Position numbers and translations under genes: made by a program
Notes under the pieces: model-generated
The model's input: the letters and a program-made list of their open reading frames with translations, nothing else
Told to the model about the DNA's origin: nothing
Database searches by the model: none
DNA from: Octopus bimaculoides
Taxonomy: Eukaryota
Assembly (NCBI RefSeq): GCF_001194135.2
Contig: NC_068999.1
Location: forward strand, 43,452,578-43,486,333
DNA: 33,756 nt
Direction of reading: 5' to 3'
Shown: piece by piece, positions 1 through 33,756 of the stretch
Layout of the letters: every line of letters begins with the position of its first letter
Numbering within the stretch: the stretch's first letter is position 1

Positions 1-136
1 TATATATATATATATATACACATATGTGTGTGTGTGTGTGTGCATATATATATATGGGTGTGTGTGTGTGCATATATATATATGTGTGCATGTGTGTGTG
101 TGTGTGCATATATATATATGTGTGCATATGTGCATG

Positions 137-198
<62 letters not shown>

Positions 199-212
199 TG
201 TGTGTGTAAATG
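1..212. repeat. compound (TA)n/(TG)n/(CA)n microsatellite
   Basis: Directly visible. Confidence 0.9.
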
Positions 213-639
213 CATATATATAATACATAGAGTGGTGTTACTTATTTTTAAGTCAAAAGCACGTGGGGATTAAACATTCCTTTCGTTAATCCCGACTGAA
301 AGTATCCATGAATAAATAAAACGAGTCTGTTCTACTCCTTTTCATGATGTAAGTTTAAAGATCTAAATTTTAATTAACCTAATATTGTTATTGACAACAT
401 TAATCAAGCCACACAAGTAAATGTCACTTGATTTAAGTATATTTTAAGCAAAATATTTTAATATTTGTATTTGAGATGCTGTAAATTAGTTTTTAAAAAT
501 ATTTGTTTATGTCATATTGTGATCTTTTGTAATTGATGAAGGAAAATGCTTATCAAGGACTTGATAAATAATTGTCTTACTACATAAGCTGTAAAGGAAT
601 TTTTGAGACATTGCTTCTGAAATTAGTTGTCCAGCAATT

Positions 640-1397
640 CTTATTTGCCATTCTGTGGATATCTTCAACAAAACTGGTGACTATTCTGCTCATTTTTCAT
701 TAGGATCACCACTAATGTCTGCTGAAGGATGGACCAATACATTCATTGCTTATCTTTGAGGAACCAAAATATGAATGTTGTTGACATTTTAAATGGCATT
801 TGACTGAAATATCACTTACAGATGGGTATCATATTAAAATAAAATGAATTGATGCTGTCTGGGCTTGTGGGGTGACATTTTGCTTATTAAAAGGATGTGC
901 ATTTCTCTGAAAATCTGGTGCTTTTCATTCAATTGCTCAGGAGCTTAAGAATTTGGCATTACCAGACTGGTCCAAAATGTAGTTGTTGGATGAATCAAAA
1001 TTTAATTTGCTTTGATCTGATAGCCAAGTATACATCTGATGTCATACAAGAGAAGAATTTCAACAAGAATGTATGGTGCTGACAATGTCCTGGTTTTGAT
1101 GTTGTATTTGTGGAAAAGAAGTCAGTCAAAAACATTATGGACGGAACATACTATCTGAAGAACCTGGCTTGGAGAAGGTTATGCTTTTCATTTGCAAGGA
1201 GCTAGTTGGGCTGATTGTCAGTGGATTTGTCAGCACGACAATGATCTGAAAAATATTGCATAAATAATTAAAAGTTCTTATGTAAAAGCAAGAAAATGTC
1301 CATGCTGCAAGGGCCCTCACCGTCCTTGTAAAAATGGGTCATCATGAGCATTTTAATGAAAAAAATCCAGGAACTTGCATCATATGGAATATATAGC
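640..1397 (+). mobile_element. decayed Tc1/mariner (DD34E-type) transposase pseudogene
   Basis: From 965: DWSKM*LLDESKFNLL*SDSQVYI*CHTREEFQQECMVLTM, matching the Tc1 motif W..V.FSDESKFNLFGSDG. From 1231: QHDNDLKNIA, matching QQDNDPKHTA. Has stops and a frameshift, and runs into a gap. Confidence 0.75.
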
Positions 1398-3350
1398 NNN
1401 NNNNNNNNNNNNNNNNNNNNNNNNNNNNNNNNNNNNNNNNNNNNNNNNNNNNNNNNNNNNNNNNNNNNNNNNNNNNNNNNNNNNNNNNNNNNNNNNNNNN
1501 NNNNNNNNNNNNNNNNNNNNNNNNNNNNNNNNNNNNNNNNNNNNNNNNNNNNNNNNNNNNNNNNNNNNNNNNNNNNNNNNNNNNNNNNNNNNNNNNNNNN
1601 NNNNNNNNNNNNNNNNNNNNNNNNNNNNNTATGAATGTGTGTGTGTGTGTGTGTATATGTATGTATATTATGGCCAGATGCATTCAATAATATTTGTTGT
1701 CTTAAGTTTGCATATTAAATGTTGACTCTTCTGCTTTTGGAAATCCTGGTCTAGATTTAATAGGCTGACCTGCCATAAACTTGTAAAAGCAAGATACACT
1801 TTTACTTACATATCTCTGCCTATCTTCCAACCTTGTATTCTTTGTTAACCTTTCATGTTCTTCTATCTCATTGCTAATAAATCCCTCCTGCTTATTGCAA
1901 AACTAGGCACTTCTTGTGCTGCCATCTGTCTTCTTTCCTGTTTTTTTTTTTTAACCTTTTTAACCCTAACCCTGCATACATTAAAAATCTGCTTCTAGAT
2001 GAGATTTGGTTTTACCTATTCAAACCACATTTTTTCTTTCTTTCTTTCTTTCCTCCCTCCCTCCCCCTTTCCTTTCTTTAACTTCCAGCTGCTAAATTTC
2101 ATACATAAATCAACCGGTTTTAAACAATGCGGCCCATTCTGGATAACAACACCACACCTAGCTTAGCTATTATCTTATTTAACAGACAATGTTGAAGGGG
2201 ATTTGTGCACGATTTCTATTTCATTAACTCTTCTTTTCCTGTTAAAAAGACAAGATTCAAAAACCAAAACAAAATAAAGTTTAAAAACAAAATACTTTTG
2301 TGTTAAACCCCTCTTTTTTCATATTTTTCTTCTTTATTTATGCTTAATCCTAAAGATTAACCACGTGTGTTTTTGCAACAGAACTTAAGTAAATCTTCAT
2401 GCTGCTGGTATGAAAGGTGTATTTTTCATTGAGGATAAAAATCTTAATCTCTCGTCTCTCTCCTTCCGTTTCTCTCCTTCCGTTTCTCTCCCTATTTCGT
2501 TATTGTATTTTCTCCCAGTAACCTGTTGTCAAGATCAAATGCCTACTGCTGTCAATAAAAGCTCTTTGTCTGCTCATTGGCTTCTTGCATGCTACTGAAT
2601 TAATCTATCTGTGAAGCTCTGCTAGATAATGTTTCTCAGCAATTGTCTGGTGTGGATAGGAAAGAAAAATTATACTTTTTAACCACACTGATAAACAACA
2701 TTAATTTCTAACTTGGCAATGAGAGAGAGAGCGCCTCTACATGGCTTCTTAATATGCTAGAAATAGCACCCATCTTTCTTAAATCATATCTTACGAGGGA
2801 AAGGGTACATTAGATAAGGTAATCCTACATACTCTGATTATAGTTATGCTTTTGTAGGCTTTTTGACCTTGTTCTCACCAACAACAAATCATAGTCTACT
2901 TTGGATAATGTAGTCCTAGGTATACTTTGCTTGTAAAAAAAAAAACATGAAAGGGGGTGGTCAAGACTGGAACATTTTTGATTAGTGTTTGAAATGTAAT
3001 TTAATAAGAGACTTTTACAAAAAATTATAAGGGAAGGTTTTAATCTAAATTCTATTTAGCTATTTTCATTTACTAGATGAAACTTCAGCATCCTGTTAGC
3101 AGCTTATCTATGCTGGTTGTATGCTTGCTTGTCCAATTGCAGGTTAAATGGGTCACTCCAGTGCTTGGGTAATTAAGCTCTGTTCACTTATCACTCAGCA
3201 GAATTCAAGCTATGCTCAGCCATCAATGACCAGGATGCAAAAGCTGCATCATGCACAACACAGCATCTTGTCTGACAGTGTAACAATCCTGCTAATCCCT
3301 CACCATGGACTGGTACTTAATTTACAATCCCTGTTTGGATAAAAGGAAAA

Positions 3351-3430
3351 GTTGGCCACTGCAGGATTTGAACTCAAGAGAACAAAGACCCAGGACAAGC
3401 ATTCTAGCCAAGACTCTAACTACTCAGCCA
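3351..3430 (-). mobile_element. degenerate SINE head (family A-like)
   Basis: Reverse strand reads TGGCTGAGTAGTTAG (A-box-like) ... GAGTTCAAATCCTGCAGTGGCCAAC (B-box-like). Confidence 0.5.
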
Positions 3431-4826
3431 TTTTAAAAGTGGAAGCTTTATATTATAAAACCAATAGCAGTCTGTAGCAAGAAGGCACCAAATGGTTAAA
3501 GACTTTAAATGAGAATAAATTATTAACCTGAAGACATTTCTTTTGTATTAATCCTAAGGCAGTTCTCTCTTGAAAGACTTTTAGTTCACCTGAAATTTCT
3601 CTTTTATTCTTTTTAATCCCATCAAAACTTACTCTTTTGAATAGTTTAACTTTCTGAATCTCTGCCATTCTGATACAGTAGCATAGACTTTAAGCCTCTT
3701 GGTTTACCAATTACATTTCAGATTCTGTCTAGCAGCCAAGCAGATATGTAGATTGTATTCTCAGAATCCTAATGCCCTCAGATACAGAATATACTTTGTG
3801 TGTCCTAGTTCAGCTGTTATTACCAGTCCATACTTGAAGTGTTTGACTTGTGGCTTGTTCCTTAACCATTATTTGGTTTCAGCCCTCTGTGCTTGACTGA
3901 AACCAACTGCTACCATTCTACAATAAAAGCAGCAATCACACAAAATAAACAAGGGCATTTCTATATCAGTCATGGGTAAGCTGTAGCCTATAGACGTTTC
4001 TGAATAGCCTAATGAAAAACTACTAGTAGTGTGGCTTGTCTAATCATGGGCCATATCCCATGCGGCCCTCTTGTCAACAAAACATTGCCCATGTCTTTTC
4101 TGTGTGGTCACACAATCTGCAACCAATAACAAGCAGACTTCCCTCTGATTACTCTTGTCAGGCTTTAAAAATGGCAAGAGACATTAGATTATGCAATCCT
4201 AAATACAGTATATTGGAATAAAGGGCTCGTTAATCTTTTGATCTTGGGGGGGGGGGGTTGTTTCTTTTAATTAAGGTTGACTTGAGGCTGGACACTAGCA
4301 CATGCATATGCACCCTGTTCACACTAAGCACCATCTTGGAATTCTTTCATTTTCATGACTCTAAGACTTCCATATTATTCTATTCTACACTCCTCATGCC
4401 TTTCATCTCTAACTCTTGTCCTTTCCAAGAGATTTCTTTTGCACTTCTCTCACTAGCTCTTCAATTACACTTCTTGATATTGATGATAATGATAATAATA
4501 ATAATGATGATAATAATTGCCCTTTTTATTGATAATTTGCTCCATTTCCCATTGGTCAAACTTGTGAAGAACAGCTAAGATTTTTGCTGTAATCAAAACG
4601 AAACTCTCAGATGTTTTTGGAGCTAGAAACTTGTAAGAAGTGTTCTTGCATGCTTTTTCTTGGTCCTTACCTCCATGGCAGGTACAGGACAAGCTTGAAG
4701 AATCCAAGACCAGGATTTTCGCTTCCTTTAATGTTTTGGCGAAAAAAAGAAAAAAAAACAATAATAACAGTAATAATAACAATAGTAAATAAATAAATAA
4801 ATCACAGAAAAAAAAAGCAAAATAAG

Positions 4827-5254
4827 GTCTACTATTTCTTTTCTTTTTTTTACTTTTTTTTTTCTGCTATTCCTCTCTTTCATACTTTGACCCTATCCTG
4901 TGCACTTGTACCACTACTCTGCATGTCCACCTGTGCTTCGTCTGCACTTTTATAACCACTCCTGCTGCTNNNNNNNNNNNNNNNNNNNNNNNNNNNNNNN
5001 NNNNNNNNNNNNNNNNNNNNNNNNNNNNNNNNNNNNNNNNNNNNNNNNNNNNNNNNNNNNNNNNNNNNNNNNNNNNNNNNNNNNNNNACTGCTGCTCCTG
5101 CTGCTGTCATCTACTACTACTGCTGCTGCTACCGCTGCTGCCGCCAACACCACCACCACCACTGCCACCACCACCTCTGTTGTTGACCCTTCTTGTCTTC
5201 TGAAAAAAAAAACAAAACAAAAAAAAAAACTTTCCAAATGACCACCACCCACAG
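4827..5254 (+). promoter_or_regulatory. extended AG-exclusion zone with polypyrimidine tract and CUG/YGCY cluster upstream of E1 (candidate splicing regulatory element)
   Basis: No AG in the sequenced bases 4827-4969 and 5088-5252 (308 nt; a 118-nt N gap lies between). Pyrimidine tract about 4833-4881, about 12 YGCY in 5088-5166, TGCATG at 4920-4925, branch-point-like TTGAC with A at 5186. Confidence 0.6.
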
Positions 5255-5367
5255 TGCCGATGATTGCCAACACTAACCAGCCTGCATCGATGGCAAGTGC
5301 TGCTACTAGCACCACCTCACTTCCTACTAATGCTGCTAGTGTAAATTACTTTGATGAGAACAACCAG
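5255..5367 (+). CDS. mbl: muscleblind internal coding exon E1 (113 nt, phase 1 to phase 0), Ala/Thr/Ser-rich C-terminal-region exon
   Basis: Acceptor cccacAG at 5253-5254 is the first AG after an in-frame TGA at 5239-5241. Donor CAG|GTAGTA at 5368. Translation (x)TG CCG ATG...AAC CAG = VPMIANTNQPASMASAATSTTSLPTNAASVNYFDENNQ. It resembles the recalled human MBNL1 segment [32 protein letters not shown] in start, end and phases, and splices in frame to E2. Confidence 0.85.
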
Positions 5368-5693
5368 GTAGTAGTGCTCTAAAACTCTTCTTCATCATCC
5401 TTAGTGCTACACCTGCTTCTACTACTGCTCTTTGTTTTACTAGTGTTTTATTATTATTATTGTATTGCGTGTTTGCTTTCTTCATTTCTGCTTATCTTAC
5501 TGTTTAAGTATCTTTTGGTTTCGTTTCATTCGTGTCTTGAACTTTTCTTAATCTTAAGACAAATATGATTTGTCTTTTATTTCTTTATACATGGCCAAGA
5601 TATCTGCATCACATTTTTTTTCCTTTTGTCATATATCGAACTTCTTTTAACCATATACATATCAACATACATAATTATGTGTTCACCTATGCC

Positions 5694-5743
<50 letters not shown>

Positions 5744-5765
5744 CACACTTACATGCATACATACA

Positions 5766-5799
<34 letters not shown>

Positions 5800-6025
5800 C
5801 ATACATAAACAATGAAAAGCTGAAATTTTACACCGTTGTTATTTTAGCTTTTGCCTTACCACGTTTTCGTTTTTTTTTTTTTCTCAACTACAATTATTTT
5901 TTCCAATAATATTTAGTTGTGGCATAAAGCTGCTTTGCAAAACACAAAATTAACAACGGTCTAAAAATCTCAGTTTTTAAATTGTTATACACTCTGCATT
6001 ATGTATTCAGAATTTTCTCACATTT

Positions 6026-6042
6026 GTGTGTGTGTGTATGTG

Positions 6043-6074
<32 letters not shown>

Positions 6075-6456
6075 CATGCATATGTATGTATATATATGTA
6101 CATGTATATATATGTATATATATACATGTATATGTATGTATATATATGTACATGTATATGTATGTATATATATGTACATGTATATATATGTATATATATA
6201 CATGTATATATATGTATATATATACATGTATATATATGTATATATATACATGTATATATATGTATATATATACATGTATATGTATGTATGTATATATATG
6301 TACATGTATATATATATATGTACATGTATATATATATATGTACATGTATATATATATATATATATATGTACATGTATATATATATATGTACATGTATATA
6401 TATATATATGTACATGTATGTATATATATATATGTACATGTATATATATATATATA
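6026..6456. repeat. alternating purine-pyrimidine minisatellite of TACATGTA cores separated by (TA)n
   Basis: Directly visible. It explains the six overlapping YIYM/CIYI ORFs in the track. Confidence 0.9.
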
Positions 6457-8594
6457 TTATTTGAATTTGCTTCAACTTGAGTTTGATGCAGTTTAGATGT
6501 TCTGTCTTGTTTTGTTGTTTTTGTTCTGTTCTGTTTTTTCTGTCACTTGGAGCTCCTGTTTTGCAATAGAATCTAGTCGTATAATTAGCAGTTTTGTCTC
6601 AATTTTGCCAGTCCTCAAACTCGTCAATTTACACAAAATGAAAACATTCATTCATATCATTTATCTCTAGTTTGAATCCCTTTCGTCCTTGTTTTGTTTG
6701 TTTTGTTTTTTTTTTCTTCTTAAAGTTCCTCTTTTGGCTAATATATAATACAATCACCTTTGTTCTATTTGTTAATTAATCTTGTACAAACTCTGTTGGG
6801 ATGTTTATAACACCTGACAAGTATCATTAAGTAATTACGACATAATTTCACGAAATGGCTGAAAGCCACATTAGTTGATTGTATTATGCTATACTCAAGT
6901 ACATATTAAACTTTCCCAACCCAGTATTGAGTGCGCTTGTCTCTTATATATGTCAAACACATATCTGTTATATATTCTTGCATGTTTGTCATTTGGTTTT
7001 CAGTACCAATGTTTATTTTGGTCTGTGTGGTAGTGGCTGTCTTTTTGCATGTGATACCAGTTTGTGCGTATGAATGTGTTAAAATGGAGTTTGTCTCTCT
7101 GCATTGTGAAACAGTTCCATATTTCAGCTCAGGCTCTTTTTTATTTTACGTTTCTCTGATTTTTTTTCTTATTCACTCCACTGGTGATAAGGCTTACTAT
7201 ATTCTTGGAGTGGTTAATTTGTTTCGCCGTGGGTCTTTGGGTAATCAAAATGTATAACTGACGTAGTGGCCATCACCTCAGACACGCCAAGCGAGAAGCT
7301 CTCATCGTGCTGGATCTACAATCTACCTGCAATCAAGTTTTAACTTCCCCAGTACCTCTAAATAAGTATCGCAGCGTGGAACAAGTTTCTACCCTAAGCA
7401 AGAAGTGCGCTGTTACATTGGCAAAATGTTTTGTTAGCTTACGATGCTGAGTTCAACTCCTTCTAAGAGGATTTTTGTTTTCTAGTTCATTTTTTAAAAA
7501 AAGCCATACTGTAATTAGTGAGCGAGAGCATTGTTGGTTACAGGTTTCCAACAGGTCAATTACTAAGAGAAACTATGTGTATACTGATATATCAAGATTG
7601 TTGTTCCTCTTTTGATTGTTAGTTGCAACATTTCAGCTGTTGTATCCTCCAACCATCTTCCGATGTCTGTCATATTTGGTAACGTACATTGAGTTTCAAG
7701 TCAAATCTTTAATTCAAACCACTGAGATAAACTCATCTCCTTCCATTTGTCAGTGTTAGGGATATTTTCATATTAGTTTTACCTAAATTTGTGTTGCCTC
7801 TAGTTCGCTATTCTTCAACCAGAATATGTACAGATCCAGGGATTGAACTTACAGCCACTTAGTGAATTAATGTACTTATTTACTTGGTGTTTAATCAACT
7901 CCTATATTCACTGTACCATTGTGCCATAGATCAATTAAGTAACCTGCTTTAAACTTATTTGTTTATGATCTTAGGTTTTATGTTCTTTGTTAAATACAGG
8001 CTCTTATCTAGTGTTCGTCTCTCTGCTAGATCTACTGAGGAAGTTATCACAAACTTACATACCAATTCTTTCAACTTATGTACCAATTCTTTTATCTTTC
8101 AGTGTTGTTTTCTGTTGTCTTGACATGAGTTGCTGACTTTTGTTTTTCCCTCCTCAAAGGTTGAGCTCTGCCTTATTTTCTTAATCTTCTCATGGATTTT
8201 CAGCTTTATAATGTTTCTGTTGCCTTCTTTTTCATGGGCAGCTCACCTCACCTTCATATTTCTTGCCACAACTGCATGGGATGAAATACAAATTGTTGGT
8301 CATGATTTTTTTTTTTTTCTTCTGATTGGAGCTTTGCTCAAGAGAAATGTCCCCAAAGAGTAAACCAAAGTGTAAATCCCATTCTCAGTCTGTAACTTGC
8401 CAATATTTGGGTGTAAACCAAATAACTTTATTATTATTTAGTTAAATGTTTACTAAATTTATACATGGAATATAGTTGTAAGTACTATAAGTATTCAGGT
8501 ACATAGTGTTAAGAAAAATTACGGGGGGAGGGTGAACCTCTAAATGTGGTGGTGGTTATTATTTGGATACTAGAAGCATTTATCATTATTAAGA

Positions 8595-8830
8595 GCGGTT
8601 AAGGTGACAAGTTAGCAAAATTGTTAGCATGTCGGACAAAATGCTGAGCATTTCATCTGTTTTTGTTCTCAGTTCAAATTCTACCATGGTCGACTTTGCC
8701 TTTCATCCTATCAAGGTTGATGAAACCACATACCAGTTAAGTACTGGGGTCGATGTAATCAAATAGCCCCCCTGCCCATCTCATCCCAAAAGTTTCAGAC
8801 CTTAGTGCCTATAGGAGAAAAAACTCATTA
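8595..8830 (+). mobile_element. tRNA-derived SINE, family A
   Basis: B-box-like CAGTTCAAATTC followed by the core GGTCGACTTTGCCTTTCATCC...GTACTGGGGTCGATGTAATC, shared with the copies at 13728, 21325 and 27930. Confidence 0.75.
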
Positions 8831-8860
8831 AGGGTGGTGGATTAACAGAGATGTTAGCCA

Positions 8861-8903
<43 letters not shown>

Positions 8904-8905
<2 letters not shown>

Positions 8906-8977
8906 GGGTGTCCACAAAGTCTGGGTACATGGAGTAAATAAAATCATAACATAAACAATTAAATATAAGAAATAATA
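8904..8977. mobile_element. possible end of a Tc1/mariner-type MITE running into a gap
   Basis: CAGGGTGTCCACAAAGTC start immediately after a TA/CA tract. The other end is not visible (gap 8978-9329). Confidence 0.35.
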
Positions 8978-10380
8978 NNNNNNNNNNNNNNNNNNNNNNN
9001 NNNNNNNNNNNNNNNNNNNNNNNNNNNNNNNNNNNNNNNNNNNNNNNNNNNNNNNNNNNNNNNNNNNNNNNNNNNNNNNNNNNNNNNNNNNNNNNNNNNN
9101 NNNNNNNNNNNNNNNNNNNNNNNNNNNNNNNNNNNNNNNNNNNNNNNNNNNNNNNNNNNNNNNNNNNNNNNNNNNNNNNNNNNNNNNNNNNNNNNNNNNN
9201 NNNNNNNNNNNNNNNNNNNNNNNNNNNNNNNNNNNNNNNNNNNNNNNNNNNNNNNNNNNNNNNNNNNNNNNNNNNNNNNNNNNNNNNNNNNNNNNNNNNN
9301 NNNNNNNNNNNNNNNNNNNNNNNNNNNNNGTGTGTGTGTGTGTGTGTGTGTGTGTGGAGAGAGAGAGAATTTTAACTCTTTTTTTTGTTTTTTTTTTGTT
9401 TTTACTTGTGCTCTTCCACCCAGATTGATATATTCCACCCGTTCAACCACCCAAGAGTCCTTTCTGCCAACAAAATGTCTGACATGTTTTCTTTTTGTTT
9501 TCTCTCACATATTTTTTTTTACTTGGCTTCTCTGGTTTATCCTACCCCCCCCCCCGTCGCCATTCTAACTGCAGTGGCTTCTCTTTTTCCTTCTATTGTT
9601 ATTAGACTACATTTGAGCGAGGGGTAGAAGGCAGGGGGGAGAGAGACTGAGAGAGATGATGGATGGTGATGCTGATGAGATGTGGTGTGGGAATATGGTG
9701 GCTAAGCAGATGAGTGTATGGCAGAGAAGAACCTTGTGAGTGTGTGTGTGTGTGTAGTGTAGTGTCGTGGTGATAGTGNNNNNNNNNNNNNNNNNNNNNN
9801 NNNNNNNNNNNNNNNNNNNNNNNNNNNNNNNNNNNNNNNNNNNNNNNNNNNNNNNNNNNNNNNNNNNNNNNNNNNNNNNNNNNNNNNNNNNNNNNNNNNN
9901 NNNNNNNNNNNNNNNNNNNNNNNNNNNNNNNNNNNNNNNNNNNNNNNNNNNNNNNNNNNNNNNNNNNNNNNNNNNNNNNNNNNNNNNNNNNNNNNNNNNN
10001 NNNNNNNNNNNNNNNNNNNNNNNNNNNNNNNNNNNNNNNNNNNNNNNNNNNNNNNNNNNNNNNNNNNNNNNNNNNNNNNNNNNNNNNNNNNNNNNNNNNN
10101 NNNNNNNNNNNNNNNNNNNNNNNNNNNNNNNNNNNNNNNNNNNNNNNNNNNNNNNNNNNNNNNNNNNNNNNNNNNNNNNNNNNNNNNNNNNNNNNNNNNN
10201 NNNNNNNNNNNNNNAATGGATGAGGAGTGATTACGGGGGGGGGATGGGTAGGGGCATGTTTTTCCTTCTAGGGGGCAGCTCTCCATTTATTCAAGCCTGA
10301 CAGATAGATGGTTAAATAGATAGAGAGGGAGAGATGTAGATGGAGAGGGAGAGAGATAGATGGAGAAGGAGTGATAGATA

Positions 10381-10432
<52 letters not shown>

Positions 10433-11022
10433 TGAGAGAAAGAGATGCACTGGTAGGCAGACAATTGGAAAAGATGGTTGAATAGACAGATAAATAAATG
10501 TCTGGATGCACAGTTGTTTGTGACAAAGCAGATCTATATAACAAATGACTCAGTTTTGGTTGCAGCCTTTATATTCTTGTGGTCTTGCTGGACTACAATT
10601 TTCAAGGGTTTTTATCAATTATTCTGACCCTGGTCCTCACAGTCTAGTCTGGGTCCTCACAGTCTGCTGCTTGTTTCATTGATCTCTGTTTATTGAAGTG
10701 GCTAAGTTCACCTTCAGTTAGTCCCCCCCACACACACACACACACCGCACCATTTAAAAATAGATAAATAAATAAATAAATAAGCATTTCTTTTCTTTTT
10801 AAGGAGTAAATTAATCAATTGTCCAGTTGAACATCCCCCCCCACCACCACTTGGCCCTTGAGCGCCTTTTCAGAATTACATTTTGTAGAAAATATTCCGA
10901 TCAGGTCTCTCAGCTGGGAATGACTTTATTTTTTTGTCTTGGAGGCCTGAAAAGAATCATGATTTTGCTTTGTTTGACTGAGGCACACACACACACACAC
11001 ACACACACGCACATGTCAGCAG

Positions 11023-11170
11023 CATCGTCATTTAAATCTGCTTTCCATGCTGGCATGGGTTGGGCAGTTTGACAAGCTCCAACGCCAACCACTTTGCAGA
11101 GCATACTCTTCCTAACACCAACCACTTTATAGAGTGTAGTGAGTACTTTTTTGTGCCACGGGCACTAGTG
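11023..11170 (-). mobile_element. SINE family B, internally deleted copy
   Basis: CATCGTCATTTAAATCTGCTTTCCATGCTGGCATGGGTTGG...AACGCCAACCAC. Confidence 0.6.
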
Positions 11171-13474
11171 ATGTTGCTATATATACATATATATATATAT
11201 ATATTGACCGCTGACTGGACACTATTTAATTTTTTTTCTCCGTGTTTTTCTCCTTGTCTCCGTATTCTTTCTGTTGAAGAGCGTAGCTCAAAACGTTAAA
11301 GACTTTCCATATTCCCGAGCGTCATACTAATACATCCTTTTGTTGTTTACACCACCTGTCCTCATCTGTTGTTGTTTTTTTCGTACATTCTCCCATATAT
11401 AGAGTTGAAATTTACAGAAAAACAAAAGACAAAGACAGGTGTATTAGTTTAATGCTTGGGAAGGTGAGAAAGTCTTTTACGTTTCGAGCCTATGCTCTTC
11501 AACAGAAAGGAACATGAGGAAATAAACAGAGAATGAATGGAGGCATAATGTCGCTGTCACTAGTGATCACTCCAAACCCTGTGATGTTAACTGGATGTTT
11601 GATTTTTATCACTCTCAGGACATGTCTTCAGTTTTAAGTAAAAAATATTTATCAACCCACATTTATGGAAGAAGACACTTGCCTCACTGTCAGGTTGAAC
11701 CTACATCCATACCACGCAGTCAGGTTTGTGCATGTTGAAAAATAGTTCTAGCTTTCAGCATTTCTTCTCTTGAAAAAGTTCTCCGCATGTTTTTAATTAA
11801 GTTATCAATCACACTTAACTCATTAAAAGCAAACGAAACTTCGTACAACAAACATTCTAAAAAATAGGACATGAGAATGTGGATAAAATAAAGAAAGTTA
11901 CAACAAAATAACTCTTTCTCTAGTCATATCCTATGTTATTTCACAATGGTTCTATTTCTTTTTACGTTACCCGTCCCCCCACTTCCAATATCCGCACCTA
12001 CTCGCCCACACACTTTGCTTATTGCCATCCTCTAAGAAAAGAGGGGAAGATTATTTAAATCTGGCATTAGGTTTAGTATTTATACATTTTTTTTTGTATT
12101 AAAAATCTGTTTTTCATTCTACGTGTACGAAACGTTTCCTCCTTCACTTTGTGTTTATGCTCAGCCATGCATTTATTGTTTGGTGGGCAATTGTGCTACC
12201 AATTACACCAAAGAGGCTCTGCCAATTTCATTTGTCAAAAATTACTACTTGAATTTTTCTTCTTTTTCTTCTATCTCCAATTCTGTTTAACGTTCTACTT
12301 CTTAAACGATGCCATTACAATGCCATTCTTTCAGTGCTGTGTTAGTTTGGTAAAGTCTGGAGAATTGTTTGAGTTGGTATATGCCATCTTCTTCAGATTG
12401 AAGTTAAAGAATTCTGCTCTTTCTTGAAAAGATAATTGTGACTAGCTACACTTATATCTATGTGTTTATATTCAGATGTGCGTGTGTGTGTGTGTGAAAA
12501 TAGTCATTGGTATTAACCCTTAAGCATTCCGATTACTTTCAAATGTAATGTTTAATCATCTGCATTAAAAAAAAAAATTAACCATACACAACTTTGTAAG
12601 TTGAGATTTTTATGATGTGATTGCTTATTTTAAAAATGATATTGTTGGATAGGTGTAAAAGGTTGGATCTGGCTGGTGTGAACATAAACCAGATAGACTA
12701 TTTGGACCAGCTATAGCCATTTTAAACATTAAAAGGCTGAAGTATATGAAGAAACATTCAATATATTAGGTGCAAGGATGAGAAGGAGAAACCCAAATTT
12801 TGAGCTTTTCTGGCAACAACATGGCTTAATCCCACTGCATGGAACTTAGGCTAATTGTCTTGGGTTGACCATTATGAGTGGAATTTGGTAAATGGAATTT
12901 GTGTGGTAACATTTTGTGTATGCAAATATATCCCTTGTTCTTGCGATAGTTCTTTCCATGCCAGCATGGATTGCATGAAGATGTTATTGGGATATTCATT
13001 TTTTTACCACTGGATGCTCTTCCCAACATTAACTCTTACCTGTTTTTAAAGTAAGGGGTATCTTGTTCCACTCATCCTTGAAATTACAAAGCCAGGAGAA
13101 ATGACAATGATGCCACTGCTTGTGGCCCAGCAATAAAGTACCATGTCATGGGACTGAACCTGAAATGATGTAGTTGGAAAGTAACACTCACACATGTGTG
13201 CGTGTGTGTGTGTGAATAGGCAGAAACATGCATAACTAAGTAGGTAGTTTTTTTTTCTGTTATTGTCAAAAGGTATAACATTTACCATAATATAAAAAAT
13301 TTCTCTATAGAAAATGTCATAACATTTAGTGAGTGTTATGCAACCACTCATGAAACATGACTCACGCAACGAGGAAATAAAATATTAATATTAGACAAAG
13401 CAGAAAACTGGTGCAGCATAATATGAATACACCAGTTTGAGATCAATACTCAGATTGCAAATGATGGTTTTAAT

Positions 13475-13705
13475 CAGGACTGTGGAGTCAGTCAGTGAAA
13501 CTATACTGACTCTGACTCCAACTCACGATATCTTTATTCTTTAATATGAACCAGTTATAACCTATAGGCCTACTCAAAGTACAAGTGTATGCATATGCTT
13601 TATGGGGTATGTAGACCACTTGATTACATAAAGAGGAGTTGGAGTCGGAGGTGCCAATAGTAGAGGAGTCAGAGTCGAAGTTTTTGTTTCAACTCCACAG
13701 CCCTG
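13475..13705. mobile_element. non-autonomous DNA transposon (MITE), hAT-like, 231 bp
   Basis: TIRs CAGGACTGTGGAGTC (13475-13489) and AACTCCACAGCCCTG (13691-13705), 13/15 complementary. Flanks GTTTTAAT (13467-13474) and GTTTTAAA (13706-13713) form an 8-bp TSD with one mismatch. Subterminal GACTCC/GGAGTC repeats are inverted. Confidence 0.75.
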
Positions 13706-13727
13706 GTTTTAAAACTGGTTTCAAATT

Positions 13728-13920
13728 TTGGCACAAGGCCAGCAATTTGGAGGGTGAGTGTATGTTGATTACATCGACCCCAGTGCTCAACTGGTACTTA
13801 TTTTATCAATTCTAAAAGGATGGAAGGCAAAGTCTACCATGGCAGAACTTGATTGCAGAACAAAATGCCACTAAACATTTTGCCCAGCATGGTAACGGTT
13901 CTGCCAACTCTCACCGCCTT
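13728..13920 (-). mobile_element. tRNA-derived SINE, family A
   Basis: Reverse complement of the family A core (GATTACATCGACCCCAGT...AAAGGATGGAAGGCAAAGTCTACC). Confidence 0.75.
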
Positions 13921-13936
13921 ATTGATGGTTTTAATA

Positions 13937-13968
13937 TTAATTAATTAATTAATTAATTAATTAATTAA
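13937..13968. repeat. (TTAA)8 palindromic microsatellite
   Basis: Perfect TTAA array adjacent to the head of the minus-strand family A SINE. Confidence 0.9.
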
Positions 13969-14296
13969 TTACAAATGTAGCTGGCCTTGTTTCAGACTTT
14001 GACACCAATAACAAATGTCACTTGAGTAAGGTGTCTTTCAGAAGATTTAGGAAATGAATAAATGGCAAATACAGAGAGTGAGGGAGAGAGAAAAGAAAAA
14101 TGTGGAGAAAACGAGAAAGAAATATACTATAAGATATTGGATCCTATGATGACACACAAGTTTGATAAGAAGAACGCAGGATCTCCTGCACTCGTGTGTG
14201 TGTGTGGTTGTGTATAGATAAATGAATAGAAACTGAAAGAAGCCTGCCAGGTAATGTAGGTGTGTGTATATGTAAAGTTATTTAGTATTTATAAGA

Positions 14297-14590
14297 CATT
14301 CGAGCGAGATCGTTGCCAGTACCACTGGACTGGCTCCTGTGCAGGTGGCACGTAAAATACACCATTTCGAGCGTGGCCATTGCCAGTACCCACCTGACTG
14401 GCCTTCGTGCCGGGTGGCACGTAAAAGCACCCACTACACTCTCTGAGTGGTTGGCGTTAGGAAGGGCATCCAGCTGTAGAAACTCTGCCAGATCAGATTG
14501 GAGCCTGGTGTAGCCATCTGGCTTACCAGTCCTCAGCCAAATCGTCCAACCCATGCTAGCATGGAAAGCGGACGTTAAACAATAATGATG
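14297..14590 (+). mobile_element. SINE family B with GGAAGGGCATCCAGC core and (GAT)n-type tail
   Basis: GGCGTTAGGAAGGGCATCCAGCTGTAGAAAC...AGCATGGAAAGCGGACGTTAAACAATAATGATG, near-identical to the inverted copy at 17928-18142. The core recalls the Nin-domain SINE motif (from memory). Confidence 0.8.
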
Positions 14591-16315
14591 GTTATAAACA
14601 TGCACAGTTTGTTTATTAAACTATATGTAACATTTTTTAGGTTGATGGGGTGGGGGTGGGGGCTAAATATTCCTTGTCTTGGTTTTTCTTATATCACTCG
14701 ATGTTCTTTTTTTCTTTTTATGGTTTTTGTCTTTTATCGTCATTCTTGAAGATAACTGTTACCAATGTGCATATGTGCATGTATGTATCACGTATGGCAG
14801 CATGCACACATTAGCACAATCAAACCTCCAGTGGCATCCACATGACATACTAATACCTTCAGACTCACACACATACATACGCACTATTTGTATTCTCGTT
14901 TGTGGTTCCATATTCCGTATTTGTGCGTGCGTGTGTGAATTTTTTTCTTTTGATATATCTATCCATTTTCCCCAAAATGTTGCTATCCCATTATTAACAC
15001 ATCACTATTTGTATATCTACCTCTGACATAGCAATGTGTTGCTATCTATTTTTTAATGCATTGGCTTTTTTCTTCGTTTTTTTTTTTTTCTTTTTGCTAT
15101 GAAGTCATTGCTAAATCGTTGCTGACATGTTGCCATTTAGTTTTGATTTCATTGTCCAACATTACTTTGTGTCATCCTATTGTGTGTTGCTATTTAATTG
15201 TCAACACCTTTGGTTGCTGTCCACTTGACACTTGTCTATTAACCTGTTAGCAACACATTACTAATGCTGAGCCTACTGTCTTTGCTGAATGCTTATCTGT
15301 TATTCAAATTTTGATGTTTAGTTACCTCCATCTTTTTAGTTAACATGTTTAACTAATTTGGTTAAAACCTCATTGCTACCAACTCTTCAGATCAATCAGT
15401 CTTCATGTAATAACATAGTCAAGTTAATTACATTTTAATTGAGTTTGCCTCTTCATTACTAACAAGTTCCTGTTTAATTAGCAACATCTACATGAAGAGG
15501 GCACTCAGTTGTCTAGGTTCTATCAGCGATGTTATATAGAACATATCTTGTCTGGTCTATACTCTATTACCAAATTGGCTGCTTTGTTGCTAATGGGTTT
15601 CTGTTTAATTAGCAACATTTGGGGATTAATGGTGGGGGTGGCTGATGAATGTGAAGGCATTTGGTTGTTACACTTCTGTTGTCATAGATACTTCATGTAG
15701 CATTTTTATCTTTTTAAAATTCTTCTCCGAACATTTTCTTTGCTGTTAACATGTGGCTACTTCATTTTGATCATGATACTTCACTAGCAACATCACTGCC
15801 TCATAGCAACCACATATTGCTGTTGCAGTTGCTATATATATTTATTTGATAGATTGATTGTATTTTTGTTTGTTTATAAATATTTTGGTGAGGTTGTATA
15901 TGTTTGCAATTTCTTAAAATGAATTTTCTTTTTGTTTTATACACACACACACACCACATCCATGAGAAATCAAAATTAAATGGGTACGCATGTATTTTTT
16001 ATGTGTGTGTGTGTGTGTGTGTATGGGATGCTGTGTGCGTATTAGCATATTCTTGATTAGTTCATTCTGTAATTAGCAAAATTAACAAGATTCCTTAATA
16101 TAGGAATTTCTTATATACATGTCCTCACCCATCTCTTTCTCTCTCTCTCTTACATATTTGTGCATTTCTCTGCCTCTCTCCCTTTCAAACTGTTGTTCTT
16201 TCTTTCTGTCTCCTCCTCTCTTTTTGCTCTCTTTCTCTCTCTCTCTCTCTCTCTCAAATGAAATAATGTTCCAACTCAAAGAATACATTTCTTATGTTTA
16301 TCCTTTCTCTTCCAG

Positions 16316-16350
16316 TTGCTGGACACCCTCCCACTGTGCCGCGATTTTAA
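16316..16350 (+). CDS. mbl: alternative reading frame of E2 (phase-1 entry): xAGHPPTVPRF*
   Basis: TT GCT GGA CAC CCT CCC ACT GTG CCG CGA TTT TAA read from the sequence. Resembles the recalled Drosophila MblC C-terminus FTGHPPGVPRF*. Would be used if E1 is skipped from a phase-1 upstream donor, which is outside the window or not identified. Confidence 0.6.
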
Positions 16351-16400
16351 GTCTAGCCAGTGTAACAGGCCACAATGTAAGTTTGTGCATCTAATGGAGG
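16316..16400 (+). CDS. mbl: muscleblind coding exon E2 (85 nt, phase 0 to phase 1), CCCH zinc finger C-X7-C-X4-C-X3-H
   Basis: Strong acceptor tttatcctttctcttccAG (16314-16315) and consensus donor G|GTAAGT (16401). Translation LLDTLPLCRDFKSSQCNRPQCKFVHLME+G, in frame with E1 and E3. Confidence 0.93.
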
Positions 16401-16590
16401 GTAAGTTTGTTTTCACTCATCACTTTCTATTTATCCATCTACAACTCTATTCATCTTTCTCTCTACATTATTTTTGATAATACAGTTCTATATTTAAGAG
16501 ATGAATTATGTACATTATTTACATTTGGTAGACGGAAACTGAAAGAAGCCCATCGTATATATGTATACATATGTGTGTGTTTGTCCTCCT

Positions 16591-16790
16591 AGCATTGCTT
16601 GACAACCGATGCTGGTGTGTTTATGTCCCTGTCACTTAGCGGTTTGGCAAAAAGAGACCGATAGAATAAGTACTAGGCTTACAAAGAATAAGTCCCGGGG
16701 TCGATTTGCTCGACTAAAGGCGGTGCTCCAGTATGGCTGCAGTCAAATGACTGAAACAAGTAAAAGAGTAAAAAGAGTATTTGACGAATA
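16591..16790 (+). mobile_element. SINE family C 3' portion
   Basis: CATTGCTTGACAACCGATGCTGGTGTGTTTATG...GAATAAGTCCCGGGGTCGATTTGCTCGACT...AAGAGTAAAAAGAGTA short-repeat tail. Shares the GGGGTCGAT box with family A. Confidence 0.6.
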
Positions 16791-16849
16791 TTTGTCCTCA
16801 TTTTGTTTGTTAATTATTTTTGATGACAATTATCATTGCACACTATGGC

Positions 16850-17162
16850 ACTTTGTCAGTTACAACAACAAGGGTTCCAGTTGCGTGTAACCCTTAATGT
16901 AGTTCTCGGGGAGATTCAGCATGACACAGTGTGTAACAAGGCTGGCCCCTTTGAAATACAGGTACCACAGAAACAGGAAGAAAGACTGAGAGAAAGTTTT
17001 GGTGAAAGAGTGCAGCAGGGTTCGCCACCATCCCCTGCCGGAGCCTCGTGGAGCTTTAGGTGTTTTCACTCAATAGACACTCACAGCGCCCAGTCTGGGA
17101 ATCGAAACCGCGATCCTATGACTGCGAGTCTGCTGCCCTAACCACTGGGCCATTGCACCTCC
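16850..17162 (-). mobile_element. tRNA-headed SINE with well preserved pol III A and B boxes
   Basis: Reverse strand begins GGAGGTGCAATGGCCCAGTGGTTAGGGCAGCAGACTCGCAGTCATAGGATCGCGGTTTCGATTCCCAGACTGGGCG (A box TGGCCCAGTGG, B box GGTTTCGATTCC), followed by a non-tRNA body. Confidence 0.75.
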
Positions 17163-17214
17163 TCTATAATTGCAGAAGACCAGAAATGTATGGGACAGGG
17201 AACCTTCAGTGGGA

Positions 17215-17410
17215 TTTGAACTCAGAATGTAAGAACAAATAAAAATACTGCAACGCATTTTGTTCACTGCTCTTTTGTAAATTCCTCATAAACAATTGCA
17301 AAATTTAACTTGAATCTGGAGATGTTTCTGTTGAACTTAAAACATAAAGACAGACGAAATACCGCTAAGCATTTCGCCCGGCGTGCTAACATTTCTGCCA
17401 GCTCTGTTAC
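17215..17410 (-). mobile_element. two adjacent 5' head fragments of family A SINE
   Basis: Reverse complement of GAGCTGGCAGAAATGTTAGCACGCCGGGCGAAATGCTTAGCGGTATTTCGTC, plus a second GAGTTCAAATCCC head. Confidence 0.6.
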
Positions 17411-17925
17411 TGCTGCTGTTCTGGCCTCATTCCTGCATCTCCGCCCATCTCATCTCCTTTCCTTGTCAATGCTCCTTTACCATGTGGTTTTAAGGCACCC
17501 TGCTGCTATTTCCCCACTGAGGCTTACATTTTAGTGCCACCAGACAGTCACTTTCTCAATCTTATCTGAGTTCCAGCCTCTGCATCTTATTTCGTCACTG
17601 ACCTTGTTGATGCCCATTGTTGTCTCCACTGTGTCATTTTGGACTCTGTGCAGACCGATTAATCGGAAGTGTTCCAGCCATAACCATCCAGTCTTGATAG
17701 TTTCTAGAACTATATTATCGTCTTTTAGGATGACAGGATATGTTTTAGGGATAGATTTGACTGCTTTTTCCTCTCCAGCTTCTTCAACCATCTAGCAATT
17801 CTTTCTGCTGTTGCATGGATTTAGACTCTGTGCGAACACGTGATCAGTATTGCTCAACCTATAATAGCACACGTAGTTCTCAGTGACAGATGTCCAGCAG
17901 CATGATAACCGCCAAATCTCCTGTC
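17410..17925 (-). mobile_element. decayed LINE (RTE-like) reverse transcriptase remnant
   Basis: Reverse-strand peptides YYRLSNTDHVFA (like GFR.GRSTTDHIF), KVSDEIRCRGW and CLKTTW*RSIDKE (like GRPKTTWRR.VEKE). Contains stops and large deletions. Confidence 0.45.
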
Positions 17926-17927
17926 AA

Positions 17928-18142
17928 CATCATCATCATCGTTTAACGTCTGCTTTCCATGCTAGCATGGGTTGGACAATTTGACTGAGGACTGATGAAA
18001 CCGGATGGCAACACCAGCCTCCAATCTGATTTGGCAGAGTTTCTACAGCTGGATGCCCTTCCTAACGCCAACCACTCAAAGAGTGTAGTGGGTGCTTTTA
18101 CGTGTCACCCGCATGAAGGCCAGTCAGGCGGTACTGTCAACG
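17928..18142 (-). mobile_element. SINE family B, inverted copy
   Basis: CATCATCATCATCGTTTAACGTCTGCTTTCCATGCTAGCATGGGTTGGAC...GCTGGATGCCCTTCCTAACGCC is the reverse complement of about 14378-14590. Confidence 0.8.
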
Positions 18143-18647
18143 ATATATAGAAATCTCAGTGACTATTCAGGCACTGGTGTCACTATATATAAAAACTTAC
18201 TTGGAAATATATGTGCGTGTGTGTACATATATATATACACACGCACGCACATTGTGTATGTGTGTGCGTATCAGACTCTTGGTTAATAACACTAATATTT
18301 TTGACATCTAAGCAAACTTTTGCAGTTAAAAGATCTTTTTTTAAATATTTACATCTTCATAGCATTTTTCTCTGATATCCAGTTGTGATGTCAACTCCCT
18401 TGTTTCTAGAAGTACACAAGATGCCTGAACAGGATTTGAACTTTTCACTTGTGTTTCTAAATTAACTGCAATAACACATATTTCCTTGGCCACAGACACA
18501 CGTATCTCAATAATTATTTATGGTTAAGCTTAATCAATGATTATTTATATTTAAAAGTTTGTAGATAAAAAATAAAATACGATGAATTATTTTTTTGGCA
18601 TTTGTCCATCTTCAAATACTTCTTAGCAACATCCAGCATATTAAGAT

Positions 18648-18700
18648 CATCATCATTGTTTTCATGTCTGCTTTTCCATGCTGGCATGAGTTGGATGAGA
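18648..18700 (-). mobile_element. family B 3' tail fragment
   Basis: CATCATCATTGTTTTCATGTCTGCTTTTCCATGCTGGCATGAGTTGGATG. Confidence 0.55.
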
Positions 18701-18809
18701 TTTGTTGCAATGTATCTAAAGGAAAATTTTTTAGGTTTTCTTGAAATACTATTGTGGATCTCCAATTTACTATTTTATTGCATTGACCCCACAATTCTTA
18801 TATGGGCCC

Positions 18810-19122
18810 CAGCTGAGAACCACCAGTGTAAACTGAAAGAAGCCTGTTGTGCATACATGCATGTGTGTATGCATGAGCGCTTGTCTCTTTGCTTTGACAA
18901 TGCATGACAGTTGTAAGTCAGAAGATCACACAAATAGTGAGTGTTCTTCATTTCCTGTGCACCACGACATGTCTGGTCATGAGGAAATATTACCTTACTT
19001 GGAAACAAGGTGAGGGTTAGCAACAGGAAGGTCATCTGGTTGTGGAAAACTTGCCGCAGTAAATTCCATCCATTCTAGGTGAGCATGGAAAAGCAGACAT
19101 TAAAATGACAATGATGATGATG
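18810..19122 (+). mobile_element. family B-related SINE ending about 75 nt before the E3 acceptor
   Basis: CAACAGGAAGGTCATCTGGTTGTGGAAAAC core variant and tail AGCATGGAAAAGCAGACATTAAAATGACAATGATGATGATG. Confidence 0.6.
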
Positions 19123-19195
19123 ATAATTCTTCATCGTTTTTATTACCTTTATTATCATTAATTTTTTTTTTAATTTTTTTTTTTACAACTTTCAG

Positions 19196-19210
19196 ATTAT
19201 GTTGAAGTGA
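19196..19210 (+). CDS. mbl: alternative reading frame of E3 (phase-0 entry after E2 skipping): IMLK*
   Basis: ATT ATG TTG AAG TGA. An E1-E3 junction gives ...ENNQ|IMLK*, resembling recalled human MBNL2 ...TANQ|IILK*. Confidence 0.55.
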   Translation: MMLK

Positions 19211-19332
19211 CGGAGGGCAAGGTGACTGTGTGCCGTGATTCAGTTAAGGGGAAGTGCCGAAGACACCTGTGCAAATACTATCACATCCCTGTTATATTAT
19301 CAGCCCTTGCTGCTCCCAACTTGACCACTTGA
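19196..19332 (+). CDS. mbl: muscleblind probable terminal coding exon E3, CCCH zinc finger C-X7-C-X4-C-X3-H plus short tail
   Basis: T-rich acceptor ttttttttacaactttcAG (19194-19195). G|AT TAT... = DYVEVTEGKVTVCRDSVKGKCRRHLCKYYHIPVILSALAAPNLTT, TGA at 19330-19332. The inter-finger linker VEVTEGKVTVC matches the MBNL-family pattern (VEVQNGRVTAC / TVTVC..CKYFH). Confidence 0.93.
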
Positions 19333-19440
19333 GAAGCAGCAGCAGCAGCAGCAGCAGCCGACCTACTACTACTACTACTACTACAGCAACTTTCTACTAC
19401 TTCTATTACAACTACATCTGCAACCACTATTACAACTGCA

Positions 19441-19483
<43 letters not shown>

Positions 19484-19558
19484 TTCTTACTGTTATTACT
19501 TCAGTGGACAGTGTTGTTGTTGTTGTTGTCGTCTTTGTTTTATTGCATCACTACAAGA

Positions 19559-19589
<31 letters not shown>

Positions 19590-19647
19590 TATTATTTTTA
19601 GTGGGGAGCCTACACTGATCATTCTAGACTCTCTTACTTTCTCATTC

Positions 19648-19679
<32 letters not shown>

Positions 19680-19896
19680 AGTATCTATCGATTTATCTAT
19701 CTACATGTCTGTCTATGTGAAAGGGGGATTAAGAAAAGAAAAAAAAAAGAAAAAAAGAAATAGGCTCAATCAATGTAGCAGTACTAATAGCTGCAGTAGT
19801 AGCAGTAATAGAAGTTAGTAGTAGTAGTTGTAGTAGTAGTAGTAGTAGTAGTAGTAGTACTAATAATAATAGTCTTACATGACTGACTGGGTGGGG
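19333..19896 (+). repeat. proximal 3'UTR compound microsatellite array: (CAG)7, (CTA/ACT)n, (GTT)n, (ATT)n, (TCTA)n, (TAG/AGT)n
   Basis: Visible directly after the stop codon. (CAG)7 at 19337-19357, ACT run about 19441-19482, TAG runs about 19816-19858. Confidence 0.85.
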
Positions 19897-20635
19897 NNNN
19901 NNNNNNNNNNNNNNNNNNNNNNNNNNNNNNNNNNNNNNNNNNNNNNNNNNNNNNNNNNNNNNNNNNNNNNNNNNNNNNNNNNNNNNNNNNNNNNNNNNNN
20001 NNNNNNNNNNNNNNNNNNNNNNNNNNNNNNNNNNNNNNNNNNNNNNNNNNNNNNNNNNNNNNNNNNNNNNNNNNNNNNNNNNNNNNNNNNNNNNNNNNNN
20101 NNNNNNNNNNNNNNNNNNNNNNNNNNNNNNNNNNNNNNNNNNNNNNNNNNNNNNNNNNNNNNNNNNNNNNNNNNNNNNNNTATATATATATATATATATG
20201 ACCTCCAACACCCCAAACAAAACTTGAAAAAAAAAAACAGGAGAAAAAAATAAATATTAAAGCCCTGACATTTTTTTTCTTATTCAATCCACCATGATGA
20301 TGATGATGATGATAATGATGGTGGTGGTAATGATGATGATGATGATGATGATTATGATGAAGGAGGTGTTGGTGATATTGATGATGATGATGATGATGGT
20401 AGTGCTGGTGGGTTGTATACTTATTTCTTATGCTATTTGAATTTATACACACAAACATACATACATGCACACCCCTGACTGTCAAGTTCAATTACTCTCT
20501 CTCTCTCTCTCCCACACACACATACACACACACGTGCATTTGCACACAAATAAGATATACAAAAGTGCACCCAGTTATGCACATGCACACAGGCCTGTAA
20601 AGATTTTTATGTTTGGTTGCGTGTTTGTGTGCAAC

Positions 20636-20687
<52 letters not shown>

Positions 20688-20827
20688 ACCTAAATATATG
20701 TATGTGTGTATAAATATATATTTATATACACATGTTCATCATACATACCCACACTTACACAAAGGCATGGGCACATGCATATATATATATTCACACATAC
20801 ACAATATCTATTTCCGTCTACGAAGGT

Positions 20828-20860
<33 letters not shown>

Positions 20861-21006
20861 ATGTTTGGGGGTTTAGTTGGTCAATGGTAGTGAGTTATTG
20901 GATAGTCGACTGGATTATAGTCTGTGGAGGGGGCAGTAGGTTTCGGTCACTTAGTGAAATGAATGGAATTGCATCAGAGCATTGTAGAATTGAAAGCTAG
21001 CCACTC

Positions 21007-21052
<46 letters not shown>

Positions 21053-21215
21053 ATAGACACACACACACACTCTTATATGTGTATATGCATAGTTAAAATT
21101 AGGTTTGTTTATTAAGAGAAAACGTGAATTTAGTAAAACTTAATCCTAACATCTGAAATCTGTAAATTTCTTGAACTTAAATAGTTATAAGTTCAAGTAC
21201 ATTTTTTTTTTTTTA

Positions 21216-21221
21216 AATAAA
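21216..21221 (+). promoter_or_regulatory. candidate polyadenylation signal for mbl
   Basis: AATAAA followed by T/GT-rich sequence. Other AATAAA hexamers exist (e.g. 22073-22078), so the assignment is weak. Confidence 0.2.
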
Positions 21222-21261
21222 AGATTTAATTTTGTTCAAATTTAGGTTGCTTTAACTATTA

Positions 21262-21299
<38 letters not shown>

Positions 21300-21324
21300 A
21301 GTAATTAGTTGTTGTTTCTCCTAA

Positions 21325-21600
21325 TTCTGAGTTAAGATCCTGCAACTGTGGTCGATTTTTGCCTTTCATCCTTTCGGATTTGGCAAAATAGAGTACCTTG
21401 TCGTGATGAAGTTAAAAAGGTTTGTCCATAAACCCCTTCCAAATTTGAGGCTATTCATGGAACGCCAGAATCGTTAAAGCAATTGAAAATACCTTGTGCT
21501 ATTTGTTTCTGGCTTCTTAAGTTCTTACTTAAAATCCTGCCAATGTCAACTTGGCCATGTGATCCTTCTCAAGGTCTCTTAAATGTCAGTCAAGTACTGG
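21325..21600 (+). mobile_element. two tandem degenerate family A SINE fragments
   Basis: GAGTTAAGATCC...GGTCGATTTTGCCTTTCATCCTTTCGG, then a second copy AAAATCCTGCCAATGTCAACTT...GTCAAGTACTGG. Confidence 0.55.
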
Positions 21601-21926
21601 GCCTCCTCTTCTCATACCTCTGGCCCTTTGCTGTTCCTTCCAGCATCTTTTCCTTTCCATAATATCCAAACCAGAGTACAAACTTCTCTATTTTAATTTC
21701 TTCTCACTACACGCAAACACACACACACACACACACACCTCTTTCTCTCTCATGTCAAAATAGACATATACAGAAAGCAATTTAAACAACAATATCATAT
21801 GCAAAAACATCCACACATATTAAACGACAAAACCCCCCCAAAAAATAAGGAACACATTAGCTGTAGATTTCCTTCCGATTAACTGACTAACTTAGAAGCT
21901 TAATTTTGACAAAATGTATCTTCACT

Positions 21927-21960
<34 letters not shown>

Positions 21961-21963
21961 ATC

Positions 21964-22020
<57 letters not shown>

Positions 22021-22391
22021 ATATGCACACCTACATTATGAAACACCCAACTTTATGAAACACTGCATGTGAAATAAAACCTTTTCATATGAATATGTAT
22101 TTGGAAAAAAAAAATATTCCTTGTCCAAGTTCTAAGACAGCCATACATTTACACAGTTGTTTGCAAACATATGCACACACACACTCACACATACTCACAT
22201 GTAACGCATGCTAAATTATCAAAGAGTCCATTTTTTTTTTCTGTTAAATAACTGTAAAACATGTGTATCACATTACAGCAAATTAAGCAAAAGAAAACTG
22301 GACAAAGACAACGGAAAGAAATAAGTTTGTTTTTAATTTATCAAATTTCAAACACAAAAATTCTTTAATAGAAAAATCTCTCCCCTCTCTC

Positions 22392-22434
<43 letters not shown>

Positions 22435-24693
22435 GTATTTATATATGAACATAAGTATATATTTTCTTGGGTTGATTGTGTATATTTGTTATAAAGTGCA
22501 TTTTCTTTAAAGCTTAACCAGGTTTCTATTTCTTAAATTATGATATTTATGTTATTCCATTCATTGTTTAACACCAGTTGTAACTGATTACAATCATATG
22601 TGTGTATATATGTGAGTGTCCACAAGTGTGTGTCTCTGTGGAGGTTTTTTTTGTTAAATAGAGGGATGTAGGTTATAAATGAACAATTACAATGATGTCA
22701 CTATGATTGTGTGAGTTTGTGGTTTGTATATTTGAGATGCATTCTTCACAATTCAGAATTCTGCTCTGTGTGTGTGTGTGTATGTGTGTGTGCAATTTTC
22801 AAACACATGATTATTTGGTTAGTGGCAGTAGGTCTAATGATTTCTAACTTAGGCACAGACCTACACACTTTTAGGGGAGAATATAGGCAATTCATTCTGA
22901 CTGTTATAATAATAGATTATTTCCCCACAAAGGATCAAAAACAGGACAACACAAAAGAAAAGGGCACAACACTGAGGGTTTACATTAGAACTTGTAAAGC
23001 TAAATAGTGTAAATGGGAATGCCACAAAGAAATATACCCCAGTAATGGGGATAACTAGGGCCAATGAAGGAACCCTATAAATTGTAGATTAACCTGACCA
23101 CCAGTTGTAGCAGATGTCTTTCATTATACATATAGTGAGTTATATATCATTGGAACACTGCTGAAGACTTCTTTTTGTCATGTCTTGTATGTACCTAGGG
23201 CTAGTGAGTTGGCTCACTGTCCAAGCTGTACTCTACCCCTAGGAATGAGTTTGTTAAGTCAACTTTACAAATATGTGAAACACTACTCAGTTACACAATG
23301 CTGCCACTACTTAAAGCAGTCTGTTTCTACCTTACTCTGTGGTAACTATTTTCTTACAAGTTTGGTCTGCGTGACAGTTCATGCAGCATTAAGTACCTTG
23401 CCCATTGGCATGGTGACCTGACCAAAGTGCAAACCAGTGATGTTTAAAGATCATAGCCCTATCATCTTCTTTATCAAGTCATGTATTGGTAGCTCTTATC
23501 TATGTATGTCTACACGCATACAAAACTACATACATGCATAATGTATGTACATCCTCCAAACCCAATTGATTTCATGATACAGTGAAGAATTCTAAAACGT
23601 TCTAGAAATTCTTCATTTTGAGTTTCTCAGAACGAACTTATGCTCACAATCACATGTACATATGACATACAAACGCACTTTACATAAAAAGGAATCAAAA
23701 CACACACACACACACACGAGTATACAAAAATGAACATGCATTCATTACACAATTGTAAGCATATTGATACATATGTATACGGAGACACTGACTCACATAT
23801 TTACCAATTCCCTAAGTCGTCTTGACTTAAACACTTTGACAGTAACCAGCTTCAATTCTGCAAAGAACTTAAATCTCCAGAGAAAACACACACACACACA
23901 CACACATGTGTGTGTGGACATAAGAGTATGGATCCATAAAGTTACACATGCTCTTTCTTGCTTGATACAACCAACCACCAACATTGGTTCAGAAAACAAA
24001 TCTGTTTTACCTTTAATTAGAATATTTGTCTGGAGAAACTGGTTAATTTGATTTTCAGGTCATGACACCAGTCCCCACCGTTGAAGTTGTTAGCTCAAAG
24101 TAGTATTTTTACCACTACACCTACCACCACCACCATCACAATAGTCTCTATTAGACTAACTTTCTTTTCTCCATAAATCCTTTAATCCCCCCCCTTCACT
24201 TCAGCCTCATCATCATCATCATCATATGTGATGAAAGTAAAATGATGGACTAGCAGAGCCAGTGGACTGAAGGACTTAATAAAATGCCTTAATGTATTTT
24301 ATTTTTTCGTCTCTCTTCTCTGGTGGCCATTCTGCATGAGTTCAAATCATGGTTGGAATAAATTTGCTTTACAAATGTTCAGTGGTTGATTTTAAAGACT
24401 GTACCAAGTTACTCACTGGGTTGCCTCTAACCAACTGAACCAGTTTCAAACCTGTGGACTTGAGCCATTGTGAGCCATTGTGAGCAATGGAAACATAAGA
24501 TGTACTTTTAAATGAGAAAATGTACTCACTCTTTGAAAAACTTGAAAGAAAAAAACAATTTAGTTGCTGTTTTTCTTCTTTTGTTTTACAATCTTTTTGT
24601 TGTTGTTGTTGTTGTCATTGTTGTTATTGTTCTGGCTCTTGTTCTTTATCTTGTGTATTCTGTAAAGTTACTATTTTAGCCATCCATGAATAA

Positions 24694-24738
<45 letters not shown>

Positions 24739-25923
24739 NNNNNNNNNNNNNNNNNNNNNNNNNNNNNNNNNNNNNNNNNNNNNNNNNNNNNNNNNNNNNN
24801 NNNNNNNNNNNNNNNNNNNNNNNNNNNNNNNNNNNNNNNNNNNNNNNNNNNNNNNNNNNNNNNNNNNNNNNNNNNNNNNNNNNNNNNNNNNNNNNNNNNN
24901 NNNNNNNNNNNNNNNNNNNNNNNNNNNNNNNNNNNNNNNNNNNNNNNNNNNNNNNNNNNNNNNNNNNNNNNNNNNNNNNNNNNNNNNNNNNNNNNNNNNN
25001 NNNNNNNNNNNNNNNNNNNNNNNNNNNNNNNNNNNNNNNNNNNNNNNNNNNNNNNNNNNNNNNNNNNNNNNNNNNNNNNNNNNNNNNNNNNNNNNNNNNN
25101 NNNNNNNNNNNNNNNNNNNNNNNNNNNNNNNNNNNNNNNNNNNNNNNNNNNNNNNNNNNNNNNNNNNNNNNNNNNNNNNNNNNNNNNNNNNNNNNAACAG
25201 CTGTGCACTAAAATTGTACAGATTTTACAAACCTACCAGTTTCTTTCCCTCCTTTATCCATGGAAATATATTGTTTTTTTTTAAATAATAAAAGACAAAA
25301 AAAACTAATTAAAAAAATGAAAGTAAATGAAGAGTATTCTTTTTTTTTTGTTTCCTTAATACATTTTTTCTTTATACCATTCTATCCCTTCTCACCCTTT
25401 TATCCTCTCTCTCTTCCTCCTCACCTTTGTTCTTTCTCCTCTCTCTCTCTCTCCCCCTCTCTATCTGTATATATGTATATATATATATATATATATACTA
25501 TGTTCTGTTTTCTCTAGTTTTGAAATGTTTGTCATGTGAGGCACATATGGAAAAATCCCCATTTTTACTAAACTCTAAACTCATGCATAACTTGGAATTA
25601 TATCACAAATAATGATATCTTCATTTATAATAATGATAAAACCCTTATATTCAAACTGCTAACTATATAATGATGATGATAATAATAATAATAATGATGA
25701 TGGTGATAATAATGATAATAATGCTGATAATTATTATTGTTATTATTATTACCTTAAGACCATTTCTTTCAGATATTTACAGGAATTACACAGACATCCA
25801 TATATATTCCTCCGTCCATCAATGTGACACACACTTGACATCCATTCTAAAATACACACATGCATAATTATGCATGTGTGTGTGTATATATATATGTACA
25901 TACATGTAATATCTACATATGTA

Positions 25924-25964
<41 letters not shown>

Positions 25965-26206
25965 GTGTGTATTTTCCTTCTATACATAATGAAAGTGTAC
26001 ACTTCTAAAACCAATTTATCAATGTTTAGATTACCTTGAATCAAGCTAAATATATATTTTTTCTTCTTTACTGCTCAACTTCTGGGTCTAAGTCCCAATC
26101 TCCATTCCACTACTCTAATGACATTGTTCTTTTAGCTCACTGTTGTATGTGTTTATATGTATGTATATGTATACATGTGTATGTATACATATACACGTGT
26201 TTGTGA

Positions 26207-26242
<36 letters not shown>

Positions 26243-27607
26243 TCGCATATTTATACACATGTGTGCATTGTGTATATTTGTATGTGTGTGTGTTTAGATA
26301 TGCATGTATGTGTGTGTGTGTGTGTTAGAAAACCATTATTATTGCAGCATATATGTTAATGCCGCAATGAGTTTCTTCCAGCTGGGTCTGACTTTGCTGG
26401 TCATCTTTCTAGAAACTGTTATAAGTAGCTATCATACACTGGGGCTGGACTCTGCTCCTCGTCTTAAAATAGTTGGCCATATGCCAAATATGTTGCAAAC
26501 ATCATCATCATCATTATTATCATCATGAATAAGTTTCTGAACCAAATTAATCCTATAGTGATAATGATGAAGGCATTAATGCCACAGAATCTTATTCAAC
26601 TAGCCTCCACCACCATGTCACCTTAAATTTGTAGCTCTATCGAGAAGTAATAAATGTAATTATCATCATCATCATCAACAATATCATCATAAGGATCATA
26701 GCATATGGTATATATCTGTGTGAAGGGCTAGTGAAGTGATAAGGGTGTTGGCTAACAACGGCACCCCTTTGCATGTCACACACCCACTAAGGGTTTCTGA
26801 TATTGGCCATAAACGTATCCAGCTTTGTTCTCCCTCCTTGTTTCAACACTTGGCTGAGTGAGAAGAAAGAAATCACTTCCCTCTCCATTATTCATTGCTA
26901 ATGCCCACCCTTGAGTGGTGGGTGGGAGGGTATTTACTCAACTTACTTACAAAAAAGACACATGAACGCCTCCACATCTTCTTTCCCTCTATGTACTTTT
27001 ATTTCAGTAATAATTAATTCTGAAAATCACATACCTACCTTTTTTTTTTTTTTTTTTTTTTTTNNNNNNNNNNNNNNNNNNNNNNNNNNNNNNNNNNNNN
27101 NNNNNNNNNNNNNNNNNNNNNNNNNNNNNNNNNNNNNNNNNNNNNNNNNNNNNNNNNNNNNNNNNNNNNNNNNNNNNNNNNNNNNNNNNNNNNNNNNNNN
27201 NNNNNNNNNNNNNNNNNNNNNNNNNNNNNNNNNNNNNNNNNNNNNNNNNNNNNNNNNNNNNNNNNNNNNNNNNNNNNNNNNNNNNNNNNNNNNNNNNNNN
27301 NNNNNNNNNNNNNNNNNNNNNNNNNNNNNNNNNNNNNNNNNNNNNNNNNNNNNNNNNNNNNNNNNNNNNNNNNNNNNNNNNNNNNNNNNNNNNNNNNNNN
27401 NNNNNNNNNNNNNNNNNNNNNNNNNNNNNNNNNNNNNNNNNNNNNNNNNNNNNNNNNNNNNNNNNNNNNNNNNNNNNNNNNNNNNNNNNNNNNNNNNNNN
27501 NNNAATAACAACAGCCACAACAACAAAAGCAAACAAAAAAAATGAAAAAAAAAGTGACACAATGAAACAAAGAAGAAAACAAGTCACAAAAATCTGTGTG
27601 TGTGTCT

Positions 27608-27642
<35 letters not shown>

Positions 27643-27929
27643 TTCTATATACATATACACATATATGTGTGTCTGTATAAATGCATGGGTGTATAAATAT
27701 ATAAATATTCTCCTGGTGGTCTTTATTTCAGTTGTACTAAACAATTGTTTGGTGTTTAAAAAAAATATATTCATTCATCTTGGTTCAGAAACCATCCAAA
27801 TTCTTCACAGAAACTTGATAAAAAGAATTAAAATACACACACACATGCATACACAAGAAAGAAGCCCACCTTGATACTGGAGTGATTTATGATTTATTAT
27901 GATTTATTATTATTATTAATATTAAAGAT

Positions 27930-28150
27930 GATGGATTGACAGAATTATTAGAATGCCGAAACGAAATGCTTTTCGGTATTTAGTTTCGACTCTTTAAGTC
28001 CTCTGTTCAAACCCCAGCAAGGCCAACTTTGCCTTTCAACTCTCCGGTGAGGGTCAATGAATTAAAGTACCAGTCAAGTACTGGGGTTGATTTAATCAAC
28101 TAAACCCTTCTCCCCCCCACTCACAAGGCTCGCTCTTTGTGCCTGTATTA
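27930..28150 (+). mobile_element. tRNA-derived SINE, family A
   Basis: GTTCAAACCCC...GGCCAACTTTGCCTTTCA...AAAGTACCAGTCAAGTACTGGGGTTGATTTAATC. Confidence 0.7.
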
Positions 28151-28299
28151 GAAATTTATATTATTATTAGTTTGTTTTGGTGGTGGTGGGGGGCAGTATA
28201 TTTTTTTGTTGTTTCATTTTTTTAAACTGCATAAACCTTTAACAGGTCAAAGGTGTGTAAGAAGCATTTTTCCTTTTTTCTATACTTCATCTTCCTAAT

Positions 28300-28492
28300 A
28301 CATACATATGTATATTTTATATATGTGTGTATATGTATGTGTATGTATATATATATATATATATATAATCTATATATATGAATATATATATAATCTTGTA
28401 CATACATGTGTGTGTTTGTGTATATATATATATATATAAATGCACATGTACTTTTTGTGTGTATATAAATGTAAATTTAAATGTTTGTATGC

Positions 28493-28540
<48 letters not shown>

Positions 28541-28740
28541 CTGCATGCATAGATATATATATATGCATGTGTGCATACATATACAAATGTATTTGGAGAT
28601 ATATATGCATGTGTGGTTAATGTGTTTGCATGTATGTTGGTGTATGTACGTATATGTATATATATGTATATATAAGCACACATGCATTCATAAACACACA
28701 CACACTCTCATACACACATAAACATACATATTTATATGAA
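28300..28740. repeat. compound (TA)/(TG)/(CA) microsatellite field
   Basis: Directly visible. Source of several spurious ORFs. Confidence 0.8.
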
Positions 28741-29240
28741 TGTATAATTATGCATAAAAGAAATTGAAAAGTGTATTTGTTTTTTTGAAAAAAAAGTGGG
28801 GTTTTTTTTTTTTTTCTAAATAATTTTTAAGACTATTTTTTGTCTTTTTTTTTTCATTTTAGAAATTATGGGGGAATTCAAAATCATGGTTGGAAACTAT
28901 TGGAAATTTCAGACAATGATGATATTTAATATTTTTTTGAATTTGACAAAGGACAAACCTTCCAATTTCAAAAAGTGAAAGGAAAAAAAAATAATTTCAA
29001 AAAAAAAGAAAAATTTCAAATAATTATAAAATTTAACCTAAAATCTTTGAAAAAAAAATTTGAAAACAAACAAAAAAAAATATGATATTAATAAAATTTT
29101 AAACGAGCCATTATAAGAAAAAAAATGATGGCATCGTCTGTGGTGTTAATCTTGTATTAGATAATAACTTCACCATATGATAGCATTTGTGATATTTTTA
29201 CTCCACATCCAAACTGTAGTAGTTATTGTAGACAGTAGAT

Positions 29241-29273
<33 letters not shown>

Positions 29274-29293
29274 ATATATATGTATATATAAAA

Positions 29294-29342
<49 letters not shown>

Positions 29343-30167
29343 GGCCGGGCGTTATCTCTGCACCTTTCCAACCCCGTTTTTTTTTTCTATTTTNNNNNNN
29401 NNNNNNNNNNNNNNNNNNNNNNNNNNNNNNNNNNNNNNNNNNNNNNNNNNNNNNNNNNNNNNNNNNNNNNNNNNNNNNNNNNNNNNNNNNNNNNNNNNNN
29501 NNNNNNNNNNNNNNNNNNNNNNNNNNNNNNNNNNNNNNNNNNNNNNNNNNNNNNNNNNNNNNNNNNNNNNNNNNNNNNNNNNNNNNNNNNNNNNNNNNNN
29601 NNNNNNNNNNNNNNNNNNNNNNNNNNNNNNNNNNNNNNNNNNNNNNNNNNNNNNNNNNNNNNNNNNNNNNNNNNNNNNNNNNNNNNNNNNNNNNNNNNNN
29701 NNNNNNNNNNNNNNNNNNNNNNNNNNNNNNNNNNNNNNNNNNNNNNNNNNNNNNNNNNNNNNNNNNNNNNNNNNNNNNNNNNNNNNNNNNNNNNNNNNNN
29801 NNNNNNNNNNNNNNNNNNNNNNNNNNNNNNNNNNNNNNNNNNNNNNNNNNNNNNNNNNNNNNNNNNNNNNNNNNNNNNNNNNNNNNNNNNNNNNNNNNNN
29901 NNNNNNNNNNNNNNNNNNNNNNNNNNNNNNNNNNNNNNNNNNNNNNNNNNNNNNNNNNNNNNNATATATATATTTATTTGTGAGACATATTTGTAGTAAG
30001 ATCCTCTGTGCCTAGTTGTGATAAAGACTTAAAAAAAAAACAGAATGCCCTATTCCCAAAACTGGTATGAAGTTATTCTTGTCTGACTGATTCTAGTTCA
30101 TTCTTTCTATCCCAATTCAATTTTTTTTTTCATCACAATTACTCTTACACAAATTCTCTCTCTCACA

Positions 30168-30207
<40 letters not shown>

Positions 30208-30328
30208 TCTGGGTGAACACTTTGGTACAAGTGTTGCAAATTCATACAATATACATGGCTAAGAATGTTTATACATCTAATCTGAGATGTATAACCTCCG
30301 ATGTTTCGTAGGTTACTGCATACACACA

Positions 30329-30375
<47 letters not shown>

Positions 30376-31852
30376 ATATAACACACTTCCACCACAAGCA
30401 CATTTTTGAATTCAAAAACAGTGTTATGTGTGTATATGTATATATACCCAACACACAAGAAACTCGCTCACATAACTCAAGGTTTACTGCTGTGGACTGC
30501 CATGTACCGATGGTTCTAGAACTATTTCGAACCATATTTTTATGTCCAGTTGTTTCCAATGGTGGTGGGGAGGGGGTAGTTCAGCATCATTAATCTGTGT
30601 CCTTAACATTCGGGTTGTCGTGTTTCAACCGCCCTTGCTGTTTGCGCTGCCGTCCTGTTCTGTTTTGAATAAGGCCCCACATTAAGCCGAAGGACTGCCG
30701 TGAAAAATAGGAGTGAGGCATTTTTTTTTTCTTTTCGCTCGCAGACATCATTTTTGTAAAAAAAAAAAGTACAAACAAAAAAACACAAAAAGCATGGAAA
30801 AAAAAAACCAAACGAAAAATATTGTAGTAGTTTTGTTGTTGATGTCTTAGTTATGAGAGTAAGAAAATCATTTTTGTGCATGTTTGTGTGGGAAGTTTTA
30901 AGTTTATAATGAGTAAAATGAGTGAAGTTTTATTATATGTAATCTTTATGTTTAGTCACACTTTACTCTCTTTCAGTCTGTGTATATATAGCACACATAT
31001 AATTATATGTATATANNNNNNNNNNNNNNNNNNNNNNNNNNNNNNNNNNNNNNNNNNNNNNNNNNNNNNNNNNNNNNNNNNNNNNNNNNNNNNNNNNNNN
31101 NNNNNNNNNNNNNNNNNNNNNNNNNNNNNNNNNNNNNNNNNNNNNNNNNNNNNNNNNNNNNNNNNNNNNNNNNNNNNNNNNNNNNNNNNNNNNNNNNNNN
31201 NNNNNNNNNNNNNNNNNNNNNNNNNNNNNNNNNNNNNNNNNNNNNNNNNNNNNNNNNNNNNNNNNNNNNNNNNNNNNNNNNNNNNNNNNNNNNNNNNNNN
31301 NNNNNNNNNNNNNNNNNNNNNNNNNNNNNNNNNNNNNNNNNNNNNNNNNNNNNNNNNNNNNNNNNNNNNNNNNNNNNNNNNNNNNNNNNNNNNNNNNNNN
31401 NNNNNNNNNNNNNNNNNNNNNNNNNNNNNNNNNNNNNNNNNNNNNNNNNNNNNNNNNNNNNNNNNNNNNNNNNNNNNNNNNNNNNNNNNNNNNNNNNNNN
31501 NNNNNNNNNNNNNNNNNNNNNNNNNNNNNNNNNNNNNNNNNNNNNNNNNNNNNNNNNNNNNNNNNNNNNNNNNNNNNNNNNNNNNNNNNNNNNNNNNNNN
31601 NNNNNNNNNNNNNNNNNNNNNNNNNNNNNNNNNNNNNNNNNNNNNNNNNNNNNNNNNNNNNNNNNNNNNNNNNNNNNNNNNNNNNNNNNNNNNNNNNNNN
31701 NNNNNNNNNNNNNNNNNNNNNNNNNNNNNNNNNNNNNNNNNNNNNNNNNNNNNNNNNNNNNNNNNNNNNNNNNNNNNNNNNNNNNNNNNNNNNNNNNNNN
31801 NNNNNNNNNNNNNNNNNNNNNNNNNNNNNNNNNNNNNNNNNNNNNNNNNNNN

Positions 31853-31917
<65 letters not shown>

Positions 31918-33756
31918 TACACAATGTCTGGAAATGAAGAGATGGTCATGGCTGAGATGCCTTTGATCTTAGGTGTGCTCAATCAGAGCTCACTGAAACA
32001 GTAACCAGACTTGTAGGATGTGATATGGAAAATATCTTACTTCCATTCTTAAAGTACACTTCACACCAGCCAATTATTATTAAAGTGGTGCATTGTATGC
32101 GCATACATATGCACTCACACGTGTGCCCTCGTTCATACATGCTAAACCCTTCTGCATTACCTGAATGGACTCCCATGGCTTTGTTTCATTGTCACAGAAC
32201 AAAAGCCACACTAACAATACATTTAGAACATTACTTATTCAAAATAGCAAGTGGATGCTCTTACATCCTAATAATTTCCTGCCCTCCGCTACATAACGAA
32301 GGTGGTTACAACAACAACAACAAGCAAGCAATGTCCATAGTAACAGTAGTAATAGTAATGTATAGTAGTATTGTTTTCATGTGTTGATAAACTTCACAGC
32401 CCTTATCTCCAATGGGATTTTTGTTATCAAGACTTACATTATGTTGGTTTGCAATACATAAAACCAACAAATTCTCCGTCTTGCCCAGATGAATCGTCCA
32501 AATCTTAATCTTATTGTCGGGTTTGTGGTAAGAAAAATATATCCACTCACCCACCTCTTCATTTTCCTTTTTTCTTTCTCTTATTATTATTATTATCATT
32601 ATTATTATTATTATATGTCAGTTTGTGTTATTCTATTTTCTTTTTGTATAAATATGAATTTGTGCATATGTATATATGTGTGTATGTATACTCGTATATA
32701 TATACATAACTTGATTTATGATTCCAAACAGTTATTCTGTCCTTTCCTTAATTCTCATGCTTAACAATGTAAGTTAACTGGAATAATAGATAGAAGGAGA
32801 GAGAGATGGGCCATACATCGTCTAGTCTGGTTTTGAAACTGTTCTTTTTCATTTTCATCTTGCAATGACTTCCTAAATTAACACACTTGCCAGAAAACCT
32901 TCACTCTTGGCTGTGAACTGTGTTCGTTGTTTATTCCTCATTTTTCAAATAATTATCTACGTTTCAGTGTTTTGATTGCTATCTCAGTACTTTCAAATTT
33001 CTGTAAAGATACTCTATCCTCTTTCTCTCTCTCTCTCTCTGATAGTCTCTAATCACCATTTTCTCTTTTTTCTTGTGGATGACTTTGTATGTACTATCCA
33101 CATTTCTAATGCCAATGAGACGGACATGGGCACCACAAGAACATCTCTATTCAGTTGCCCCTATGAAGTCTACAGGCATCATGCCCATATAAGGAAGCAT
33201 TATTTTTTTGGAGAGAGGTGAATCTGTTTTAGCTCTCTTTTATCTTCTGTTGCTTTTCTTCATCTCTTTCTCGGTACTTGCTTTTTATCTGCCATTCTTT
33301 CTTGTTCCACTGTTTATGATCTTCGGTCTTGTTCCAAAACGATTCATGAAAACTTCTTCCTGTCTTTTCTTATACCATTATCCTACTCCAAATCACTACA
33401 AGTTAACATCATTCCTTCTTAATTAAAATGGAAAAAAAAAACAAAAAAAAAAACAAAACAAAAATAAAAGAGACTGGTGCTTGCTCACCCTCTTTTTATC
33501 TATTTTCTATTTTTGAAAATTTATTTTACCTATTGTCCAGACAACCTACAAAATAATTGTCATGCTAATTGTGGCGAGTGCCATAATGCAGAACAAGTGG
33601 TACCCTCCCAGAGAACCGAAACTGCGACCCGGTTTTGATTCTCGGTTGAAGTCATTTATTTCACTTTGCTTACACCGCTAATGTGACCATCTTCCCAATG
33701 GAAAGGTTATGGACGTCTTAACGTCTGATTTTCCCTTCTACTTAAAAGAAAAGGAA

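What the first reader, a model, noticed from the sequence alone, without database searches (positions are those of the whole stretch)
4827..5254. Long AG-exclusion zone packed with CUG/YGCY before E1: candidate Mbl autoregulatory element with distant branch point
Seen: 308 sequenced nt with no AG on either side of a 118-nt gap, and both gap edges are CTG repeats. About 12 YGCY in 5088-5166 plus about 4 before the gap. Strong pyrimidine tract about 370-420 nt upstream, a second tract after TTGAC (A5186, 68 nt upstream), an Rbfox-type TGCATG at 4920, and a poor proximal tract (A-run, ACC repeats). Established: MBNL binds YGCY/CUG repeats, and human MBNL1 autoregulates an exon through sites between a distant branch point and the 3' splice site. 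Inference: the same logic acts here on the frame-setting exon, using a natural CUG tract.
Basis: partly seen in the sequence, partly recalled or inferred. Interest (0 to 1): 0.8.

Follow-up and report, generated by a model that had tools for sequence, protein, structure and literature searches.

The report
Conserved AG-free zone before octopus muscleblind exon
The stretch is the end of an intron in the octopus muscleblind gene, just before a small optional exon that decides whether an extra RNA-binding zinc-finger pair is read in frame.

Summary
The window is Octopus bimaculoides muscleblind (mbl).

**What E1 is.** E1 (5255-5367, 113 nt) is a real internal exon. Orthologues in 7 species all have a length of 2 mod 3. 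Including E1 puts a third tandem zinc finger (exons 16316-16400 and 19196-19332) in frame. Skipping it ends the protein at AGHPPTVPRF*.

**The AG-free zone.** It is 166 nt next to the acceptor, or 426 nt if the gap holds no AG. Microsatellites make such runs fairly common in this window. The orthologous acceptor nevertheless has a 92-193 nt AG-free zone in Lottia, Pomacea, Tegillarca and two spiders, and at least 121 nt in a bivalve-like transcript. Neighbouring exons have 21-97 nt.

**What is conserved.** A conserved element lies before the gap (about 4885-4950):
- a branch-point-like CTTTGAC
- CCUGUG(CA/UG)CUU
- UCUGCAUG (Rbfox-type)
- UGUGCUU, which contains the muscleblind-type motifs UGCU and GCUU

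The CTG/CAC/poly(A) block (4958-5230) has no counterpart in the other species. It looks like an insertion specific to the octopus lineage.

**Verdict.** A long-AG-exclusion-zone, probably distant-branch-point, regulated 3' splice site is well supported. Muscleblind autoregulation through the CUG tract is plausible but untested. No cephalopod mRNA containing E1 was found.

The parts
4827..5252 (+). AG-free zone upstream of the E1 acceptor: 143 nt, a 118-nt gap, then 165 nt
   Evidence: AG at 4825 and next at 5253. Orthologous zones are 92-193 nt, against 21-97 nt for control exons.
4833..4885 (+). U-rich pyrimidine tract ending in CUCUUUCAUACU
   Evidence: Direct reading and TRF. CTCTTTCAT(A/G)CT aligns with Tegillarca.
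4885..4891 (+). CTTTGAC, a YNYURAY branch-point-like site (A4890, 365 nt before E1 if the gap estimate holds)
   Evidence: TTGAC or TTAAC sits directly 5' of the CCTGTG motif in Lottia and the bivalve-like species too.
4897..4909 (+). CCTGTGCACTTGT, positional orthologue of CCUGUGUGCUU in gastropods and bivalves
   Evidence: Alignment A2 and the local alignment to Lottia.
4919..4925 (+). CTGCATG, an Rbfox-type (U)GCAUG
   Evidence: Present in 5 of 5 molluscs, 64-82 nt before E1 in the other four.
4928..4950 (+). CACCTGTGCTTCGTCTGCAC. It holds UGUGCUU (4932-4938), which contains the muscleblind-type UGCU and GCUU.
   Evidence: TGTGCT is the only non-low-complexity 6-mer shared by all 7 upstream regions. 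Such sharing occurred in 0.2% of 2000 random real-window draws. It aligns to Lottia TTTGCTTCACCTGCAC.
4958..4969 (+). Left edge of the CTG-type microsatellite
4970..5087 (.). Assembly gap (118 N, length only estimated), flanked by CTG repeats on both sides
5088..5141 (+). Imperfect (CTG)n/(CTA)n microsatellite carrying 11 of the 12 YGCY of 5088-5166 (the 12th is at 5163, in the CCA array)
   Evidence: TRF: period 3, 17 copies, 74% matches. YGCY positions. No counterpart in the other species.
5144..5179 (+). (CCA)n microsatellite
5181..5202 (+). TGTTGAC (A5186, 69 nt before E1) followed by a short pyrimidine tract. The 8-mer TTGACCCT repeats the one at 4887-4894.
5203..5229 (+). A-run (27 nt), which makes the proximal tract poor
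   Evidence: The last 40 nt are 42% pyrimidine and 10% U.
5253..5254 (+). Acceptor AG of E1
   Evidence: Homology of the exon start (TG CCG ATG..) to six orthologues.
5255..5367 (+). E1: a 113-nt (2 mod 3) frame-setting cassette exon encoding ..LPTNAASVNYFDENNQ, with donor CAG|gtagta
   Evidence: In-frame inclusion is seen in P0014, P0016, P0044 and P0022.
16316..16400 (+). Exon A: first finger of the third tandem zinc finger. In E1-skipped mRNA it is read as ..AGHPPTVPRF* (stop at 16348-16350).
19196..19332 (+). Exon B: second finger and stop codon of the E1-included frame
   Evidence: dN/dS is 0.085.

Best explanation
**What it is.** The region is the 3' end of the intron that precedes E1. 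E1 is an ancient alternative exon of muscleblind, and its length is 2 mod 3 in every species examined.

**What is shown**
- Including E1 shifts the frame so that the last two exons encode a third tandem CCCH zinc finger.
- Skipping E1 ends the protein 11 codons into the next exon.
- The acceptor of E1 is preceded by an unusually long AG-free zone in molluscs and spiders.
- The zone holds a conserved intronic element. In octopus this lies at about 4885-4950. It comprises a branch-point-like UUGAC, CCUGUG(CA/UG)CUU, UCUGCAUG, and UGUGCUU..CUGCAC.
- In octopus about 290 nt of AG-free microsatellite (CTG, CTA, CCA and an A-run, including the gap) separate this element from the acceptor. That block has no counterpart in the other species.

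**What is inferred**
- The spliceosome uses a branch point far upstream and scans to the first AG, at 5253-5254. The candidates are A4890, next to the conserved element, and A5186. Selection therefore keeps the zone free of AG even while repeats expand in it.
- The weak proximal tract and the weak donor (no G at +5) make E1 depend on regulators bound in the zone. The likeliest are Rbfox at UGCAUG and muscleblind or CELF at UGUGCUU.
- The octopus CUG tract may add muscleblind binding between a distal branch point and the acceptor, which by the MBNL rule for upstream sites would repress E1.

**My estimates for the sub-claims**

| Sub-claim | Probability |
|---|---|
| Conserved regulated 3' splice site of a frame-setting exon | 0.85 |
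| Branch point more than 60 nt upstream | 0.55 |
| Muscleblind itself is a regulator | 0.35 |
| The CUG tract is functional | 0.2 |
For: **Gene identity and frame logic**
- Cephalopod mRNA L001 and RefSeq Octopus proteins join upstream mbl exons directly to exon A and end in AGHPP(S/T)VPRF*.
- The upstream exon ends in phase 1, and 1 + 113 nt restores the frame.
- E1 is included in frame in Tegillarca P0014, Logan RNA P0016 and P0044, and Callosobruchus P0022.
- The seven E1 orthologues are 113, 101, 146, 119, 122, 86 and 71 nt, all 2 mod 3.
- The third zinc finger is under purifying selection within cephalopods: dN/dS is 0.13 overall and 0.085 in exon B, against 2.3 in frame +1.

**The AG-free zone**
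- Lengths are 426 (at least 166), 177, 193, 176, at least 121, 115 and 92 nt. Each is in the top 0.07-2% of runs in its own locus. The bivalve-like contig is too short for this comparison (5.6% of only 36 runs).
- Fisher's combined p is 8e-10. This treats the lineages as independent, which overstates the significance.
- Control exons A and B have 21-97 nt; Mann-Whitney p = 0.001.
- The next AGs upstream are closely spaced.

**Conserved motifs**
- TGTGCT is present in 7 of 7 species, TGTGCTT in 6 of 7, and CTGCATG in 5 of 5 molluscs.
- Among 2000 draws of random real windows, such sharing occurred in 0.2%, 0% and 1.35% respectively.
- Motif order is collinear with Lottia and Pomacea.
- No conserved motif was found in the downstream intron.

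**Branch points and structure**
- YNYURAY sites occur only at -365 and -69 in octopus.
- Distal sites lie near the 5' end of the zone in Lottia, Pomacea, Tegillarca and Trichonephila.
- The last 40 nt before the octopus acceptor are 10% U.
- The segment 5088-5260 is unstructured, z = +0.46.

**Literature**
- Long AG exclusion zones mark distant branch points and alternative exons. A zone caused only by a repeat is not kept in the orthologue (PMC1431707).
- MBNL specificity is YGCY plus GCUU, and upstream sites go with repression (PMC5041496).
Against: - No branch point is mapped.
- No cephalopod transcript with E1 was found. All eight cephalopod proteins or mRNAs recovered lack E1: seven end in the skipped-frame tail and one, the Argonauta model, is partial.
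- AG-free runs of this size are common in this repeat-rich window, and the + strand is generally poor in AG.
- Tegillarca has a conventional branch-point candidate at -29. Lottia and the spiders have decent proximal pyrimidine tracts, so a long AG-free zone need not mean a distal branch point everywhere.
- In Trichonephila the UGUGCU motif lies just outside the AG-free zone.
- The octopus-Lottia pairwise alignment is only moderately significant: z = 3.2, and 4% of random real windows score as well.
- The gap may hide an AG.
Confidence: 0.6

Rival explanations
1. The natural CUG/YGCY tract (4958-5166, including the gap) is a muscleblind response element lying between a distant branch point and the acceptor. 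Muscleblind protein binds it and represses, or otherwise controls, E1. The protein thereby autoregulates the ratio of isoforms with and without the third zinc-finger pair.
For: - There are 16 YGCY in the zone against about 3 expected from the window background. This is the densest cluster in the window.
- (CTG)3 occurs at only three places on the + strand of the window, two of them here.
- The tract is unstructured. From my own memory, the human MBNL1 response element is also reported as unstructured.
- If A4890 is the branch point, the tract lies between it and the acceptor.
- MBNL1 and MBL-1 do autoregulate exons of their own genes.
- The conserved UGUGCUU carries UGCU and GCUU.
Against: - The dense tract is absent from six other species, which have 1-7 YGCY, mostly near background.
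- It is an imperfect microsatellite in a genome region full of microsatellites.
- If A5186 is the branch point, the tract lies upstream of it.
- The known autoregulated exon is a different one, the KR exon.
- There are no binding or splicing data.
Confidence: 0.2
2. Neutral repeats. The CTG, CCA and poly(A) arrays are ordinary intronic microsatellites that lack AG by composition. Splicing of E1 uses A5186 or a nearer site. The long zone in octopus has no regulatory meaning beyond the conserved upstream element.
For: - There are 16 AG-free runs of 140 nt or more on the + strand, almost all microsatellites.
- Gooding et al. describe exactly such repeat-caused zones.
- The insertion is not shared with other species.
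- TGTTGAC plus a pyrimidine tract at -69 could serve as a moderately distant branch point.
Against: - The orthologous acceptors keep AG-free zones of 92-193 nt in non-repetitive sequence.
- A mononucleotide shuffle of 5088-5252 lacks AG only 0.045% of the time.
- Even A5186 is 69 nt upstream, with an A-run between it and the acceptor.
Confidence: 0.2
3. The zone is a regulatory platform for factors other than muscleblind. Rbfox would act at the conserved UGCAUG, CELF/Bruno at UGUGU, and PTB at the CU-rich tracts. These would set tissue-specific E1 use. Muscleblind would be the regulated product, not the regulator.
For: - CUGCAUG is present in 5 of 5 molluscs at 64-82 nt from the exon (335 nt in octopus).
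- CCUGUGUGCUU contains UGUGUG in Lottia, Pomacea and the bivalve-like species.
- The spider zones are CUCUCU-rich.
- Known distant-branch-point exons are often PTB targets.
Against: - UGCAUG is absent from both spiders.
- The motif shared by all species, UGUGCU, fits muscleblind at least as well.
- These factors commonly act together, so this explanation overlaps with the best one rather than excluding it.
Confidence: 0.3
4. Assembly artefact. The scaffold join across 4970-5087 is wrong or hides substantial sequence, so the 5' flank does not belong immediately upstream of E1.
For: - The gap length is only an estimate, and both edges are repeats that assemblers handle badly.
- There are 9 gaps in 33.8 kb.
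Against: - The conserved element, followed by E1, appears in the same order and orientation as in Lottia, Pomacea, Tegillarca and the bivalve-like species.
- The same repeat type sits on both edges.
Confidence: 0.07

Closest known systems
Human MBNL1 exon 5 autoregulation through intron 4 (Gates, Coonrod and Berglund 2011, JBC 286:34224). The paper is not held. The details come from my own memory; the fact of exon 5 auto-repression is cited.
   Same: - It is a muscleblind-family gene.
- The alternative exon is preceded by an AG-poor zone with a distant branch point (141 nt, from memory).
- There is a weak, non-canonical 3' end.
- A largely unstructured, conserved region with YGCY sites lies between the branch point and the acceptor.
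   Different: - The exon is different. Exon 5 is the 54-nt in-frame KR/NLS exon, whose orthologue lies upstream of this window (Lottia L014 5357-5422). E1 is 2 mod 3 and gates a zinc-finger pair.
- The dense YGCY tract here is a lineage-specific microsatellite.
- Nothing has been tested experimentally.
C. elegans mbl-1 exon 7 autoregulation (Verbeeren et al. 2023, PMC10773944)
   Same: Autoregulated alternative splicing of an invertebrate muscleblind gene that switches between protein isoform classes.
   Different: It concerns the KR-motif exon and nuclear localisation, not a frame-setting exon before a zinc-finger pair.
Human exons with long AG exclusion zones and distant branch points (Gooding et al. 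2006, PMC1431707)
   Same: - The zone is at least 150 nt.
- AGs are closely spaced further upstream.
- A branch-point-like site plus pyrimidine tract sits near the 5' end of the zone.
- The exon is alternatively spliced.
- The orthologues keep the zone.
   Different: - It is in an invertebrate.
- Part of the octopus zone is microsatellite. That paper warns that repeats alone can create a zone with no function.
- The branch point is unmapped.
Drosophila mbl isoforms with one or two tandem zinc-finger motifs (Irion 2012, PMC3315501)
   Same: Alternative splicing decides how many zinc-finger pairs the protein carries. That paper also mentions a divergent second pair in 'MblF'.
   Different: - Irion's exon 5 encodes the canonical second pair on one exon.
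- Here the pair is a further, divergent one (both fingers CX7CX4CX3H) split over two exons.
- It is brought into frame by a separate 2-mod-3 exon.
cTNT exon 5 repression by MBNL1 competing with U2AF65 (Warf et al. 2009, as summarised in PMC7404189)
   Same: Muscleblind sites in the 3' part of the upstream intron would repress the exon by blocking 3' splice-site recognition.
   Different: In cTNT the site is a stem-loop within a conventional polypyrimidine tract. Here the tract is unstructured and far from the acceptor.

Membership tests
Long-AG-exclusion-zone / distant-branch-point alternative exon (Gooding et al. 2006) | [quoted passage not shown] | tested here: met
   166 nt sequenced next to the acceptor, or 426 nt if the gap has no AG.
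Long-AG-exclusion-zone / distant-branch-point alternative exon (Gooding et al. 2006) | First zone much longer than the spacing of AGs further upstream | tested here: met
   The upstream AGs lie 430, 439 and 449 nt before the exon, so they are 9-10 nt apart. The pattern is the same in Lottia, Pomacea and the spiders.
Long-AG-exclusion-zone / distant-branch-point alternative exon (Gooding et al. 2006) | The zone is kept at the orthologous exon, so it is not merely a lineage-specific repeat | tested here: met
   177, 193, 176, at least 121, 115 and 92 nt, against 21-97 nt for exons A and B.
Long-AG-exclusion-zone / distant-branch-point alternative exon (Gooding et al. 2006) | Branch-point consensus plus pyrimidine tract towards the 5' end of the zone, and no good candidate in the last 40 nt | tested here: met
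   YNYURAY occurs only at -365 (CTTTGAC) and -69 (TGTTGAC). The last 40 nt are 42% pyrimidine and 10% U.
Long-AG-exclusion-zone / distant-branch-point alternative exon (Gooding et al. 2006) | Experimentally mapped distant branch point | not testable with these tools
   No lariat or RNA data for octopus are available.
Long-AG-exclusion-zone / distant-branch-point alternative exon (Gooding et al. 2006) | The exon is alternatively spliced | tested here: inconclusive
   Skipping is seen in cephalopods and in the bivalve-like species. Inclusion is seen in bivalves and arthropods. Inclusion in any cephalopod was not observed. It is only inferred, from a dN/dS of 0.13 for the downstream frame.
Muscleblind autoregulated exon (MBNL1 exon 5 / mbl-1 exon 7 type) | The exon belongs to a muscleblind gene | tested here: met
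   L001 mRNA, and RefSeq O. bimaculoides and O. vulgaris muscleblind proteins, run into exon A of the window.
Muscleblind autoregulated exon (MBNL1 exon 5 / mbl-1 exon 7 type) | Orthology to the KR-motif (NLS) exon | tested here: not met
   The KR exon (..GKKRPREPADD..) is a separate exon upstream (Lottia L014 5357-5422). It is not in the window.
Muscleblind autoregulated exon (MBNL1 exon 5 / mbl-1 exon 7 type) | Conserved cluster of YGCY/GCUU sites in the regulatory region | tested here: inconclusive
   Octopus has 16 against about 3 expected. The other species have 1-7, mostly near background. One UGCU/GCUU-bearing motif (UGUGCUU) is conserved.
Muscleblind autoregulated exon (MBNL1 exon 5 / mbl-1 exon 7 type) | Muscleblind binds the element and changes exon inclusion | not testable with these tools
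   Needs CLIP or a gel shift, plus a minigene or knock-down.
Rbfox-regulated exon | Conserved (U)GCAUG within about 300 nt of the exon | tested here: met
   CTGCATG is present in 5 of 5 molluscs and absent in 2 spiders. In octopus it lies 335 nt upstream because of the inserted repeats.
Canonical MBNL tandem zinc finger (ZnF1/2 or ZnF3/4) | Spacing of CX7CX6CX3H followed by CX7CX4CX3H (PMC11837677) | tested here: not met
   Exons A and B give CRDFKSSQCNRPQCKFVH and CRDSVKGKCRRHLCKYYH, both CX7CX4CX3H. Overall similarity to MBNL1 ZnF3/4 is still clear, with E = 3.5e-13.

The most novel reading that the evidence does not exclude
Octopus muscleblind pre-mRNA carries a natural CUG-repeat tract inside the AG-free zone, between a distant branch point and the acceptor of the frame-setting exon. 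If the gap is all repeat, the tract could run to about 50 units. It would act as a built-in sensor of free muscleblind protein. High muscleblind would occupy the tract and block E1, so the protein lacks the third zinc-finger pair. Low muscleblind would allow E1 and add the pair. This would be a physiological counterpart of the pathological CUG sequestration seen in myotonic dystrophy, built on top of an older Rbfox/muscleblind-responsive element shared by molluscs and spiders.
Probability: 0.15. Interest if true: 0.8.

Novelty: new member of a known kind. Interest (0 to 1): 0.55.

Why it matters
Muscleblind proteins are master regulators of alternative splicing, and their loss on CUG repeats causes myotonic dystrophy.

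The work points to an ancient switch that, as far as I could find, has not been described. A small exon, always 2 mod 3, decides whether protostome muscleblind carries an extra, divergent zinc-finger pair. Genome annotations mostly list that pair as a separate small protein. In one spider it is listed as a 'toxin'.

The switch has a conserved, unusual 3' splice-site architecture and a short conserved intronic element. Together these give concrete, testable handles: the UGCAUG and UGUGCUU motifs, and two candidate branch points.

If the octopus CUG tract is functional, it would be a natural example of CUG-repeat-based titration of muscleblind. If it is not, it shows how microsatellites can expand inside an AG exclusion zone as long as they bring in no AG.

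Tried and rejected
1. **A separate small gene.** I first took E1, A and B to be a stand-alone 109-aa zinc-finger gene starting at ATG 5260. I rejected this for three reasons. mRNAs join upstream mbl exons to exon A. Three E1 orthologues have Leu, not Met, at that position. Full in-frame proteins also exist.
2. **A tblastn error.** My first tblastn of the L001 ORF against the window used the wrong frame. I redid it. Only E1, A and B lie in the window.
3. **Closing the gap or getting another cephalopod's intron.** Exact look-ups of the E1 ORF found nothing. The O. vulgaris gene range is 178 kb, so no DNA was returned.
4. **RNA structure.** 5088-5260 folds no better than shuffles (z = +0.46). 4827-4969 folds only weakly better (z = -1.88). 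I did not pursue the possible pairing of the U-run at 4839-4867 with the A-run at 5203-5229, because the gap makes any fold unreliable.
5. **Downstream intron.** There is no shared motif and no UGCAUG.
6. **Rfam.** No family matches anywhere in the window.
7. **Literature.** Gates 2011 is not in the library. There is no paper on cephalopod muscleblind. The one search made for a third muscleblind zinc-finger pair found none, beyond the mention of 'MblF'.
8. **Second YGCY-rich spot.** The spot at 17363-17440 looked ordinary, and I did not follow it up.
Full report
**1. The observation**

- AG occurs at 4825 and not again until 5253. This gives 143 + 165 = 308 sequenced AG-free nucleotides around a 118-N gap at 4970-5087.
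- Both gap edges are CTG repeats.
- There are exactly 12 YGCY in 5088-5166 and 4 before the gap.
- TGCATG is at 4920. TTGAC with A5186 is followed by a short pyrimidine tract.
- There is a 27-nt A-run at 5203-5229, and the acceptor context is CA-rich.

As bare statistics these features are uneven.
- The YGCY cluster is the densest in the window on either strand, but it is produced by an imperfect (CTG)n microsatellite.
- AG-free runs of 140 nt or more occur 16 times on the + strand, up to 471 nt, because the window is full of microsatellites.
- The run next to the acceptor ranks 12th of 1338.

**2. What the gene and the exon are**

- The window is Octopus bimaculoides. P0001 is UniRef A0A0L8GUY8 at 100% identity.
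- Two + strand exons, 16316-16400 and 19196-19332, encode a tandem CCCH zinc finger. It is most similar to MBNL1 ZnF3/4 (E = 3.5e-13), but both fingers have CX7CX4CX3H spacing.
- A cephalopod RNA contig (L001) is a true muscleblind mRNA with the canonical first finger pair. It joins an upstream exon directly to exon A, out of frame, and stops at ..AGHPPSVPRF*.
- RefSeq muscleblind of O. bimaculoides (XP_014777742.1) and of O. vulgaris end the same way, and the tail is encoded at 16318-16347 of the window.
- The upstream exon ends in phase 1. E1 (5255-5367) is 113 nt, so including it restores the frame of the zinc fingers.
It is not the first coding exon of a small gene, as I first assumed.

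**3. E1 is ancient and real**

- A profile search found this third zinc-finger pair in ticks, insects, crustaceans, molluscs, an annelid, a nematode, rotifers, a tapeworm and a sea cucumber.
- Several proteins or transcripts carry upstream muscleblind sequence, an E1-like segment (..P.NA.SV.Y.D...Q) and the fingers in a single frame. Examples are Tegillarca P0014, Logan RNA P0016 and P0044, Callosobruchus P0022, and Nymphon and Ixodes models.
- I located E1 in six further sequences:

| Species | Locus and coordinates | Length |
|---|---|---|
| Lottia | L014 7839-7939 | 101 nt |
| Pomacea | L019 10047-10192 | 146 nt |
| Tegillarca | L018 15252-15370 | 119 nt |
| Bivalve-like RNA contig | L002 124-245 | 122 nt |
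| Trichonephila | L016 9993-10078 | 86 nt |
| Oedothorax | L017 15712-15782 | 71 nt |

- All of these, like the octopus exon, are 2 mod 3.
- In the bivalve-like species the skipped form is abundant (33 blocks of contigs), and it ends in the same alternative-frame tail.
- No cephalopod transcript containing E1 was found.
- Between O. bimaculoides and the L001 cephalopod, however, the zinc-finger frame has a dN/dS of 0.13. For exon B, which would be pure 3' UTR in the skipped mRNA, it is 0.085. The same bases read in frame +1 give 2.3.
- The fingers are therefore translated in cephalopods. That requires E1 or an equivalent frame correction.

**4. The AG-free zone is a conserved property of this acceptor**

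- Upstream of E1 the zone is 177 nt in Lottia, 193 in Pomacea, 176 in Tegillarca, at least 121 in the bivalve-like contig (the contig ends there), 115 in Trichonephila and 92 in Oedothorax.
- These zones lie in ordinary, non-repetitive sequence. In the six genomic loci each falls in the top 0.07-2% of AG-free runs of its own locus; the bivalve-like RNA contig is too short for this comparison.
- Exons A and B of the same loci have 21-97 nt, with a median of 39 against 171 for E1. Mann-Whitney p = 0.001.
- Fisher's combination of the per-locus ranks gives 8e-10. The lineages are not fully independent, so this overstates the significance.
- Further upstream, AGs are closely spaced.
- Gooding et al. 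proposed exactly this test to tell functional zones from zones caused by a lineage-specific repeat (PMC1431707). E1 passes it.

**5. What is conserved inside the zone**

- The only non-low-complexity 6-mer shared by all seven upstream regions is TGTGCT. TGTGCTT is in six of seven, and CTGCATG is in all five molluscs.
- In 2000 draws of random real windows from the same loci, such sharing occurred in 0.2%, 0% and 1.35% of draws.
- The motifs are collinear across species:

| Species | Sequence |
|---|---|
| Octopus (from 4897) | CCTGTGCACTTGTACCACTACTCTGCATGTCCACCTGTGCTTCGTCTGCACTTTT |
| Lottia | CCTGTGTGCTTGTTGCCATTTCTGCATGGCGTTTGCTTCACCTGCACATTT |
| Pomacea | CCTGTGTGCTTCACTGCATTTTCTGCATG |

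- A UUGAC or UUAAC lies directly 5' of the first motif in octopus (A4890), Lottia and the bivalve-like species.
- In the other molluscs the element sits 48-110 nt from the acceptor. In Lottia only 37 nt follow it.
- In octopus it is followed by ATAACCACTC, then the CTG repeat, the gap, more CTG/CTA, (CCA)n, a second TTGACCCT, and the A-run. That is about 290 nt with no counterpart elsewhere.
- YGCY counts in the other zones are 1-7, mostly near background.
- The downstream intron has no shared motif.
- The conserved core is therefore the part before the gap, not the CUG tract.

**6. Mechanism**

*Shown:* the frame logic, the conserved long AG-free zone, the conserved element, the weak proximal tract in octopus (10% U in the last 40 nt), and a donor lacking G at +5 in all six genomes.

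*Inferred:*
- Branch-point recognition occurs far upstream, followed by scanning to the first AG.
- YNYURAY matches in the octopus zone occur only at -365 (CTTTGAC) and -69 (TGTTGAC).
- Distal matches lie near the 5' end of the zone in Lottia (-130), Pomacea (-178 to -203), Tegillarca (-147 and -168, plus a conventional site at -29) and Trichonephila (-97).
- Selection against AG downstream of the branch point would explain why only AG-free repeats have accumulated there.
- The likely regulators are Rbfox (UGCAUG) and muscleblind and/or CELF (UGUGCUU; UGUGUG in three species).
- MBNL specificity is YGCY plus GCUU, and upstream sites correlate with repression (PMC5041496).
- The octopus CUG tract could add muscleblind binding. 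It is unstructured. It lies between branch point and acceptor only if A4890, rather than A5186, is used.

**7. Comparison with what is known**

- The architecture resembles MBNL1 intron 4 and exon 5. The details of that case are from my memory of Gates et al. 2011, which is not held. The exon 5 auto-repression itself is cited.
- It also fits the Gooding class of distant-branch-point exons.
- E1 is not the orthologue of the autoregulated KR/NLS exon, which is conserved across bilaterians (PMC10773944) and lies upstream of the window.
- Irion (PMC3315501) showed that fly mbl encodes one or two finger pairs. The pair gated by E1 is a further, divergent one.
- I found no paper on cephalopod muscleblind, and the one search I made for a third finger pair found none.

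**8. Verdict**

This is a conserved, probably distant-branch-point, regulated 3' splice site of a frame-setting muscleblind exon.
- The CUG/YGCY tract that motivated the finding was found only in octopus among the species compared, and its function is unproven.
- The main gaps are the unclosed assembly gap, the lack of any cephalopod comparison for the intron, the absence of an E1-containing cephalopod transcript, and the absence of branch-point or binding data.

Noticed in passing
window 16316-16400 and 19196-19332; proteins P0001-P0120: Exons A and B encode a third, divergent muscleblind zinc-finger pair, with both fingers CX7CX4CX3H. It is conserved from molluscs and arthropods to a nematode, rotifers, a tapeworm and a sea cucumber. 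Databases mostly list it as a separate small 'C3H1-type domain' protein (O. bimaculoides A0A0L8GUY8). In Liphistius it is listed as 'U64-Liphistoxin'.
   Followed up: partly
window 16316-16350: Exon A appears to be dual-coding. Its first 12 nt (TTGCTGGACACC) are identical from octopus to spiders. The E1-skipped frame gives a conserved tail, AGHPP(S/T)VPRF*. The stop (TAA, 16348-16350) lies 50 nt before the last exon junction, which is borderline for the 50-55-nt NMD rule.
   Followed up: partly
window 5368-5373 and orthologous donors in L014, L016, L017, L018, L019: The E1 donor lacks G at +5 in all six genomes (gtagta, gtagag, gtacag, gtaata, gtacaa, gtacgg). The donor of exon A is consensus gtaagt.
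   Followed up: no
window 19333-19480; L001 1150-1231: Directly after the stop codon of the zinc-finger frame there is a (CAG)8 run and then (CTA)n-type repeats. A similar arrangement is present in the other cephalopod's mRNA.
   Followed up: no
window 17363-17440: This is the second-densest YGCY spot on the + strand (7 per 80 nt, including a CTGCTGCTG), in the intron between exons A and B. It looks like ordinary sequence.
   Followed up: partly
L001 843-926; proteins P0123-P0133: Cephalopod mbl mRNAs carry two tandem, near-identical mini-exons or segments encoding YSSTKLNEIQPYFT between the '..PVT' exon and exon A. They were not found in the other phyla examined, nor in the sequenced part of the window.
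   Followed up: partly
P0001 (A0A0L8GUY8): The 2015 gene model starts with 'M' followed by LLDTLP.., but exon A begins TTG CTG. The origin of that Met codon, presumably an upstream exon ending in ATG, is unexplained.
   Followed up: no
whole window: There are nine assembly gaps (3726 N) and very abundant microsatellites. Long AG-free runs (140 nt or more) number 16 on the + strand, which is the transcribed strand, against 5 on the - strand.
   Followed up: partly
L002 1-123 and L003: The two RNA contigs that contain E1 in the bivalve-like species both begin in the upstream intron rather than in the preceding exon. This could mean intron retention, an unspliced precursor, or an internal start. 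They carry GACTAACAG right at the acceptor.
   Followed up: no
P0013 (Linepithema humile muscleblind isoform X13): In this ant isoform the linker after the first finger pair joins exon A directly and in frame (..GQVPTV|LLDTLPVC..). Some lineages therefore have a second, E1-independent route to the third finger pair.
   Followed up: no

Follow-up and report, generated by a model that had tools for sequence, protein, structure and literature searches.

A muscleblind frame switch in octopus: one dual-coding exon for a short tail and a third finger pair

How can the 3' end of a single octopus gene supply different C-termini from the same few exons? The question arises from a 33,756-nt stretch of Octopus bimaculoides DNA (the window), where, judged from its sequence, the region studied is the 3'-terminal part of the muscleblind (mbl/MBNL) splicing-regulator gene. 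A preliminary description had proposed a frame-switch cassette of three exons, E1 to E3, and we find that their coordinates, lengths and phases are as claimed, with AG/GT splice sites at all three. The cassette exon E1 (5255-5367, + strand, as are all exons and introns below) is 113 nt long (3n+2), runs from phase 1 to phase 0 between the splice sites cacag|TG and CAG|gtagta, and encodes (x)PMIANTNQPASMASAATSTTSLPTNAASVNYFDENNQ while serving as the frame toggle. It is followed by an intron of 10,948 nt (5368-16315) containing two assembly gaps and one arm of an inverted repeat, and then by the dual-coding exon E2 (16316-16400, 85 nt; ttccag|TT ... AGG|gtaagt), which in phase 0 after E1 encodes LLDTLPLCRDFKSSQCNRPQCKFVHLME, the first finger of an extra pair. 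The E2-E3 intron (16401-19195, 2,795 nt) holds the other arm of the inverted repeat and, at about 17250-17500, a second patch rich in YGCY. Read in phase 1, the coding part of E3 (19196-19332; tttcag|AT ... TGA) encodes the second finger and the tail DYVEVTEGKVTVCRDSVKGKCRRHLCKYYHIPVILSALAAPNLTT, with the stop TGA at 19330-19332; read in phase 0, it gives IMLK before a TGA at 19208-19210. The 3'UTR begins with a segment (19333-19896, + strand) carrying (CAG)n and (ACT)n microsatellites and is alignable to a cephalopod transcript, L001, as far as about 19415-19483; the first AATAAA lies at 20249, beyond the next gap.

With one base carried over from a phase-1 upstream exon, the four peptides of the preliminary description reproduce exactly. 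E1+E2+E3 reads ...NYFDENNQ-LLDTLPLCRDF...CKFVHLME-DYVEV...CKYYHIPVILSALAAPNLTT and contains two CCCH fingers, E1+E3 reads ...NNQIMLK, the upstream exon joined to E2 gives xAGHPPTVPRF*, and the upstream exon joined to E3 gives xYVEVTEGKVTVCRD...*, with one finger. As the length of E1 is not a multiple of 3, its inclusion or skipping changes the downstream frame and the stop codon. We propose that E1 comes after the ...VPVYQP..YQQALAMQLQQ.. region and a pair of cephalopod mini-exons, all of which are encoded before the window starts, and that its inclusion would set E2+E3 in the frame of a third tandem pair of MBNL-type CCCH fingers (TZF3) at the C-terminus, ending ...NLTT*. On skipping, the phase-1 upstream exon would join E2 and read the same nucleotides one base out of register, producing from the overlap segment (16316-16350) the conserved 11-residue tail (F)AGHPPTVPRF; its stop TAA (16348-16350) lies 33 nt into E2, and the remainder of E2 together with E3 would become 3'UTR. 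E2 is read in two frames through E1 inclusion or skipping and is therefore a dual-coding exon, with E1 as the toggle.

Both main products are already annotated in RefSeq for O. bimaculoides, each as a computational model and one of the two partial. Residues 228-338 of XP_052830666.1, the finger-pair form, equal E1+E2+E3 of the window at 100% identity (residues 228-265 for E1), and the model also carries the N-terminal finger pair and the KRPx...VPVYQP...YQQA region. XP_014777742.1 joins that finger pair and region to E2 with E1 skipped, and ends ...FAGHPPTVPRF*; this model and one from O. vulgaris end ...PYFTFAGHPPTVPRF. The upstream exon lies outside the window. Its phase of 1, which the preliminary description required, is confirmed twice: by L001, which reads ...TTTTACT T|TT GCT GGA..., and by the last 10 residues of XP_014777742.1, which map to 16318-16347 at 100%. 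L001 has a full mbl ORF plus E2 and E3; its upstream exon, E2 and E3 are contiguous, and the finger ORF is intact yet out of frame. Five more cephalopod-like transcript ORFs share the E1-skipped end (six of the six found). E1-included transcripts come from a bivalve-like (L004) and a mosquito-like (L006) source, and E1-included isoforms are annotated in tick, sea spider, beetle, mosquito, Lepidoptera and Mytilus. One mosquito-like lineage contains both classes, P0066 with E1 skipped versus P0048 and P0029 with E1 included, on near-identical upstream sequence.

The idea of a self-contained three-exon cassette needs one amendment: the three muscleblind exons are real and the frame arithmetic is right, but a further segment of 45 residues lies between the ...PYFT exon and E1 in XP_052830666.1, encoded outside the window. 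By arithmetic this segment is 135 nt and preserves the frame. Because it is the immediate upstream partner of E1 in that model, the real choice may be a block made of the 45-residue segment and E1, not E1 by itself. The O. sinensis models X11 and X12 end within this segment, which gives a fifth C-terminal end.

Conservation extends well beyond cephalopods. The E1 motif NAxSVxYxDxxGQ is kept in bivalve, tick, sea spider, beetle and mosquito, and the position of the E2-E3 intron is kept across taxa, with fragment models beginning at LLDTLP or DYVEV. Ends of the (A/T)GHPPxxPRF type were found across protostomes, and the extra finger pair is annotated in corals, echinoderms, one hemichordate and tunicates as well. 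To look at E2 itself, we aligned its nucleotides from eight transcripts, molluscs and arthropods among them. Both frames are kept in all 8 taxa, as LLDTLPxCRDF and (A/T)GHPPxxPRF*; the first 35 nt are 0.89 identical versus 0.64 in the rest of the exon, and third positions of the finger frame are 0.82 identical in the overlap versus 0.38-0.40 elsewhere in E2 (permutation p<1e-4). Between two cephalopods the overlap has no synonymous changes. E2 thus has the properties of a dual-coding exon, namely conservation of both frames and suppressed synonymous variation where they overlap. We judge the frame switch to be genuine and ancient.

The preliminary description had predicted that E1+E2+E3 adds an extra tandem finger pair, and the pair proves to be of genuine MBNL type. 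Both fingers are CX7CX4CX3H, within the MBNL-type spacing CX7CX4-6CX3H, and the pair matches Pfam PF22628 at 56 bits (cut-off 27). Against the MBNL1 ZnF3/4 structures 3D2Q and 5U6L the extra pair scores E of about 2e-13, with Cys and His residues aligned in both alignments, and matches to MBNL1 ZnF3/4 and ZnF1/2 structures range from E 1e-13 to 1e-11. Finger spacing and similarity mark the octopus gene as a muscleblind/MBNL, for which binding to YGCY RNA and a role in splicing are predicted. Over codons 13-64, the finger frames of octopus and L001 differ by 15 synonymous and 6 nonsynonymous changes (omega 0.074, p=1.2e-6); this frame is under strong purifying selection between the two cephalopods.

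A different view of E2+E3 is that they form a small gene of their own encoding a 74-aa two-finger protein, as in the O. bimaculoides UniProt entry A0A0L8GUY8, a 100% match that also serves to identify the locus, and in stand-alone models from spiders and ticks. We regard this as extremely unlikely. Stand-alone models do occur in several annotations, but E2 has no in-frame ATG of its own and opens with a consensus 3' splice site, E2+E3 are present in full-length mbl transcripts and RefSeq models, and at their N-terminal ends the spider and tick models consist of the upstream mbl exon translated out of frame (P0005 and P0006 compared with frame 1 of L002 and P0022). The switch within mbl corrects these annotations: the octopus 74-aa "C3H1 protein", for which the 2015 annotation split E2+E3 off, the stand-alone finger genes in spiders and ticks, and a spider "toxin", in fact an mbl ORF read out of frame.

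It could also be that the E1-skipped mRNA is an unproductive by-product targeted to nonsense-mediated decay and that only the finger-pair isoform is functional. Its stop codon does lie in the penultimate exon, but just 50 nt ahead of the last (E2/E3) junction, at or below the usual 50-55-nt rule. The amino-acid sequence of the tail, GHPPxxPRF, is moreover retained from molluscs through to insects and ticks, and in each cephalopod-like sample seen it is the E1-skipped transcript that was assembled. We therefore give the decay reading very little credence and treat the short tail as a product of the switch.

Do all four predicted ends occur in octopus? The finger-pair and AGHPPTVPRF ends are RefSeq models, but the E1+E3 end and the orphan finger are without mollusc support. 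Three of the four do resemble known termini, as had been suggested: the finger pair and AGHPPTVPRF in O. bimaculoides itself, and the QIMLK type in tunicates. If E1 and E2 were skipped independently, all four combinations would be made in octopus, with graded RNA-binding valency that includes the orphan finger. The frame arithmetic permits all four junctions, three tunicates have annotated ends of the E2-skipped ...IMLK/ILLK type, and a 212-nt inverted repeat (91%) brackets E2 in its introns and could loop it out. However, splice sites are stronger at E2 than at either other exon, the E1+E3 end occurs only in tunicates among the matches examined, and the short IMLK-type read-out, an automatic consequence of keeping DYVEV in the finger frame, varies freely elsewhere (IMWT*, IL*, VIK*, IMLKLRTAK*). 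The junction of the upstream exon with E3 is absent from the word-indexed search matches and from the best 150 of 993 exhaustive HMMER matches; the proposed orphan finger finds no transcript or model in any taxon among the matches examined. Two candidate orphan-finger matches were rejected as read-through crustacean gene models. Independent skipping is accordingly improbable, and we retain a two-way switch at E1.

The E1-E2 intron is interrupted by N runs at 8978-9329 and 9779-10214. The first starts 3,611 nt after E1, the second ends 6,102 nt before E2, and neither touches an exon or a reading frame. Three of their four edges adjoin microsatellite or low-complexity sequence: A/T-rich sequence to the left of 8978, and (GT)n to the right of 9329 and to the left of 9779. 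The placement and orientation that the assembly gives to the 449-nt island between them (9330-9778) are provisional. No coding exon is expected in these gaps, because E1, E2 and E3 are directly contiguous in XP_052830666.1 and in the bivalve-like and mosquito-like transcripts. A further gap (4970-5087) adjoins the segment upstream of E1 and has a CTGCT repeat on both its sides.

What might control the choice of E1? The 3' end of the preceding intron (5088-5254, + strand) consists of a CUG/GCU/ACU-rich triplet tract, then an A-rich stretch and a weak polypyrimidine tract. The pyrimidine fraction at -25..-4 is 0.64 for E1, 0.86 for E2 and 0.77 for E3, and E1 is presumably the regulated step, since its 3' splice site is the weakest of the three. 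Mbl-type binding motifs had been described around E1, and the YGCY cluster is real: the 167 readable nt upstream contain 12 YGCY (8 of them UGCU), or 72/kb versus 9.8/kb window-wide, none of the 1,134 other 167-nt windows reaches 12, and E1 itself contains six. Mbl may repress E1 through this CUG/YGCY-rich tract just upstream of and within the exon, as MBNL does on e8, in which case abundant Mbl would lower the share of the finger-pair isoform. For this regulatory step alone, we see an even chance that the cluster is a neutral microsatellite and that E1 choice is made by other factors or tissue-specific splicing regulators. The tract is a compound triplet microsatellite, (CTG)n/(ACT)n/(GCT)n/(ACC)n, adjoining a gap; similar triplet repeats follow E3 and occur throughout the window, the genome is full of them, and the second YGCY-rich patch sits in an unrelated intron position. 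On the other hand, the tract lies no more than 170 nt ahead of the 3' splice site as well as in the exon. These are positions at which MBNL binding represses exons, and the corresponding mammalian exon is MBNL-repressed. Because the cluster is a triplet microsatellite beside a gap, we go only as far as to infer Mbl feedback on E1.

MBNL proteins play a central part in myotonic dystrophy, and how active they are depends on the number and spacing of their finger pairs. At this octopus locus, a single exon of 113 nt determines whether the protein ends in a short conserved tail or in a third finger pair, with one exon used in two frames, and the sequences suggest that the same switch may operate in most non-vertebrate animals. 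The exons, the phases, both products as annotated octopus proteins, the two transcript classes in other taxa, the conservation of both frames and the purifying selection acting on the finger frame come directly from this analysis. Overall, we consider it very probable that E1 toggles between the short tail and the third finger pair via the dual-coding E2, with E1 as a putative counterpart of vertebrate e8 and Mbl feedback as its proposed control. More tentatively, and with clear reservations, an e8-type switch might be ancestral to metazoans and have first toggled a third finger pair, with E2 dual-coding since at least the protostome ancestor and the pair going back to the common ancestor of cnidarians and bilaterians; the vertebrate lineage would have retained the switch and lost the fingers, and octopus Mbl would drive E1 skipping via the CUG tract as a valency-tuning feedback. 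The result links an autoregulated vertebrate exon to an older function and offers a simple, testable system for the role of the third finger pair. It brings limited novelty in practice, since RefSeq already has both main isoforms for O. bimaculoides and the logic of the switch is known in mammals. Neither the literature searched nor the RefSeq models state that E2 serves both ends in different frames, and the Mbl literature searched makes no mention of a third finger pair or of an exon common to two frames; reviews give invertebrate Mbl one finger pair, at most two.

Tunicate Mbl proteins end ...QIMLK or ...QILLK, an E1+E3-type end (Ciona XP_018671534.1 and XP_078489564.1, Styela XP_039250198.1, Phallusia CAB3263669.1), while in sister isoforms ...NGQSQ is followed by the finger pair. 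The octopus TGA (from V-T) cannot be the stop used in Ciona, because the Ciona finger frame reads E-I-K. In Drosophila, the isoform MblF (mbl transcript RF) carries a second tandem finger motif that is poorly conserved (Irion 2012, PMC3315501). This additional pair resembles vertebrate ZnF3/4 much less closely (32% identity) than the canonical second pair does, and it may be a counterpart of the octopus E2/E3 pair. A single exon encodes the canonical second pair, whereas the octopus extra pair is split by a conserved intron, and the Drosophila MblC-type tail is ...PVSCEYPQ..., not GHPPGVPRF. Vertebrate exon e8 of MBNL1/MBNL2 (mouse Mbnl2 'e9') is, like E1, a cassette near the gene's 3' end, after the KRPA...YQQA region; E1 matches it in length class (3n+2) and position, and presumably also resembles it in sequence (VPM...SAATTS..S.P...NQ). 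From this we infer that E1 is the counterpart of e8. MBNL exerts negative feedback on e8, whose inclusion moves the reading frame to a different C-terminus and changes the stop codon used in the terminal exon (PMC13044900, Table 1), and an eel model has the alternative-frame tail ...NICRSSD*. In vertebrates both outcomes of the switch are short tails that lack fingers (for Mbnl2, one with a PEST region and one without), whereas the octopus switch sets an 11-residue tail against a whole extra finger pair over two downstream exons.

The frame switch in octopus muscleblind (mbl) is real, and the core arithmetic of the preliminary description is correct. The window is AT-rich animal DNA laden with microsatellites and interrupted by nine assembly gaps. 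Scanned in six frames, it yields only two genuine CCCH fingers, both on the + strand (16337-16390 and 19231-19284). These lie in E2 (16316-16400, + strand; 85 nt, AG|TT...AGG|GTAAGT) and in the coding part of E3 (+ strand, starting at 19196 and closing with the TGA at 19330-19332), downstream of the cassette exon E1 (5255-5367, + strand; 113 nt, AG|TG...CAG|GTAGTA). The positions and lengths claimed for the three exons match the splice sites and translation exactly and, when one base is carried over (phase 1), each of the four C-terminal peptides predicted from them is reproduced letter for letter. Phase 1 at the end of the upstream exon is borne out by the cephalopod mbl transcript L001, because its junction (...TTTTACT T|TT GCT GGA CAC CCT...) splits the codon T|TT ahead of GCT GGA CAC CCT. 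An Rfam scan of the window and a Pfam search of eight of its intronic ORFs both returned zero matches.

Two of the four predicted products are already annotated at this locus. The C-terminal part of XP_052830666.1 (338 aa, partial) is E1+E2+E3, with residues 228-338 matching the window at 100%; this protein, which was hidden inside the 74-aa cluster, overturns the idea that E1 is never used in cephalopods. The other product, XP_014777742.1, ends like the O. vulgaris model in ...YSSTKLNEPYFT-FAGHPPTVPRF, and the last ten residues of its tail are a 100% match to 16318-16347, a reading of E2 shifted by one base. Similarly, L001, a Logan transcript 1,231 nt long whose sample is cephalopod-like, carries a complete Mbl ORF terminating in FAGHPPSVPRF, with the finger ORF intact, out of frame and 3' of the Mbl stop as 3'UTR, and five more transcript ORFs share this type of tail. 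The proposed three-exon cassette stands as regards E1, E2 and E3, but it is larger than that, because XP_052830666.1 has 45 extra residues (CVTSNLEY...SSTQSPT), encoded outside the window, between the upstream exon that ends ...PYFT and E1. By arithmetic this segment is 135 nt and therefore frame-preserving. O. sinensis isoforms X11/X12 (P0259/P0034) stop just after ...QQPSSTQS, a fifth C-terminus, and this stop falls inside the 45-residue segment that XP_052830666.1 (P0260; ...SSTQSPT|VPMIAN) reads through. Searching the window 5' of E1 (blastn/tblastn) with the cephalopod transcript, octopus RefSeq proteins and the O. sinensis X12 tail gave no match to the upstream exon; the upstream exons and the extra segment are located outside the window or within its gaps. 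Also outside the window, just before the switch, a 14-residue segment (YSSTKLNEIQPYFT / YSSTKLNE(IQ)PYFT) occurs twice in tandem in cephalopod Mbl, the copies having diverged; this duplication is present in L001 (839-926) and in P0020, P0023, P0033 and P0034 and was not seen in other molluscs or arthropods.

The extra finger pair is of muscleblind type. It matches Pfam PF22628 and the solved MBNL1 ZnF3/4 and ZnF1/2 structures (E 1e-13 to 1e-11), with its Cys and His aligned to those of MBNL1 in the two printed alignments (3D2Q, 5U6L), and the O. bimaculoides fragment model A0A0L8GUY8 in UniProt (74 aa, “C3H1-type domain”) is E2+E3 at 100%. Its identification with the canonical second Mbl pair is ruled out, since the canonical pair (EVCREFQRG...TVCMD...) is present as well, both in XP_014777742.1 and in several arthropod, bivalve, coral, echinoderm, hemichordate and tunicate proteins. 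We refer to pairs of the E2/E3 type (LLDTLPxCRDF...DYVEVxxGKVTVCRD...CKYYH) as TZF3. They sit at the C-terminal end of Mbl proteins and are annotated from corals to tunicates; we saw none in the vertebrate sequences that we looked at. P0084 from the euglenid Eutreptiella gymnastica and P0094 from the green alga Mesostigma viride rank with the highest-scoring hits to the octopus pair (E 1e-45 to 1e-34), and each shows four to six stretches that match the fingers. They are either genuine multi-finger relatives from beyond the animals or contaminants.

Both isoform classes recur across taxa. The E1-included arrangement (...NAxSVxYxDxxGQ|LLDTLP...) is found in the transcripts L004 (bivalve-like) and L006 (mosquito-like) and in annotated isoforms from tick, sea spider, beetle, mosquito, Lepidoptera, Mytilus and Pinctada. 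The E1-skipped tail, (A/T)GHPPxxPRF before the stop, occurs in transcripts from several lophotrochozoan-like and arthropod-like samples and is annotated in Dendroctonus isoform X5, a Rhipicephalus protein and a cockroach model, and one mosquito-like lineage has both classes (P0066, skipped, versus P0048/P0029, included). Cockroach, mosquito and beetle tails read (F/I)TGHPPGVPRF. Drosophila MblC, considered as the E1-skipped equivalent, qualifies only partly; Drosophila tails read ...PVSCEYPQ.... In every E1-skipped transcript examined, the finger ORF is downstream and out of frame. In stand-alone “finger genes” of spiders and ticks (P0003, P0004, P0006, P0080) the N-terminus is an out-of-frame reading of the upstream mbl exon, as it is in P0005 (UniProt A0A4Q8K339), a Liphistius venom-gland “toxin” named U64-Liphistoxin-Lsp1a_1. 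Such N-termini suggest ORF-calling artefacts on E1-skipped mRNAs, with the finger frame taken as the ORF, and we propose that the spider and tick models and the U64-liphistoxin entry are likely mis-annotations. Could the E1-skipped mRNA itself be a by-product targeted for decay? Its stop is only 50 nt from the last junction, its tail is conserved and E1-skipped transcripts are abundant, all of which argue against this.

The preliminary description went further and read the cassette as fully combinatorial, with four alternative ends including an orphan finger from joining the upstream exon to E3. This reading is unsupported: the orphan finger has no precedent among the word-indexed search matches and the best 150 of 993 hits from an exhaustive HMMER scan of 1.84 billion representatives, and the E1+E3 end, for which there is no mollusc evidence, was found only in tunicates. 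Two candidate orphan-finger precedents, P0139 and P0146, are read-through crustacean gene models with both fingers present. The proposed resemblance to a known terminus holds for ...IMLK (E1+E3), given that ...QIMLK ends annotated proteins of Ciona (XP_018671534.1, XP_078489564.1) and Phallusia (CAB3263669.1), with ...QILLK in Styela (XP_039250198.1); sister isoforms in the same tunicate species read on into TZF3. Elsewhere this read-out varies (IMWT, IL, VIK or IMLKLRTAK before the stop), and the short E1+E3 end is largely a by-product of the conserved DYVEV codons.

Judged by its pattern of conservation, E2 is an anciently conserved dual-coding exon. Using an ungapped alignment of eight taxa, across which both E2 peptides are conserved, we compared the 35-nt overlap with the other 50 nt and found mean pairwise identities of 0.89 and 0.64, respectively. 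Third positions of the finger frame (E2+E3 as read after E1) are at 0.82 in the overlap versus 0.38-0.40 elsewhere in E2 (permutation p<1e-4). Between octopus and L001 there are zero synonymous changes in the overlap, and finger codons 13-64 differ by 15 synonymous and 6 nonsynonymous changes (dS 0.69, dN 0.05, omega 0.074; synonymous excess p=1.2e-6). This excess and the low omega indicate that the finger frame is translated and under selection in cephalopods, even though assembled transcripts mostly skip E1. We also considered +1 ribosomal frameshifting at a conserved CGA-UUU-UAA-G as a route from the E1-skipped mRNA to the fingers and rejected it; the product would be without the first Cys of finger 1, and the conservation needs no frameshifting because dual coding accounts for it.

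The 3' splice site of E1 is the weakest of the three (pyrimidine fraction 0.64, with an A-rich run before it), and E2 (0.86; donor GTAAGT) and E3 (0.77) look constitutive from their splice-site sequences. Mbl-type binding motifs around E1 are, as claimed, present in the sequence: the 167 readable nt upstream contain 12 YGCY (8 UGCU), a count matched by no other 167-nt stretch of the window, and E1 itself contains 6 more, although the upstream tract is a compound CTG/ACT/GCT/ACC microsatellite beside a gap, and the genome abounds in repeats of this kind. MBNL represses inclusion when bound upstream of, or within, an exon, and the frame-shifting mammalian exon e8 is under MBNL negative feedback (PMC13044900). 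Mbl feedback on octopus E1, proposed as a means of tuning RNA-binding valency, is thus a reasonable extrapolation, and we put its chances at about even.

The gap nearest E1 (4970-5087) lies 167 nt 5' of it inside a CTG-type repeat; CTGCT-type repeat flanks both sides, and hence the CUG-rich tract is readable only in part. Most gaps in the window are at or beside microsatellites or low-complexity sequence (edges 9330, 9740-9778, 19840-19896 and 20181; stretch 4958-5180), and the octopus mbl 3'UTR opens (19333-19500) with (CAG)8 followed by (ACT)n. The 10.9-kb E1-E2 intron holds two N runs, 8978-9329 and 9779-10214 (3.6 kb from E1, 6.1 kb from E2), with three of their four edges adjoining such sequence, no reading frame crossing them and a 449-nt island, placed as assembled, between them. 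Orthologous transcripts and the octopus RefSeq model join E1, E2 and E3 directly, so these gaps are not expected to hide a coding exon. A 212-nt dispersed repeat forms an inverted pair, 91% complementary, at 14380-14590 (+) and 17931-18140 (-), with its arms about 1.7 kb 5' and 1.5 kb 3' of E2, and there is a third, partial copy at 11037-11159 (-). The arms could pair in the pre-mRNA and loop out E2, which would favour E2 skipping or back-splicing, or form long double-stranded RNA; alternatively, a common repeat may have come to flank E2 in this way by chance. A second YGCY-rich patch in the E2-E3 intron (17250-17500; up to 10 per 167 nt, GC 0.45), whose ORFs have no Pfam match, is possibly a repeat element.

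The isoforms are already in databases, this species included, and the switch is undescribed in the literature searched, where we found no description of the switch itself, of dual-frame use of E2 or of a third finger pair. Neither a comparative study from 2016 nor a review from 2026, both of which give invertebrate Mbl one pair or occasionally two, mentions a third pair or shared-frame exon use. Irion (2012, PMC3315501) reported, in Drosophila, a transcript (RF, “MblF”) whose second pair is poorly conserved; this pair is a candidate counterpart of TZF3. What is most interesting is evolutionary, namely an anciently conserved dual-coding exon and a third pair annotated from corals to tunicates. 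The octopus switch belongs to a known kind, of which it is a putative orthologous member. Like e8 of vertebrate MBNL1 and MBNL2, E1 is a cassette exon of length 3n+2 close to the 3' end that re-frames the next exon, but the outcome differs because the octopus switch gates a whole finger pair.

Follow-up and report, generated by a model that had tools for sequence, protein, structure and literature searches.

Background

Muscleblind (MBL/MBNL) proteins are usually described with one or two pairs of CCCH zinc fingers. The solved structures of human MBNL1 ZnF3/4 and ZnF1/2 (PDB 3D2Q/3D2S, 5U6L, 3D2N, and 5U6H) and of MBNL2 (2E5S, 2RPP) share with the octopus pair described here the arrangement of two CCCH fingers with a linker of 14–16 residues, and in 3D2S the residues Phe202 and Tyr236 of MBNL1 intercalate at a GC step (PMC9780971). 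The canonical second tandem domain (TZF2, ZnF3/4) is encoded in one exon (Irion 2012). In Drosophila, inclusion of the cassette exon AE3 changes the frame and gives MBL-O/P “two additional zinc fingers” (Pamudurti 2022, PMC9352392); mbl-C and mbl-O/P have the last exon in common, and the MBL-O/P-type isoform is confined to photoreceptors (PMC9352392). The “MblF second TZF” mentioned in Irion 2012 is probably the same Drosophila finger pair. No description of a third pair or of a six-CCCH muscleblind was found under such names in the full-text literature, where the Drosophila case surfaced through its isoform names.

As the fly architecture has already been described, the octopus pair belongs to a known kind of system. 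In both animals a 3' cassette exon shifts the frame and adds a CCCH pair, with AE3 as the counterpart of the octopus exon termed E1 below; without the cassette a short MblC-type protein results in the fly, and both isoforms use one terminal exon and 3' UTR, as is proposed here for the octopus. Dipteran proteins read ...YVIYTDANGQ/LLDTLPVCQDF... with 7-4-3/7-4-3 finger spacing, as in octopus (D. simulans P0043, Eurosta P0016). The two systems differ in the tail past the fingers, which is 14 aa long in octopus whereas the fly proteins run on into long disordered regions, and in cephalopods, unlike flies, the upstream exon is extended in a lineage-specific way (YSSTKLNEIQPYFT repeated). In contrast to MBL-O/P, the E1-included octopus isoform is a predicted one.

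Finger exons and the E1 cassette

The locus was analyzed in a window of 33,756 nt from Octopus bimaculoides (NCBI RefSeq assembly GCF_001194135.2, contig NC_068999.1, forward-strand positions 43,452,578–43,486,333), and all coordinates given here count from its first nucleotide. A six-frame scan of the window recovered exactly two MBNL-like CCCH fingers, both on the + strand: CRDFKSSQCNRPQCKFVH (16337–16390) and CRDSVKGKCRRHLCKYYH (19231–19284), each of the form C-X7-C-X4-C-X3-H. The first lies in an exon of 85 nt (finger-A exon, 16316–16400, +; acceptor ttccag/TTG, donor GAGG/gtaagt) that ends in phase 1 and whose frame 0 product is LLDTLPLCRDFKSSQCNRPQCKFVHLME plus one base. Its acceptor position was confirmed by L002, a contig of cephalopod RNA that starts to match the window exactly at TTGCTGGAC. 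The coding part of the finger-B exon (19196–19332, +; acceptor ctttcag/AT) encodes (D)YVEVTEGKVTVCRDSVKGKCRRHLCKYYHIPVILSALAAPNLTT up to a TGA stop at 19330–19332, and (CAG)n and (ACT)n repeats occur in the 3' UTR that lies downstream. The fingers are separated by a phase-1 intron of about 2.8 kb (16401–19195, +; gtaagt...ctttcag) which holds dispersed repeats, is removed in contig L002, and has a counterpart at the same position in Lottia; ARAGORN and Rfam searches of the octopus intron gave no matches. When spliced, the two exons encode one 73-aa tandem domain, LLDTLPLCRDFKSSQCNRPQCKFVHLMEDYVEVTEGKVTVCRDSVKGKCRRHLCKYYHIPVILSALAAPNLTT, followed by the stop. Its spacing is 7-4-3/7-4-3 with a linker of 15 residues (the class is defined by two C-X7-C-X4-6-C-X3-H fingers and a linker of about 14–16), none of the eight zinc ligands is lost, the reading frame stays open, and the translation of the finger pair is 100% identical to the O. 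bimaculoides UniRef entry A0A0L8GUY8.

Upstream of the pair, exon E1 (5255–5367, +; acceptor cccacag/TG, donor CAG/gtagta) spans 113 nt (2 + 37 codons) and encodes (L/V)PMIANTNQPASMASAATSTTSLPTNAASVNYFDENNQ; its sequence as read in the window is VPMIANTNQPASMASAATSTTSLPTNAASVNYFDENNQ. It ends with ...SVNYFDENNQ in phase 0, and since the finger-A exon begins in phase 0 the two exons are compatible. The 3' half of E1 is conserved in Lottia (IPSNATSVDYFDENKQ, E 2e-5) and in Mytilus, the Lottia exon measures 101 nt (both lengths are 2 mod 3), and a ...Y-x-D-x-N-x-Q/LLDTLPVC junction is shared by some 35 Mbl proteins of other phyla. These three exons are the only mbl-coding content of the window: the MQLQQ/TYSS exon, the canonical TZF2 exon, and the alternative tail of O. 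sinensis were all sought there and were absent.

The original prediction had placed a finger pair with C-X7-C-X4-C-X3-H spacing in both fingers downstream of E1, and this was borne out by the six-frame scan and the reading of the splice sites. It had also likened E1 to the vertebrate VPM...ANQ exon. Like E1, this alternative MBNL1 exon follows the YQQALA-MQLQQ exon, has Q as its last residue at phase 0 and carries an SV-x-(F/Y) motif. The human MBNL1 exon is 95 nt long, again 2 mod 3, and its inclusion shifts the downstream frame. The direct similarity between the two is weak and of low complexity (E 0.19, within the window), and homology is only plausible, judging from colinearity, the terminal Q, the SV-x-aromatic motif, and a length of 2 mod 3. 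In jawed vertebrates this exon is followed by a short non-finger tail, whereas the octopus E1 is followed by the finger pair.

A probable frame switch at the 3' end of the gene

The reading frame of the finger-A exon would depend on E1. The upstream MQLQQ-type exon is predicted to end in phase 1; since the MQLQQ/TYSS exon lies outside the window, the phase in O. bimaculoides was deduced from congeners and from contig L002. With E1 included, the finger-A exon would be entered in frame 0 and the protein would end in ...SVNYFDENNQ-LLDTLPLCRDF...TZF3. With E1 skipped, as it is in cephalopod RNA and annotated proteins, the same exon is read in the +1 frame; this yields the short conserved tail FAGHPPTVPRF ahead of a stop codon and leaves the fingers in the 3' UTR of an MblC-type isoform. 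The 35 nt that open the finger-A exon (16316–16350, +) form a dual-coding stretch: with one base (T) carried over from the upstream exon, the +1 frame reads F-AGHPPTVPRF up to a TAA stop at 16348–16350. The O. vulgaris muscleblind P0203 ends in exactly this sequence; the proteins of O. vulgaris, O. sinensis, and Argonauta and six RNA contigs all end in ...PYFT-FAGHPP(T/S)VPRF and a stop, the same as the +1 frame of 16316–16350, and (A/T)GHPPxVPRF is the C-terminus of about 70 protostome Mbl isoforms. Where the finger-A exon begins, nucleotide conservation could partly reflect this overlapping tail and not TZF3. Peptides such as DFKSSQCNRPQCK and VTVCRDSVK would mark a translated finger pair, and AGHPPTVPRF the alternative tail.

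The best explanation, which we hold with good confidence, is that these exons encode a third tandem domain (TZF3, ZnF5/6) of the octopus mbl/MBNL gene whose translation is set by the frame-switch cassette E1. Under this explanation, the switch between mbl-C and mbl-O/P in the fly is a conserved design and no insect peculiarity, one in which a single short cassette exon either brings an extra RNA-binding module into the protein or leaves it in the 3' UTR.

Is the pair translated in octopus?

Every cephalopod protein, transcript, or RNA contig that we found skips E1, so that the pair is out of frame in them and a six-finger octopus protein is one that we infer. All eleven O. sinensis isoforms on record (X1–X10, X12) are without TZF3 (11/11), and a collection of 5.8 billion proteins held no protein or RNA contig with the octopus E1 or with an E1-finger join. 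This uniform skipping, together with the absence of an E1-containing product from the record, would fit a cephalopod pair that is a relic, with TZF3 no longer translated and the exons contributing nothing to the MblC-type isoform beyond its final 11 codons and its 3' UTR. We regard this as unlikely, albeit the most serious of the alternatives. In a comparison of octopus with contig L002 (62 codons), dN/dS was 0.13 and 14 of the 19 differences fell at third positions; this low ratio holds over both exons, well past the 35-nt overlap, with the differences mostly at third positions of the TZF3 frame. A relic is also at odds with the intact eight zinc ligands and open frame, and with an E1 in which the splice sites, a length that shifts the frame, and the conserved peptide are all retained. 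Moreover, as the equivalent Drosophila isoform is confined to photoreceptors, an octopus counterpart limited to particular cells could easily be overlooked in bulk assemblies. The dN/dS of 0.13 and the intact, conserved E1 argue that octopus probably does make an E1-included isoform in which TZF3 is translated.

Place in the muscleblind gene

The finger exons are part of the muscleblind gene, in shared 3'-terminal exons. In the Lottia locus, the TZF2 exon, the MQLQQ exon, the E1-like exon, finger A, and finger B follow one another in this order on one strand within 10 kb; the canonical ZnF3/4 is there a single exon about 8 kb upstream of the split pair, with the E1-like exon in between. In cephalopod RNA, the TZF1-containing mbl exons are joined to correctly spliced finger exons in contig L002, and the fingers are joined to mbl coding sequence in L002, L003, and L004. 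RefSeq models of many phyla likewise have the pair inside muscleblind proteins. Intron read-through or an assembly artefact was rejected as the source of the TYSSTKLNE... segment of L002, since O. sinensis, O. vulgaris, and Argonauta have the segment in their RefSeq proteins; it is a genuine cephalopod exon extension.

The pair is currently annotated as a separate small gene for a stand-alone two-finger protein of ~74 aa, and orphan models of 69–149 aa do occur in many genomes (A0A0L8GUY8 of O. bimaculoides, LOTGIDRAFT_141088 of Lottia, and spider, tick, and tapeworm models). Such a gene is highly improbable given the contigs and RefSeq models that link the fingers to muscleblind; besides, the finger-A exon opens at a splice acceptor, its first cysteine is preceded by no in-frame ATG, and the N-termini of the orphan models are mutually unrelated, as expected if they are prediction artefacts. 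The muscleblind placement calls for a change in the octopus annotation: what is listed as a 74-aa orphan “C3H1-type domain protein” (A0A0L8GUY8) is the RNA-binding domain of an alternative muscleblind C-terminus, and the third pair is absent from the gene models of O. sinensis.

A third MBNL-type tandem domain

The pair matches Pfam zf-CCCH_10 (PF22628) with 57.9 bits (cut-off 27, E 6.7e-16), and in a PDB search the tandem fingers of MBNL1/2 were the only solved structures matched (E 1.8e-13 to 1.5e-11), with all zinc ligands aligned. The first finger aligns with MBNL1 ZnF3 and ZnF1 and keeps the aromatic residue two positions before the His (equivalent to F202), the second aligns with ZnF4 and ZnF2 and keeps the tyrosine equivalent to Y236, and CKFVH and CKYYH of the octopus pair align with CRFAH and CKYFH of MBNL1. 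An AlphaFold2 model of the pair (11-sequence alignment) was of low confidence (pLDDT 54.8), so the structural support goes no further than the sequence alignment. At that level the resemblance to MBNL fingers is real and not due to chance. The MBNL class has a zinc-dependent fold and binds YGCY RNA, and TZF3 would be expected to bind GC-containing RNA motifs as the canonical pairs do; the original prediction had raised a possibly different RNA specificity. Several traits nevertheless set the octopus pair apart from human MBNL1/2: its first finger has C-X4-C instead of C-X6-C, its motif is DTLPxCRDF instead of LEVCRE(F/Y), the His of the first finger is followed by L or V instead of P, the linker has 15 residues, the fingers are split by an intron, and the pair falls in a separate clade, with an identity of about 44–47%.

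In a neighbor-joining tree of tandem domains (200 bootstraps), the octopus pair was placed in a separate TZF3 clade (190/200), and its mean identity was 0.65 to TZF3, 0.47 to TZF1, and 0.44 to TZF2. The original prediction of a third, distinct tandem domain whose fingers do not group with canonical ZnF3/4 agrees with this tree. The spacing difference from canonical first fingers that it had pointed out also holds in six-finger Mbl proteins, where pairs 1 and 2 usually open with a C-X7-C-X6-C-X3-H finger and pair 3 is 7-4-3/7-4-3. Canonical pairs upstream, as it had implied, are found in the O. sinensis muscleblind isoform X3 (ZnF1/2 and canonical ZnF3/4) and, for ZnF3/4, at the same locus in Lottia; its interpretation as an additional pair (ZnF5/6) is supported. 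As a candidate for canonical TZF2 the octopus pair was rejected: it has a 2.8-kb intron and a C-X4-C first finger, VCRD and not VCMD in the second finger, and then HIPVILSA and not HPPxHLQAxIKA. That the pair could still be the octopus ZnF3/4 with diverged spacing is the least credible reading, for the marginally better match to the MBNL1 ZnF3/4 structures (53.3 vs. 51.1 bits for ZnF1/2) and the top score of finger B against ZnF4 in a tblastn with human MBNL1 are set against O. sinensis having its own canonical ZnF3/4 (VCREFQRCTCTRQPNDCRYAH...[29 protein letters not shown]), the single-exon ZnF3/4 upstream of the split pair in Lottia, the 190/200 split between the clades, and an intron in what is canonically a one-exon domain.

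Distribution and origin of TZF3

The TZF3 clade comprises domains from a sponge, corals, molluscs, arthropods, echinoderms, tunicates, and hagfish, and the dipteran third pairs cluster with the octopus pair. Judged by these relationships, the octopus pair is an ancient paralogue of the two canonical pairs and orthologous to the extra pair of Drosophila MBL-O/P. Pairs 1, 2, and 3 or pairs 1 and 3 occur together in corals, molluscs, arthropods, echinoderms, a hemichordate, tunicates, hagfish, a sponge, and clade-I nematodes. No TZF3 counterpart turned up among jawed-vertebrate proteins, and hagfish was the only vertebrate found with one (Myxine isoform X5, TZF1+TZF2+TZF3). A tentative scenario, to which we give somewhat less than an even chance, is that TZF3 and its frame-switch exon, with representatives in a sponge, corals, protostomes, ambulacrarians, tunicates, and hagfish, date from early animals and muscleblind began six-fingered, that jawed vertebrates lost the finger exons and kept the cassette as the 95-nt VPM...ANQ exon of MBNL1/2, and that the 35-nt dual-coding start of the finger-A exon (LLDTLPVCRDF in one frame, AGHPPxVPRF and a stop in the other) is deeply conserved. 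If this were true, isoforms of invertebrates would owe to TZF3 a mode of RNA binding outside the scope of the human-centred literature. A third pair that differs in sequence, is widespread in animals, and is apparently missing from jawed vertebrates only bears on the evolution of target specificity in this family of splicing regulators and offers a defined domain for testing. Annotated six-finger proteins were found in Pinctada, Biomphalaria, a tick, a tephritid fly, a hemichordate, tunicates, corals, and hagfish, and in a profile search of 1.84 billion proteins the top matches were 411–891 aa long with three matched stretches, the best of which was C-terminal.

Finger-coding exons and E1

A six-frame scan of the window recovered only two MBNL-like CCCH fingers, at 16337–16390 and 19231–19284, both on the + strand and both spaced C-X7-C-X4-C-X3-H. 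The first lies in the finger-A exon (16316–16400, +; acceptor ttccag/TTG, donor G/gtaagt, ending in phase 1) and the second in the finger-B exon (19196–19332, +; acceptor ctttcag/AT, stop codon TGA at 19330–19332). After splicing, the two exons code for a peptide of 73 aa with 100% identity to UniRef A0A0L8GUY8 (74 aa, Octopus bimaculoides). The pair scored 57.9 bits against Pfam zf-CCCH_10 (cut-off 27), and the only similar solved structures were the tandem zinc-finger domains of MBNL1 and MBNL2 (E ~1e-13). Upstream, the 113-nt cassette exon E1 (5255–5367, +) has good splice sites, encodes VPMIANTNQPASMASAATSTTSLPTNAASVNYFDENNQ and ends in phase 0, which fits the start of the finger-A exon; the scan and the exon limits thus bear out the originally predicted finger pair, its spacing and the upstream E1. 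The window is a draft sequence of low GC content with abundant microsatellites (including GT/CA and TA-rich ones), 3726 Ns and several assembly gaps, e.g., at ~4970–5087, just upstream of E1, and ~9770–10210, inside which small exons could sit.

In order to compare E1 with the vertebrate VPM...ANQ exon, the segment from YQQALA-MQLQQ to the fingers was aligned for octopus, Pinctada, Patella, scorpion, fly, hemichordate and hagfish, together with the human MBNL1 C-terminus. Human ...TSVPFAATATANQ stood opposite ...ASVNYFD-ENNQ at the exon end, with an invariant terminal Q. The human MBNL1 exon is 95 nt long (2 mod 3), and this length, the alignment and the same position make homology plausible. 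The match itself was weak (E 0.19) and involved low-complexity sequences.

A third tandem zinc-finger domain of muscleblind

In a word-indexed search, a near-unchanged finger pair came up in Lottia, Capitella, spiders, a tick and a tapeworm, each time as a short 'orphan' gene model. With a profile built from these pairs, 1801 matches were obtained among 1.84 billion representative proteins, the top ones being 411–891 aa long with three matched stretches, of which the C-terminal was the strongest. Their spacings were 7-6-3/7-4-3 or 7-6-3 (C-X7-C-X6-C-X3-H, etc.) in pair 1, 7-6-3/7-4-3 in pair 2 and 7-4-3/7-4-3 in pair 3, so that the predicted contrast between X6 in the first finger of canonical pairs and X4 here is seen within three-pair proteins. 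A neighbour-joining tree of all tandem domains from 19 proteins with this third pair, the octopus pair, Lottia TZF2 (ZnF3/4), cephalopod TZF1 (ZnF1/2) and the two human MBNL1 domains resolved three clades matching position within the protein: TZF1 (bootstrap 180/200, mean identity to the octopus pair 0.47), TZF2 (107/200, 0.44) and TZF3 (190/200, 0.65). The octopus pair fell in the third, apart from canonical ZnF3/4. We found no statement in the searchable literature of TZF3 as a third clade separate from both canonical pairs.

The 20-kb Lottia gigantea locus around the orphan model carries five muscleblind (mbl) elements on a single strand: canonical ZnF3/4 in one uninterrupted exon (...VCREFQRGTCTRQPSECRYAH...), an exon coding for ...YQHATMMQLQQQPFIPVT, a 101-nt exon resembling E1 (...IPSNATSVDYFDENKQ/gt), finger A, and finger B, preceded by an intron positioned as in octopus. 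The single-exon second pair agrees with Irion (2012), where a divergent 'second TZF' in MblF is also mentioned. Octopus sinensis isoform X3 contains both ZnF1/2 and canonical ZnF3/4, and a cephalopod RNA contig (L002, Logan SRR27666063) joins mbl exons, including TZF1, to finger exons A and B exactly at the predicted splice sites. Because of the Lottia exon order, the O. sinensis ZnF3/4 and this joining, the octopus pair is an additional third domain (ZnF5/6) encoded at the 3′ end of mbl, as originally proposed. It is neither the canonical ZnF3/4 nor a gene of its own.

In the MBNL1 structure 3D2S, Phe202 and Tyr236 intercalate at the GC step (PMC9780971). Their equivalents are kept in the octopus pair (F in CKFVH, Y in CKYYH), as are the conserved arginines that follow the second cysteine of each TZF3 finger; from these residues, TZF3 would be expected to bind GC-containing single-stranded RNA. 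Octopus TZF3 differs from canonical pairs in its shorter first-finger loop, a DTLPxCRDF motif, a first His without a following proline and a 15-residue linker.

E1 as a frame switch

The mbl ORF of L002 enters the finger-A exon in the +1 frame and stops after ...PYFT-FAGHPPSVPRF, as do six more RNA-derived proteins, the annotated O. vulgaris muscleblind and that of Argonauta (whose model ends just short of the tail). In the window, 16316–16350 read in this frame with one carried-over T gives FAGHPPTVPRF and a TAA stop (16348–16350), identical to the O. vulgaris C-terminus, and two RNA contigs of other taxa end likewise (AGHPPGVPRF and AGHPPSMPRF). O. sinensis X3 and X12 share the upstream part through ...PYFT and continue into another tail (...PYFT-CVTSNLEYSAG...PSSTQS), which is absent from the window. 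Among the retrieved proteins, ~70 protostome muscleblind isoforms (molluscs, a nemertean, a brachiopod, chelicerates and insects) end in (A/T)GHPPxVPRF, while ~35 others read ...(S/H)V-x-Y-x-D-x-N-x-Q followed across the junction by LLDTLPVC(R/Q)DF, i.e., E1 in frame with the fingers.

As E1 is 2 mod 3 in length in both octopus (113 nt) and Lottia (101 nt), and the exon before it has a phase-1 end (Lottia ...CCA GTA ACA T/gt; cephalopods ...TTT ACT T/), E1 decides whether the fingers are in frame: its inclusion puts the finger codons in frame, and its skipping yields the short tail and a stop, leaving them as 3′ UTR. The switch itself is already published for Drosophila, where C and O/P isoforms have a common last exon, O/P being expressed chiefly in photoreceptors, and C in muscle and neurons (Pamudurti et al. 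2022, PMC9352392). The E1-skipped form corresponds to MblC, an isoform conserved across protostomes (Vicente-Crespo et al. 2008). We found no statement in the searchable literature that a single dual-coding exon serves both the first finger of TZF3 and the tail of MblC. Over its first ~24 nt, the finger-A exon (TTGCTGGACACCCTCCCAGTGTGC in Lottia) shows a single base difference between octopus and Lottia (window 16316–16350; Lottia locus L001, 10041–10075), a near-identity that, given their very old divergence, fits a double constraint from the overlapping frames LLDTLPVC and AGHPPSV.

The MQLQQ exon has a cephalopod-specific extension (L002 ~830–926; P0195–P0204): the gastropod donor ACAT/gt is ACATAT in cephalopods, and the exon runs on across a YSSTKLNEIQPYFT segment, duplicated in tandem, to a later splice point, with phase 1 kept.

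Probable use of TZF3 in octopus

No octopus E1-containing product was present in a collection of 5.8 billion proteins, and O. sinensis isoforms X1–X10 and X12 all lack TZF3, as would be the case if cephalopods no longer translated it. We consider such a loss improbable, however, as the first 62 codons differ between the window and L002 at 19 sites, 14 of them being third codon positions when read in the TZF3 frame (dS 0.38, dN 0.05, dN/dS 0.13), the same changes being mostly non-synonymous in the other two frames. In addition, all zinc ligands are intact, and E1 retains both splice sites, with a peptide that is conserved in gastropods and bivalves. This codon-level constraint, the ligands and the kept E1 favour continued use of TZF3 in octopus, and cell-type restriction as for the fly isoform would explain why bulk assemblies miss it.

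Distribution of TZF3 across animals

Named examples of the third pair come from molluscs (Pinctada imbricata, Biomphalaria glabrata isoform X15), arthropods (Rhipicephalus, Eurosta and Drosophila simulans mbl isoforms, Lepidoptera, Penaeus, a barnacle), nematodes (Trichinella, Trichuris), ambulacrarians (the hemichordate Glandiceps and four echinoderms), tunicates (Ciona, Styela), corals (Stylophora, Pocillopora), the sponge Sycon and the hagfish Myxine glutinosa (MBNL1 isoform X5); none was found in jawed vertebrates. Its presence in RefSeq models of many animals is already known; for its breadth, from sponge to hagfish and not jawed vertebrates, no statement was found in the searchable literature. 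Hagfish X5 carries a complete TZF3, and X4 the first TZF3 finger alone, then another tail (P0316, P0038). Lamprey proteins (P0030) also have three pairs, the extra one (7-6-3/7-4-3) resembling a TZF1 duplicate and not TZF3. High profile scores were also obtained for the green algae Closterium (P0031) and Mesostigma (P0027) and the euglenid Eutreptiella (P0017), with 3–4 MBNL-like tandem CCCH pairs, a likeness that may stem from homology, convergence or contamination.

Repeats and 3′ UTR

A dispersed repeat core, CTGCTTTCCATGCTGGCATGGGTTGGA, occurs at 11038–11064 (+), 14545–14571 (−) and 17950–17976 (+) (3 matches vs. 0 expected), often beside (ATC)n and once in the intron between the fingers, with diverged copies near 18640–18700 and 19060–19125; the family is probably an octopus interspersed element. 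A T-arm-like tRNA motif, GGTTTCGATTCCCAGACTGG, on the minus strand at ~17020–17150 suggests a tRNA-derived SINE; ARAGORN called no tRNA there, and 16000–19700 had no Rfam matches. Directly after the TZF3 stop (19333–19600, and likewise in L002), the 3′ UTR of both cephalopods contains (CAG)n and then (ACT)n trinucleotide runs.

What the first reader, a model, noticed from the sequence alone, without database searches (positions are those of the whole stretch)
19196..19332. Terminal exon also dual-frame; vertebrate MBNL2 alternative tail may be a fossil of this zinc finger
Seen: phase-0 entry gives IMLK* and phase-1 entry gives DYVEVTEGKVTVCRDSVKGKCRRHLCKYYHIPV. Recalled, unverified: the human MBNL2 last exon gives IILK* after ...ANQ, and DNSEIISRNGMECQESALRITKHCYCTYYPV... 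in the shifted isoform. Ungapped, these share D1, E4, C13-(R/Q)-(D/E)-S16, C26 and Y28-Y29. Inference: the exon and both frames predate the protostome-deuterostome split. Octopus keeps an intact CCCH finger; vertebrates keep a decayed one lacking the second Cys and the His.
Basis: partly seen in the sequence, partly recalled or inferred. Interest (0 to 1): 0.88.

Follow-up and report, generated by a model that had tools for sequence, protein, structure and literature searches.

The report
Ancient dual-frame muscleblind zinc-finger exon
This octopus exon is the last exon of the muscleblind splicing-factor gene, read in two frames (a four-residue tail or a zinc finger); the same exon exists from corals to hagfish, and the tail of human MBNL2, a myotonic dystrophy gene, is most likely its decayed remnant.

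Summary
Window 19196-19332 follows a strong acceptor. It reads IMLK* in phase 0. In phase 1 it reads DYVEVTEGKVTVCRDSVKGKCRRHLCKYYHIPVILSALAAPNLTT*, an intact CX7CX4CX3H finger.

This finger is the second half of a third tandem CCCH pair in octopus muscleblind. The first half is exon E2 (16316-16400, 85 nt). Upstream exon E1 (5255-5367) corresponds to the vertebrate 95-nt exon.

The recalled human MBNL2 isoforms match database entries exactly.

The pair, and the phase-1 intron before its second finger, occur in coral, molluscs, annelid, arthropods, echinoderms, hemichordate, tunicates and hagfish. Ciona, Styela and hagfish have annotated isoform pairs that use both frames (IMLK*, ILLK*, IT* versus the finger).

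Protein similarity between the mammalian tail and the finger is weak (HMM 4.1 bits; hhalign E=0.003). The DNA match is stronger. In exact register from the acceptor, bat MBNL2 matches octopus at 40 of 87 nt, against a background of 21±5. Only 2 of 53,760 windows in the bat locus match as well. The tail is most similar to hagfish, including the shared ...Q-x-A-C* end.

Hagfish keep the finger. The frame switch is made differently in vertebrates. The mammalian tail is a published PEST degron.

The parts
5255..5367 (+). Exon E1 (113 nt). It begins with 2 nt of a split codon and ends in phase 0. It encodes (V)PMIANTNQPASMASAATSTTSLPTNAASVNYFDENNQ and is the orthologue of the vertebrate 95-nt alternative exon (VPMM...ATANQ).
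   Evidence: Splice sites cacag|TG...CAG|gtagta. tblastn matches to spider, beetle and oyster upstream peptides. Global alignment to the human exon gives z=4.3, p=0.0008, with the same VPM start and NQ end. Both exons have a length of 2 mod 3. The leading V assumes a G from an upstream exon that is not in the window.
16316..16400 (+). Exon E2 (85 nt, 1 mod 3). In phase 0 it encodes LLDTLPLCRDFKSSQCNRPQCKFVHLME plus a G, the first finger of the third tandem pair. Including it shifts E3 into the finger frame.
   Evidence: ttccag|TTG...GAGG|gtaagt. 100% match to UniRef A0A0L8GUY8. RNA contig L005 from a close relative joins E2 to E3 at exactly these boundaries. The hagfish equivalent encodes the same 28 residues before the split codon, which implies 85 nt (implied from the transcript, not read from a gene structure).
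16337..16390 (+). CCCH motif of finger 5 (C-x7-C-x4-C-x3-H).
   Evidence: Motif scan. Pfam zf-CCCH_10 hit on the pair, 7e-16.
16316..16350 (+). Alternative reading of E2. Entered in phase 1 it gives (x)AGHPPTVPRF*, a conserved alternative C-terminus.
   Evidence: tblastn to the C-termini of spiralian muscleblind proteins P0181 (...FAGHPPSVPRF) and P0182 (...FAGHPPSVQRF). P0255 has a similar C-terminus...FAGHPTGLQRF. Transcript L005 uses exactly this frame and stop.
19150..19195 (+). Polypyrimidine tract and 3' splice site of E3.
   Evidence: Read directly from the sequence.
19196..19332 (+). Exon E3 in phase 1: DYVEVTEGKVTVCRDSVKGKCRRHLCKYYHIPVILSALAAPNLTT*, the second finger of the third tandem pair. 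This is the last coding exon.
   Evidence: Pfam zf-CCCH_10, 8e-12. Orthologues from coral to hagfish. The same phase-1 intron lies two residues before VEV in Lottia, Capitella, Daphnia, Stylophora and Ciona. A hagfish transcript reads DHVEV at the corresponding junction.
19196..19210 (+). E3 in phase 0: IMLK* (ATT ATG TTG AAG TGA), the short tail made when E1 is joined directly to E3.
   Evidence: Ciona has an identical IMLK*, both in genomic DNA and in isoform XP_078489564.1. Related endings: Phallusia IMLK, Styela ILLK, Lottia NMLK*, human/bird/turtle/carp IILK*, hagfish MBNL2a IALK*, lamprey VLLK*.
19231..19284 (+). CCCH motif of finger 6 (C-x7-C-x4-C-x3-H).
   Evidence: Motif scan.

Best explanation
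The window holds the 3' end of the Octopus bimaculoides muscleblind (mbl/MBNL) gene.

Three exons form a switch that couples splicing to reading frame.
- E1 (113 nt, 2 mod 3) restores phase 0.
- E2 (85 nt, 1 mod 3) encodes a CCCH finger.
- E3 is the last coding exon and is read in two frames.

The possible splice products are:
- E1 joined to E3: the protein ends ...ENNQ-IMLK*.
- E1-E2-E3: a third tandem CCCH pair is added, giving a six-finger protein.
- An upstream exon ending in phase 1 joined directly to E3: a single extra finger is added.
- The same upstream exon joined to E2: the protein ends ...AGHPPTVPRF*.

This module was already present in the ancestor of cnidarians and bilaterians, namely the tandem pair and the phase-1 intron inside it. 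The short I-x-L-K-stop reading of E3 is shared by molluscs, tunicates and vertebrates.

Hagfish still have the intact pair. In gnathostome MBNL2, E2 is gone and E3 survives. Its phase-0 reading (IILK*) is kept. Its phase-1 reading is reached by skipping the 95-nt E1 orthologue. That reading is the old finger with its second Cys and its His lost. It is now disordered and works as a PEST degron.

Shown here: the exon structures, the frames, the isoform pairs, and the in-register DNA similarity.
Inferred: descent of the tail from the finger; use of the phase-0 form in octopus; RNA binding by the third pair.
For: Gene context.
- E2+E3 is a 100% match to an O. bimaculoides model.
- A cephalopod RNA contig that carries a full muscleblind N-terminus joins E2 to E3 at the predicted boundaries.
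- The E2+E3 pair matches the solved MBNL1 ZnF3/4 and ZnF1/2 structures at E about 1e-13.

Distribution.
- Full-length proteins with three tandem pairs, or with pairs two and three, occur in Pinctada, Biomphalaria, Eurosta and D. simulans.
- They also occur in Stylophora, Glandiceps, Acanthaster, Strongylocentrotus, Anneissia and Apostichopus.
- They occur in Ciona (cDNA-based NP_001071913.1), in Styela, and in the hagfish Myxine/Eptatretus.
- The phase-1 intron is at the same place in coral, Lottia, Capitella, Daphnia and Ciona. A hagfish transcript reads DHVEV at the corresponding junction.

Use of both frames.
- Ciona X3 ends ...GQSQ|IMLK*, while X2 reads ...GQSQ|E2|DYVEIKDDKVTVC...
- Styela: ...ILLK* versus the finger.
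- Hagfish...ASQ|IT* versus DHVEVVDDKVTVCRDAAKGKCSRPLCKYYHPQSQAASASALLQFAC*, the latter on an RNA contig.
- Mite, clam and tunicate-like models splice ...IPV(S/T)| directly to the finger. Human isoform 3 does the same with ...FIPT|DNSEI.

Vertebrate tail.
- The human isoforms are exact and the bat exon DNA is in hand.
- In-register DNA identity is 46%, 44% and 44% to octopus, hagfish and Ciona, against a background of 25%. Empirical p is 4e-5 to 3e-4, with a sharp peak at offset 0.
- Identity by phase-1 codon position is 0.57, 0.45 and 0.31.
- The match is still significant without the first 15 nt.
- Protein similarity is highest to the nearest relative, hagfish (z=5.6, p=0.0004), including the shared ...LLQFAC* versus ...ELPQTAC* end.
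- In amniote tails the cysteines that align with finger ligands C1 and C3, plus the YY, are invariant. The other internal cysteine, C24, is not: it is Gly in birds.
- AlphaFold2 gives the tail pLDDT 50 with no secondary structure.
- Literature: inclusion of the 95-bp exon shifts the frame, and the tail made without it is a PEST degron (PMC9943662, PMC6530876).
Against: - Protein-level similarity of the tail to the finger is weak: HMM 4.1 bits, hhalign probability 10.8%, no Pfam hit even at E<=10.
- tblastn with finger peptides does not recover the bat exon from its 27-kb locus.
- With the first five residues removed, the protein comparison is significant only against hagfish (p=0.016).
- No shark, ray-finned fish, amphibian or amphioxus version of the phase-1 tail was sampled, so the stepwise loss of ligands has not been seen.
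- It is unresolved which gnathostome paralogue the hagfish gene corresponds to.
- No octopus transcript or annotation shows E1 joined to E3.
- An early phase-0 stop is expected by chance in 40-60% of lineages, given the conserved peptide. Only the exact x-M-L-K-stop is unlikely (2-8% per lineage).
- Some protostomes (Daphnia, and the mollusc behind P0186) lack the early stop.
Confidence: 0.82

Rival explanations
1. The exon is orthologous, but the phase-1 tail of gnathostome MBNL2 is effectively new sequence. After the finger isoform was lost, the off-frame drifted freely. It was later recruited as a degron, and the few shared residues (C13, C26, YY) are chance.
For: Protein-level scores are marginal. 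Pfam finds nothing in the tail. tblastn does not detect it. A lamprey paralogue shows that the phase-1 frame of this exon can lose all finger residues while VLLK* is kept.
Against: The in-register DNA identity extends over the finger body (30-31 of 72 nt after the first 15; p about 0.001). It is strongest at phase-1 codon positions 1 and 2. There is no indel across 29 codons. The closest match is to hagfish, and both share the terminal Q-x-A-C-stop.
Confidence: 0.1
2. The octopus and vertebrate exons are unrelated. The I-x-L-K-stop start and the exon phases are convergent or coincidental.
For: Only the short length of the shared motif supports this. An early stop in the off-frame of D-Y-V-E-V is common by chance.
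Against: The same upstream exon is present in both (VPM...NQ, 2 mod 3). The exon before it ends the same way ((F/Y)IP(T/V)). The phase-1 intron is at the same position from coral to Ciona, and the hagfish transcript has the same junction residues. The exon start ATTATGTTGAA is identical in octopus and Ciona. There is a continuous chain of taxa that have both isoforms.
Confidence: 0.03
3. E3 in octopus is used only as the finger exon, or as 3' UTR. The phase-0 IMLK* reading is never translated in protostomes, so dual-frame use arose only in chordates.
For: No protostome isoform ending ...NQ-I-M-L-K was found. In the one cephalopod transcript seen, E3 is untranslated. Daphnia, Capitella and one mollusc lack the MLK-stop.
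Against: x-M-L-K-stop needs specific synonymous codons (2-8% by chance per lineage), yet it is present in cephalopods, Lottia and tunicates. My searches were aimed at finger-containing isoforms, so short-tail protostome isoforms would not have been listed.
Confidence: 0.2

Closest known systems
Human MBNL1 tandem zinc fingers ZnF3/4 and ZnF1/2 (PDB 3D2Q/3D2S, 5U6L, 3D2N, 5U6H/5U9B; MBNL2 2RPP)
   Same: Both have two CCCH fingers joined by a short linker that contains V-x-V. The second finger has CX7CX4CX3H spacing and the motif VTVC.D..KG.C.R..CKY.H. phmmer gives E=1.5e-13 to 1.6e-11 over 60+ residues. Pfam zf-CCCH_10 hits above its cut-off.
   Different: This is a third pair at the C-terminus, not the first or second pair. 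The first finger has CX4 spacing rather than CX6. The pair is split by a phase-1 intron and is optional. Both of its exons are also read in a second frame.
Drosophila MblF 'second TZF' (Fernandez-Costa et al. 2011, as cited by Irion 2012, PMC3315501)
   Same: Irion notes that one fly isoform has a divergent extra tandem pair, only 32% identical to the vertebrate second pair. The fly proteins found here (D. simulans XP_016028158.1, Eurosta mbl X27) carry QLLDTLPVCQDFNRSMC...VAVCRDHA...CKYYHIP. This is the same family as the octopus pair.
   Different: I could not read the 2011 review, so equating MblF with this pair is an inference. In flies the exon continues into a long C-terminal extension instead of ending the protein. 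No link to vertebrate tails is made in the papers I could read.
Mammalian MBNL2 95-bp exon frameshift and PEST tail (Nitschke et al. 2023, PMC9943662; PMC6530876)
   Same: In both, a last coding exon is read in two frames chosen by upstream splicing. One frame stops after four codons (IILK*). The other gives a tail of about 42 residues. The exon and its phase are orthologous to octopus E3.
   Different: In mammals the long frame has lost two zinc ligands, is predicted to be disordered, and acts as a degron. It is reached by skipping the E1 orthologue. No E2-like exon was found in the 16.8 kb upstream of the bat exon.
Ciona intestinalis CiMBL ('zinc finger protein', NP_001071913.1; used by Oddo et al. 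2016, PMC5041496)
   Same: It has the same E1/E2/E3 layout, the same ATTATGTTGAA exon start, and both IMLK* and finger isoforms annotated.
   Different: Ciona E2 is 142 nt. Its E3 is split by an extra intron and runs on for about 60 residues past the finger. Oddo et al. note only that finger number varies among homologues.

Membership tests
Muscleblind/MBNL-type tandem CCCH zinc finger | Two CCCH fingers with CX7CX4-6CX3H spacing, separated by a linker of about 14-17 residues | tested here: met
   Motifs at 16337-16390 and 19231-19284. Both have CX7CX4CX3H spacing, with 15 residues between H and the next C.
Muscleblind/MBNL-type tandem CCCH zinc finger | Significant sequence match to curated profiles and to solved MBNL domains | tested here: met
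   Pfam PF22628 scores 57.9 bits against a cut-off of 27. PDB MBNL1/2 chains match at E=1.5e-13 to 1.6e-11.
Muscleblind/MBNL-type tandem CCCH zinc finger | Encoded within a muscleblind gene, on the same mRNA as the canonical N-terminal pair | tested here: met
   Cephalopod RNA contig L005 carries MAMVNP...RWLTLEVCREFQRNKC... together with E2 and E3. Full-length orthologues exist in oyster, snail, starfish, Ciona and hagfish. The N-terminal exons lie outside this window.
Muscleblind/MBNL-type tandem CCCH zinc finger | Binds zinc and YGCY-type RNA | not testable with these tools
   This needs a metal and RNA-binding assay. The AlphaFold2 model reached only pLDDT 65, and Foldseek was uninformative.
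MBNL2-type dual-frame last exon | Preceded by an alternative exon of length 2 mod 3 that begins VPM and ends NQ | tested here: met
   E1 at 5255-5367 is 113 nt. Its alignment to the human 95-nt exon gives p=0.0008.
MBNL2-type dual-frame last exon | Phase 0 gives I-x-L-K-stop immediately after the acceptor, and phase 1 is open for about 40 codons | tested here: met
   IMLK* and a 45-codon ORF. Bat/human give IILK* and 42 codons.
MBNL2-type dual-frame last exon | Both frames are used in real mRNAs of the same species | tested here: inconclusive
   Met for human (PMC9943662), Ciona, Styela and hagfish. For octopus there is only the finger-frame model and a relative's transcript in which E3 is untranslated. 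No E1|E3 junction was seen.
MBNL2-type dual-frame last exon | Sequence homology of the exon itself | tested here: met
   In-register DNA identity is 40/87 against a background of 21.4±5.1, the joint best of 53,760 windows (only one other window ties), with a peak only at offset 0.
PEST degron of the MBNL2 tail | P/E/S/T-rich final 18 residues that destabilise the protein | not tested
   The octopus tail after the finger (IPVILSALAAPNLTT) does not resemble ...YYPVSSSIELPQTAC. No degron prediction or assay was run. I do not file the octopus exon under this family.

The most novel reading that the evidence does not exclude
The amniote MBNL2 tail may not be simply a dead finger. It may be a rewired metal site. 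Across mammals, platypus and birds, exactly three Cys and one His are invariant (C13, H23, C26, C42). C42 is the terminal Cys, which hagfish also have after their intact finger. These four could still bind zinc in a new arrangement, so that metal occupancy would control exposure of the PEST degron and hence MBNL2 stability.
Probability: 0.07. Interest if true: 0.85.

Novelty: new variant of a known kind. Interest (0 to 1): 0.7.

Why it matters
MBNL proteins are central to myotonic dystrophy and are described as four-finger proteins in vertebrates and as two- or four-finger proteins in invertebrates.

The data here suggest that the ancestral animal muscleblind gene encoded an optional third tandem pair, giving six fingers. 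The pair sits on two 3' exons that are each read in two frames. This splicing-coupled frame switch appears to predate the split of protostomes and deuterostomes.

This gives an origin for the MBNL2 tail, whose degron activity underlies the compensation seen when MBNL1 is lost.

It identifies hagfish and tunicates as living intermediates.

It also predicts that six-finger isoforms in most animals have distinct RNA-binding properties that have not yet been studied.

Finally, many genome annotations call this pair a separate small gene. One spider annotation even names it a toxin.

Tried and rejected
- tblastn of octopus, Lottia, Capitella, beetle and clam E1/E2/E3 peptides against the 27-kb bat MBNL2 locus. 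It recovered neither the terminal exon nor any relic of E2 or E1. The 95-nt exon lies further upstream than the fetched DNA.
- The first exon of the Myotis 72-aa model looks like a spurious prediction, not a cassette exon.
- Early stops in the off-frame as evidence of selection. I rejected this because they are expected in 40-60% of lineages by chance. Only the exact MLK-stop is informative.
- Foldseek of the AlphaFold2 model of the octopus pair against the PDB. There were no meaningful hits, because this is a small metal-dependent fold and the model reached only pLDDT 65.
- Genomic look-ups for Glandiceps isoform X4 and Ciona isoform X3 failed, because only the longest product of a gene is indexed. 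Ciona was then reached through its longest isoform.
- The exon upstream of E1 (...YQQA...IPVT) was not found in the window.
- Literature searches for a third tandem pair, six fingers, or an evolutionary origin of the MBNL2 tail found nothing relevant.
- I first suspected the octopus pair was simply the orthologue of vertebrate ZnF3/4. I rejected this because oyster, snail, fly, starfish, Ciona and hagfish proteins carry ZnF3/4 and this pair together.

Full report
**What is at the coordinates**

The window is Octopus bimaculoides genomic DNA. It is AT-rich, full of microsatellites, and contains 3,726 N in assembly gaps.

At 19190-19195 a long pyrimidine tract ends in tttcag.
- From 19196, phase 0 reads ATT ATG TTG AAG TGA = IMLK*.
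- With one G carried over from the previous exon, phase 1 reads DYVEVTEGKVTVCRDSVKGKCRRHLCKYYHIPVILSALAAPNLTT*, with its stop at 19330-19332.
- The CCCH motif (C-x7-C-x4-C-x3-H) is at 19231-19284.

**Gene context in the window**

A second CCCH motif lies at 16337-16390, inside an 85-nt exon (E2, 16316-16400; ttccag|TTG...GAGG|gtaagt). E2 encodes LLDTLPLCRDFKSSQCNRPQCKFVHLME plus one G. That G is the base needed to read E3 as D-Y-V-E-V. So E2+E3 encode a tandem CCCH pair, and this pair is a 100% match to UniRef A0A0L8GUY8.

Further upstream, exon E1 (5255-5367, 113 nt; cacag|TG...CAG|gtagta) encodes (V)PMIANTNQPASMASAATSTTSLPTNAASVNYFDENNQ.

An RNA contig from a close cephalopod relative (L005) carries a complete muscleblind N-terminus. 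It joins E2 to E3 exactly as predicted. It maps to 16316-16407 at 90% identity and to 19195-19415 at 76% identity.

In that transcript E1 is skipped, so E2 is read in its other frame and ends the protein with FAGHPPSVPRF*. The same ending (AGHPPTVPRF*, 16316-16350) is encoded in the window. It also ends several spiralian muscleblind proteins. So E2 is dual-frame too.

**The family**

The pair matches solved MBNL1 ZnF3/4 and ZnF1/2 domains at E about 1e-13. It also matches Pfam zf-CCCH_10 well above the cut-off.

It is not the orthologue of vertebrate ZnF3/4. An exhaustive profile search found full-length muscleblind proteins that carry pairs one and two and this pair as a third, C-terminal one. 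Named examples:
- Pinctada and Biomphalaria
- Eurosta
- the coral Stylophora
- the hemichordate Glandiceps
- Acanthaster
- Ciona (including the cDNA-based NP_001071913.1) and Styela

Related models carry this pair with only one of the canonical pairs, or as part of an incomplete model: Strongylocentrotus, Anneissia, Apostichopus and D. simulans.

Two hagfishes have it as well. Myxine glutinosa MBNL1 isoform X5 ends ...IPSVGASQ|STDTLTICRDFKSGHCARPNCRFLHLLE|DHVEVVDDKVTVCRDAAKGKCSRPLCKYYHPQSQAASASALLQFAC*. A 1,577-nt RNA contig from another hagfish carries the equivalent 432-residue ORF uninterrupted. Its product differs from the Myxine protein at a few residues upstream and is identical over this pair.

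In many genomes the pair is annotated as an orphan protein of 70-140 residues.

Irion (2012, PMC3315501) mentions a fly isoform, MblF, with a divergent extra pair. The fly proteins found here carry this family of pair.

**Exon structure across animals**

The intron between the two fingers is in phase 1 and lies two residues before V-E-V. This holds in Lottia, Capitella, Daphnia, the coral Stylophora and Ciona. A hagfish transcript reads DHVEV at the corresponding junction.

- The hagfish E2 equivalent encodes the same 28 residues before the split codon as octopus E2, which implies 85 nt. Ciona E2 is 142 nt. Both lengths are 1 mod 3.
- E1 begins xP(M/I)(M/I) and ends NQ or SQ in octopus, human, lamprey and carp. 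Its length is 2 mod 3 in octopus (113 nt) and human (95 nt).
- The exon before E1 ends (F/Y)IP(T/V) plus one base in human, clam and cephalopod.

**Use of both frames**

- Ciona isoform X3 ends ...LLNGQSQ|IMLK*. Isoform X2 reads ...GQSQ|E2|DYVEIKDDKVTVCRNF... In the genome, E3 starts acag|ATTATGTTGAAATAA.
- Phallusia ends IMLK.
- Styela has ILLK* and the finger form.
- Eptatretus has an isoform ending ...ASQ|IT*. This is exactly the phase-0 reading of the hagfish finger exon, ATC ACG TAG.
- A second hagfish paralogue ends ...STNQ|IALK*.
- A lamprey paralogue ends VLLK*, and its phase-1 frame has no cysteine left.
- Lottia reads NMLK*.

Given the conserved peptide, an early off-frame stop is expected in about half of lineages, so it carries no weight. 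The exact x-M-L-K-stop needs particular synonymous codons. Its chance probability is 2-8% per lineage, yet it is present in cephalopods, a gastropod and tunicates.

**The vertebrate side**

The three human MBNL2 isoforms I wrote from memory are exact database entries:
- isoform 1, ...ATANQIILK
- isoform 7
- isoform 3, ...AAFIPTDNSEIISRNGMECQESALRITKHCYCTYYPVSSSIELPQTAC

In bat genomic DNA the exon begins aacag|ATAATTCTGAAATAA.

Two papers show that the 95-nt exon sets the frame. They also show that the long tail, made when that exon is skipped, carries a PEST degron in its last 18 residues (PMC9943662, PMC6530876).

So gnathostomes reach phase 1 by skipping the E1 orthologue, not by including an E2. 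No E2 relic was found in the 16.8 kb upstream of the bat exon.

**Testing the fossil idea**

As protein, the signal is weak.
- The HMM of 77 finger exons scores the tail at 4.1 bits (E=0.0017 for one target; shuffle p 0.012-0.016). The alignment runs 13-34 to 13-34.
- hhalign of amniote tails against 19 fingers gives E=0.0029, aligned 1-33 to 1-33 without gaps.
- Pfam sees nothing in the tail.
- Pairwise, the tail is closest to the nearest relative with an intact finger. Against hagfish z=5.6 and p=0.0004, or p=0.016 without the first five residues. The two also share the end ...LLQFAC* versus ...ELPQTAC*.

As DNA, the signal is clear.
- Ungapped from the acceptor over 87 nt, the bat exon matches octopus at 40, hagfish at 38 and Ciona at 38 positions. 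The background is 21.4±5.1.
- Among all 53,760 windows of the bat locus, only 2, 5 and 14 reach those values.
- Shifting the register by 1-9 nt in either direction drops the count to 16-27.
- Identity is 0.57, 0.45 and 0.31 at phase-1 codon positions 1, 2 and 3, as expected for a former coding frame.
- Leaving out the first 15 nt, which are also constrained by the phase-0 peptide, the match is still 30/72 (p=0.0015) and 31/72 (p=0.0008).

In amniote tails, C13, C26, Y28 and Y29 are invariant. These are the positions of finger ligands 1 and 3 and of the YY. C24 is Gly in birds. Positions 21 and 30, which hold ligands 2 and 4 in the finger, are T/A and P.

AlphaFold2 predicts the tail to be unstructured, with pLDDT 50.

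**Conclusion**

The exon, its splice phase and its two readings are ancestral to bilaterians. The pair and the intron go back at least to the cnidarian-bilaterian ancestor.

The gnathostome MBNL2 tail is most probably the decayed second finger of the third pair, later used as a degron.

Remaining gaps:
- No cartilaginous fish, ray-finned fish, amphibian or amphioxus phase-1 tails were sampled.
- The paralogy of the cyclostome genes is unresolved.
- There is no direct evidence that octopus makes the E1|E3 (IMLK) form.

I found no paper that describes the third pair as a conserved feature or that links it to the MBNL2 tail. My literature access is limited to open-access full text.

Noticed in passing
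window 16316-16350: E2 is dual-frame as well. Read in phase 1 it gives (x)AGHPPTVPRF*. This ending terminates spiralian muscleblind proteins P0181 and P0182 and the ORF of the cephalopod transcript L005. P0255 has a similar ending.
   Followed up: partly
L003:36575-36625 (Lethenteron reissneri): A 51-nt in-frame exon (LQHGGLTALDPEDERYH) sits between the E1-like exon and the VLLK* exon, at the position of E2. It might be a relic of the first finger, but the similarity is too weak to say.
   Followed up: no
P0292/P0293 (Myxine glutinosa, 'zinc finger protein 724-like'): RefSeq models join the whole hagfish muscleblind ORF, up to the end of E2, to a downstream C2H2 zinc-finger gene. This is either read-through or chimeric annotation, or a real fusion transcript.
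   Followed up: no
P0006 (Liphistius spider): The spider orthologue of the E2+E3 pair is named 'U64-Liphistoxin-Lsp1a_1' in UniRef. This looks like a mislabelled venom-gland transcript of muscleblind, not a toxin.
   Followed up: no
P0140 (Closterium), P0126 (Eutreptiella), P0134, P0150: Proteins from a green alga and a euglenid, plus two from unidentified sources, rank among the best hits. They have 6-8 muscleblind-like CCCH fingers, and in P0140 and P0150 the closest match to the third pair is at the C-terminus. This could be contamination, or a much older family than the animals.
   Followed up: no
L005:~830-925: The cephalopod transcript contains two tandem copies of a 14-residue segment (YSSTKLNEIQPYFT) between the ...YIPVT exon and E2. 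This is either a duplicated micro-exon or an assembly artefact. No counterpart was found in the window.
   Followed up: no
P0186 (unidentified mollusc-like model): This gene model reads E2 in the third frame and E3 in phase 0 without a stop (...SWRIMLKCRMEGYL...). It is probably an annotation artefact. It shows that the phase-0 stop after MLK is missing in that species.
   Followed up: no
L004:23667-23720 and 24214-24419 (Ciona): In Ciona the finger exon is split by an extra intron after ...CRNFLQG. The ORF continues about 60 residues past the finger, so in tunicates the phase-1 ORF continues into a further exon beyond E3.
   Followed up: partly
P0198 (Anguilla) C-terminus: An eel MBNL1-like model ends ...DSDNICRSSD. 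From memory, human MBNL1 has a short alternative tail of similar form. Its I-C-R-x-S could correspond to the V-C-R-D-S of the finger after a deletion, which would make it a second, shorter fossil. This was not tested.
   Followed up: no
window 19333-19600: Immediately after the E3 stop there are long (CAG)n, (TAC)n and (ATT)n microsatellites. The first part is shared with the relative's transcript 3' UTR (L005). The first AATAAA is at 20249.
   Followed up: partly
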